A stretch of 63,224 bases of DNA, the filler included, from Octopus bimaculoides (lineage: Eukaryota), in assembly GCF_001194135.2 (NCBI RefSeq). It is 8 parts of 7 records of this genome, joined end to end, with 100 filler letters (N's around TTAATTAATTAA, not from the genome) between each part and the next. Parts side by side here need not be neighbours in the genome. Positions count along the whole stretch, not along the records: positions 28,649 to 46,124 come from NC_069001.1; 7 more parts are not named here. One strand, written 5' to 3'. Below are positions 1-63,224 of the stretch, piece by piece (the stretch's first letter is position 1; each line of letters begins with the position of its first letter). The notes beneath the pieces are model-generated. The model worked only from the letters and a program-made list of their open reading frames with translations, ran no database searches and was not told the origin of the DNA. Position numbers and translations under genes: made by a program.

Positions 1-167
<167 letters not shown>

Positions 168-209
168 ATTAGTCAGTGTGGTAGAAGAAAAAAAATGCTT
201 TATCTTTAC

Positions 210-825
210 CTGTTCCCATGTCAACAACTTTTGTGGATCTCAGTGTTGGTTCACGCAAAAAATTTTCTGAATCCCTTGTATCATCATATCTCCAGGCTGA
301 TGGTGCAAACAAAGGTAGAGTTTTATTAAAAGGTAAGAACCTCATCCAGTTTGGATAATGGCAGTTGTTATCAAAAAATATGGAACTTCCATTGACAAGG
401 TTAGGGTGAGAGTTAACATTAGCTGTGACACTCATATAGAGATACAACCATCCAGGCAGATTAACAAAATCCTTTGATCGATTAAACCTTTGCAGGATGA
501 AACTGTGAAAGTAGGCTCTATTTAATGCTAAATTGTGCAGATGAACTAATCCAGTTCTGTTGCGATAGAAAACTTTGCTCAAGAGTTGGTTGTATCGTGG
601 TATCTGTGAAACACTGTCTTGACGCAGGAGAAGATCAGCTTTCTGTTTTGAATGGCAGTTCTCTTTAGTGATACGTTTCATATAGCTATCAAGGTGATCA
701 AACTTGTCTTCTTTCTGCCAGTCCCATAGTGAGCTCTGACTAAGTCTTATTGTTCCTATGATGAGAAGCAAACTGTACAGGGTCAGAAGAGATGCTGAGC
801 CAAAGAACTTATATCTTATCGACAT
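210..825 (-). CDS. First coding exon of a secreted or membrane protein with a GPR158/GPR179-like (Cache-type) extracellular domain
   Basis: Complex, stop-free ORF. ATG at 825-823 is followed by a hydrophobic signal peptide (SASLLTLYSLLLIIGTIRLSQS) and four N-glycosylation sequons (NRT, NRS, NGS, NKT). Phase-1 donor AG|GTAAAG at 210/209; acceptor TTTTGCAG| at 868 gives exon 867-210. The motif order LHNLALNRAYFHSFILQ / WLYLYMSVTANV..NGSSIFF / LFAPSAWR / VVDMG resembles GPR158-type ectodomains (from memory). The CDS call is firm; the family call is moderate. Confidence 0.8.
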
Positions 826-867
826 ATTTCAAGCAAAATACCCAGCACTTCTGTAGCTGGTGAATAT

Positions 868-889
868 CTGCAAAAGACAAGTGTTAGTA
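868..889 (-). promoter_or_regulatory. 3' splice site with consensus TACTAAC branch point
   Basis: Minus strand reads ATACTAACACTTGTCTTTTGCAG|ATATTC. This implies an upstream non-coding exon. Confidence 0.8.
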
Positions 890-1254
890 TGTAGGCAAAA
901 AAAAATTTCCTTCTTGCTAGAGCTGGAAATGGGAAGATTAATGGTTATTTAAGAACAAAACAGTGTTAATTCTAACCTAAGCAGAGTTAAGTAAATATCA
1001 AAATTAATCACAGAACCTACACTAAACTTCATCATTAATGCAAAAAATATGAAACCATTTATCACTAATTAATGGTTTCATATTATTTGAACTGAAAAGA
1101 CTGATAATAAAAAAGGAAAAAAAAAAAACCCCACACTATAGTCATCATTTGTGAGTATGTATGATTTTGTTGCATGTACCATACTTTTGGTAATTACTTC
1201 AGATGCCTATGTAGTAATAAGCAAACACAGGCACACTTTCAGATACCTCATCCC

Positions 1255-1460
1255 TGACCTAATAAAACATGAAGGAAGTGACAGCTGGAGAGACATAGGT
1301 CTACACCTGCATGGGGTTGGTACTCATTCTCAACTGACTACTCTGGAGCAACATGAAATGAAGTACCTTGCTCAAGAATATAACGCACTGCCCAGTCCAA
1401 GAACTGAACTCATTACTTTATGATTCTGAGCCTAGTGGTTAAGGTGTTGGACTCATGCCT
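1255..1460 (-). mobile_element. Decayed tRNA-derived SINE (family C-related)
   Basis: GGAGCAACATGAAATGAAGTACCTTGCTCAAG is the reverse complement of the CTTGAGCAAAACACTTCATTT core seen at 35068 and 47669. Confidence 0.6.
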
Positions 1461-1555
1461 TCACAACAAATTATATATCTTTTATATTATATAGTAGCTC
1501 AGCTTGTGATTTCATACCCACCTGCACATATTTCTGGTACTAAACATTTTCATTC

Positions 1556-1788
1556 CTTATTTCTTCATTGCCCACAAGGGGCTAAACATAGAGGGAACAA
1601 ACAAGGACAGACAAAGGAATTAAGTTGATTACATCGATCCCAGTGCGTAACTGGTACTTAATTTATTGACCCTGAAAGGATGAGAGGCAAAGTCGACCTC
1701 GGCGGAATTTGAACTCAGAACGTAATGGCAGATGAAATACTGCTAAGCATTTTGCCTGGCATGCTAACGTTTCTGCCAGCTTACCGTC
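1556..1788 (-). mobile_element. tRNA-derived SINE family B, full length
   Basis: Reverse complement of the copy at 56773-57003, including the TTCTGAGTTCAAATTCCGCCGAGGTCGACTTTGCC B-box region and the CCCCTTGTGGGCAATAAAGAAATA tail. Confidence 0.9.
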
Positions 1789-1974
1789 TTTGAAATTTTC
1801 ATTTCTATTATTGTATTTTATCTGAAGATTAATTATGTGGGATCAGCCAACATTCTATCCCAAGATATAGTTATCTCTAATTCATATTGAAATCATATTA
1901 TCCTCCAACACTTATGAAAGGATTAGCTAAATTCCTTAGATGGAAGTAAGAGTAGAAGGATTAATAATACTGAT

Positions 1975-2165
1975 TTCAAATTTTGGCACAAAACCAGCAA
2001 TTTTGGGAGGGGGTAAGTTGATTAAATCGACTCCAGTATTCAGCTGGTATTTATTTTATCAACCCTGAAAGAATGAAAGGTAAAGTTGGCCTCAGTGGCA
2101 TTTGAACTCAGAATGTATAGGTAGACAAAATGCAACTAAGTGTGTGAACGATTCTGCCAGATTGC
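1975..2165 (-). mobile_element. Older SINE family B copy with most CpGs lost
   Basis: Same architecture as 1556-1788, with many CG changed to TG/CA. Confidence 0.7.
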
Positions 2166-2399
2166 TAAAAAAAAAAAAAGTAAAGTTACCTTTGTGACTT
2201 TAATATTCTTTGATATTCTCTTTGTAACTTTAATATTCTCCCAAAGAGCCTGAGGGACCTACACAAAGTGGATGTAGGTGCTTTCAAATCAAAACTGGAC
2301 CTCTTCCTGTTGAGAGTCCCAGATGAACCTACCTCGCGGTGGAAAGTGCAAATGAGGGTAGCAACATCAAACTTCCTTATTCACGAAATGCCACATAAC

Positions 2400-2690
2400 A
2401 GAGGAAGCTCTCAATAACAACAGTGTAGCAAAATGGCGGTGCCCCAGCATGGCCACAACTTTGAACTGAAACTGATAAAACAATTTGTGAGTCATGTGGG
2501 TTGGTTTCTTGGTTTCCATGGTGTACAAATCCCCCATCTGGATGGGACGCCAGTCCTTTGCAGGATTACTCATTTTTGTCAGCTGAGTGGATTGGAGCAA
2601 CATGAAATGAAATGTTTTGCTCAAGAACACAACATATTACCTGGTCCAGGAATTGAAACCACAATGTTACGATCATGAGTCCTGCCCTAG
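2400..2690 (-). mobile_element. SINE family C-related copy
   Basis: GATGGGACGCCAGTCC and TTTTGCTCAAGAACACAAC are reverse complements of segments in 35068-35316. Confidence 0.7.
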
Positions 2691-2783
2691 AAGGATTAAT
2701 AATATTAACTCCATACATCTGAGTTTTTTCATAGCAAGGTATAATGATATTTATACCTCTAAAACTATTTTCCTAACAGGTAG

Positions 2784-2980
2784 TCGCAGGAGTGACTGTG
2801 GGATAAATAGCTTGCGTACCAACCACATGGTTCTGGGTTCAGTCCCACTGCATGGCACCTTGGGCTAGTGTCTTCTACTGTAGCCTCAGACCGACCAAAG
2901 CCTTGTAAGTGGATTTGGCAGACAGAAACTGAAAGAAGCCTGTTGTATATGTGTGTGTGTGTGTGTTTGTGTGTGTGTGT
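2784..2980 (+). mobile_element. SINE family A, 5' half plus internal (TG)n
   Basis: Matches the head of the copies at 37394 and 52765. Confidence 0.85.
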
Positions 2981-3046
2981 TTACACTATATATCATTTTG
3001 ACCTGGCTATTTACAATGCTTGTTAAATTACCACAAGAAAACAAAA

Positions 3047-3144
3047 TAATGACAAAGTTGTTTTACTAAACACTTCATTATTTTCAAAATTAATTGAAAC
3101 AAACGCAATAAATTTCATTAGAAATGTGGTAACAAAAGGGTTAA
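3047..3144 (-). mobile_element. Fragment of a piggyBac-like (TTAA) MITE
   Basis: Ends AAAGGGTTAA; reverse complement of the start of the 7086-7309 copy. Confidence 0.5.
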
Positions 3145-3850
3145 CAAGGACATTGTTTGATTTGATATATTGGTGATTCTCTATGTAATTTTCTTGAGTT
3201 ATATGCAGGATTTTTTATTTTGTTACTTATATAAGAATAGAACAGATCTTAATACAATAGAGTCAATTTTAATTACATTAAAAAATCAACAAGATCATTA
3301 AAATTTTAGTTTCCAAATGACAATTTATGATTTGGAGTTTTGCAGTGATAAGAACAACATCATCATCAAATTCTGATTAATGTTTCGAGCACCTTATTCC
3401 TTTTCTTGCCATATTTCTGTTGAAATATATTATATGTGTTTCAATTAATTTTGGAAATAATAAAGAATTTAGTATAATAGCTTTGCCAACCCAGGTTAAC
3501 CCTGTCGTATATNNNNNNNNNNNNNNNNNNNNNNNNNNNNNNNNNNNNNNNNNNNNNNNNNNNNNNNNNNNNNNNNNNNNNNNNNNNNNNNNNNNNNNNN
3601 NNNNNNNNNNNNNNNNNNNNNNNNNNNNNNNNNNNNNNNNNNNNNNNNNNNNNNNNNNNNNNNNNNNNNNNNNNNNNNNNNNNNNNNNNNNNNNNNNNNN
3701 NNNNNNNNNNNNNNNNNNNNNNNNNNNNNNNNNNNNNNNNNNNNNNNNNNNNNNNNNNNNNNNNNNNNNNNNNNNNNNNNNNNNNNNNNNNNNNNNNNNN
3801 NNNNNNNNNNNNNNNNNNNNNNNNNNNNNNNNNNNNNNNNNNNNNNNNNN

Positions 3851-4012
3851 GTGTTTTTACGTCCCCGTAACTTAGCGGTTCGGCAAAAAGAGACCGATAG
3901 AATAAGTACTAGGCTTACAAAGAATAAGTCCTGGGGTCAATTTTCTCGACTAAAGGCGGTGCTCCAACATGGCCGCAGTCAAATGACTGAAACAAGTAAA
4001 AGAGTAAAAGAG
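3851..4012 (+). mobile_element. SINE family A, 3' half after a gap
   Basis: GGCAAAAAGAGACCGATAGAATAAGTACTAGGCTTACAAAGAATAAGTCCTGGGGTC matches the other copies. Confidence 0.9.
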
Positions 4013-4035
4013 TACAAGCACTATTTTGCATCTAG

Positions 4036-4208
4036 TTAACCTTTATTACAGTAAATGAACCAAATACAACTGTCCTCAAATAAGGACAATGGATTAATAT
4101 GGATTAACACAAAATTTTGATGAAAGGTTTTAATTTTGATGTCATTAAACCAGGAAGTTTAAATTATAAAACTGGGGGTTAATCTAAGACAAGTTGATAT
4201 CAAAAGGA
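4036..4208 (+). mobile_element. Diverged piggyBac-like MITE
   Basis: Shares AAATTTTGATGAAAGGTTTTAATT..CAGGAAGTTT..AAGTTGATATCAAAAGG with 7086-7309. Confidence 0.4.
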
Positions 4209-4527
4209 AATTAATAAAAAAAAAAATGCATTTTTTAAATGATATTTTAAGAAATAAAAAAAATTATATTCACAATAATTCTATCATTAAGACTGATTTA
4301 ACCTACAAGAACATCTTTTACTATATCTTTTATTTGTTTTGGTTATTGGACTGCAGTCATGCTAGGGTACCACCTTGGAAAACTACTGGCAGCAGTGGAA
4401 TTCGAATCAACACCGAATAAACTGATACCTTAAACCAGCATCTTAGATTTCTTGGCCACACTACTATTTGCTACCAAGAATGTTTAAAATGATAACCTGG
4501 AAGTGAAGTGTAGTTCAAGGAACTTAC

Positions 4528-4626
4528 CTCATTTCACTGTTGAATAATAGCAAAATCTTTGGTAAAATCCGGTATTCTTTAACACATTCTCTAATAACAT
4601 TCATGCCATATTGTTTGATGATCAAA
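4528..4626 (-). other. Candidate 5'UTR exon of the GPR158-like gene
   Basis: Strong donor GAG|GTAAGT at 4528/4527 and a plausible TTTTGCATAG acceptor at 4627. No transcript evidence. Confidence 0.25.
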
Positions 4627-5105
4627 CTATGCAAAATATTTTTACATAGCAACAAACAGGTGAATCAAATGATAGAAGCTTACACTCGATATATTCACGA
4701 AATGCATATTTCAGAATTTTACATTGAATTTCATTGTGACAGAACACTGCATTTAGGTATTTCCTTTCACACAATGGAGCCACCTGAATGACTGAACAAG
4801 TATATAGTATTTGCGTGTTTCCCTCTCACTCTGTGTCATCCCCCTCAACTCCACCAAAAACTTCCTCTACTGATTACAATTGTCTTTTCCTTAAACTCTG
4901 AGTTAATCCATGTATTGTCTAAGTGTAGAAATCGTCCTGCTCCTGGATGTCACGTACTGGGTGTGTACACAATGCGAACAGCCTAGGTTAACCATTGTTA
5001 TGAGATATTGATATGTTTTGTTGCTTGCTGTTTGCACAGACTCATGTTTACATGACAGAAGATATATACACATATATATNNNNNNNNNNNNNNNNNNNNN
5101 NNNNN

Positions 5106-5153
<48 letters not shown>

Positions 5154-6099
5154 GCGTGTGTGTGTGTGTATGGATTTATACATAGACACATGTATAAATT
5201 ATGTTTCAATTATTAGTAGTAATAACAAGAAATATAACAGGTATATATTGTAAATAAAAACTAATGGAGAACCTGCGTTTTGCCTAATACTTCTTTATTC
5301 GACTGCTGGAGCTTTAGCAACATGAAGAATAAGAAATTAATGGGAGAAAGGCGATATCCAACAGATATCCAGAACCTTGCCTCCCATTATAAGTCAATAT
5401 TTTCTATTGGAAGATATTTAAAGGAAGCCACAACTTCACTGAGAATGTTTTTCTCTACACTGTATATCATGTTGACCTGGCTATTTACAATGCTTGTTAG
5501 ATAACCACAAGAAAACAAAAGTATACTTTTCTCTCTCATGTGACCAAGAAACCTTCTCCTCTTCTAAAGTTGTTGAGTTCTTTTTTTATTTCTTTAACAA
5601 GAAGATTTCTTCTAACTTCATGGAATACTTCTACTTATCATTCTTCAACTAGATGATTTTGTAAATAGCATTACCACCAATAAAACTACCATAACTGCTA
5701 TTCATTTTGCTTCCAGCTCCACACATCTCTTGAACTCCCCTTCTTATTGCAAAGTAATAAGGTTAACAATTCTGACATGTCCTTTCCATTATTCTCACCC
5801 AATATACTTCAGAACTATTTATTATCCTCATGAAACTCTGAAATATTTAATCCTCTGGAATCCTACTGCATCAGAATATCTCATACTCTTGATAATCTCA
5901 TCAAAAACAATGGTGTTGCTCCTGACTTAGCAAAGCCCTCAGACTTATCTAACTTCTTAATTCCTTTGTTAACTTCCTTACCAATCATCTCTTAATAGGA
6001 AGGTTTCTTGTAGAACCAGTCAATTACATCAAGCATCGGTAACACTCTCTTCCCATATTTTATTAACCAAGGTCTCAAGTTTATTTCTCATAATTTACT

Positions 6100-6400
6100 T
6101 CATCATCATCATCATCGTTTAACGTCCACTTTCCATGCTAGCATGGGTTGGACGATTTGACTGAGGACTGGTGAACCAGATGGCTACACTAGGCTCCAAT
6201 CTGATTTGGCTGAGTTTCTACAGCTGGATGCCCTTTCTAACGCCAACCACTCCAAGAGTGTAGTGGGTGCTTTTACGTGCCACTGGCATGAAGGCCAGTC
6301 AGGCGGTACTGGCAACAGCCACGCTCAAAATGGTGTATTTTACGTGCCACCTGCGCAGGAGCCAGTCCAGTGGTACTGGCAATGATCTCGCTCGAATGAC
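6100..6400 (-). mobile_element. 3' end of a non-LTR retroposon with (ATG)n tail
   Basis: A (CAT)n run abuts a repeat containing GGATGCCCTTTCTAACGCCAACC and an internal duplication TTTTACGTGCCAC..GGTACTGGCAA. Confidence 0.55.
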
Positions 6401-7085
6401 TTGTACATTAATAACATTCTCACTTTTACTTTTAACAACTCACACTCCTATGAAGATGATAACAAGCTTTCATTTATCAATTTTCCCACATAGTCATTAT
6501 CCATATACAGTCTTGACATTTCATGGAAGACCAGCACTGCTTCTATGAACAGTTATCTTGAAAGCATTCTCCAATAGTTACGACAATCTTGCCTTCTTTA
6601 GCAGCACTAAAGCTCAAACTGTAAACACATCAAGGAACTCAACCATCTCTAGTCATGTACAACACAACTAAAATCTTGAGAATTTATACAAATGCCAAGT
6701 TCCACAGTATCTAATGATTTTTAATAGTGCCAACATTTAAATGCCACAGACTAGATAACCTCTTCCAAAATATAATTTAGTTTGAGTAATATAATCATGT
6801 GAATGACCAACATGTTAACAAGGCCCACATATATTGAATTGTGCAGTTGTTGTTTCTACACACAAATATTTTAGACTGTATTAAAAATAAGCCATTAAGC
6901 TGAACAGGAAAAATTTGCAGACAAACTACAATCACTGATCTACAGATATGCTGTTTCTGTTTCCTGTTTACTCTCTCATTACTTCCACTCCTTTAAACTA
7001 TAAAAGTTGCTCACTATTTTCACCCCCCACTCAATATTCCTTCAGCCTTACTCCTGTCAAACACAATATGAGACTTTTTGGTTAT

Positions 7086-7309
7086 TTAACCCTATTGTTA
7101 CCATATTTCTGTTGAAATAAACAGTCTTTGTTTCAATAAATTATTAAAATAATAAAGAATTTATTAAAATAACTCTGTCATTTATAAGCTTGTTTGGAAT
7201 ATAAATTATCATGAAATTCGGATGGAAGATTTTAAGATCATTTTAAAACAAAGAATTTGTATCATGGAACCAGGTGTGGTTTCTGGCAAGTTGATATCAG
7301 TAGGATTAA
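7086..7309 (+). mobile_element. piggyBac-like MITE bounded by TTAA
   Basis: TTAA-CCCT ... AGGA-TTAA termini, about 220 bp, non-coding; related pieces near 3047, 3400 and 4036. Confidence 0.5.
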
Positions 7310-7517
7310 ACTTCCCACTGCATATTTTACCCAATAAGCAACAATCTACAAAAAATTAATGTTACATAACCATATCAACTCCACTGGTCTAGGAAGACCT
7401 GTGAAAGTCACACAATATTGACTTCCACTAGAAAGTATTTCAGTGGCTGACGTACTGAGCCTTAAAGTGTTATAGTCATTTAGTGATGGGAAAAGATTAA
7501 AAAAAAAAGACAAGTCT

Positions 7518-7801
7518 CCAGCTGTGTGGTTAAAAAGCTTGCTTTGCAACCATGTAGTTTTGGGTTCAGTCTCACTGTGCAGCACTTTGGACAAGTGTCT
7601 TCTACTGGGTTGACCAATGCTTTGCAAGTGAATTTAGTAGATGGAAANNNNNNNNNNNNNNNNNNNNNNNNNNNNNNNNNNNNNNNNNNNNNNNNNNNNN
7701 NNNNNNNNNNNNNNNNNNNNNNNNNNNNNNNNNNNNNNNNNNNNNNNNNNNNNNNNNNNNNNNNNNNNNNNNNNNNNNNNNNNNNNNNNNNNNNNNNNNN
7801 N

Positions 7802-7833
<32 letters not shown>

Positions 7834-8015
7834 TTTGTGTTTGTACCTCCTTCATTTCTTGACTACCAGTGATGGTTTGTTTACGTTCCCGTATCATGAT
7901 GATTCAGCAAAAGAGATCAACAAAATAAGCACCAGACTGAAAAAATAAGCACTGGGGTATAACCCTCAAGGTGGTGCCCCAGCATGGCCACAGTCCAATC
8001 ACCAAAACAAGTAAA
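7518..8015 (+). mobile_element. SINE family A spanning a gap, CpG-decayed
   Basis: Head at 7518-7647 and tail at 7801-8015 match the other family A copies. Confidence 0.8.
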
Positions 8016-8642
8016 AAGATATGGGAACGCAATTAGCATGTTGCATTCTGGAAAGAACAAATGCAAGTCTCTGCACACATGATAGATAACATTACATTGA
8101 TGTTTGATCAATGGCATTCTTATCTGTGTTTCTGTGATATGGCTAAAGCTGATATGGTCTCATGTATTCTCAGATGAGCTGCAAACAGCAACAGCAATGA
8201 AAGAGCCTTTAAAAAGTCACTCAATCTGCTAAAAATAGCAGCCAACCCTCCCACAAATTACATATTATTGTCAATAACACTGAAAGGGTACACTAGACAA
8301 TGCATTCCTTTCATTTTCCTCTAGAAACAGCATTTGGTTTTAACCTTTAATCAGGAAGAAGGTAGTGGCCATGCCCTTTATAGGGTCTCAAACAATGGAA
8401 AGAAGGGAGGGAGGAAGTGCTTGCATGACTTTGACTGTAGATTTACTCACACTGGCTGACCTGAGTCTGAAGAGTAATGTAGGTAGGGTAGTCCATCCTA
8501 GGTGCTACTTCTATGGAGGCAGTACTCTTGGGTCTGCTGTAGTAGAAGTTTGTATTGTATGAGCAGATGGGGCAGAAAACTAAAGGGCAGCTCCAGGGAG
8601 CAAACACTCTGGTTATGCCACTGGATCTAAACAACATCAGAA

Positions 8643-8688
8643 ACAGCAGCAGCAGCAGCAGCAGCAGCAGTAGCAGCACCAGCAGCAC

Positions 8689-8722
<34 letters not shown>

Positions 8723-8798
8723 CACCACTACCACCACCACTGCCACCACCACCACTGCCACCACCACCACCACCACCACTGCCACCACCACCACCACC
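8643..8798. repeat. Compound (CAG)/(CAA)/(CAC) microsatellite
   Basis: Read directly. Confidence 0.95.
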
Positions 8799-8898
8799 NN
8801 NNNNNNNNNNNNNNNNNNNNNNNNNNNNNNNNNNNNNNNNNNTTAATTAATTAANNNNNNNNNNNNNNNNNNNNNNNNNNNNNNNNNNNNNNNNNNNN
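8799..8898. other. 100-bp assembly spacer (44 N + TTAATTAATTAA + 44 N)
   Basis: The same linker occurs at 8843, 13914, 24665, 28593, 46169, 51608 and 60071; the palindrome has a stop codon in all six frames. Confidence 0.95.
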
Positions 8899-8952
<54 letters not shown>

Positions 8953-9624
8953 TATACGTAGGTGTAGGTTGTCATAAACACAAGAAAATATTTATAATTA
9001 ACGCTATTTCTTGCAGGCAATTGTTCTTATTTTGTTATAAGTTTTCACAGCGGAAATATTTTGGTCTTGGAAACTTAAATAAATTATGAAGACCTTCGTT
9101 GGATTTCATTACTCGTCAATGTTTCTGAATGTTTTTTTTTTATATTAATAATACTTTTCAAATAAATATCGCTATTAATAATAATTTTCCTACTGTGTCT
9201 TGTCTGTTCCGCAGTAATAGCTATGGTAAACAATGAATCTGTGTTCGTACGATCTCAGTAATGATACTACAGGCGAGGGGGTCATCAAACAGCTACATTG
9301 TGTGCTTGATTATGGGGTTTTATTCCACTTGTCTCAACTTTACACTACTGAAATACATTACCAAACTGAGATTGGTGCAGCCATTATCCGTTCCACATGT
9401 TGCATCAGTAACGTTACTTTGGGTAAACTTATCGGCGGGCAAGAGAGTGTGTTTGTCTGCTCCCGATTACAAAGATATTTCAAGCAATTAGCAAAAACAG
9501 TAGAAGCCGGCCGGTTATATTCACTTCCAAGTAACGGCTACTGTCACAAGCACCCAAAGACACACAGACACACAAAGAAACATGTATGTATGGATGTATA
9601 TATAGACAAATATATGTGTGTATG

Positions 9625-10038
9625 TGGAGGCGCAATGGCCCAGTGGTTAGGGCAGGGGACTCGTGGTCATAGGATCGCGGTTTCGATCCTATCGCAGTTT
9701 CGATCCTATCGCGGTTTCGATCCTATGGCGTTGTGAGTGTTTATTGAGCGAAAACACCTAAAGCTTCACGAGGCTCCGGAGGGGATGGTGGCGAACCCTG
9801 CTGTACTCTTCCACCACAACTTTCTCTCACTCTTACTTACTGTTTCTGTTGTGCCTGTAATTCAAAGGGTCAACCTTGTGACACTGTGTCACGCTGAATA
9901 TCCCCGAGAACTACGTTAAGGGTACACGTGTCTGTGGAGTGCTCAGCCACTTGCACGTTAATTACACGAGCAGGCTGTTCCGTTGATCAGATCAATTGGA
10001 ACCCTCGACGTCGTGAGCGACGGAGTGCCAACAACAAC
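9625..10038 (+). mobile_element. tRNA-derived SINE family D, full length with TSD
   Basis: A-box TGGCCCAGTGGTTAGGG, B-box GGTTTCGATCC, (AAC)n tail, and ATGTGTGTATGTG duplicated at about 9614 and 10039. Homologous to 59783-60018 and 62944-63224. Confidence 0.9.
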
Positions 10039-10303
10039 ATGTGTGTATGTGCGTATGTATAATTTTTGGTGTCATATATAACATATATAAATACATACGC
10101 ATGTGATATATGTATGTATATATGTATACATTCTAGCTGGTCCCGTCGCTAGAAGGTGGTAGGGGTTCGCTCCCTGCTCGCAATATATTGGATGCAGGTA
10201 TGCATCTTTGACCACTTAGGCGAAACATCTTCTTGGGGTTAAAAAATCGCAGCAACGTCTGTTCGAACGGAACAGCAATGTTGAAGCGGCGACAAATATT
10301 ACC

Positions 10304-10349
<46 letters not shown>

Positions 10350-11387
10350 TATAGTAAAAATGGATACATAAGGGTGGAAAATCACAGGAATAATACCATA
10401 TGTCCAACGCAAGATACAATATGTGTGTTCAATTCCTTCAAGAATCAATAAATGAATTTNNNNNNNNNNNNNNNNNNNNNNNNNNNNNNNNNNNNNNNNN
10501 NNNNNNNNNNNNNNNNNNNNNNNNNNNNNNNNNNNNNNNNNNNNNNNNNNNNNNNNNNNNNNNNNNNNNNNNNNNNNNNNNNNNNNNNNNNNNNNNNNNN
10601 NNNNNNNNNNNNNNNNNNNNNNNNNNNNNNNNNNNNNNNNNNNNNNNNNNNNNNNNNNNNNNNNNNNNNNNNNNNNNNNNNNNNNNNNNNNNNNNNNNNN
10701 NNNNNNNNNNNNNNNNNNNNNNNNNNNNNNNNNNNNNNNNNNNNNNNNNNNNNNNNNNNNNNNNNNNNNNNNNNNNNNNNNNNNNNNNNNNNNNNNNNNN
10801 NNNNNNNNNNNNNNNNNNNNNNNNNNNNNNNNNNNNNNNNNNNNNNNNNNNNNNNNNNNNNNNNNNNNNNNNNNNNNNNNNNNNNNNNNNNNNNNNNNNN
10901 NNNNNNNNNNNNNNNNNNNNNNNNNNNNNNNNNNNNNNNNNNNNNNNNNNNNNNNNNNNNNNNNNNNNNNNNNNNNNNNNNNNNNNNNNNNNNNNNNNNN
11001 NNNNNNNNNNNNNNNNNNNNNNNNNNNNNNNNNNNNNNNNNNNNNNNNNNNNNNNNNNNNNNNNNNNNNNNNNNNNNNNNNNNNNNNNNNNNNNNNNNNN
11101 NNNNNNNNNNNNNNNNNNNNNNNNTTTTTTTGTTGTATTTGCTTGTCTTTTTACCGTACCTTTTAGACACTTTAGAGACTGAATACTATAAATTCATTTA
11201 TTGATTCTTGAAGGAATTGAACACACATATTGTATCTTGCGTTGGACATATGGTATTATTCCTGTGATTTTCCACCCTTATGTATCCATTTTTACTATAA
11301 GATGAATTCTAGCTCATGCTGAGCGCTTCAATTCTGGCCCGTCTTTATGTATTGTTATATTAACAATACATAATTATACAAAAATTA

Positions 11388-11420
<33 letters not shown>

Positions 11421-11891
11421 CGTAATGTTTTGTAAGTATAGTGAGAGAGTCAGATACACATTATGTAATTGTATTTTTTCAAAAATAATTCCAATACTCC
11501 CAGTCTCGAATATTCTCATATCACTGCTGAATTAATAAATATTTTCTATGAAAATACTAACCTCTTATTTCACAAATGTTTGCTGTAGTTTTCTGTTAAA
11601 ATACAAGATTTAGATTAAATTTTGAAATTTCTATGCGTTTGTTGCATTCTATTGTATTCAATATTTATTTATTTATGCGAATATTGCTCTAGCGGTGGAA
11701 TTATATTGGTGTCGGTGTTATTGTTCTTATACGAAGTCTGGTTACACTTCATAGATATTTCTGAATGCATTTTTAACAGATCGTTCAGACACGCGCGCGC
11801 GCGTATTTATGTATATATAAGCATGTATGATAATTATATGCATATAAATATATAAATATAACTATGTAGGTGTGCATATGTATGTATATAT

Positions 11892-11937
<46 letters not shown>

Positions 11938-12138
11938 GTATATATATTTATGTATATATATTTATGTATATATATATATGGATCAAAACAGTTACATTCA
12001 AATTCGTTGGTACTTCAAGAGTCTCAAGCGTGCTGTTAATCTTCACCCATATTGAATTCAAATCCAATATGTTTTGATCCCAATAAATGTGTTGAGTGAC
12101 CTTTCATTTGTCCACTCACTCATATATGTATATATGTG

Positions 12139-12245
<107 letters not shown>

Positions 12246-13360
12246 NNNNNNNNNNNNNNNNNNNNNNNNNNNNNNNNNNNNNNNNNNNNNNNNNNNNNNN
12301 NNNNNNNNNNNNNNNNNNNNNNNNNNNNNNNNNNNNNNNNNNNNNNNNNNNNNNNNNNNNNNNNNNNNNNNNNNNNNNNNNNNNNNNNNNNNNNNNNNNN
12401 NNNNNNNNNNNNNNNNNNNNNNNNNNNNNNNNNNNNNNNNNNNNNNNNNNNNNNNNNNNNNNNNNNNNNNNNNNNNNNNNNNNNNNNNNNNNNNNNNNNN
12501 NNNNNNNNNNNNNNNNNNNNNNNNNNNNNNNNNNNNNNNNNNNNNNNNNNNNNNNNNNNNNNNNNNNNNNNNNNNNNNNNNNNNNNNNNNNNNNNNNNNN
12601 NNNNNNNNNNNNNNNNNNNNNNNNNNNNNNNNNNNNNNNNNNNNNNNNNNNNNNNNNNNNNNNNNNNNNNNNNNNNNNNNNNNNNNNNNNNNNNNNNNNN
12701 NNNNNNNNNNNNNNNNNNNNNNNNNNNNNNNNNNNNNNNNNNNNNNNNNNNNNNNNNNNNNNNNNNNNNNNNNNNNNNNNNNNNNNNNNNNNNNNNNNNN
12801 NNNNNNNNNNNNNNNNNNNNNNNNNNNNNNNNNNNNNNNNNNNNNNNNNNNNNNNNNNNNNNNNNNNNNNNNNNNNNNNNNNNNNNNNNNNNNNNNNNNN
12901 NNNNNNNNNNNNNNNNNNNNNNNNNNNNNNNNNNNNNNNNNNNNNNNNNNNNNNNNNNNNNNNNNNNNNNNNNNNNNNNNNNNNNNNNNNNNNNNNNNNN
13001 NNNNNNNNNNNNNNNNNNNNNNNNNNNNNNNNNNNNNNNNNNNNNNNNNNNNNNNNNNNNNNNNNNNNNNNNNNNNNNNNNNNNNNNNNNNNNNNNNNNA
13101 AACTACAACAGGGCGATTATTGCCTCTAAACCAGACAAATGGTATGGGCGTAGAATTGAGTTTCTGTCACAACGATGGCAAAAGACAATAATGGGATGTG
13201 TTTGATGAATAAACGCTTTCCGTATGTAATTTGTTTCAGCTATTAATTAAAACTTGAAATACATAAAAGAATTTTGACTTAACCTGATACATAATCACAC
13301 ATGCATACATATACGAGTTTATGTGTTTAAGCGTGTTTGCACATGTATCTGCATATATGC

Positions 13361-13411
<51 letters not shown>

Positions 13412-13835
13412 CACTCACACAGACATATATATATACTTATATATATATATAAGTATATATATATATATGTCTGTGTGTATACACGCATATATATACATGT
13501 AACTATATGTACACATAAATAATCATGAACACATATACCTTATGTGTGTGTCCATATGCGATTCTGGATAAAGTGATATGTAATTATTCAAAAACACATG
13601 CATACATTGATATATGCACATACGCATGCGCGCGCTCAGATTCACGATTACATACACACGCATACATATGTATACATACATGCATATGTAAATATATGTG
13701 TGTACACATATGTATGTATATAAATGTATGCATACTTATATATGAATGATGTATATATGTGTCCATATACACACAATCACACACTTATGAATATATACAT
13801 GATATATACATATGCAAACGTAAATACATACACAA

Positions 13836-13869
<34 letters not shown>

Positions 13870-14012
13870 NNNNNNNNNNNNNNNNNNNNNNNNNNNNNNN
13901 NNNNNNNNNNNNNTTAATTAATTAANNNNNNNNNNNNNNNNNNNNNNNNNNNNNNNNNNNNNNNNNNNNATATGTACTAATATTATCTTTATTATTATTT
14001 TAACCTTAAACT

Positions 14013-14445
14013 TCGTTCAAATTGTATTTAAAACGGTAATAATTTATGTAAGCTGTTTTTTGTATATAATATACATGTTAGCATATATTATAATGGATGT
14101 AGGGATGATTATGGAATGTTTATTATTTTGATATTTTTAATAATATTTTTCTATTTTTATAAAATAAGTATTTTATATAAATTCATTTGGTACTTATTGT
14201 TGATTGATATATACATTTATTTATTATTATTATTATTGTTGTATTTAGACCTGTCGATTAGCTGTATTTTTGAATAGAATTTATTTTCGATAATTTTAAT
14301 TGATTTTAATCGGTTTAAATTTCCTTTTTATTTGAAAATTAATTATGAAACACGTGTCGTCATTTTATTATCTTTATCTTATGATATTTACTTTGTATTA
14401 TATTATACTCATTTATTGTGCTTTTGATTATTAATTTTTCTATAT
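14013..14445 (+). repeat. AT-rich dispersed repeat, copy 1
   Basis: Aligns by eye at high identity with 46632-47067. Confidence 0.85.
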
Positions 14446-14596
14446 GTGAGTTCATCGATGAGTTCATGAACTTTGGTTCTTTTCCCTAAAACTATATATA
14501 TACATATATTTTACTCTGTAAAGCTCAATTTAATTTTAATTTTTTATAAATTGATTTTAATTGAGTTTTTACCTGTAATTTTGGATTTGTCCCTAA

Positions 14597-14657
<61 letters not shown>

Positions 14658-15094
14658 GAGACAGGGAAATATATATAAATATATATATACACGTGTGTGT
14701 ATGTGAATCGATATTTCTGTATGTGTATGCATGTGTGCATATGTTTGCCTGTGTTAATATATTTACGAATGTATGCATACTTCTCTCTCTTTTCTTTCCA
14801 TACACATAGTGCGTGTGTGTTGGTGTGTTGCTATATTTATAAATGCTGTTCTTATAGTTAACATAATTTTCATTTTCATTGTCATTATCACCACCATTAA
14901 CACCACTATTAGTATTACTACCTCCACCACACCATCAATACCACTAAGTTGACCACCACTACCGCTGCCACCGCCGTGGCCACCACCGCTGCTGCCGCCA
15001 CCACCACCAGCACTAACAGCTGCAAAAATAACCTCAAAAGCTCATTGAATTACAAAGATTGACACACAGGCATGTGTAGAACATGTGCACACAT

Positions 15095-15143
<49 letters not shown>

Positions 15144-15452
15144 AATGCACATATAAATACTCATGTGCATGCAAGCATGCACACTCACACACATATAAAC
15201 ACACTCATGTGCACAACCACACAGAAACAAATTAATATATATACATGTGTGTGTGTGTATNNNNNNNNNNNNNNNNNNNNNNNNNNNNNNNNNNNNNNNN
15301 NNNNNNNNNNNNNNNNNNNNNNNNNNNNNNNNNNNNNNNNNNNNNNNNNNNNNNNNNNNNNNNNNNNNNNNNNNNNNNNNNNNNNNNNNNNNNNNNNNNN
15401 NNNNNNNNNNNNNNNNNNNNNNNNNNNNNNNNNNNNNNNNNNNNNNNNNNNN

Positions 15453-15835
15453 TATATATAGGCCTCTGTGTTGAGTGTGAAGCTGTGTGGGAAGATGAAT
15501 GGAGGCATAACGTCGCCATTACTAGTGATCACTCCAAATACCTTTTTAATCACCATTAGACTCATCCAACTCTTTCTGAATCCTCTGCACTGTCCTCAGA
15601 TTGACACCCAAACACTCTGAAATGTTCATATTTGAACTTTTGGCATGAATGCCAAGCAGTACAGCATGTCATTTCCAAATTTCTGGCAGAGTGAATTGCA
15701 TCCATGGTAATGTTTTTCTCCAGACAATACCCAACTGACCCTATTATACTGTGTAGTAGACAAAATAAAAAACAAACAATGCACATGCACGAAATTAAAA
15801 ATGTAAAATGGCGACAGTTTATCTATCGTACCCTG
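15453..15835 (-). mobile_element. Internally deleted Tc1/mariner-superfamily element
   Basis: Terminus TA-CAGGGTACGATAGATAAACTGTCGCC. An HTH remnant (NISECLGVNLRTVQRIQKEL) is joined directly to a catalytic-domain remnant (VFGVITSNGDVMPPFIFPHSFTLNTEAYI). The other end is in a gap. Confidence 0.75.
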
Positions 15836-15852
15836 TATATGTGTGCGTGCAT

Positions 15853-15886
<34 letters not shown>

Positions 15887-17062
15887 ATTTGTCTATGTAT
15901 GTATATATTTATTATTCTTATCCAAGTATGTTGTTGACAGCGACTTTGAAGTTTCAGCTAGCTGGCTTCACTGGTCAAAACTTAGAAGTTACTACCAACA
16001 ACTTTCTTGTATGAGAATAATAAATATGCACTATACTAAAGTATAGAACAACCCATCAGGTTAATGTTAAGTTTTTTATGACAACAACATAAAAACAAAC
16101 TTTACTAAATATATATATATATATAGTAATGTTTGTTACACACACACACATATACCAACACACCACTGCCACAAGTGCTAATAACCTTTGCCGTCCATCC
16201 CATGATGGTTAGATAGATGATGCAGTTGATGTTAGGATGCAAAGTATAGATTCCAGAGGGAATTCTAGATGACTCTGGGAATTGTGATGGATGAATGAAG
16301 TGAGAGTGCTTTGCTGGAATTATGTACATACATAAATACATACATATGTTTATACACACACACAAACACAAACACACACATTATATATATAAATACACAC
16401 ACACACATATACATACACAATGTAAGCTGTCAATAACTGTTATAAAATGATATAATAATATAATTGTTTCAATTATTGGACAGTGGCCATGCTGAGTTTC
16501 TGGTTTGAATATTTTCATTGATCATAATGACCTCAATGCTTATTTTTAAATCTAGAATATATTTTCCTTTGTCCTTGATCAATTATAGTCAAACTGCTAA
16601 ATGGTGTCAGAGTAAAGACTCTCTTTGAGACAGAAACATGGAAAGTACAAACTTAAACACATACACATACACGTTTACATGTGTACATCTGTACAAACAT
16701 ACATCAATACCTATACACACACAAATGCATACAAATGTGTGTGCACGCAAACATTTGTACACATATACAAACACATGCAGATACATAAAGACATACATAT
16801 GTACTCACATGCGTGTTTTTTTTAGGGTCAATAAAATAAATACTAGTTGAGTACTGGGGTGCAATGAAATCAATTTACCCACTTCCCTGAAATTGCTGGC
16901 TTTGTGCCAAAATTTGAGACCAATATTTATATTCATGAAATGTATGTACCATGTTGTGTCTAAATGCACATAACTAAAAAATTAAATGCTATACCAGAAA
17001 TTCTACTCCTCAGCTTTATATATATCTGTATCTATCCATCTAGATGTCTGTCTCCCTGTTTA

Positions 17063-17132
<70 letters not shown>

Positions 17133-17133
<1 letters not shown>

Positions 17134-17352
17134 TGGGGGGGGAGTACTGAAAAGTTCCTGTCTTCAAGCAAAACAAAATACAGGAGGATCAGCTGATTAT
17201 AATTTCATTCAACATATTCCCCTCTCAGATTCACAAGATATTGCAGCAACCCTTCAATTTTTCTGAGCCCTGTAAGAGAACTTAGAAGATTGGCCCTCCA
17301 ACCAGGCCTTTCGAAAGACCCTTAAATCCAGAAACTTTTCAACATCCCCTCG
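17133..17352. mobile_element. mariner-derived MITE, about 220 bp
   Basis: Imperfect TIRs GGGGAGTACTGAAAAGTTCCTG and CCAGAAACTTTTCAACATCCCCTCG, inserted in a (TA)/(TG) run. Confidence 0.7.
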
Positions 17353-18399
17353 TGTGTGTGTGTGCATATATATATATATATATATGAAATTCAAATAATA
17401 TATCTGATGATGTAACATAATAGGTACATAAAATTAATGTTCTAGCTGACTTGCTGACTAAACTCCAACTTCAATTGCAGCTAAAAAAATCAGTGAAATT
17501 ATAGTTGCCTAATGAAGATTGGCTATAGGCAGTGTTTCAATTGAACTGGAATGTGCATAATCGAATAAAGGTACAAATAAGCAAGCAACTGGTATCATGT
17601 CAGATTATGACATATATATATCTTTATATATATATATGTGATAATCTGACATGGACAAAACACGAGAGTAGAAGTGAATGTTGCAAGTTTTTAGATTACA
17701 AGAAGTTGACAAAGGATCAGTTGTGAAATGTTCATAATAGTTATGATATTTGCTGGTTTTCTATGGTAAACTGAATTGTTAACATTAGATAGTAAGTACA
17801 GCTTGTCATTGTAGGTAGAATTCAAAACTGGATTTAAAGAAGGAAGAAGGTGTGTTCATAGTCCCTTATAGTTGCGTCAAGAATGGATGCACTGATGGTG
17901 CACCTCCTAGTTAACAGCCAGCAGCCCACATTTAAGTAGCTGTCCATTCCATCATTGGAGGAAGAGTGAGATAGGACTTCAATGCGAAGTAATGAAATAC
18001 CAGTTGTGTGAGATGTACAGAGATGAGTTTAAAGGAAGAGGAGCAGAGAATATAAAGCTATAAAAAGAGGAAGATAGAAACTAACAAACATGATGAGGAA
18101 TAAATGTATGAAGTTTAAATGTTAGAGGAAGATATGCAGAAAGATAATTCAGTTTACCATATAACTGTAGAGAATATCAGCATGGGAGAATACCAGCATA
18201 TATCATAACCATTATGAACATTCCTCAACTGATCTTTTATTGAACTCTTGTGATCTAATCTCCACTAACATTCAAATTTACCATATTTTGTCAACAAATA
18301 AATATATATTATAATTTGACCTGATACTAGTTGGTTGGTGTTTGTACCTTCAACCATTATATATGTATATATATATACATACATATATCTATATATATA

Positions 18400-18457
<58 letters not shown>

Positions 18458-19399
18458 AATATATGTGTGTGCATGTGTGTGTATATGTCTGTATATGTGT
18501 GTATATACATATACAGATATATACACACACACATACATGCACACAGATGTAGTCCTATGCATCAGAATGTACATCTACTAAATGTTGAGCATGTATGCAT
18601 TAGTGAAATTTGTCAAAAGCAAGCAAGGACCTGGCAGGCTCTAAGAGCCACTGTTGATTGCATGATTGTTTTAATAGTCAGTGAGGACAGCCATCATATA
18701 TATCAATATGTGCACGTGTGTGTTTGTATGCATGCACATGTGTGTTTATGTGTGTGTGTGTGTGTGTGTGTGTGCATGTGTGTGTGTGTGTGTGTGTGTG
18801 TGAGTGTGTGTGTGTGTGTGTCTGGGTGGGTGTGTTTAGATTTGGCAAAACAAAAAGGGGAAACAGAATTCAATGCAGAAGTCCATATATTCTGCTTTTA
18901 CTTTTAAACAACAGAAAGTTATGAAAGTGTCTCAAGAGCCAGAGATTCATGCATGATATGTACAAAAATCTTGAGTCACTTTCTTAACACTTTGCTGATA
19001 GAAATAGTGTGTAAGTATACATACATGCATACATACATGCACACATGCATGCATACATACATACAAACATGCATACATACATACATACATACATACATAC
19101 GTACATACATACATGTATGCATGCATACATACATACATACATACATACATGCAAGTTGTTTGAACTTGCAAGCTGCTCAGTGTTACAGGAAACTTCAATA
19201 TCAGTGGAGATTTAGACAGGCTATACTTCCCACCCAAGGAAGCACCACTGAAATATCATTTGGCTTACCCCCACTCCTTCTCCCTCAACATAAATATGTG
19301 TGTAGGTAGGATATTTCTTAGGCTAGTAGATAAGCACTTTACACAATCAGAAACAAGTATGGATGCATATTCAACAGACACAACCTAAGAATCTCTTTT

Positions 19400-20350
19400 A
19401 GTTATGCCTCTAATATTAAGAGTATTTTAGTTAACACCCCTAGACCATGAGTGGAAGTGAGATGTTCGTGCAGGGACCACAGCAGATGCCCAGTGGGAGG
19501 TCAATGCAAAAACCAATGTGGTGGTTTATGAGGTTGAGGTAGTATCTGACTCTAATAACAGCAGCTGCTTTCCCAATGGCAGTATTAATGGCAACGACAG
19601 CAACTCTAACAGAAATAGCAGCAGCACCAACAATGCCAACACCAACACCACTACCGATGATGTCTCTTATGCCAGTATTAATGATGTCAACACCAACATC
19701 AACACCAACACCAACACCAGCAACAGCAGAAGTAGCAGCATCAACATCAACAGAAGCAACATTGCCAGCAACCGTTACCAAAAATACATCGGATGTTCAA
19801 GAAACACCTTTAAACAGCGCCTCTCCAACCATAGATCCTCATTCGGGATCCTGGAGAGACAATATGTCACATCTTTGGCCAGCCATGTGTGATGCCTGAA
19901 GGACAAAGTGACTCCACATAATCTCATGGAAGATCCTAGAAAAACCAGGACCCTACATTGACAGAAGCAAGCTTTGTAAGCTGTGCATAGCTGAATGGGC
20001 AGGAATACTAAAGAACTCCTCTGATTTGGGGAACATCATAAATTCCAGGACGGAAGTTCTGGACCCTGTTTACACTTCAGGAGATTCTTACTGAAATCCT
20101 GGGGCGCACTAGCCAACCAGGTCTATTATGGATAGCGGTCTAAGGGTGATAATCCCTCGTACTTAACCCTTCTCCTTTGTCCATGTGTTCAGCAACCAGC
20201 CACAAGGTTTTTTTTCTCTTCCCCCACTTTGGAGGGTGGTTATAGGCCACCAGCCATAAGGGTCTGAAGAGATGCCATAAAGCTATATAATCCAATGTGT
20301 TTACTTGAAGATGACAGAGTATGGTTTGAAGGCAGTTTGGTTGCTATTTT
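19400..20350 (+). mobile_element. Penelope-like element 3' portion: Cys motif, GIY-YIG endonuclease and degenerate terminus
   Basis: CSCRDHSRCPVGGQC, then a frameshift, then KTNVVVYEVEV ... YIGCSRNTFKQRLSNHRSSF ... TSLASHV. Stops and frameshifts are present. Hammerhead-core-like CTGAAGA at 20264. Confidence 0.85.
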
Positions 20351-21356
20351 TATCCTGTTCAGTGACCTTCCACCTACTCAAGAAATATTTACATGTTTTT
20401 TGGAATGATAGAAATGTTTGACCACTGGCCTAAATAACTTAAAGAATTTAGTTTCAACCTTCTTCATTTTGTGTTCAAATCTCATAGGAGCTAACTTTGC
20501 TGCTCATGCCTCACATTTGATAAAATAAATACCAGACATATAACCAAATGTTCAGCTGTCTATGCTGATGACTTGGTAGCATTTACCATGCAGTCACCAA
20601 TTGTTTACTGGATGGAGAGGGTTGCTACTGGAAGGCCTTATGGGTGGCAGTAGAATTCAGTTTCTTGCCTTATTTCTGGAAAATGTCAGAAGTGGTTGTC
20701 AGAGAATTTCTATGACATCACCAACCTCAATTTCTGACTTCTTAGTTTCCTTGATTGTAATCCCATGGCTTATTATGAGTGGGGCATGGTTGAGAAAGAT
20801 ACCAACTGCTCTGCCTACAATATTTCTCTATATACTGTCTTCAAATTGCTCTATTGCTGGTTGATGCTGATTTTCAATTACCCAGGTTTGATAAAATATG
20901 TACCAGGCATGTTTTGGAGTTTAACTCAATATTATGTCCGTTCCTTGTCAATTTGTGATGTTGTTCCAATGTAAATATTTAATTCCTTTACCTTTCATCT
21001 CTCTAGGTTTGATAAAGTATCAATTATTTATTAGGGACCAATTTCTCTGCAGATTTTGAGAAGTCGATGTCAATGTAAAAATTTAATCCTTTTGTCTATA
21101 ATCTCTTTTGTTTTGATAATATAATTTCAATTTATTTATTAGGGGGTCCATTCCTCCTGCAGATTTTGGAACATTATACCAATGTAAATAAACAAATGAA
21201 TAAATAAATAACATTAATATTCAATTCTGATTTTTAATGGTAATTACTGCTTTTTATTTAAAAGCAATTATTTCTGTTTCTAAATTTATGTTAATTTCTG
21301 TTCTTGTTTGCTTTTCTTTTATCTATTATTCTTTCTTTTTTTCCTATTTAATTCAG

Positions 21357-21515
21357 GAAAAAGATGAAAGAATTATGAGTTTGGAAACAGAGAATGCCAT
21401 GTTACACCTTAGGACTGCACAACTAATGCGGAGTCAGCAGGCAGCAGCTGAAGTTGCCATGGTAACCCGTATACATTATCAACAACAACTTGTTAGAGCC
21501 AAGCAAGCGATACAT
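21357..21515 (+). CDS. KIF25: Internal coiled-coil exon resembling the N-terminus of kinesin-14B KIF25
   Basis: Long polypyrimidine tract, TTCAG| acceptor, phase 0, EKDERIMSLETENAMLHLRTAQ...YQQQLVRAKQAIH, donor CAT|GTAGGT (alternative ATG|GTAACC at 21461). The KxxRIxxLETENAxLxLxxAQ motif is recalled from KIF25 orthologues. Exon confidence is higher than identity confidence. Confidence 0.55.
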
Positions 21516-22220
21516 GTAGGTCTTTGAATATTCAACACTTCATCACACAGCTTGCACACGAGATTTTGTGTGTGTGTGTGTGTGCTTGTGTATGCATGTA
21601 TATGTCTGTGTGTGTGCTTATTAAATGAGGGAGAGAGAAAGAGAAGAAAAGAGATAGAGAGAAGAGAGAGATAAACAACAAAAAAACAAGATATACGTGC
21701 ATGAGTGTACCTTTCCATCTATTTGTATGTATGTAGTCTATAGATATATGTCTGTGTGTATATATGTGTGTATGTATATGTGTATGTGTATATGAGTGTT
21801 TGTGTGTGTATGTATATGTGTGTGTATAAATATATGCATGTGTGTATATGCATATATGTATATGTGTATGTACATGAATAGATATATGTGTGCATGTATG
21901 TGTGTGCAAGTACACATACACCATACATGCTCAAATACACAACCACCAATACCCCAACACGTACATTCACACACACATGCACACACGCATGCATGCATAC
22001 ACACACATACATGCATACACATGCACATCTATGCATCACATGAACAGAGACCTAGGAACATACAGACACAAAAACAGGTGTATATGCACATGCATTCACA
22101 GATAAACATTGGCATGCATGCGTACACACAAGTACACTAATTTGCACACACACATATACACAACACACACACAGACATGCACATATGCACACACACACAC
22201 GCACATGCACGCGCGCGCAC

Positions 22221-22262
<42 letters not shown>

Positions 22263-22619
22263 GCAGATTCAAACACACTTATATATGAATCCAAATGTGG
22301 ATAGCAATACCTTGTGGTAGATATGTTGATATCCTTGAATAAATCATGTGATATGAAACAATCAGCCCTATGGTTGTTCTGTATCACATACACAGTGTAC
22401 AGCTAAGTATGCTCTGTTTTAAATACAATGCAGAGAATAACTATTTAAACACACATGTAAACACCCTGACAGATAAATATGTATGTAAATATATGTTTAT
22501 GAGTACAGACTAAAGAAAATAGTACTCAATGCATTTTTGTAGAGTTTTACATATGTAATAATTTAATGGTGTGATTCATGAGTCACATTGACAAGATCAA
22601 GAATTATTAAACTGCTTGA

Positions 22620-22990
22620 TTCATCATCATTTTCATTGTTGTTGTCATCGTCACCACCATCACCATCATGACCACCATCACCACCACTAGTCTCCACATC
22701 ATCATTGTCACCGTCGCCACCACTATTACTATCCCACCTCATTATCATCATCATGATCACCATCACCACAACCCACCATCACCATTACCACTGCTGCTTC
22801 TACCACCACCACCACCACCACCACCATCACTGTCGCCACAACAACTACCTCCTTTACCATTGCTGCCACTGCTAATACTATCACCTTCATCAACATCGCT
22901 ACCACCACCACTGTTGCTGCTGCCATGTTGCCATCACCACCACCACCACCACCATTAACATCATCATCATCATCAACATTGTCATCATTA
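22620..22990. repeat. Imperfect (CAT/CAC)n low-complexity tract
   Basis: Read directly; similar tracts at about 14880-15015, 55130-55260 and 61390-61920. Confidence 0.9.
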
Positions 22991-22999
22991 TCAGTTTAT

Positions 23000-24400
23000 G
23001 TTTGTCCTCTATGCTAGAGGTCAAACCCAACCTTACGACTTATTTGTCCTTCTAGCTCTGACATCAGTGCACTTAGCAAAAATATTATTGATAAATATAT
23101 TCTTACCTTAGTTAAAAAATTAAAGCTTAATTTGTGGTCTAATTCCTTCCAAGTGGTCAACTGGTTTAATTCTATTAATAACAAGAAGTGCACTAACTTT
23201 ATCCAGTTTGACATTTCTAGTTACTATTCCTCTATTAACCCAACTCAACAAGGCATTCTGGTTCACACACAACAAAGCAGGTCTTACCAGGGATGAAATT
23301 AATGTCATGTTAGCTGCCAGAAAATCAATCATTAAATTTAAAAACAAGCTGTGGGTTCGTAAAGATACACCTGTTTTGATGTCACGATGGGAAGTTCTGA
23401 TTCAGCACAAATCGTTGATTTGGTCAGTATGTATATCCTTTATGAGATGGCTGACCAATTCCTAAACATCAATGGAGGTCTATATCATGATGATTGTTTA
23501 CTCTACCTTCAAAATATTTCTAACCAAAAATTACAAATAGGTTGGTTAAATTTTTCCGAAACATGGGCTAAAGCATTGTTTTCAAAGATGATATAACTAA
23601 AGCCAACTTTTTGGATATTATTACCCTTAACTTATATAATGATTCATATTTCTCATACCATAAACCCTCAAGTAATTTTAAATATATTAGCTCTTTCAGT
23701 AATCATTCAAAGGAATTTAGTTACAAATATTTCACTTCGACTTTCTAGATTATCTGCCAATGTTGATATCTTCAATGAAAAAGCCAAATTTTACAACTCT
23801 GCTTTACTTAAAGCAGGATATAAAGAAAAAAATTACCTACATTAACCCTACTGACATTAATTCTACTTCTATTAATCAGGACAATCACGGCATAATGGTA
23901 ATAATAATATAAATTTTAATTCAAATAACAACACTACATCAAAAAAATTTGATTTTGCAGCATAAGGGAGATAACTGTTATTTAAGACGCTTTTTCCATT
24001 ATTAAAATACATCTAAGACTTTAAAGGTAATTACCTTAATAACAAGGTATGCCCTAGTAAAATTGTTTGGTTAATAATTCCGTATGGTAAGCAGATCGAA
24101 TCCAACCTCCCTAACCAGTACTGGGTTTTGTAAATTAATTTGGTCTCATAAGGAACATAATAAACAATTTGATTTGGAATGGAATATTCTGTCTAGATCC
24201 TTTCCATATGATAAAGGTAAATCTTCTTGTCTGCTCTGTATCGAAGAGCTCTATCTCATCCTGTTCTCAGAGAATTCTCTTGTAAACATGTTTAAAGAAC
24301 ACATTTATCATTGCAAACATTGGCAAAAACATACCTTTAGTTCCTATAAGTAATTTATACCAACCTATAAAATTCGACCTTTAACTGTCTTCTTACATTT
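23000..24400 (+). mobile_element. Decayed Penelope-like element (RT plus GIY-YIG C-terminus)
   Basis: FIQFDISSYYSSI, ARKSIIKFKNKLWVRK, FDVTMGSSDSAQIVDLV, GLYHDDCL, LSRLSAN..IFNEKAKFYNSALLKAGY and EWNILSRSFPYDKGKSSCLLCIEE. Multiple frameshifts. Confidence 0.9.
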
Positions 24401-24720
24401 AATTTCCACTAAATATATCTATTTCCTTGCTTTTAAGCTTTATTCTCATTCATCTGTCACACTACATTTCTCCACTCTTGGTTTTCTGCTATTTTCTTTC
24501 TGTCTCTAAATTGCATTTGATGTTAAATCTATTAATGTTTTTTAAAAAATAACTTCTCTTCATCATATATGTAGTCATCACATTCGGTTAAAATGGCTTA
24601 TTGATGTTGTTTCTCTTTTTNNNNNNNNNNNNNNNNNNNNNNNNNNNNNNNNNNNNNNNNNNNNTTAATTAATTAANNNNNNNNNNNNNNNNNNNNNNNN
24701 NNNNNNNNNNNNNNNNNNNN

Positions 24721-24747
<27 letters not shown>

Positions 24748-24751
<4 letters not shown>

Positions 24752-24962
24752 TTGTGTGTGTGTGTGTGTTTCCCCCCGCAATCACCGCTTGGCAACGATG
24801 TTGGTGTGTTTGTGTCTCAAAAACTTGACGTTTCGGCAAAAGAGACCGATAGAATAAGTACTAGGCTAACAAAGAATAAGTCCTGGGGTCGATTTCTTCG
24901 CCGAAAGGTGGTGCTCCAGTATGGCCGCAATCAAATGACTGAGACAAGTAAGAGAATAAAAG
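24748..24962 (+). mobile_element. SINE family A, 3' half
   Basis: Matches the family A tail; CpGs retained. Confidence 0.85.
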
Positions 24963-25727
24963 AATGTGTATGTGTATATATGTATGTATTTATAGATATA
25001 TGCAAATATATGCGTGTGTATGTATATATATATACATGTATATATATGTATGTATTTATATATATATGTACTTATATGTGTGTGTGTGTTTAAGTCAAGT
25101 TGTGAAGCTGATTAAGACAAAGGGAAGCCAATTTGACAATAGAAGATTTACTGTGGAAAGAAAAGTGATGAGACTGAAAAAGTTTGAAGTGAAGAAAGAC
25201 AAGTGAGATAACTTCAAGAAAAGAAATGTTAAACGGAGATGAAAAGATGAAAATAAACAAAAAAAAAAAAAAAANNNNNNNNNNNNNNNNNNNNNNNNNN
25301 NNNNNNNNNNNNNNNNNNNNNNNNNNNNNNNNNNNNNNNNNNNNNNNNNNNNNNNNNNNNNNNNNNNNNNNNNNNNNNNNNNNNNNNNNNNNNNNNNNNN
25401 NNNNNNNNNNNNNNNNNNNNNNNNNNNNNNNNNNNNNNNNNNNNNNNNNNNNNNNNNNNNNNNNNNNNNNNNNNNNNNNNNNNNNNNNNNNNNNNNNNNN
25501 NNNNNNNNNNNNNNNNNNNNNNNNNNNNNNNNNNNNNNNNNNNNNNNNNNNNNNNNNNNNNNNNNNNNNNNNNNNNNNNNNNNNNNNNNNNNNNNNNNNN
25601 NNNNNNNNNNNNNNNNNNNNNNNNNNNNNNNNNNNNNNNNNNNNNNNNNNNNNNNNNNNNNNNNNNNNNNNNGTGTAGTGGCTGTACCACCCCCCACCTA
25701 CATCACCACCACCACCACCACCACCAC

Positions 25728-25900
25728 GACATTTCGTCCGGCTTTACGTTCTGAGTTCAAATTCCACCGAGGTCGATTCTGCCTTTCATTCTTTCGGCGT
25801 CGATAAAATAAGTACCAGTTGAATCCTGGGGTTGATGTAATCGACTCACCCCACCTCCCCCAAGCTGCCCTTGTGGCAAAAATTTGAAATAATTATCAAA
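25728..25900 (+). mobile_element. SINE family B, partial
   Basis: TTCTGAGTTCAAATTCCACCGAGGTCGATTCTGCC core. Confidence 0.8.
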
Positions 25901-25950
25901 TACAGTTCTATATTTAAGAGATGAGGAATTATGTACATTATTTACCTTAT

Positions 25951-26190
25951 TTACATTATCTACATTTAATGGATATTTCTCTTCATCTTGTTTGTTGTTA
26001 ACACAACGTTTCGGCTGATATACCCTCCAGCCTTTATCAGGTGCCTTGGGGAAATTTCGAACATGGATTCTCATTCCTAAGGTTTGAAATTTCTCCAAGA
26101 CACCTGATGAAGGCTGGAGGGTATATCAGCCGAAATGTCTTAACAGCAAACAAGATGAAGACAAATATCCATTAAATGTAAATAATGTAA
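25951..26190. mobile_element. Inverted pair of Penelope-type termini, each with a minimal hammerhead-like motif
   Basis: Arms of about 105 bp (25951-26058 and 26086-26190) are reverse complements. Plus arm: GACAC-CTGATGA-A-GGCTG(GAGGGTATAT)CAGCC-GAAAT. Minus arm: GGCAC-CTGATAA-A-GGCTG..CAGCC-GAAACGTT-GTGTT. Confidence 0.7.
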
Positions 26191-26213
26191 TTATCAAATA
26201 TTATACTTGTATA

Positions 26214-26340
26214 AGGCGGCGAGCTGGCAGAATGGTTAGCACGCCGGGCTAAATGCTTAGCGGCATTTCACCCGTCTTTAGGTTCTGAGTTCAAATTCCG
26301 CCAAGGTTAATTTTGCCTTTCATCCTTTCGCGGTCGATGA
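26214..26340 (+). mobile_element. SINE family B, 3'-truncated
   Basis: GGCGGCGAGCTGGCAGAA head and B-box. Confidence 0.85.
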
Positions 26341-27080
26341 CGGAAGAGAATAGTTCTTCAGTGGATCGATGGAAGCAGTTGTGTGGTCACAAAGGGGAGT
26401 GAGAAGTTCAAGGTGTTGGAGGACATTGCTATTAATGAATGTCGCCATTGCCTTCGAAACATTGGAAAGAAATGCGTTTAGGTGATAGAAGGGTGAGAAG
26501 GGCTGCCAAAGATGTAGGTATATCGTAGTAGCGAGGGAAAGAAAGAAGAGTTTGAAGGGTCCAGGGTTTAGCTCTGGAGTGTAACATTTGACGGTAATGG
26601 AACTAACATCGTCAGGGTTGACGGTCATATTTGTCTGAAATGACCGGAGGTACTTTGCACTTAGCTAAGCGGAGAGATAGGGCTCAATGAGCTTTTATAG
26701 ACACAGCTTTTTTACAGATATAATTTTACATCGCTCTGTAGATATATCGACAGGGCTCTATAACTGCAGCTTTATATTTTTCCATAAATGTCACTCTAAA
26801 GAGATCTATTGACGCATCTATACAGCTGTCTATAGATTAAGCTCTACTGGGTTCTCTATAAACTATTCTAAAACACTCTATAGATGTAACAACGTTCTAA
26901 AGATGCGGTTGGCATAATAGAAAATTTTATGATGAGTTAAAAGACATTTGAATTAGAGAGATTTATTAATTTTATAAGCAACATATGGTAATTTCAATTA
27001 CGAATAGAAACAGGATCGTCCAGTCGGAGTTTTACATCATTACTGTACTGCGCTAAACACACACACACACACACACATAT

Positions 27081-27440
27081 AGGCGCAGGAGCGGCTGTGT
27101 GGTAAGTAGCTTGCTTACCAACCACATGGTTACGGATTCAGCCCCACTGCGTGGCACCTTGGGCAAGTGTCTACTACTATATAGCCTCAGGTCGACCAAA
27201 GCCTTGTGATGTATGTATATATGTATGTGATGTATGTATATATGTACGTATATATGTTTGTATGTCTGTGTTTGTCCCCCACAACATCGCTTGACAACCG
27301 ATGGTGGTGTGTTTGCGTCCCCGTAAAAGAGACCGATAGAATAAGTACTAGGCTTACAAAGAATAAGTCCTGGGGTCGATTTGTTTCGACTAAAGGCGGT
27401 GGTCCAGCATGGCCGCAGTCAAATGACTAACACAAATAAT
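27081..27440 (+). mobile_element. SINE family A
   Basis: Head, internal microsatellite and tail are all present. Confidence 0.9.
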
Positions 27441-27460
27441 AGAAAAGAAAAAAAGAAAGA

Positions 27461-27493
<33 letters not shown>

Positions 27494-27514
27494 TATATAT
27501 ATATATATATATAT

Positions 27515-27546
<32 letters not shown>

Positions 27547-27552
27547 CTCTTT

Positions 27553-27952
27553 TACTCTTTTACTTGTTTCAGTCATTTGACTGCGGCCATGCTGGAGCAC
27601 CGCCTTTAGTGGAGCAAATCGACCCCAGGACTTATTCTTTGTAAGCCTAGTACTTATTCTATCGGTCTCTTTAGCCGAACCGCTAAGTTACGGGGACGTA
27701 AACACACCAGCATCGGTTGTCAAGCGATGTTGGGGGGACGCAGACACAAACATATACACACACATACATATATATATATATACATATATACGACGGGCTT
27801 TTTTCAGTTTCCGTCTACCAAATCCACTCACAAGGCTTTGGTCGGCTCGAGGCTATAGTAGAAGACACTTGCCCAAGGTGCCACGCAGTGGGAATGAACC
27901 CGGAACCATGTGGTTGGTAAGCAAGCTACTTACCACACAGCCACTCCTGCAC
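27553..27952 (-). mobile_element. SINE family A, full length
   Basis: Reverse complement of 37394-37815. Confidence 0.92.
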
Positions 27953-28070
27953 CTATATATAAAAAACACACAATAAGATATAACGATAAATTAATATTAT
28001 AATATATTAGACACTTTATAATATATGTCTCTAAAACAATTAAAACCCACAAAAGTAGAATGCATATATA

Positions 28071-28538
28071 AGGGTGCAAATAACACCTACGATTGCTAGA
28101 AATAAGAGCTAAAAGATATAACGCGAATAGCCACACAAAATCACCAGCTTCATGAGATGTTCAAGGGACTGCGAGTGGCAAGCCACAACATCTTTCTCCA
28201 GCGAGATAAAACGCTCAAACCGTTTTGAATTTTAGCGCTCGCTATTCAACTGTTATTTTCCGTCATGAACTAACAGGAAGCAACCTATCTCTTGAACCAG
28301 GAGTAAATTGTGGATTCTCCTGATGAGAAACGAAACGTTATTAATTAAATTTCGTAATGATATGATAGGGTCTTATGAAATTATTTCATTCAGCAAGTTT
28401 TATCTCACTGGAGAAAGATATTGTGGCTTGCCGCTCGAAGTCTCTTGAACATCTCATGAGGTTGGTGATTTTGTGTGACTATTCGAGTTACATTTTTTCA
28501 GCTCTTATTTTAGGAATCGTAGGTGCTATCTGCACCCC
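28071..28538. mobile_element. Tc1/mariner-type MITE with long imperfect TIRs and TA flanks
   Basis: TA-AGGGTGCAAATAACACCTACGATT ... AATCGTAGGTGCTATCTGCACCCC-TA. The arms stay complementary for about 150 bp. Confidence 0.8.
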
Positions 28539-28949
28539 TATATATATANNNNNNNNNNNNNNNNNNNNNNNNNNNNNNNNNNNNNNNNNNNNTTAATTAA
28601 TTAANNNNNNNNNNNNNNNNNNNNNNNNNNNNNNNNNNNNNNNNNNNNGTGTTCATTAATATTTCTCTTACATTTTTGTTTGGCAATTGTTTCGCTTTGT
28701 TTAATATAATTTCTCTGGGGTGCACATCATGAAAAAGAAGCTATTGTTGCTTTAAAGCTAGACGGTAAAATAACATGGAAATGTTTCTAAAAAAAGAAAA
28801 ATAAATATACACGACATTGGTATCTAACCTCAGAATACTGTTGACATTCCAAAATATTCAATAATAATTCCCGCTTGAAATAAAAGGAAATACTATGCAA
28901 AATGAAAATTAATTTCCTCAGTTAAACTTATAAAGCAACTCCTTTCTAC

Positions 28950-29143
28950 TATAGGCACAAGGCCTAAAATTTTGGGGAGGGTGATAGTCGATTACATCGA
29001 CCCAGTACTCAACTGGTACTTAATTTATCGACCCCTAAAGGATAAAAGGCAAAGTCGACCTCGGCGGAATTTGAACTCAGAAAGTAATGGCAGACGAAAT
29101 TCCGCCAAGCATTTCGCCTGGCGTGCTAACGATTCTGCCAGCT
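28950..29143 (-). mobile_element. SINE family B
   Basis: Reverse complement of the family B core. Confidence 0.85.
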
Positions 29144-29246
29144 CCAAACCACGAGTCTGAACGCGTAGAAGCGAACGATGACGACGATGATGATAGTAGT
29201 TATATGTTTGTACTTTAGGCAAATGGCCAACAAATTTGAGGGGTGG

Positions 29247-30078
29247 GGTTTTGATATCTGGTGGACTTAAATATCCTTGTTGAAAACGTCCTGCTACATT
29301 ACGCCGAAACTTCATGTCCATTGCGTGACACGAACGAGACAACTAGCGACGTCACCTCTTTGTACATGAGGGTGAACCTAATGTGTCTTCCTCCCAAATA
29401 TTATGGAACACAAAAATAAATGGCAGAAAATGAAAGGCACATTGACATTTCAATATCTATAAAAACAAAAAATAATATTACAGTAAACACGTTCAACGAG
29501 GACAACAGCAGCAACAGTATATAGCCACAACATTGGCATATATATATATGCCAGACGAAAATTACGAACAATAACTAAAAGCAATCGTTTGCTAACGTAT
29601 TTTTGAATAAAATGAGTCTTTAAATATGGAACACTGCTGAAAAAGAAACATAAGTTTGGCAGCATTCTTATTCACAAAACAAGCGACAGCCTATCTCCAT
29701 CACAGAGGCACTGATAAAGCGGAGGATAACTTTTCTGTCCTTTTCGAAGGTCACTCGAGTTTCTCTAGTTCAATCCAATAAAGCGCTGGCGCCAGTTTTG
29801 GCAAATACGTCAAATGAAAACGTTATCGGGAGATGGAGGCCGTATGATTACCTGTGAATTATTTTTAAAACAGGGAACTGGCTAAATTGCCTGAAACATG
29901 CATGCTTGTAAACAGTTCCATAATATTTGGGAGGAAGACACATTAGGTTCACCCTCATGTACAAAGAGGTGACGTCGCTAGTTGTCCCGTTTGTGTCACG
30001 CAATGGACATGAAGTTTCGGCGTAATGTAGCAGGACGCTTTCAACAAGGATATTTAAGTCCACCAGATATCAAAAACC
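29247..30078. mobile_element. Fold-back element with about 163-bp near-identical inverted arms
   Basis: 29247-29409 is the reverse complement of 29915-30078 with only a few differences. No TSD recognised. Confidence 0.7.
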
Positions 30079-30939
30079 ATAAAACAATGCATCAATTGAC
30101 CTGATTAGAAGATATTAAGAGGAAGGCCTTAAACCCAGCTTTAAAGACATAACTCCTAGCTGCTACACATATGATAGCAAAAGTCTCTATATAATGAAGT
30201 GTTTGATACACGTGTAATGCAATGTTATGAAGACCTGTAAGTTTATGCATTAAAATATAAATAAGAACATATAAAATGTGGAACTTCTAATAAGGGTCTT
30301 CGTAATTGCTATTATTTCCAATGTTATATGATTAACATTGACCTTCGTCACCATCAAAATAGCATACTTTCTTTATATATCCTAAATATATACGGCAGAG
30401 AAGTTCGTTATAAAATGGAAATTGCATAGCTGTCAATAAATTCCTTTCAGCTGTCACTTAGCTCCAGGTCAACCTTCACTGGTTAGAATTATCGTTACAA
30501 ATGTTTCAGTCTTGACCAATCCATAGTTTTTCCTTTTTTTTATATATATATATATATATATACATATGACTACATTACACAACTTGATCTTGTCTTAAGT
30601 GCGATCCAAAGGAGAGCTGGCTTCTATTTATAGCAAGTTAGGCGACAACATAGCTGCTTCTTTGCCGACTCCAATAAAACCTGTACCTGTCACACATACA
30701 TCTCCGTTCAAACCCCGTCTCCAATATTCTTCGGTAACAGAATCTCGTAATAATCTCAGGATTATCACTCTTAGAATCTAAGAAATTTTAATTTTGCTTC
30801 ACTTAAAAAGAAATGCAGAAATGCAATCACATATCTTCAACTAAAAACAAAACAAGAGACTATCATACATGTCAACCCTTAGCATTATTATCGACCCCAT
30901 CTTCAAAATCGTCTTGGCTTTCGTAATAGTTTCAAATTT

Positions 30940-31131
30940 TGGCGTAGGAACAGCAGTTTTGAGGGAAGAGGGGAAAGTCCATTACATCGGCTCCGGTGCT
31001 TAACTGGAACTTATTTTCTCAATCTCGAAAGGATGGAAGGCAAATTCGAACTCCGCAGGATTTAAACACAAAGACGGGTGAAATACTGTTAGGCATTATT
31101 GTCCGGCGTCCTAAAGGTTCTGCCAGTTCTC
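30940..31131 (-). mobile_element. Old, diverged SINE family B copy that retains CpGs
   Basis: Family B layout is recognisable despite divergence. Confidence 0.6.
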
Positions 31132-31429
31132 AGGTTTTCCTTTTGTTCATCATAATGATGTTCTTAATCACAGTCGTAATTACTAACGCAAACATCATCT
31201 CCATTATCATCCTTACAATCATCAACAATGTGAGCAACACCATCATGACTTCCACCATTAGATTTTATCGTCCTTGTCATCATTTACATAATTTATGTAG
31301 CGTCTTCACCATCATCATCATCAATACTTACGTCGTATTTGTTTTTGCTGTGTCTTAAATGGAAAGAAACTAATAAACAACCAACCAACCTAATAAAATG
31401 ACAAAAATATTGAAAAGAATTAAACAATA

Positions 31430-31770
31430 GGCGCAGGAGTAGCTGTGTGGTAAGTATCTTGCTTACCAACCACATCGTTCCGGGTTCAGTCCCACTGCGT
31501 GGTACTGAGGCAAGTGTCTTCTACTATAGCCTCAGGCCGACCAAAGCCTTGAGTGGATTTGGTTGACGGAAACTGAAAGAAGCCCGTCGTATATATGTAT
31601 ATATGCATATATGTATGTGTGTAAATATGTTTGTGTGTCTGTGTTTGTCTCCCACCAACATCGCTTGATTACCAATGCTGGTGTGTTTACGCATTTGTTC
31701 GACTAAATGCGGTGCTCCAGCATGGCTGCAGTCAAATGACTGAAACAAGTAAAAGAGTAAAGAGTAAGAG
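31430..31770 (+). mobile_element. SINE family A with internal deletion
   Basis: Lacks the GACCGATAGAATAAGTAC segment present in other copies. Confidence 0.88.
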
Positions 31771-32378
31771 TAATAAAAAAACGTTGGTTAACGAGAAAAT
31801 ATGAACATTAAATGAAACGACAGATAAATAATTTTCAGACAAACGCAGGAATAATAATTATAATGTATTTATAATTATATCATTAACAGCCACATATTAC
31901 CAAAAACAATTGTTTGTTTTGTTGTATTTCATTCTTTGTTTTTTTTTTAATGTTTTTGTTTTTAGTCTTATGTTGAAATTCCAAACTGCTTGAGTTTTGG
32001 GATCTAATTTTGAAAATATTATATACAGAAAAGAAAAAAANNNNNNNNNNNNNNNNNNNNNNNNNNNNNNNNNNNNNNNNNNNNNNNNNNNNNNNNNNNN
32101 NNNNNNNNNNNNNNNNNNNNNNNNNNNNNNNNNNNNNNNNNNNNNNNNNNNNNNNNNNNNNNNNNNNNNNNNNNNNNNNNNNNNNNNNNNNNNNNNNNNN
32201 NNNNNNNNNNNNNNNNNNNNNNNNNNNNNNNNNNNNNNNNNNNNNNNNNNNNNNNNNNNNNNNNNNNNNNNNNNNNNNNNNNNNNNNNNNNNNNNNNNNN
32301 NNNNNNNNNNNNNGTCATATTGTTCACGTTTTAAAAAACAAATATTACCGATTTTCATATATAAATACGCATTTTCTT

Positions 32379-32411
<33 letters not shown>

Positions 32412-34625
32412 AGAGAGAGAGAGTATTGTGTGTACAGTTAGATTTACGACTACTGCTAGTAAGTTTAGAGCATCTGATCTATGGAAACATAATGCCACAA
32501 AGCATTCCAGTGATGACTGCATTTCGAACACCGACTGTAGAGAATGCAGATAAACCAAAATAGTGAAACGTACGTAGGGAACAGATGATATAAAATGCGC
32601 CTTCTTTTTATCTTACTTTTTTAAATATATATATCTAGAGACACACACACACACTATATATATAGAGAGAGAGAGAGACAGCTGATGAAGGGATATTCCA
32701 AGTGGCTTTCCGTTTTCCTATGTGTTCGTTCCGTTGTCTGTAGTTTATTGTTCTAACGTCCTGTACCCTGATATGCATATATATACACATGTAGATGTAA
32801 GTATGTACATATATGTGTGTATACATGTATATATATTCTTTGTATTATTACATTATTGAACGCACACGTCCTTTTTTGCAAGTAAGTCTACTATTATTCT
32901 GACGTGACTATCTTTCTATCTATCTATCTATCTGTCTATCTGTCTATCTATCTATCTATCTTTCTATCTATTTATCTATCTGTCTTCCTCTATCTTCCTA
33001 TCTACCCCTCTGTCCTGGCCTCTACTTCNNNNNNNNNNNNNNNNNNNNNNNNNNNNNNNNNNNNNNNNNNNNNNNNNNNNNNNNNNNNNNNNNNNNNNNN
33101 NNNNNNNNNNNNNNNNNNNNNNNNNNNNNNNNNNNNNNNNNNNNNNNNNNNNNNNNNNNNNNNNNNNNNNNNNNNNNNNNNNNNNNNNNNNNNNNNNNNN
33201 NNNNNNNNNNNNNNNNNNNNNNNNNNNNNNNNNNNNNNNNNNNNNNNNNNNNNNNNNNNNNNNNNNNNNNNNNNNNNNNNNNNNNNNNNNNNNNNNNNNN
33301 NNNNNNNNNNNNNNNNNNNNNNNNNNNNNNNNNNNNNNNNNNNNNNNNNNNNNNNNNNNNNNNNNNNNNNNNNNNNNNNNNNNNNNNNNNNNNNNNNNNN
33401 NNNNNNNNNNNNNNNNNNNNNNNNNNNNNNNNNNNNNNNNNNNNNNNNNNNNNNNNNNNNNNNNNNNNNNNNNNNNNNNNNNNNNNNNNNNNNNNNNNNN
33501 NNNNNNNNNNNNNNNNNNNNNNNNNNNNNNNNNNNNNNNNNNNNNNNNNNNNNNATATATATATATATATATATATAAGCTAGTCAATCAGTAAGTCCTT
33601 CTTGGAGATAGTAAGATAAGAATTGAAGCAAATTTAGCTGTTATTTCTATGAAATTGAAAGGGCTACAAAGACTCTCTTGGTTACAAACCCCGGCACAAA
33701 GTTATGTATTCGAAAGCAGATTATAAAATTTAAATAATCGATAAGGATGATTCACAGTTTATGTATTATTAAGGAAATTTATGACTAAACACTACCGGGA
33801 TGGCATCCTAGTCATTCCCCTTTCACTATATTTGTTCCCTCAGTGGGAGTTGCGGTTGGCACAGTCTAGTGTTAATAAAGATGTAAATCGTCGTGTTTTT
33901 TGTGGTGACGCTAACTGAATGCACATCTGACCGAATAATTAAATAGTTAGTTTCCCCCATCATGAGATTGTGATTTTTACCGTAATCTCGTGTCAACTCA
34001 AGACTGCGCTTGAGACTGAAGTGGAAGCCTGGTCAGATGGATTCTATTTAAATCAATGGACAGATATTGTCACATACATACATGTGCATCACATTGGCTC
34101 AGCTTAAGAATTTCGTATCTGCCGAACGCTCAGCCACAATACACAGCTCTTATAACGAGGATGCACTTTGGTTGATCACACAACTAAAACTGAATACTCA
34201 CGGTTTAAACCACCGGAGGTTGACTTGTCACAGCCACATAAATAATGAAATACATCACCTACTGTAGCAGAACAACACTAGTGAAGGCAGACAGTCTGTA
34301 TTGAAACGTATGAATATTTGTATGTATGTATATGGGGACAAATCAATGTAATGTTATCTATTGGTTTGAACGCCCTCTACAAATAATGTTTACTCGGTAT
34401 TCTTATGCTGAGTCTTTTCTTGTGTGAATAGTCTTCTCAAATTTTAGGATAAGATATGCGTATCCTATTACACACACACATATATATATATAGTTTTATA
34501 TATGTTTGACTTAAATTTGACGGTCAAATATAGCTTTATACAGAAATGTTGACATAGGAATAAATTACATTAATAATGGATATTAGCGTCAAATCTCTCT
34601 CTTAAATTAAAAAATTTTAAACTTT

Positions 34626-34663
<38 letters not shown>

Positions 34664-35067
34664 CTACGTTAAATTGCCTTTAATGTGAGCAAACGTGAAA
34701 ACGTTTTAACTAACGGTTTCATAGCTTATATAGCATATATATATATATATATATACATTGGGGTGGGAGGGAAACTGGATTGAGATGGTAATATTTATTT
34801 TCAGCAGCGGTGTTTCGTGTCAGTAGACTTCTGATTGACAGCATAATTCCAATATCACCCAATTAATTGACATTTCTAATTCGATGTATCAATCAAATGG
34901 TGCGGGATTTTCTCAACGTCACTCATTTGCGAGACTAAGATATAAACTTACTAATTATTTATCCTTAGTTCAGCCCTGATTGAGCGGAAGTTGCTCAGAG
35001 GCTCTCCTCCTATGGCAATCTCGTCTATTTCTATGAAAATCTATTTAGTAGGAGTAAGATGTAAATA

Positions 35068-35316
35068 GTGGAGGCGCGTGGCTTAGTGGTTAGGGTGTCA
35101 GCACCATGATCGTAAGATTGTGCTTTCGATTCCTGGACCGGGCGACGCGTTGTGTTCTTGAGCAAAACACTTCATTTTACGTTGCTGCAGTCCACTCAGC
35201 TAGCAAAAATGAGTAACGCTGCGATGGACTGGCGTCCCGTCCAGCTGGGGAACACATACGCCATTGAAACCGGGAAACCAGGCCCATGAGCCTGGCTAGG
35301 CTTTAAAAGGGCGCAA
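35068..35316 (+). mobile_element. tRNA-derived SINE family C with TSD
   Basis: A-box TGGCTTAGTGG, B-box-like TTCGATTCC, GATGTAAATA duplicated on both flanks; near-identical to 47669-47918. Confidence 0.9.
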
Positions 35317-36876
35317 GAAAAGGATGTAAATACATTGTTTTGTTTTTTTAAGAAAGCGGCATATAATTTGGGAGGTTTTGACTGCATTTTCTAAAAGACG
35401 AATCGGTTTTTGCCTCTCCTTATAGCTGAAGGCGGCACCTATCCATAAATTCGTTTCACTACTTAAATGACTTGATTCGCTGAAATATTAAAGTATCTTC
35501 TCTGCTCTAAAGGAGTATCGAACCATCGTATATTCTCCGGTAACTAACTAAAATCATTTGATGGCTCAATTCGACTAAACTCTAGACATCGTATGAGCAA
35601 AGTCAGTCGAATATTTTGTAGCAAAGAGAATTAATCCAGCCACTTGATTTAAATGGGGATCAGTAACTAGATCAGCAAAGATCACTCGAATATTCTACAA
35701 CTTAATAAGCTGATCCAGTCCGTTGCCCAGCTCTAAATAAAAAAACAGACGAAAATTTATCTATTATGATGTATCTTATAATGTGAGCAACAGCATCATG
35801 ACCTCCACCACTACATTTTATCGTCCTTGTCATCATTGACTAGATCTAACTATCAAGATGGACAAGGATTAATTGAATATTGTCTTCAGTCCCTTAATTC
35901 AGCACCATAAACCAAAATGAGCAATGATCTCACTAGATTCTGGTGAGAATTCGTTCTCTGTAGACCTACTCACCTACTGAATAGATTCTCACGTTCGACA
36001 TTTTTGCTATAAACGATATAAACAGTATGACTCTTCCAAAATGCAGCTCTCTATCGGGATTCTATTTTACACTTTTTCTTCGCTTAAATATAATTTCAAA
36101 TATGTAAATGACTGAAAATCTATGAGTAAAGAGACATTTGTATTTTTGATTTGTCTGAGTGCGTGCGTAAAAAAAAAATGCCATCGTTTGTATGTGTGTG
36201 TAATTATATGCGCGTTTGTATATATATATGTAGGTAGGTAGGTTGAATTTTTAGTTTTCGTCTTGTTTGTTTCTTTCTTTTAGATTTCCTTTTCGCTGTT
36301 TATTATTAATCAAGTGTATGACTTGAGTTTTTAATTGTTGTTTTTTCTTCATTTTCGTTTGCCTTTGTTTTATTGTAAGTTTAAGGTTTTTTTTTTTACT
36401 GTTCTTTCTTGAATGAAGCTACGTTTCATTCAGTCGTCGAATCATGGCAATACGTTAACGGGCAACAGTAAAACAAACACACACATACACGCACACAAAA
36501 CATACGGGCACTGCTCACATAGACACGGATTCATGCAAGGTGTTTTGCACTGTGCTCTAACGAATTAACGCCAATTTGTCCTCCATATTTTTTAATCAAC
36601 TTCATCACAATGATAATCATAATCATCAGCATTAATAGTTTTTTTTTGTTTGTTATTTTGTAATATTTTATCTGAATTGTTTTTTGCTTAGTTTTGTGTT
36701 TTCTTCATTATAATTTTTCTTTTGTTTTCATAAATTTTATGAATAATAATAATTATTATCCTCGTGTCCGCTAATCTGTCACCCTTGTGGTAATAAATGA
36801 AATCCTCCCCATAATTATAATAATAATAATTATTATTATTATTAATTAGAATTATCATCAATATTGATAAGTGAAT

Positions 36877-37135
36877 CTAAGAATGTATCCAGCCAACTTT
36901 ATGATTGTTCCTGTTCGGTAACTGTACATGTCCTTTTAAGACTTTCGGATAGTCCTGCTCGCACACCAGGTTACCGTTCACGATGCTGAATCGATCCCCC
37001 GTCACCAGTTGGTTATGACATGTGACGCACGTGAAGCATTTCAAGTGGTAAACGTTCCCTTGTACACGTCTCACCATTTCATTGGCTGGGATGGTCTGTC
37101 CACATGTATAGCACGTACCACCCACTCCGAACAAT
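36877..37135 (-). CDS. LMO4: LIM domain only 4, exon encoding the second LIM domain and C-terminus
   Basis: (R)LFGVGGTCYTCGQTIPANEMVRRVQGNVYHLKCFTCVTCHNQLVTGDRFSIVNGNLVCEQD has a complete LIM C/H spacing and closely resembles LMO4 LIM2 as recalled (LFGNSGACSACGQSIPASELVMRAQGNVYHLKCFTC). Acceptor TTTTCTTTCTTATTGCAG| at 37136, phase 2. The end is either TAG at 36877 or a weak donor at 36897. Confidence 0.93.
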
Positions 37136-37393
37136 CTGCAATAAGAAAGAAAATGACAGAGAATTAGAAGTGAGATTATTCCATTTTCATTTGCTGAAAT
37201 AGTTTTTTTGATATTTCAAGTCCTCTCTTATATTCATACACTGTTATTATTCACTAATTTATGGCTAACTGAAGCACTGGTTTTCCACCGGGGCCCAACA
37301 TGACAATTGAGGGTCCGTGCTTTTTTTAATTTGTGTACACTAAATTGTTTATACTTTTATAATATACCAAATATTTTAATATATTTCTACAAT

Positions 37394-37556
37394 AGACGTA
37401 GGAGCGGCTGTGTGGTAAGTACCTTGCTTACGAAACACATGGTTCCGGGTTCAGTCCCACTGCGTGGCACCTTGGAAAAGTGTTTTCTACTATAGCCTCG
37501 GGCCGACCAAAGCCTTGTGAGTGAATTTGGTAGACGGAAACTGAAAGAAGCCCGTC

Positions 37557-37610
<54 letters not shown>

Positions 37611-37815
37611 GTGTGTTTGTGTGTCTGTTTGTCCTCCCAGCATCGCTTGATATCCGATGCTGGTGTGTATACGTCCCCTTAGCAGTTCGGCAAAAGAGAC
37701 CGATAGAATAAGTACTAGGCTTACAAAGAATAAGTCCTGGGGTCGATTTGCTCGACTAAAGGTGGTGCTCCAGCATGGCCACAGTCAAATGACTGAAACT
37801 AGTAAAAGAGTAAAA
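37394..37815 (+). mobile_element. SINE family A, full length, in the LMO4 intron
   Basis: tRNA-like head, internal (TG)(TA) array and GTAAAAGA tail. Confidence 0.92.
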
Positions 37816-38335
37816 GAATCCCTAATAAAATTTAATTCTAAAAATATAATAGGATTTTTGAAACATTGAATGGCTATGAGGATCCATTCATGTATAATAG
37901 AAATCAAAGAGGTCTTTGAGCAACAAAAAAAACTGTTGGGAATGACTGATTTAAATAAACATAAAATCAACATTGTAGCACGAAACATAGCAATATATTC
38001 TAGCAGATCAATCATCAAAGACGCTCCATTTGTGATTACCACAGGTGAAAGATAAGTGTGGAAATTTGTCGTTGCCCAGTAGCATAATAGGTTTCTACGT
38101 TATTAATATCACAGAAATTTTGACGAAGTTGACTCTTATGAAATCTGAAATCAAAACATAACGTTATGAAACTCAGTACTCTAAGAATTCTGATTTATCT
38201 GCTCTTGTTTACTATATTTCGGATTAAATATTTTCTGGTCGCAATATTCACGTATTTTATTCATACAGTATACAGTATACATTCTCTTCGTGTTTAGCTG
38301 CAGCGATAAGTTATTGTTGGAAGAATATATTGCTA

Positions 38336-41300
38336 TTGGAATGAAATAACGAAAGAATGTAAGTACGTACGTACGTTCAAACGGACGCACGGACGAAGGA
38401 ACGAACGTACGTACTTAAGCACGAACGTAGTACGTACGTACGGAGGAACGAACTAACGAACGAGCGTACGTAAGTACGAATGCAGAAAAGAAAAAACGAA
38501 CGATCCAACGAACGAACGGACGTACGCACGTACGTACAAACGAACCAACGTATATACGTACGTACGTACGATTGAACTACGTAAGTACGAACGACCGAAA
38601 GAACGAACGAACGTATGTACGTACTTACGAATGAACGAACGATCCAACGATCGAACGTACGTACGTAAGAACGGACCAATGAACGAACGATCGAACAAAA
38701 AATAGAGAACGATTGAAGGAAAAAACGAACGAATGTACGTACGTAGGTACGAACGAATGTACGTACGCAGGTACGAACGAACGTACGTAAGTACGTACGC
38801 ACGGACAGACGGACGGACTAAAGAATAAACGAACAAAAGAACGAACGTACGTACGTAAGTACGAACGAACGATCGAACGTAGGAACGAACGTACGTATCT
38901 ACGAACGAATGAAGGAACGAACTAACGTACGTACGTACGTACGTACGAATGCACAAAAAACAAATGAACCATCCAAAGAACGAACGTACATACGTACGCA
39001 TGTACGTACGTACTTACTCATGTACGTACGTACAAACGTACTTACGTTCGTACGAACGAAAGAAAGAAGTACGTACGTACGTACGTACGAATGAACGAAC
39101 GAGCGATCGAACGAACGAACGAACGCAAGAGCGACCGTAAGAACGTACGTTCGTTGGAATGAAATAAATAACGGACGTATGTATATACGTACGTACGAAC
39201 GACCGAACGGACGGACGGACGAAGGAAGGAACGAATTAACGAACGAGCGTATGTACGAACGATCCAACGAACGAACGTACATACGTACGTACGAACGGAC
39301 CAATGAACGAACGATAGACCAAACAAAAGAAAGAACGATTGAAGGAACGAACGTACGTGCGTAAATACGTAGGTACGTACGAACGGACGAAGGAATAAAC
39401 GAATGAAAGCATCTAGGTACCACCGTACGTACGAACGAACGAACGAGAAAATATACGTATGTACCAACGAACGATAGTACGTACCTACGAAGTAGCGAAC
39501 GAACGAAGTAACGAACGAACGAAATGAAGGAGCAAGCGAACGAACGAACGAATGAAGTAACGAACGAACTAACGAATGAATTTACATACGAACGAAATAT
39601 CGTACGTACTTAAGTTCGTATTTACGAACGACCGAACGAACGCAGGTGTGACCGTGGGAACGTACGTTCGTACGAATGAAGTAACGAACGAACGTACGTG
39701 TGAACGAAAGAACGAACGTACGTACTTTAGCACGAACGAACGAACGAACAAACGAACGTAGGAACGTACGTAGGTACCTACGAACGTACAAACGCACGAA
39801 GGAACGAATTAACGAACGAACGTACGTACGTACGCACGTACATAAGTACGTACGTACAAACGAACCAACGTATATACGTACGTATGTAAGTACGAATGAA
39901 CGTACGTACATACGTAAGTCCGAACGAACGTATTTTCGTACGAACAAAACAACGAAAGTACGTATGTACGTACGAATGAACGAACGATCCAACGAACGAA
40001 CGACGAACGCCGAACAAACGAAAGTACGTGCGTACGTACGAACGGACCAATGAACGAACGATTGATTAAGCAAAAGAACGATTGAAGGAACGAACGAATG
40101 TTAGTATGTACGTAAGTACGAACGAACGAACAAAGAAGGAAACGAACGTACATAATTACGTAATTACGTACGTATGAAAGAATGAACGAACGAATGAACG
40201 TACGTACGTACGGACGGACAAAAAATTAACGAACGAAAGCATCTACGTACCTCTGTACGTGCGAACGAACGAACGAGCGGATGTACGTATGTACGAACGA
40301 ACGATAGTACGAACGAACGAAATGAAGGAGCAAGCGAATGAACGAACAAACGTATGTACGAACGAACGAATTAACGAATGAGAATTACGTACGTATGTAC
40401 GTACGAACGAACGAAATATCGTACGTATGTAAACTACGATCGAACGAACGCAAGAGCGACGGGAGGAACGTAACTTCGTAGTAATGAAATAACGAAAGAA
40501 CGTACGTACATACGTACGTAAGAACGACCGTACGGACGAACGAACGTACGTTCGTAAGCAAGAATGAACGTAGGAACGTACGTACGTACCTACGAACGTA
40601 CGTACGTACGAATGCACAAAAGAACAAACGAATGATCCAACGAATGTACGTAAACCAACGTATATACGTACGTACGTATGTACGTACAAATGAACGAACG
40701 AAAGAACGAACGTACTTACCTACGTAAGTACGAAGGAACGATCGAACAAACAAACGTAGGAACATGCGTACGTATCTCCGAACGTACAAACGAATGAAGG
40801 AATGAACGAACGTACGTACGTAAGTACGTACGTATAAACGAACCAGCGTTTATACGTACGTACGTACGTGCGTATATACGTTGGTTCGTTGGATCGTTCG
40901 TACTTACGTATGTACGTACGTTCGTTCTTTCGTTCGTTCATTCGTACGTATGTACGTACGAAAGCACGAACGACGAACGAACAAACGACATACATACGTA
41001 CATTCGCTCGTTCTTTCGTACGTAAGTACGGATGTACGTAGATGCTTTCGTTCGTTTATTCTTTCGTCCATCCGTCCGTCCGTACGTACGTATGTACGCA
41101 CGTGCGTTCGTTCGTTCGATCGTTCGTTCTTTCGTACGTACGTATTTACGTACTTTCGTTTCCTTGTTTGTTCGTTCTTTCGTTCGTACCTACGTACATA
41201 CTTACATTCGTTCGTTCCTTCAATCGTTCTTTCTTTTGTTTGTTCGATCGTTCGTTCATTGGTCCGTTCGTATGTACGTACGGACGTTGGTTCGTTCGTT

Positions 41301-44300
41301 CGTTTGTTCGTTGGATTGATCCTTCATTCGTACGTACGTACGTTCGTTCTTTCGTTCGTACGAAAGTACGTTCGTTGGATTGATCCTTCATTCGTACGTA
41401 CGTTGGATCGTTCGTTTGTTCTTTTGTGCATTCGTTCGTACGTACGTACGTTCGTTCGTACGTACGTTCGTTCGTTCGTAGGTACGTACGTCCGTTCCTA
41501 CATTCGTTCGTTGAATCATTCGTTCGTTCGTTCGTTCGTTCGTTCATTCGTACGTACGTACTATCGTTCGTTCGTACATACGTTCGTTCGCTCGTTTGTT
41601 CTTACGTACGGAGGTACGTAGATGCTTTCGTTCGTTTATGCTTTCGTACGTTCGAACGTACGCTTGTTCGTTCGTTCGTTCGTTCGTTCTTTCGTACGTA
41701 CGTACTTACGTACGTTCGTTTCCTCGTTCGTTCGTTCGTACTTACGTACATACTTACATTCGTTCGTTCCTTCAGTCGTTCTTTCTTTTGTTTAATCGAT
41801 CGTTCATTCATTGGTCCGTTCGTACGTACGTACGTTTGTTCGTTCGTGCTTTCGTTCGTTCGTTGGATCGTTCGTTCATTTGTACTCACGTACCTTCGTT
41901 CGTTCGTTGGATCGTTCGTTTGTTTTTTTGTGCATTCGTACGTACGTACGTACGTTCGTTCGTTAGTTCGTTCCTTCGTTCGTTTGTACGTTCGTAGGTA
42001 CGTACGTACATTGCTGCGTTTGTTCGTGCTTACGTACGTTCATCCGCCCGTTCGGTCATTCGTTCGTACGTACGTATGTACGTACATTCGTTCGTTATTT
42101 CATTCGTACGAACGAACGTTCCTACGGTCGCTCTTGCGTTCGTTCGTTCGTTCGATCGATCGCTCCTTCGTTCGTTCGTACTTACGGAGGTACGTAGATG
42201 CTTTCGTTCGTTTATTATTTCGTCCGTCCGTCCGAACGTACGTTCATACGTATGCACGTACGTTCGTTCGTTCATTCGTTCGATCGTTCGTTCTTTCGTA
42301 CGTACATACGTACGTTCGGTTCCTCGTTTGTTCGTTCGTTCATTTTTCGTTCGTACCTACATACATACTTACATTCGTTCGTTCCTTCAATTGTTCTTTC
42401 TTTTGTTTAATCGATTATTCGTTCATTGATCTGTTCGTACGTACTTTCGTTTGTTCCTCTTTCGTTCGTTTGTTGGATCGTTCGTTCATTCGTACATACG
42501 TACGTACGATCGTTCTTTCGGTGGTACGAAAGTACGTTCGTTCGTTCTTTCGGACTTATGTATATACGTACGTTCATTAAAATACATACGTACGTATGTA
42601 CGTATATACGTTGGTTTGTTTGTACGTACGTACTAACGTACGTGCGTACGAACGTGCGTTCGTTCGTTCGATTGTTCTTTTGTGCATTCGTAGGTACGTA
42701 CGTACGTTCCTACGTTCTTTCGTTCGATCGTTCGTTCGTGCATACGTACGTTCTTTCGTTCTTTCGTTCGTACGTACGTTCGTTTGTTCGTCCGTCCGTC
42801 CGTTCGGTCGTTCGTAAGTTCGCTTGCTCCTTCATTTTGTTCGTTCGTTACTTCGTTCGTTCGTTTGTTATATCATTCGTTCGTACGTACGTACTATCGT
42901 TCATTCGTTACTTCGTTCGTACGTACTATCGTTCTTTCGTACATACGTACATACGTTCATTCGCTCGTTCGTTCGTTCGTACATACCTACGCACGCACGC
43001 ACGTTCGTTCCTTCGTTCGTTCGATCATTCGTCCTTTCGTTCGTACCTACGTACATACTTACATTCGATCCTTCATTGGTCCGATCGTACGTACGTTCGT
43101 TCTTTCGTTCGTTCGTACGTACATACGTACGTACGTACATACGTATATACGTTGGTTCGTTTGTACGTACGTTCGTTCGTCGGATCGTTCGTTTTTTTCC
43201 TTTGTGTATTTGTACGTACGTAATTTCGTACGTTCGTTCGATCGTAAATACGTATATTTCGTTCGTTCGTACGTAGATACGTACGTAAGTTCATTCGTTA
43301 GTTCGTGCACACGTTCGTTCCTTCGAACGTACGTCCGTTCGTACGTACGTTCGTTCGTACGTTCGCTTGCTCCTTCATTTCGGACGTTTGTTTATTCTTC
43401 CGTCCGTCCGTCCGTACCTACGTACGCACGTACGTTCATTCGTCCTTTCCCTCGATCTTTCGTTCTTTCATACGTACGTACTTACGTACGTTAATTTCCT
43501 CGTTTGTTCGTTCGTTTGTTCGTTCGTACCTACGTACATACTTACAATCGGTCGTTCCTTCAATCGTTCTTTCTTTTTTCGTTCGTTCATTGGTCCGTTC
43601 GTACGTACGTTCGTTCGTTCGTGTTCTTTTGTGCATTCGTACGTACGTACGTTCGTTCGTACGTACGTACGTACGTTCCTACGTTCATTCGTGCTTACGT
43701 ACGTACGTTCGTTCTTTCAGTCGGTCGTTCGTACTTACGTATGTACGTACGTTCGTTCATTCGTAAGTACGTATATACGTTGCTTCGTTTGTATGTACGT
43801 CATTACGAACGTGCGTACGTACGTTCGTTCGTTGGATCGTTCGTTTGTTCTTTTGTGCATTCGTACATACGTACTTTCGTTCGTTAGTTCTTTCCTTCGT
43901 TCGTTCGTAGGTACGTACGTAAGTTCCTACGTTCGTTCGTTCGATCGTAATTACGTGCGTACGATATTTCGTCCGTTTGTACGTACGTACGTACGCTCGT
44001 TCGTTAGTTCGTTCCTTCGTACGTTCGTAGCTACGTACGTACGTTCTTTCGTTAGTACGTTCGTTCATTCGTCCGTCCGTCCGGTCGGTCGTTCGAACAT
44101 ACGTATGTACTTTCGTTCGTTCGTTATTTCATTCCAACGAACGTACGTTCCTACGGTCGCTCATGCGTTCGTTCGATCGATCGCTCGTTCGTTCGATCCT
44201 AAATACTTAATTACGTACGTACGATATTTCGTTCGTTCGTACGTACATACGTAAGCACGTAAGTTCAATCGTTAGTTCATTCGTAGGTTCGTTCGTTCGT

Positions 44301-46124
44301 ACGTACGTTCGTTCGTACGTTCTCTTGCTCCATCATTTCATTCGTTCATTCTTACGATATTTCGTTCGTTCGTACATTCGTACATACGTTCATTCGCTCG
44401 TTCGTTCGTTCTTACGTACGGAGGTACGTAGATGCTTTTGTTCGTTTATTCTGTCGTCCATCTGTCCGTCCGTACGTACTACGTACACAAGTCCGTTCGT
44501 TGGATCGTTCTTTCTTTCGTACGTACATACATACTTACACTCGTTCGTTCCTTCAATCGTTCTTTCTTTATATTGTTCTATTGTTCGTTCATTTGTCCGT
44601 TCGTACGTACGTTCGTTCGTTCATTCGTTCGTTCACACTTACGAATGTACGTACGTTCATTCGTTCCTACATACGTACGTACGTATATATGTTGGTTCGT
44701 TTGTACGTACGTTGATACGTACGTACGTACGTTCATTCGTGCTTACATACGTACGTTCGTTCTTTCGTTCGTTCGTTCATCCGTCCGTTCTGTCGTTCGT
44801 ACGTACGTACGTATGTTCGTTCGTTATTTCATTCCTACGAACGAAGGTTCCTACGGTCGCTCTTGCGTTCGTTCGTTCGTTCTTTCATACGTACGTACTT
44901 ATGTACGTTCGTTTCCTTGTTTGTTCGTTCGTTCGTTCGTTCGTACTAACATTCGTTCGTTCCTTCAATCATTCTTTCTTTTGCTTAATTGGTCCGTTTG
45001 TACGTACGCACGTACTTTTTGTTCGGCGTTCGTCGTTTGTTCGTTGGATCGTTCGTTCATTCGTACGTACATACGTACTTTCGTTGTTTTGTTCGTACGA
45101 AAATACGTTGGTTCGTTTGTACGTACGTACTTACGTACATGCGTACGTACGTACGTTCGTTCATTCGTTCGTACGTTCGTTCGGTTGGTCGGTCGTTGGT
45201 ACTTACGTATGAACGTACGTTCGTTCTTTCGTTCATTCGTACGTATATACGTACGTTCGTTTGTACTTANNNNNNNNNNNNNNNNNNNNNNNNNNNNNNN
45301 NNNNNNNNNNNNNNNNNNNNNNNNNNNNNNNNNNNNNNNNNNNNNNNNNNNNNNNNNNNNNNNNNNNNNNNNNNNNNNNNNNNNNNNNNNNNNNNNNNNN
45401 NNNNNNNNNNNNNNNNNNNNNNNNNNNNCGTTCGTTCATTCGTACGTACGTATATACGTTGGTTCGTTTGTACGTACGTACTTACGTACATGCGTACGTA
45501 CGTACGTTCGTTCTTTCGTTGGATCGTTCGTTTGTTCTTTTGTGCATTCGTACGTATATACATTCGTTCCTCGATCGTTCGTACATTCGTAGATACGTAC
45601 GAACGTTCCTACCTTCGTTCGTGCTTACGTACGTACGTTCGTTCATTCGTTCGTACGTTCGTTCGGTTGGTCGGTCGTTGGTACTTACGTATGAACGTAC
45701 GTTCGTTCTTTCGTTCATTCGTACGTATATACGTACGTTCGTTTGTACTTACGTACGTACGTTGGTTCGTTAGTCCGTTCCTTAGTGTGTTCCTACCTTC
45801 GTAGGTACGTACGTACGTTCCTACGTTCGTTCATTCGATCGTTCGTTAGTGCGTTCGTTCTTGCTTACGTACGTTCTTTCTGCAGTCCGTCCGTTCGGTC
45901 GTTCGTACGTACATACGTTCGTTCGTTATTTCATTCATACGAACATACGTTCCTACGTTCGTTCGTACGTACGTACGAACGCACTAACGAATGAAGTTAC
46001 TTACGTACGTATTTACGTAAGAACGAACGAAATATCGTACGTACGTAATTACGTACATTCTTACATTCGTTCGTTCCTTCAATCGTTCTTTCTTTCGTAC
46101 CTACATACATACTTACACTCGTTC
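38336..46124. repeat. Large CpG-rich ACGA/ACGT tetramer satellite with an internal inversion
   Basis: 38336-40863 reads (ACGA/ACGT)n and 40864-46124 reads (TCGT/ACGT)n. Landmark motifs recur and the array runs into a gap. Confidence 0.97.
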
Positions 46125-46631
46125 NNNNNNNNNNNNNNNNNNNNNNNNNNNNNNNNNNNNNNNNNNNNTTAATTAATTAANNNNNNNNNNNNNNNNNNNN
46201 NNNNNNNNNNNNNNNNNNNNNNNNACATATACATAAGTACATACATAAATATACATATACATACATATACACAAAAATACACACATATATATATATATAA
46301 ATATATACACACAAATAAATATATAAAGAAGGAATATTATAAAAGAAAACCACACTCACACACTCACTCACACACACAATATATAAAAATATACATGTAT
46401 ACACACAAATACATATATTTATACATAAATTTAAATACAACTATACACTCAACATACACAAACATATATAAACACAAACACATATATATACTTAAACCTA
46501 TATAAATACATACGTAAACATATATACATACACCTAAAAATATACATACATACTAACGCATATAGACTAAAACACGCACACTCATATATATACATATACT
46601 CGTGCATATACACATACCCATATGTATAAAA

Positions 46632-47067
46632 TCGTTCAAATTGTATTTAAAACGATAATAATTCATGTGAGCTGGGTTTTTTTATATGATATACATGTTA
46701 GCATATATTATAATGGATGAAGGGATGGAATGTTAATTATTTTGATATTTTGATATTTTTAATAATTTTTCTATCTTTATAAAATAAGTATTTTATATAA
46801 ATTCATTTGGTACTTATTGTTGGTTGATATATATATTTATTTATTTATTATAATTATTGTTCTATTTACGACCTGACGATTAGCTGTATTTTTGAATAGA
46901 ATTTATTTTCGATAATTTTAATTGATTTTAATCGATTTAAATTTCCTTTCTATTTGAAAATTAGTTATGAAACACGTGTAGTCATTTTATTATCTTTATC
47001 TTATGATATTTACTTTGTTTTATATTATACTCATTTATTGTGCTTTTAATTATTAATTATTCTATAT
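46632..47067 (+). repeat. AT-rich dispersed repeat, copy 2
   Basis: Homologous to 14013-14445; truncated by a gap. Confidence 0.85.
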
Positions 47068-47668
47068 NNNNNNNNNNNNNNNNNNNNNNNNNNNNNNNNN
47101 NNNNNNNNNNNNNNNNNNNNNNNNNNNNNNNNNNNNNNNNNNNNNNNNNNNNNNNNNNNNNNNNNNNNNNNNNNNNNNNNNNNNNNNNNNNNNNNNNNNN
47201 NNNNNNNNNNNNNNNNNNNNNNNNNNNNNNNNNNNNNNNNNNNNNNNNNNNNNNNNNNNNNNNNTATATATATATATAAATAATATACAAAAAATATATA
47301 TAAAGCAATAAAATGTATATGACAAAATATAAGAAATGTTAAGACAAATGAAAGTCTTGAAGGTGGAAATAATATAAAAATATAAAAAGCAGGTTCTATC
47401 TGTGAACTTGGGGGGGACCAAACACGTAACACATGTTTTGCCATATGTGGACATGACACAAAAATTTCAGTTCTTGAATTTAGACATGTATATATGTTAT
47501 CTACACACACACATACACACAAAGAAACATGCGAATTCAGCATCTACTATTCTCGTCCATTTACATATATATGTGTTTGTATATGTGTGTGCGAGTATCT
47601 GTAAGTGTATAAATACACACATACACAAGCACACGCAAATATATTTAGAAAACGTACTCAATTGAAAT

Positions 47669-47918
47669 GTGGAGGCGCTTGGCTTAGTGATTAGGGTGTC
47701 AGCACCATGATCGTAAGATTGTGGTTTCGATTCCTGGACCGAGCGACGCGTTGTGTTCTTGAGCAAAACACTTCTTTTCACTTTGCTCCACTCCATTCAG
47801 CTGGCAAAAATGAGTAACTCTGTGACGGACTCGCGTCCTGTCCAGCTGCGGAACACATACGCCATTGAAACCGGGAAACCAGGCCCATGAGCCTGACTAG
47901 GCTTTAAAAGGGCGCATT
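47669..47918 (+). mobile_element. SINE family C with TSD of about 15 bp
   Basis: TACTCAATTGAAATG at about 47655 and 47928. Confidence 0.92.
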
Positions 47919-48154
47919 TATTATTTTTACTCAATTGAAATGGCATTTTTTGTTGATCTGTATGCGATTGAGCACTAATACAGACTGTACGCACAATATC
48001 TGGAGTAACATGAGCTTTTATGCAGAAAAAAACGGAGAAAATTATTTAATACACATTCTGGCTCATTCATTCGACCAGATCTGAAGGATCATGCATTTCA
48101 TTATTCTAGATTACATAGTCACCACCTTTGACGTTGCAACAATTGGTTAGCGCT

Positions 48155-48210
<56 letters not shown>

Positions 48211-48608
48211 NNNNNNNNNNNNNNNNNNNNNNNNNNNNNNNNNNNNNNNNNNNNNNNNNNNNNNNNNNNNNNNNNNNNNNNNNNNNNNNNNNNNNNNNNN
48301 NNNNNNNNNNNNNNNNNNNNNNNNNNNNNNNNNNNNNNNNNNNNNNNNNNNNNNNNNNNNNNNNNNNNNNNNNNNNNNNNNNNNNNNNNNNNNNNNNNNN
48401 NNNNNNNNNNNNNNNNNNNNNNNNNNNNNNNNNNNNNNNNNNNNNNNNNNNNNNNNNNNNNNNNNNNNNNNNNNNNNNNNNNNNNNNNNNNNNNNNNNNN
48501 NNNNNNNNNNNNNNNNNNNNNNNNNNNNNNNNNNNNATATATATATATATACATATTATGATTGAAAGGCTCTGAATTATTTTACTCAAAGTTACTCCTT
48601 TCCTATTG

Positions 48609-50835
48609 CACAAGTCTGCATGATTTTCTATGTTTAAATGACTACGTAACTTTTTAAAGCATTTTTTTAAATGTTGATTTCAGATTTGTTATTAGTTTTC
48701 TCCATTACGTCTGGTTTTTCTGCAATAAAGTGATTATCTGATTTATTTTGCCCAACAAAATAGATTACTATAAGCCAATGCTGACCTAATATTAGTAAAG
48801 GTAAAATAACAGCCAGTACAAAGTTTATTAAATAGTCGTTGACAACTCTGATAGACGACGTGACCATGAAAAGCTGTGTACACGATTGCTAACTGATGTT
48901 TTAGTGTTGTTTTAGTAGTTCCAGAGTTCAGTCATTGGTGATATTTACATACAAATTCCATTTAAAATCAGTGCACACAAACGTAAGTGTGTGAACAACC
49001 CAGACATACTCTGCTACATTTGTGGCAGGTATGTTGTCATTAATCAGAGACAAAATATAACTGATCTTGTAAAAAAATCATATTTCCCTTATTTTGATGT
49101 TAAACTCAGTGATGAAGACAAATCTTGGGCTCCACACAAAGTATGTCGCATTTCTGCAGAAGGGCTGAGACTAAGAAAAAACAAAAAGAAACGCCCTTGG
49201 GAATACTAATGGTGTGGTGAGAGCCGAGTCACGACGTTGTTATTTCTGTATTGCTAAAGTTGAAGGATAAAGTGCAAAAAATAATCATGGTAGCGTATCA
49301 TAATATTTCTTCGGCTATATGACCTATTGCATATGGGGTTGACATTCAATCCCCCCACTACACTTGTTTTGAAGAATGTTACATCAGATAGTAATGAAGA
49401 AGACAAATGTGAAGACGAAGGTGATGAATACACTCCTGACAAAATCGAAAACCTGCAGTTATTTACGCAAGAAGGGCTCAATGATTTGGTGAGTGATTTG
49501 AACCTACGAAAGGATGCAACGGAACTTCTTGGTTCTAGGCTAAAAATGATAAAATTTTGTTACTGTGAACCTTCTCTTGGTATCATCACAGAGAACGCGT
49601 GTTGTTACCATTCTTTCCTGAGGATGAATGTTTTGCTATAGTATTCCAAACCTGCTAAACTATTTTGAGATGAAGAGCTATCCCTCAGCGCAGAAGCTAT
49701 TCATTGATTTCTCCAAAAGAAGTTTGAAGGCTGTTTTGCTACACAATAGAAAAAAATATTCATCCATTCCAGTGGCACATTCTGTACAACTAAAGGACAC
49801 GTATGAAAATGTAAAACAAACTTTTGTTAAATATAAAATATGCAGAACACCACTGGCAAGTGTGTGAAGATCTAAAAATTATTGGCATGCTTTTAGGCCA
49901 GCAGGCAGGCTACAAAAAAATGTTATGTTTCTTATGTGAATAGGACAGCAGAGCTAAAGAAAAGCACTGGGTGGTTAAAAACTGGCCACAAAGGAGAAGT
50001 TTCTTACCTGGAACCAAAAACATTCTGCACCAGCCCTTGATTGAAACTACAAAAGTACTGCTACCACATTTGCACATCAAACTGTGTTTGATGAAATAGT
50101 TCGTTTAATCTTTGCCTGCAAATGGACCATGTCTGCAGTATCTCTCTCATAAAAAAAATATCTCAAATGTAACCAGCGAGAAAATTAAGTAAAAATACTT
50201 ATTGGCCCAGATTATGAGAAATCCATGAATGAATCTCAAAAACAGGCATGGGCAAACTTCAAGTGTGTTGTCGAGAACTTTTTAGTAAACAATAAGTCAT
50301 AGTTTATATCGTGTTGCAAAACTTCAAAACGCTTGGGTGCAACATGAGTATTAAAATGCACTTTCTTCACTCACATCTCGACTATTTCCTGAAGAACCTT
50401 AGCAATCTCAGTGAAAAGCACGGTGAGAGATTTCACCAGGACATTACAGAAATCGCGCGGAAGAACCAGGGAAGATGGAATGTAAAGATGATGGTGGACC
50501 CTAAAGAGAGGCTGCAAGTAATTACGAAAAGCTGGAAAGAAATCAAAGAAAAGGATGTTTCAAAAGGAGTAAAATTACTTTAAAGCCATAGTAAGTGCAT
50601 TGAGAACATATACTTAATCAATTTAGAGGACTACATGCATTATTCATATATGTTTTTTTTAATTATTATTCTAGTCATTTGTTCTTAATTTCATCATACT
50701 TTAATCTAAAAGTCTGTTCAAACAGAAACGAAAGACATGAAAAATCATCATATCTTTGGCAGCATTAAAAAATGGTTCAGAATCACCTATAAGTAGATAA
50801 TAATGATTTACTTCATTTTAAAATGCTGACTTGTG
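48609..50835 (+). mobile_element. Full-length inactive Chapaev3-type (CMC) DNA transposon
   Basis: Termini CACAAGTCTGCAT ... ATGCTGACTTGTG with 3-bp TSD TTG. Broken transposase: NNPDILCYICG, DKSWAPHKVC, VCEDLKIIGMLLGQQAGY..CFLCE*DSR, LHIKLCLMK, LGCNMSIKMHFLHSHLDYF..NLS..SEKHGERFHQDI. The DNA transposon call is firm; the superfamily is from memory. Confidence 0.8.
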
Positions 50836-51236
50836 TTGTCAGCTGGTACGAGAGCCCAGTCTCTTTTCAAATATCCATTGACTGAGTTCTACAAATTTTA
50901 GCTGTAACATATGAAAGAATACTCTGCATCTGTCGAGTTCTGTAAGTTATCGCTTCTGGTGAATCAACTGATATCTAACTATCTATCTATCTATATGTGT
51001 ATATATATGTATATATGTGTGTATATATATATGTATGTACATATGTATATATATATATANNNNNNNNNNNNNNNNNNNNNNNNNNNNNNNNNNNNNNNNN
51101 NNNNNNNNNNNNNNNNNNNTGTATATACGTACACACACATATATATATATATGTATGTATGTATGTATATACGTAAGTATGTATATATGCATATATGCGT
51201 GTGTGTGTCTATATAGATATAGATATAGATATGTAT

Positions 51237-51545
51237 TTAACGTTCTGAGCCTACGAAGAGCGTAGGCTCGAAACATTAAAGACTTTCTCTATTCCCGGGC
51301 GTTATACTAATACATCTATTTGTTGTTTACACCACCTGTCTTCGTCTGTTGTTTTTTCGTGAATTCTCCCTATACATAGCACATGCTCACGTGGTCGCGC
51401 CAGCTAATCCTGTCTCTACTCATCACACACGAACTTCTGGACTCTCTACCTTTTTTCATTCTGGACTATTTATCCTGGACTATTTATTCTGAACTTTGCA
51501 CTCTCTGGCCGCACCTCTCCTGCCTACGGATTATGCTGTACCTAT
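51237..51545 (+). mobile_element. Probable Penelope terminal fragment starting with a palindromic hammerhead-like junction
   Basis: GAGC-GTAG-GCTC-GAAAC stem with an inverted copy upstream, followed by a pyrimidine-rich tract with CTGGACT repeats. Confidence 0.45.
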
Positions 51546-51663
51546 CTACTGATATATATATATNNNNNNNNNNNNNNNNNNNNNNNNNNNNNNNNNNNNN
51601 NNNNNNNTTAATTAATTAANNNNNNNNNNNNNNNNNNNNNNNNNNNNNNNNNNNNNNNNNNNN

Positions 51664-51700
<37 letters not shown>

Positions 51701-51988
51701 GTGTGTTTGTGTGTGTGTATATATATATATACGCACACACACACATACACACATGTTAGATATGCATGGGTATATCTGCTTATATGTATAACTGTATGCA
51801 TTTATATTAATCTATATACGTTTTAAAATACATACACACACACATACATATATCATAATGCAATATATATGTCTGTATATATATATATGTATATATATAT
51901 ATATGCATATATATTTATATACGTATATATATATGTACGTATATATGTATATGTATATATATATGTATATATACACACTCACACATTA

Positions 51989-52055
<67 letters not shown>

Positions 52056-52244
52056 ATATATATATATATATATACATTTATACATACATACACATACACA
52101 GAGACATATTTTCATTTGTATCTATTTAGTATATAAACGTATGTCTATACATATATAGTTATACGCACATGCACACACACACACACACACACGCACAAAC
52201 AAACACACACACACATATTATTTTGTTCATTTATTCTTTTATTT

Positions 52245-52580
52245 ATTTCAAGTTATTTAAATGCGGCCATGCCGGAGCAACACCTTTAGTCGGATAAATC
52301 GACCCCAGGACATACTCTTTGTAAGCCCAGTACTTAATTCTATCGGTCTATTTTGCCGAACCGCTAAGTAACATCGGTTGTCAAGCGATGGTGGGAGGAC
52401 AGACAGACACACAAGTATATACATATACGACGGGCTTCTTTCAGTTTCCGTCTCCTAAATCCACTCACAAAGCTTTTGTCTGCCCGAGTCTATAGTAGAA
52501 GACACTTCTCCAAGATGCCACGCAGTGGGATTGAATCCGGAGCCATGTGTTTGGTAAGCAAGCTACTTACCATACAGCAA
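52245..52580 (-). mobile_element. SINE family A
   Basis: Reverse complement of family A. Confidence 0.88.
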
Positions 52581-52764
52581 CTCCAGTGACATATATATAC
52601 ATATATATATGTGAATATAATTCTATTATAAGGATTAAATTTTTCCGAAATTTTTTTATCAGTGGCCAGCATATGAAAAATACTTTTTAAGGCGAAAATT
52701 ATAAATACAATTAGAAATAAGGGCAAAAGAAAATGTTTGCCTTATGCTATTTTTTCAGCATATA

Positions 52765-53168
52765 GGCGCAGAAGTGGCTGAGTGGTAGGTAGCTTGCTTA
52801 CCAACCACATACTACCGGGTTCAGTCCCACTGCGTGGCTCCATGGGCAAGTGTCTTCTACTATAGCCTCGGGCCGACCAAAGCTTTGTGAGTGGATTTGG
52901 TAGACGGAAACTGAAAGAAGCCCGTCGTATATATATCTATATATGCATGTGTGTTTATATGTTTGTGTGTCTGTGTTTGTCCTCCCACCATCGTGTGACA
53001 ACCTATGCTGGTGTGTTTACGTCCCTGTAACCCAGCGGTTCGGCAAAAGAGTACAATAGAATAAGTACTAGTCTTACAAAGAATAAGTCCTGGCTTCGAT
53101 TTGCTCGACTAAAGGCGGTGCTCTAGCTCGGCCGCAGTCAAATGACTGAAGCAAGTAAAAGAATAAAA
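52765..53168 (+). mobile_element. SINE family A, full length
   Basis: Matches family A throughout. Confidence 0.92.
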
Positions 53169-53817
53169 GGATACTGGCTAAGAATTTTTTTCTTTTGCCC
53201 TTATTAATAATTGTATATATGAATAATATATATGTATAGAGAGAAAGTGAGATTAGCAGACACATAGATAAAGAGAAAGAATGACAAAAAAGATTAAACT
53301 GAGTAAGGCAGATGGGTGTGACTGTCATCTGCAAATAATTGAGGTTTACCTCGGCAGGAGACAGGAAAGCATTAGCGAAAACGAAGCAGAAAGGAACGGA
53401 AAGAGGCAAGCAAAAGAAATATGTATCAGAAAAGCGTGGGAGGTAATAGATATAAAGAAAGAAGTAAGGGAGTATAAAAACAACGAGTAAGGGAGAGAGA
53501 GAGGAAAGACGAAGCTTATATGATTCAGATGATATACGCAGAGAGAGATCGATTGATAGATGTATGGTGATATTATACAGATGCAGGAATACATCGTAAA
53601 TGAATAGTTTGACGAAAGGAGAGAAATATAGTATAATTGATGGATAGAAAAAAACTAATATAGATTGAAAGAGGGAGTAAGTGTTATAAAAGGATAGCTG
53701 AGTGATATACAACGATGCTTCTAGGACAGTGATCAAATTTGAGTGATTCCCCACATACTCTGAAGTTCGAATAAATCACAATGGAAGAAGAAATAAAAGC
53801 AAAGGCAAAGGGCGTAG

Positions 53818-54190
53818 CCTGCTTACTGATCACATGGTTCCGGGTTCAGTCCCACTGCGTGGCACCTTGCGCAAGTGTCTTCTACTATAGACTCGGGCCG
53901 ACCAAAGCTTTGTGAGTGGATTTGGTAGACGGAAACTGAAAGAAGCCCATCGTATATATGTATATGTAAATGTTTGTGTGTGTGTGTGTTGTGTTGTGCT
54001 TGTTCCCCCACCATAGCTTGACAACCGATGCTGGTGTGTTTACGTCCACGTAACTTAGCGGTTCGGCAAAATAGACCGATAGAATAAGTACTAGGCTTAC
54101 AAAGAATAAGTCCTGGGGTCGATTTGCTCGACTAAAAGGTGGTGCTCCAGCATGGCTGCAGTCAAATGACAAACAAAAGTGTAAAAGAAT
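53818..54190 (+). mobile_element. SINE family A, slightly 5'-truncated
   Basis: Matches family A. Confidence 0.9.
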
Positions 54191-55128
54191 GTATCAATCT
54201 GTGACTGGCCATCATCACTGGGGAAAATATTTTGCCAAATTCTTGACAGAATCAATGACACAGGTACAGCAGGCCAAAAAATAGCATTAAATAGCCGAGG
54301 GATTAAAATTAATCAAATGTCGCCTGTATCATTGATTCTATTATTATAATTCTTAAAATAGTTACATTGGATAATAATAGAATTAGTGATAGCTTTGTAA
54401 ATAAATTTTAATAAATTATTTTTCTCGTAAATCTGTAATGAGATTATTTCATACTGGTAAGCTGCTGTGTGTTTCGGCGCAAAACGAACCAGTAGCGGCA
54501 CAGACTTCAGAACGATAGGTTGGGAATCTCTTATCTTGGTAATGCGTGCTGAAGAAGCTAAGAATTATTGTGCCAATGCAGAAACTAGTCCATGTGAATC
54601 CAAATACTTAAATGTATGCAAGTAGATTGTCTTAACCGAATTTGCCTTCGTTTCAGTTCTGTAGTTATTACCAGTGTATTTTTGGAGATTTAATAACGAG
54701 TTTTGACTGTTATTTCAAGTAGGTAGACATACTTAGTATGTCCTTTGATAGTACCCTTTAGATAGTAGTCCGTCCCATCATTTATAAATATCTATATCCA
54801 AAATACGTAGCACCGTCTTAACAAAAGAACATCATACTGGTTGACGTAGGGAGGATGCATGATATAAACAAACAAGAAAAGGCAAGTTAAGACGGCGTGG
54901 GAAACTTTGTGGTCACGATATCTGCTAGGAATAGCAGCGAAAGTAAATGTCAAATTACACCTCAGTCACTGGAGGATAGGAAGACTATTAGATTCTTATT
55001 GCATTGTGTTTGAAATACAAAGGCCTTATAGTTAGATCTTCGATGTTTTCAGCATAGATCATCGCGAGCCTGGCTCATACGGTCATAAGCAACTACTAGC
55101 ACCCGCACCACAAACTCATCATCTCCAG

Positions 55129-55193
<65 letters not shown>

Positions 55194-55261
55194 TCTGCTA
55201 CTATTACTACTGCTGCTGCTGTTGCTGCTACTTCTACTATCAATACCACACCACTGCCAAC

Positions 55262-55545
55262 AACAATTCTGTTCATAAGGCTATTTTTCCGAACCGTTAA
55301 GTTACGGTGAGGTAAACAAAGCATTATCGTTTGTCAAGCGGTGTCGGGAGACATACAGAACCACACAGATACACACACACATACAGATACGACGAGCTTC
55401 CACACAGTTTCTGTCAACCAAAGGGAGTCAAAATGCAATGGTCGGCCCGGGGCTCTAGAGGAAGAAACTGGTCTAAGGTACCACGCTGTAAATCCGAACC
55501 CAAACAACGTACCTGCAAATTTAGCTTCTTAAGTACACAACCATT
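55262..55545 (-). mobile_element. Diverged SINE family A
   Basis: CCGAACCGTTAAGTTACG and GTACCACGCTGTAAATCCGAACC remnants. Confidence 0.65.
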
Positions 55546-56772
55546 TTACTTTTGTCAGAACAGTATTCATTTTATGCATAATTTATTATTCTGGGAAGCA
55601 AGTATTCGCTTAAACGAAGGACTTGTGTATGATTTTATTTGTTCATATGCTATTTGTCCATGTCTTAACATATACTGCATTGATTAATCAAACATTTACA
55701 AATCATTGTTGACGACTGTCTATGCATTTTCCCAATGTTGCACCAGACACGCCTTGTCTAGATCAACGCAGTTAGAAGAGAATTCGAAATTGACAAAGAG
55801 ATCTTATGTAATATTCGGTTAATAGTCTCAGAGAAATAGGAGAAACAAAATCTTACAGAAGAAGCAAAATGTTGGTGGTCATTGTTGCGATGGTAACCGA
55901 CTTGAAATTAGTAGATCCATGATCAGAGGCATTATTCAGGAGAGCAGGCATAAAATCTAGCATGTCGCTCACATCATTTCAGCCAGTGTCTTTATTCTTT
56001 CTGTGATAAGGGTGTTTCATTTGACGGCTATTTGACGACTCCTTCTTTTAAGCTGAGTAAACGCGTTGAGTTATTCTTTCCGTCCATTTGCAAGTGGTTA
56101 GTTGTGGCAAGTGAAAGCTTGCAAGATCAATGTCATATGTAATCCAGGATATATTTAGTTTGATAAAAAAAAAAATGATAGTGAAAGAAAAAAAACGTAA
56201 CCAGCTGTCAGTTTATATCTAAGACGTGAAATACTAAATAGATATAAGGCCGGATGGAATCAACCTCAAACACGATTGTTAGCGACATAACTTTAATATA
56301 AAGTAAAGCAGCTTGGTATCAATAAAATATCGGGACGTATGTACAGAACATGTATAAAAGAAAAATAGGAATGAGCAAAAGAAACTTTATTACGGCGTAG
56401 CTTGTGATTCTCTTAACACATTCAAAAGCATATACACGTATACACGCGTAAGCCTACACGTGAACACATATATTAGACACATCACATTCCAACTAATCTA
56501 ACTCGAACAATAATACCCCAAATTGCTCTCGATAAAACAGTGGACAATGCTTCAGAATTATGGCATTAGTCCACACAATAAAAAGGGGAAAAAAAGTTAG
56601 ACTGCACTAAAAAGTCAGAGCCAACAAATACGTGAAAATATTTATTTAACAGTAGGGCAGAACTTAGCTCCCAAATTACTTTGTTGATTAGCTTCAGCAA
56701 ATGAGACAGCAATCATTTGCATGGTACAATTTAGTAAGCAGAACCCAATTTTTATTGGGTTCTGCTTACTAA

Positions 56773-57003
56773 GGCGGCGAGCTAGCAGAAACGTCAGCGC
56801 GCCGGGCGAAATGCTTAGCCGTATTTCGTCTGCCACTGCGTTCTGAGTTCAAATTCCGCCGAGGTTGACTTTGCCTTTCATCCTTTCGAGGTCGATAAAT
56901 TAAGTACCAGTTTCGCACTGGAGTCGATGTTATCGACTCAACACCTTTATCTGTCCTTGTTTGTCCCCTCTATGTTTAGCCCCTTGTGGGCAATAAAGAA
57001 ATA
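56773..57003 (+). mobile_element. SINE family B, full length with 12-bp TSD
   Basis: AACCCAATTTTT at 56742-56753 and 57006-57017. Confidence 0.93.
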
Positions 57004-59782
57004 AAAACCCAATTTTTGAATGGCCCCTGTTTCGAACAAATCGAAATACGAACAAGATGAGCAAAAAATCTGTTTGGAATGGTTAATCCCGTTGTTAAGG
57101 TAAAAATATTTGCAGAAAACAGTGTATTAAAAGCAAGACTGATATAACAGTATTTAATATATGATTTAGTCATTTAGGTATTGAATGGAAGACATTCTGA
57201 TCGGTCTATCATGAAACTTAAACTACAAACCTCAACAAATAGTGAAATACTTTCAGGTGTCACACTAAGCAAGATGATAACATTGTTGTCTGGCATTGGT
57301 GGGACTTATGGCGAGGAAAAGGAAGCAAAAATTAACGATTCATATGTTACTCCTTGACTGAAGACCCAAATCTTTATGTTGCTATTCAGTGGATTTCAGC
57401 AAAGTTACTTACAGGGTAGGTTGTGGTTTTAAACAATGTGTCAGGTTAAATTTACCACACAATACCAAGTGTAGAATTCCGACAATACTCTGCCAATTAT
57501 GCATCCATCCGTATTTACTCACAAGACCTGCTTTAAAACAAATCTGCAAAAAATGTAGAGGGAAAAATTAAGAAAAAAAGAGAAGCGGTGGCTGGAAAAA
57601 ATATGTACACATGTAAAGAATGAAAAAAAGGTGGTAGGAGACAAAGAAATGCATACATAGTTTGGTAAATTCGTGCAAAGATATAAATAAATGCTTTCTA
57701 ACTGAACAGTAAATATAGAGAATGAAGTTTTGATAAATTAACTGATTAATCTTCGTTGCAGTAAATTTTAGAAATTATCATTGCTTAATATATTAATATT
57801 TGCTGTTGGTAAGGCGGTGAGCCGGCAGAATCGTTAGCACGTCGGGTAAAATGCTTAGCGGTGTTTCGTCTGTCGTCAATGTTGTATATATTGAGTAAAG
57901 AATATTAATACGAACGACAGTTATGCAATTCCTGGAATTTAAAAATATCAATGGGAATCTTGATCGTGTTTGAAATAACAAATACTGTATAAAATTGAGT
58001 AAAATTCTAGTAACCATCAAACGACATAAGATCTCATTTTCTTTCCCTTCGAATGAGTATTTAAATTTATAACATCAATATTTATCAAGAAAAGAGGATT
58101 ATTATTGTGGTAGGAGAAATCCACAGGTGTATCATCAGTATTAGATTCACCTAAAAATGGATTGAAATTAATAAACTTAATGAAAGAACACGATCATTGA
58201 ACATTGAAGGGTTTCGATAGAAATATTCATTCTGTTTTGCTTGACATATTTGTCCTATTACAAGTTTACAATAACGAATCAATTAGAAATTTGTTATTAA
58301 AAATATTGATTTTTTTATAAAATATTTTCATTTAAAACAATTTAATTCTTTCACCATTTTCCTTTCCATTATATTTCTTTCCCCATTCTTCTTTCGGTTC
58401 TAATACATTTATTACCTTGAAACAAATCTTATCACTGAAACCTCCATTATATTTTTTAGAAAAAAAATATTTTCCTTGTTTCTATCATCATGTTTTTCTA
58501 CTCTTTAATTTTATTTTTATTTCCAAACTTTTTTTTTTAAAGCAAAAACTGCTTCATAAAAATGTGATTTTCTCTTAGGATTTATACTTAATATTCATTT
58601 CACTGATTTTACTAATGTCAAGTTTGATTAAAAACTTATCCTTTACAACGATTTGGACGACCATGTTATTTTTGTTTGTTTATTGTCTTTCGAACTTTTC
58701 TTCTCCGCATTATCAACCACAGGAGAAAAGTAAATTAGCGAAGAAAATCTTAATTTTAACAGTTAAAGTGGAAAACGCCTAAGTAAATAACGGTTCCCAG
58801 ATAACCGAATGTTTGAATAACTATACATTTTTAGTGTATTTTCTTTTTAAAATAAGCAAGCTTTTAAGATTTTAGAAAAACATTGATTTTTTTTCTTCTC
58901 ATATATTGATTCTCTTTTAAATACTGTTTCTAATATATTGCTTGATTGATTTTTAAGAGATTCATGTTTACTTTAGCTTGTTGGTACGGAAGCTATACGG
59001 ATATCAGACATGGGAATAAAAACGTGATTTTCTTGCGAAAATTACTGATGCGATTTATGATCTCTTAAATGTGTGAGTTACTCAGAATATAAGATTCGAA
59101 ATTACAATTGAGAGTCCAGCAGTCCATGAAAATCTCACTTACTCTGACCTGTTGACTCTTGGGAAAGTTCTCAGTTATTGTGATCAGTGAATTTGGAGAG
59201 AACTGCCGAAAAAGTTTCTCTCACAGCTAAAGAAATATGGAGGAAAAGAATATTTACTACATACTCAGAGATTTAGGTGAAGTGAGAAACAGTGTCTCTT
59301 ATACCGTTTAAGACATCATCGAGGAAATATAATTAACTGTTGGAAATGGTACTGAAGACTGGAACACTGTAACATTAATCCTTTTACCAAAGTGTATAAA
59401 GGAATATGGAGCAAAACAAGGAGTCTCTGCCTGATCGCTTGACCGGATAGAAAAAGCAACCAAATCCTCCCCCGTCAATCAAAATCTTAACATCTTTAAA
59501 ACTGGACATCTTGCATAATGTCCTTCTGGGTACACTAAAAACGCTATGACTATGGTAAGAAGGCTTTTATTCAGTGGACCCGAGTGTCTGGGTATTGACT
59601 CGTCATCAGCGGGTGACAATCACCGGTTGGCGATTCTCAATGCAAATATATATACTTTTTCCAGTGGCGAAAAGTCACTGATCTCGAAAAAGTGGAAACA
59701 AGCAACAATAAATCTATGAGCGAGATATAAACAGTAGCAGCACGACATCGTGAAGTATATTTGCCAACTAAATATATATCGT

Positions 59783-60018
59783 GTCACTCCGTCGGTTACG
59801 GCGACGAGGGTTCTAGTTGATCCGATCAACGAAGAGCTTGCTCGTGAAATTAACGTGCAAGTGGCTGAGCAGGGCTCACCACCCCACCCCTTGCAGGAGC
59901 CTCGTAGAGCTTTAGGTGTTTTCGCTTAGTAATCACTCACAACGCCCGGTCTGGAAATCGAAACCGCGATCCCACGACGGCGTGTCCACTGCCCTGACCA
60001 CTGGGCCATTGCGGCTCC
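59783..60018 (-). mobile_element. SINE family D with a large internal deletion
   Basis: Head and tail match 9625-10038; the central part is missing. Confidence 0.85.
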
Positions 60019-60126
60019 TAATATATNNNNNNNNNNNNNNNNNNNNNNNNNNNNNNNNNNNNNNNNNNNNTTAATTAATTAANNNNNNNNNNNNNNNNNN
60101 NNNNNNNNNNNNNNNNNNNNNNNNNN

Positions 60127-60316
60127 TGTGTCGCTTGTGACAATCTTCTAAGATCATCTTATTGATGAGTAGCTGATCTTTACAACCATAAGATCCACGT
60201 TTACATCCCTTTTGCTCATTAGGAAATATGCTACTTTCTATTAAAAAACTATAGGTATACTCAGTTAGGACGGATGTTAGTGTCTTATACATTGTTGTTA
60301 AGCAGGTTATGGGTCG

Positions 60317-60384
<68 letters not shown>

Positions 60385-60960
60385 CCGTGACGCTTTTGCT
60401 CTGACAGATGTTACACCGACACTTTACCAAAGGAGCGAGCCATATCCTATGGCCAAAGGTCCTTTGGGTCATTCCTTCTCCTTCAACTTTCTAACAACGT
60501 CCTTAGAATCTTTGATGTTCCTAAAAAGGCTGGGTTTTTTTGCATCATCCCCGTTCTGGTAGTAATCCCTGGTTCCTCAAGCCATGCATCTAACCTCTTA
60601 CTAACCGCTCCCAATGCACCAACCACAATCGGTACCACTTGTACGTGCCTGATTCTCCATAGTTACCTGATTTCCCACTTCAGCTCCTGATATTTCTTCA
60701 GTTTCTCACTTTCTTTCTTATTTAGCCTGTGGTCCCACACGGTGAAGCAATATCCACAGTAACTGCTTTGCTCTTCTCATCTCTACGATAACAATGTCGG
60801 ATTTTCTAACCACAATAAAATGATCACACTGGATGGTCATAGCTCACAACATCTTAAATTGCTCGTTTTCAGCGACCCTTTTCGGTTGGTGTTCTTACCA
60901 TTTCTCACTTCTGCTCATGACAGAACTTATGACAGAACTTCCAGTGACTAACCTGGCAAT
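60127..60960 (-). mobile_element. R4/Dong-type restriction-like-endonuclease LINE fragments separated by (TAA)n
   Basis: RT segment RPITCLTTMYKTLT..EQKGCKRGSYGCKDQLLINKMILEDC at 60127-60315. 60460-60960 is a frameshifted C-terminal endonuclease region; (TAA)n lies at about 60318-60383. Confidence 0.8.
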
Positions 60961-61045
60961 TCTGTCGTGACTTCTTGACTTTGAGCACTGGGGCCAATGT
61001 AATCGACTTAGCCCACCCCCGAAATTGCTGGCCTTCAATCAATCA

Positions 61046-61092
<47 letters not shown>

Positions 61093-61581
61093 TTTGAAGA
61101 TTAACACTAATCCTTAGTTTACATATCAGCAACCAACGCTTCACCTGTAGGACCCATTGCTCTCCCATCAGCTGTCACCTCGCCCCCTCTTCTCCTTTCA
61201 GAACCCACCCCACCGCCTCCGTCAACACATCCTACTACCGCTGTCATCTCTCTTTTGTGATTCTTACCGTTTTTAATTGCTTAGAAACAATTTACGAGAA
61301 ACGGTATCTACCCCCTCCCCCACTGTTTACTGAGCACTTTCAGCTGAATCAATAATCCGGGTGGCCGGTGATGAAGGGAGGGCACATCTTAATGACGACG
61401 ACGACGACGATGATAATTATGATGATGATGATAGTGTGAGTTGGGAAACTAAGGTGGTGGTGGTGATAATAATTCGTGGTGATTATCGTTGTGGTAAGGC
61501 TGATGGTAGTGGTAATAGGAAAAGATGATGATTATGGTGATGATGTAGGTGGTGGAGTAGATGGTGTTGCTGTTGTTGTTG

Positions 61582-61612
<31 letters not shown>

Positions 61613-62943
61613 TTGGTGGTTATAGTCATAGTTGTGACAGTGGTGGTGGTAGTGGTGGTGGTGGTAGTGGTGATAGTGGTGGTGGTGGTAGTGGTGGTGG
61701 TGGTGTGTTACTGCTGATGAACATGAGGATGATGATAATGATGACGATGGATTATCATTTCAAAGGCATCTCCAAAATCACAAACGTTGAACAAGCATTG
61801 TTCATGGGTACTACTATTGCTGCTGCCACCGCAAACACAATCTTCACCACAAACATTAACACCACCGCTGCCGCTACCGGCGCTGTTATCGTCGACACCG
61901 TTACCATCACGATCATCATCAAAATCTTGTGTCACATCCAACTCGCTCGCCACTCCTACCGTAACCATCCATTTCACTGGACTCCATCACAAAAGCCGTC
62001 GACCACGATTAACGAGCGAATCCCGATGTGGTCAGAGGACCTGCTAAAAATATCAGCCAAATCTTCCACGTATCACAACCTACTGTCTGAAAAACGGAAG
62101 AACATATTAAAGGAGCTATGTCTGATGATGTAATCTTGGATATTGAATAAATGAATATTCCCGTCCGCATACCTAATACACAGTCATCGTTCTTATCTAT
62201 TCTTTGCATCTTCTTGTTCTCTTCTAGTGGTATGGCGTGGTCGGATCCACTGGGGCAAGGTGCCCTGGATGCTAAATTCCTACAGGCACAAAATTTCAAA
62301 TGAAGAAATCATATGCTTGATAAACAGCGAAAATCAGAATGTTGACATTCATATTCACACATACACAATAGCGATTAGCATTTTCATGTTCGAATCCGCC
62401 ACAATGTATTTAGAATTAATATGTTAGTTATTTTTTAGATTCTTGCAATCTACCCTGCATTTAACGGTTTATTATCGTTTGGCAGACATCCGGATGCTTC
62501 AGCAAATAATTCGCTGAATACTATAAGCAAGAGCTAAAAACTCTGGTTAGATTTATTAGTTAGGGGTACCTTTCACTAAGGAGACGTAACTATGTCAAAA
62601 CACCGGATGTTCCAAAGTCCGCTTAGCACGCATATTCGCCTGAAAAGAATTGTTCTCTAGTAACGAAATACGACAGCAATTAGCACATTCACGCTCGAAT
62701 CAACTGGAACATATTAAGAATAAATATGTATGCTATCGTGAAAAATAGAGTAGTAATAAATAAATAAATAAGGGTTGTGCCCCTTTTCGTAATAATTGCC
62801 TTGCTCCGAGCGCAGGCAGCCCACGCTGCGTCACAACTCTCTTTGAAATATATAAGGTCGGGAGTTCCTGAATTCTCTTCAACTCCGGTTTACTGTTGCG
62901 GTTGAGCACCTAACCATTGCCTTTCCAATGCAACTCACAAGAG

Positions 62944-63224
62944 GTTTTGTTGTTGGCACTCCGTCGCTTACGACGTCGAGGGTTCCAGTTGATCCGATCA
63001 ACGGAACAGCCTGCTCGTGAAATTAACGTGCAAGTGGCTGAGCACTCCACAGACACGTGTACCCTTAATGTAGTTCTCAGGGATATTCAGCGTGACACAG
63101 TGTGACAAGGCTGACCCTTTGAATTACAGGTACAACAGAAACAGGAAGTAAGAGTGAGAGAAAGTTGTGGTGGAAGAGTACAGCAGGATTCACCACCATC
63201 CCCTGCCGGAGCCTCGCGGAGCTT
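62944..63224 (-). mobile_element. SINE family D, running off the window
   Basis: Reverse complement of 9760-10038. Confidence 0.92.

What the first reader, a model, noticed from the sequence alone, without database searches (positions are those of the whole stretch)
38336..46124. Giant CpG-saturated ACGA/ACGT satellite folded around a spacer-less palindromic axis inside an apparent LMO4 intron
Seen: at least 7.8 kb of 4-nt units almost all containing CG, in an otherwise AT-rich genome. The + strand is A-rich for about 2.5 kb and then T-rich for over 5.2 kb. The switch is at 40863/40864, where about 27 bp on each side are near-perfect mirrors (AACGAACCAGCGTTTATACGTACGTAC|GTACGTGCGTATATACGTTGGTTCGTT). 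Further out the arms are homologous but not identical, which argues against a simple assembler mirror. Inference: transcription through it would give a multi-kb intramolecular dsRNA (ADAR, Dicer or piRNA substrate). As DNA it offers very dense CpG and ACGT-core sites and cruciform potential within a developmental regulator. I do not recognise this satellite, but cannot exclude that it is catalogued.
Basis: partly seen in the sequence, partly recalled or inferred. Interest (0 to 1): 0.8.

Follow-up and report, generated by a model that had tools for sequence, protein, structure and literature searches.

The report
Inverted CpG-rich tetranucleotide satellite beside LMO4 exon
A real tandem-repeat array of at least 7.6 kb, built from about 1,900 degenerate WACG four-base units and containing a head-to-head inversion, lies just upstream of an LMO4 exon; it is an ordinary kind of satellite DNA with no shown function.

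Summary
Positions 38336-46124 are one array of degenerate WACG tetramers (W = A 55%, T 38%). CpG observed/expected is 3.16, against 0.99 in the flank. The array runs to the end of the piece.

The tetramers are nested in larger diverged units of 0.58-1.15 kb. Every unit left of 40863 lies on one strand and every unit to the right on the other.

The axis at 40863/40864 is the best imperfect palindrome in the array (24/27 and 50/60 mirrored bases). Exact mirroring fades within about 75-100 bp. Further out the arms are only head-to-head copies of the same unit order, with block-level indels. The junction is compound, with three strand switches in about 140 bp. A second small inversion lies at 45983-46042.

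A trivial assembler mirror is excluded. A misjoin through the 16-nt (ACGT)4 run is not.

The gap at 45270-45428 is flanked by redundant sequence (126 bp identical), so continuity across it is unproven.

An LMO4 LIM2 exon with a good splice acceptor lies 1.2 kb away on the minus strand in the same contig, so an intronic position is likely but unproven.

Hairpin RNA is strongly predicted in silico, but neither transcription nor any function could be tested.

Verdict: a lineage-specific nested tandem repeat with inversions, like human HSat2/3. Interest is low to moderate.

The parts
38336..40863 (-). Left arm: (WACG)n on the + strand, so A-rich. The larger units (modules A-G) all lie in minus orientation.
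40864..45269 (+). Right arm: (CGTW)n on the + strand, so T-rich. Modules lie in plus orientation, in the order B-D-d-(E)-A-(G)-C-G-F-G. Units are 0.58-1.15 kb.
40837..40890 (.). Spacer-less imperfect palindrome: 27-nt arms with 24/27 mirrored, centred on a 16-nt (ACGT)4 run at 40854-40869. Two copies of module E meet head to head here.
40789..40938 (.). Extended imperfect palindrome, 82.7% self-complementary over 150 bp. In addition, 40897-40960 is a 92% inverted copy of 40671-40734, displaced by about 96 bp.
40956..40990 (-). Small A-rich island of about 35 bp inside the T-rich arm. Together with the axis it makes three strand switches in about 140 bp, that is, a compound junction.
41034..42185 (+). 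Example of two successive 576-bp larger units (module B at 41034, 41610 and 42186). 41106-41356 against 41666-41908 is 86.9% identical.
45144..45269 (+). Last 126 bp before the gap, 100% identical to 45626-45751. This is the longest exact repeat found in the array (31-mer blocks) and it ends exactly at the gap.
45270..45428 (.). Assembly gap of 159 N (length estimated). Continuity across it is not established.
45429..46124 (+). Continuation of the T-rich array to the end of the piece. The array's true end was not seen.
45983..46042 (-). Second small inversion. 45974-46051 is an 88% inverted copy of 44208-44285 (module G). Perfect ACGT-run palindromes centre near its edges, at 45970 and 46048.
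36877..37135 (-). LMO4 second-LIM-domain exon. The acceptor ...ttcttattgcag| lies just upstream of 37135 and the stop codon is at 36877-36879. The array starts 1.2 kb upstream of it in gene sense.

Best explanation
This is a genuine, lineage-specific satellite of the 'nested tandem repeat' kind. Steps 1 and 2 describe what the sequence shows. Step 3 is a mechanistic inference. Step 4 is the default reading in the absence of contrary evidence.

1. A CpG-containing tetranucleotide microsatellite, (AACG)n mixed with the self-complementary (ACGT)n, expanded and then accumulated point mutations while keeping its 4-nt register.
2. Blocks of 0.58-1.15 kb of this degenerate sequence were then re-amplified in tandem, most likely by unequal exchange or replication slippage. 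The resulting copies are now 80-90% alike.
3. At least one fold-back or template-switch rearrangement took place through a self-complementary ACGT run. It placed two sub-arrays head to head at 40863/40864 and left a compound junction. A second small inversion lies at 45983-46042.
4. The array probably lies in the intron upstream of the LMO4 LIM2 exon. It most likely has no selected function and persists as neutral repeat DNA. Its CpGs would survive if little of the germline genome is methylated. The flank CpG o/e of 0.99 argues that this region, at least, is not methylated in the germline.
For: **Unit and register.** The unit is WACG: A 88-89%, C 69-73%, G 83-85%. There is about one indel per 120-160 nt.

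**Period-4 arrays.** TRF reports arrays of 610 and 1049 copies.

**Larger units.** Blocks of 100-450 bp recur at 80-90% identity, at direct offsets of about 560-600, 1156, 2336 and 3333 bp within the right arm. The same blocks occur inverted between the arms. Modules keep one order and one orientation per arm, and both arms read E-first outward from the axis.

**Not a mirror copy.** The two E copies at the axis are different variants. The arms differ by a block of about 440 bp and by 10-30% of bases.

**Uniqueness and contiguity.** Sequence at the axis is unique above 17-19 nt. No N lies between 33555 and 45269.

**Switch points.** Four of the five strand switches sit at locally strong palindromes on ACGT runs. 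The null frequencies are 0.6%, 1.1%, 1.1% and 8.5%.

**Age of the inversion.** Copies within an arm are about as diverged (84-94%) as copies between arms (82-88%), so the inversion is old rather than recent.

**Precedent.** Human HSat2/3 derive from (CATTC)n, form longer nested tandem repeats, and carry many strand switches. The HSat3B5 array on chr9, together with beta satellite arrays, holds over 200 inversion breakpoints (bioRxiv 10.1101/2021.07.12.452052).
Against: - No read-level evidence supports the junction. The piece looks like a draft short-read scaffold with N gaps, in which repeats are error-prone.
- The only long exact repeats abut the gap. This shows that the assembler struggled in this region.
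- The closest pair of copies lies in opposite arms at very different distances from the axis: rc(39920-40170) against 44885-45110, about 90% identical with 71 bp exact. A single ancient fold-back does not predict this.
- A palindrome at a strand switch is partly automatic in a low-complexity repeat, so the ACGT-run mechanism is not independently proven.
- Copy number elsewhere in the genome is unknown. So are the species, transcription and methylation.
Confidence: 0.6

Rival explanations
1. The satellite is real, but the head-to-head junction is an assembly, scaffolding or gap-closing artefact. So, possibly, are the small inversions and the duplicated sequence at the gap. Two sub-arrays, or two orientations of reads from one array, were joined through the self-complementary (ACGT)4 run.
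For: - The junction sits on a 16-nt ACGT run that is its own reverse complement and recurs elsewhere in the array.
- The junction is compound, with three switches in about 140 bp.
- The scaffold has four N gaps. One gap is flanked by 126 bp of identical sequence.
- The best-matching copies lie in opposite arms, including a 71-bp exact inverted match between 39927-39997 and 45039-45109.
Against: - There is no N at the axis.
- The flanks of the axis are not mirror copies (3 mismatches in 27, 10 in 60).
- The shared exact sequence across the junction is only about 17-19 nt, shorter than the k-mers normally used to build contigs (the k-mer remark is general knowledge).
- Strand switches are common in real satellites.
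Confidence: 0.22
2. The inverted array is a functional hairpin-RNA locus. It is transcribed within the LMO4 pre-mRNA and folds into a duplex of more than 2 kb. That duplex is edited by ADAR or diced into small RNAs, and it influences LMO4 splicing or expression, or silences related repeats.
For: - The minus-strand RNA of 800 nt across the axis folds at -369.7 kcal/mol, against -257 +/- 5.6 for shuffles (z = -20).
- Over 2400 nt centred on the axis, MFE is -1287 kcal/mol. Of 936 pairs, 724 join the two arms, and the longest uninterrupted helix is 32 bp. The controls give -732 for one arm alone and -574 for the unique flank.
- The LMO4 exon is on the strand that would read through the array.
Against: - There are no expression, editing or small-RNA data.
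- The upstream exons are not in the piece, so even intronic transcription is an inference.
- The arms show no sign of selection for pairing. Their registration is broken by a 440-bp indel, and mirror identity of about 70% is no better than in shifted registers.
- Any inverted low-complexity repeat would fold like this.
- No Rfam family matches.
Confidence: 0.08
3. The array is one copy of a dispersed element, not a local amplification. It could be the internal tandem-repeat region of a transposon, or a fragment of a high-copy (for example pericentromeric) satellite. In either case its place next to LMO4 is incidental.
For: - The array runs off the end of the piece, so its far boundary and size are unknown.
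- The flank is full of dispersed repeats.
Against: - No terminal repeats, target-site duplication or transposon coding sequence were seen at the visible left edge.
- The left edge of the array aligns with the internal module C. This suggests growth in place from the flank-microsatellite junction.
- No relative was found at module level in any collection I could search.
Confidence: 0.1

Closest known systems
Human satellites 2 and 3 (HSat2/3): nested tandem repeats derived from (CATTC)n
   Same: - A short simple repeat degenerated and was re-amplified as much longer units.
- The arrays contain strand switches (inversion breakpoints): over 200 in the HSat3B5 array on chr9 together with beta satellite arrays.
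- The short-unit register is still visible.
   Different: - The unit here is the tetramer WACG, with a CpG in every unit.
- The size seen is at least 7.6 kb, not megabases.
- The location is apparently inside a gene rather than pericentromeric.
- There is no sequence relationship.
- Genome-wide abundance is unknown.
(AACG)n and (ACGT)n microsatellites
   Same: The same core motifs. Pure (AACG)n tracts are common in eukaryote-like contigs of seawater metagenomes. Their translation 'SFVRSFVR' turns up inside predicted proteins of other animals.
   Different: - The tracts found elsewhere were pure and no longer than 212 bp, with no ACGT admixture. Short-read contigs could not hold more.
- Here only about 66-70% of bases match the period-4 consensus.
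- The array is 30-40 times longer, has a larger-unit structure, and is inverted.
Long inverted repeats and palindromes that extrude cruciforms or stall replication (for example palindromic AT-rich repeats) [from general knowledge]
   Same: A spacer-less centre made of a self-complementary simple repeat. The inversion junction is plausibly made by fold-back or template switching at that centre.
   Different: The perfect palindrome at the axis has arms of only 6 bp (12 bp in all); the longest perfect arm within 20 nt of it is 8 bp. Near-perfect arms reach 27 nt, and identity is about 83% over 75 nt per arm. The multi-kb arms are too diverged (about 70%) to count as a DNA palindrome.
Hairpin-RNA (hpRNA / endo-siRNA) loci and ADAR-edited intronic inverted repeats [from general knowledge]
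   Same: Inverted repeat arms on one transcript strand, with a predicted long imperfect duplex.
   Different: There is no evidence of transcription, dicing or editing. The arms are low-complexity and out of register, rather than a maintained hairpin.

Membership tests
Satellite DNA / nested tandem repeat | Head-to-tail tandem copies of a unit over several kilobases | tested here: met
   TRF period-4 arrays of 610 and 1049 copies. Wrap-around alignment keeps the register.
Satellite DNA / nested tandem repeat | Longer repeat units built from the short repeat, recurring in a fixed order | tested here: met
   Blocks at 80-90% identity with offsets of about 576, 1156, 2336 and 3333 bp. Module order is B-D-d-E-A-G-C-G-F-G. 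Unit length varies, so there is no single clean period.
Satellite DNA / nested tandem repeat | High copy number or several loci in the genome | not testable with these tools
   No genome of the source species is available. No module-level relative was found in the protein or metagenome collections.
Microsatellite (simple sequence repeat) | A pure or nearly pure 1-6-nt repeat, usually shorter than 1 kb | tested here: not met
   Only 66-70% of bases match the period-4 consensus. The length is at least 7.6 kb and there is a larger-unit structure. The array derives from a microsatellite but is no longer one.
Long DNA palindrome / cruciform-forming inverted repeat | No spacer, or a very short one, between the arms | tested here: met
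   The axis lies between 40863 and 40864 and mirroring starts at the first base.
Long DNA palindrome / cruciform-forming inverted repeat | Arms nearly identical along their length and in register | tested here: not met
   24/27, 50/60, 82.7% over 75 nt per arm, then about 70% with a 96-bp and a roughly 440-bp offset.
Assembler fold-back (mirror) artefact | Arms that are exact or near-exact reverse complements of each other from the junction outward | tested here: not met
   There are 3 mismatches within 27 nt and 10 within 60 nt, and the module content differs beyond that. This does not exclude a chimeric join of two different copies.
CpG island (Gardiner-Garden and Frommer criteria, from general knowledge) | G+C of at least 50% together with CpG o/e of at least 0.6 over at least 200 bp | tested here: not met
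   CpG o/e is 3.16 but G+C is only 43.7-44.0%.
Hairpin-RNA / ADAR-substrate locus | The transcript folds into a long duplex | tested here: met
   In silico only. z = -20 for 800 nt. In the 2400-nt fold, 724 of 936 pairs join the arms and the longest helix is 32 bp.
Hairpin-RNA / ADAR-substrate locus | Evidence of transcription and of editing or small RNAs | not testable with these tools
   No expression data are available. Rfam gives no match.
LMO4 intron | LMO4 exons on both sides of the array on one strand | tested here: inconclusive
   The downstream LIM2 exon with its acceptor is present at 36877-37135 on the minus strand. The piece ends inside the array, so no upstream exon can be seen.

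The most novel reading that the evidence does not exclude
The array is transcribed as part of the LMO4 pre-mRNA, in what may be a cephalopod. Its two arms would form a multi-kilobase imperfect RNA hairpin. That hairpin would be a dedicated substrate for ADAR hyper-editing or endo-siRNA/piRNA production, linking satellite structure to the regulation of a neural developmental gene.
Probability: 0.06. Interest if true: 0.55.

Novelty: new member of a known kind. Interest (0 to 1): 0.25.

Why it matters
If the junction is real, it is a compact and fully readable example of three things:
- how a CpG-bearing microsatellite matures into a satellite with larger nested units;
- how a self-complementary motif (ACGT) can seed strand inversions;
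- how such an array can sit, apparently tolerated, inside or beside a developmental regulator gene.

It also carries a practical warning for annotation. The array contains stop-free spurious ORFs of up to 384 codons. Similar 'SFVR' translations already sit inside hypothetical proteins in public databases.

It does not open or settle a long-standing question.

Tried and rejected
- **LMO4 orthologues.** A protein search with the LIM exon returned only four proteins: two gastropod entries (Biomphalaria glabrata, Candidula unifasciata) and two unnamed fragments. None came from a close relative, so the orthologous intron could not be compared. The Biomphalaria LMO4 locus (22 kb) has no WACG array. 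That species is too distant for this to mean much.
- **Satellite relatives.** A protein search with a 384-aa satellite ORF, used as a stand-in for a k-mer search, gave only generic low-complexity hits at 22-62% identity.
- **Species.** A protein search with a peptide translated from the SINE-like flank element found no candidate. A literature string search for that element also found nothing. That the source is an octopus rests only on my memory of this SINE.
- **Metagenomes.** A metagenome scan with a 25-nt module D core gave 0 hits. A generic (WACG)12 scan found only short pure (AACG)n tracts.
- **RNA families.** Rfam and tRNA scans of the whole piece found nothing.
- **Literature.** Searches for an octopus or cephalopod satellite of this kind, or for an AACG/ACGT satellite, found no catalogued match. 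Repbase and Dfam could not be queried, so 'already catalogued' remains open.
- **A clean period.** k-mer offset histograms show several offsets rather than one.
- **Independent homogenisation of the arms.** The six clear D-d copies show only a slight within-arm excess of similarity.
- **CpG island reading.** Rejected on G+C.
- **Coding reading.** Rejected. The long ORFs arise because TTCG and TACG repeats contain no stop codon in any frame.
Full report
**1. What is in the sequence**

The piece runs from 28649 to 46124. From 38336 to its end it is one repeat array. Base composition changes sharply at 38336.
- CpG observed/expected rises from 0.99 in the 9.7-kb flank to 3.14-3.16 in the array, while GpC falls to 0.2-0.3.
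- G+C is about 44% in the array and about 36% in the flank.
- AT skew runs from +0.41 to +0.48 up to about 40650, is zero in the 40649-41148 window, and is -0.42 to -0.56 from there to the end.
- Tandem Repeats Finder reports period-4 arrays of 610 copies (38380-40820, AACG) and 1049 copies (41047-45244, TTCG), plus 45441-46056 after the gap.

**2. The basic unit**

A wrap-around alignment to a cyclic N-A-C-G profile shows that the whole array is (WACG)n.
- The first position is A in 47-57% and T in 36-47% of units.
- The other three positions are A 88-89%, C 69-73% and G 83-85%.
- The 4-nt register is kept with only 21 indels in 2528 nt on the left and 27 in 4406 nt on the right.

That makes about 1,900 units carrying 1,151 CpGs. 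Substitutions are most frequent at the C (C to T 13%, C to A 10%) and at the G (G to A 8-9%). A to G at the fixed A is only 3%. This is a moderate excess of CpG transitions. The counts are not independent events, because blocks were re-amplified.

**3. Larger units**

Strict self-comparison finds blocks of 100-450 bp that recur at 80-90% identity.
- They recur in direct orientation within the right arm, for example 41106-41356 against 41666-41908 at 86.9%, and 41004-41376 against 42160-42542 at 83%. Offsets are about 560-600, 1156, 2336 and 3333 bp.
- They recur in inverted orientation between the arms.

I defined eight short landmark modules (A, B, C, D, d, E, F, G) from recurring non-tetrameric stretches and mapped them.
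- All 19 mapped copies left of 40863 are in minus orientation.
- All mapped copies to the right are in plus orientation, except one copy of G at 46016-46038.
- The recurrent order is B-D-d-(E)-A-(G)-C-G-F-G. It comes in short versions (576 bp; B at 41034, 41610 and 42186) and long versions (about 1.0-1.15 kb).

No copy of any module occurs in the 9.7-kb flank. The structure is what the T2T centromere study calls a nested tandem repeat. In that study HSat2/3 derive from (CATTC)n and form much longer units (bioRxiv 10.1101/2021.07.12.452052).

**4. The axis**

At 40863/40864, 24 of 27 and 50 of 60 bases are mirrored without gaps. No neighbouring centre comes close. It is the best imperfect palindrome in the array. 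The perfect palindrome at the axis has arms of only 6 bp. Perfect arms of 9-11 nt occur at other ACGT runs.

A value of 50/60 or better is reached by only 2.8e-4 of all juxtapositions of a left-arm end with a right-arm start. The local symmetry therefore exceeds what repeat composition gives: two copies of module E meet head to head on a shared 16-nt (ACGT)4 run.

The symmetry fades quickly.
- It is 82.7% over 75 nt per arm.
- 40897-40960 is a 92% inverted copy of 40671-40734, displaced by 96 bp.
- Beyond that, the right arm passes from E almost directly to B, while the left arm reads E-A-C-G-F-G-B. The right arm thus lacks about 440 bp.
- Over kilobases the palindromic registration gives about 70% identity. 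That is no better than registers shifted by hundreds of bases.

The array is therefore not folded in register. It consists of two oppositely oriented sub-arrays of one family.

**5. More than one switch**

A fine-scale strand scan finds A-rich islands inside the T-rich arm at 40956-40990 and at 45983-46042.
- The first island makes the main junction compound, with three switches in about 140 bp.
- The second is an 88% inverted copy of 44208-44285.

Four of the five switch points lie at locally strong palindromes on ACGT runs. The null frequencies are 0.6%, 1.1%, 1.1% and 8.5%. The fifth switch point does not.

ACGT is its own reverse complement, so such runs are natural sites for hairpin formation and template switching. 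That part is inference. It is also partly circular, because any strand switch in a low-complexity repeat looks palindromic.

**6. Age and history**

Clear copies of the D-d block are 86-94% alike within the right arm, 84% alike within the left arm, and 82-88% alike between the arms. The inversion is thus about as old as the amplification of the larger units.

One observation does not fit a single ancient fold-back. The most similar pair of long blocks lies in opposite arms at very different distances from the axis. It is rc(39920-40170) against 44885-45110, about 90% identical, including a 71-bp exact inverted match between 39927-39997 and 45039-45109. This could reflect exchange between the arms, a more complex history, or assembly error.

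**7. The gap**

The same satellite, in the same orientation and with the same composition, lies on both sides of 45270-45428.

The last 126 bp before the gap (45144-45269) are identical to 45626-45751. In addition, 45094-45169 is 96% identical to 45445-45520. The post-gap copy carries an extra stretch of about 131 bp. These are the longest exact repeats in the array, whereas other copies are at most about 90-97% alike.

The simplest readings are two: a very recent duplication of about 0.48 kb, or one locus (or two haplotypes) assembled twice at unmerged contig ends. Continuity is therefore not established, and the array length may be overstated by up to about 0.5 kb. No reading frame is involved.

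**8. Artefact or real**

A mirror artefact, in which the assembler reads back along the same sequence, is excluded because the arms differ from the third helical turn onward.

A chimeric join of two different copies would need a shared exact word. Across the axis only about 17-19 nt are shared with other places. That is shorter than usual contig-building k-mers (general knowledge), but within reach of gap-closing or overlap-merging steps.

The piece has four N runs and the look of a draft short-read scaffold. I put about 0.2 on an artefactual junction. The satellite itself, contiguous with unique sequence from 33555 to 45269, is not in doubt.

**9. Gene context**

On the minus strand, 36877-37135 encodes the second LIM domain of LMO4.
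- The best PDB matches are the LMO4 chains 1rut and 2dfy, at E about 2e-30. Lhx4 follows at 1e-19 and LMO2 at about 4e-18.
- It is 66% identical over its full length to Biomphalaria glabrata LMO4.
- It is preceded by ...tttctttcttattgcag, a textbook acceptor, and ends in a stop codon.

The array begins 1.2 kb upstream in gene sense, in the same gap-free contig. An intron must lie there, so the array is probably intronic. However, the piece ends inside the array and no upstream exon is visible.

The species is unknown. Two copies of a SINE-like element in the flank resemble an octopod SINE as I remember it, but two attempts to verify this found nothing. If the source is an octopus, two published points are relevant. 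Fewer than 10% of CpGs are methylated in O. bimaculoides, and satellites are relatively more methylated than other repeats (PMC9476566).

**10. RNA hairpin potential**

The LMO4-sense RNA of 800 nt across the axis folds at -369.7 kcal/mol, against -257 +/- 5.6 for dinucleotide shuffles (z = -20).

The 2400-nt folds compare as follows:

| Segment | MFE (kcal/mol) | Notes |
|---|---|---|
| Centred on the axis | -1287 | 724 of 936 pairs join the arms; longest uninterrupted helix 32 bp |
| Right arm alone | -732 | - |
| Unique flank | -574 | - |

It remains hypothetical, because transcription, editing and small RNAs cannot be tested here. The arms also show no sign of being kept in register.

**11. 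Comparison and novelty**

The closest known kind is a microsatellite-derived nested tandem repeat with strand switches, as in human HSat2/3.

Pure (AACG)n microsatellites are common elsewhere, but in the sample I could fetch they were no longer than 212 bp and never mixed with ACGT. No relative at module level was found in any searchable collection or in the literature. Repeat catalogues (Repbase, Dfam) could not be queried.

I file this as a new member of a known kind. Interest is low to moderate. The CpG-in-every-unit motif and the ACGT-centred inversions are neat, but nothing here would surprise a satellite-DNA specialist.

Noticed in passing
window 31401-31761 and 37366-37814: Two same-strand copies of a SINE-like dispersed element of about 400 bp (76-95% identical in blocks), each with an internal (TA)n/(TG)n tract. 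From memory it resembles an octopod SINE. A literature string search and a protein search did not confirm this.
   Followed up: partly
window 29246-29409 and 29915-30078: An inverted repeat with 164-nt arms, 98% complementary, separated by 505 nt. It looks like a young foldback or MITE-like element in the flank.
   Followed up: no
window 31227-31287 and 35780-35840: A 61-nt direct repeat at 92% identity, 4.5 kb apart. It is probably part of another dispersed element.
   Followed up: no
window 41426-42580 (+) and other ORFs in 38377-46124: The satellite yields stop-free spurious ORFs of up to 384 aa (FVRS/YVRT repeats). Similar 'SFVRSFVR' stretches occur inside annotated hypothetical proteins in public databases, for example P0005 from Actinostola sp. 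They are probably mis-annotated (AACG)n-type repeats.
   Followed up: partly
window 39927-39997 and 45039-45109: A 71-bp exact inverted match between the two arms, inside blocks that are about 90% identical (rc 39920-40170 against 44885-45110). This is the closest pair of long blocks in the array, yet the two lie at very different distances from the axis. It is unexplained.
   Followed up: partly
window 38300-38360: The left edge of the array aligns with the internal module C (GGAATGAAATAACGAA...). The non-tetrameric core of module C may derive from the original flank-microsatellite junction.
   Followed up: partly
window 32041-32313, 33029-33554; 32908-33004: Two further assembly gaps lie in the flank. 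The second follows a (CTAT)n tract and is followed by TA-rich sequence. This suggests the scaffold breaks at simple repeats generally.
   Followed up: no
L001 (Biomphalaria glabrata JAKZJK010000049.1, LMO4 LIM2 locus): The gastropod LMO4 locus carries several unrelated minisatellites (periods 31, 34, 88 and 127) within 10 kb of the exon, but no WACG array.
   Followed up: partly
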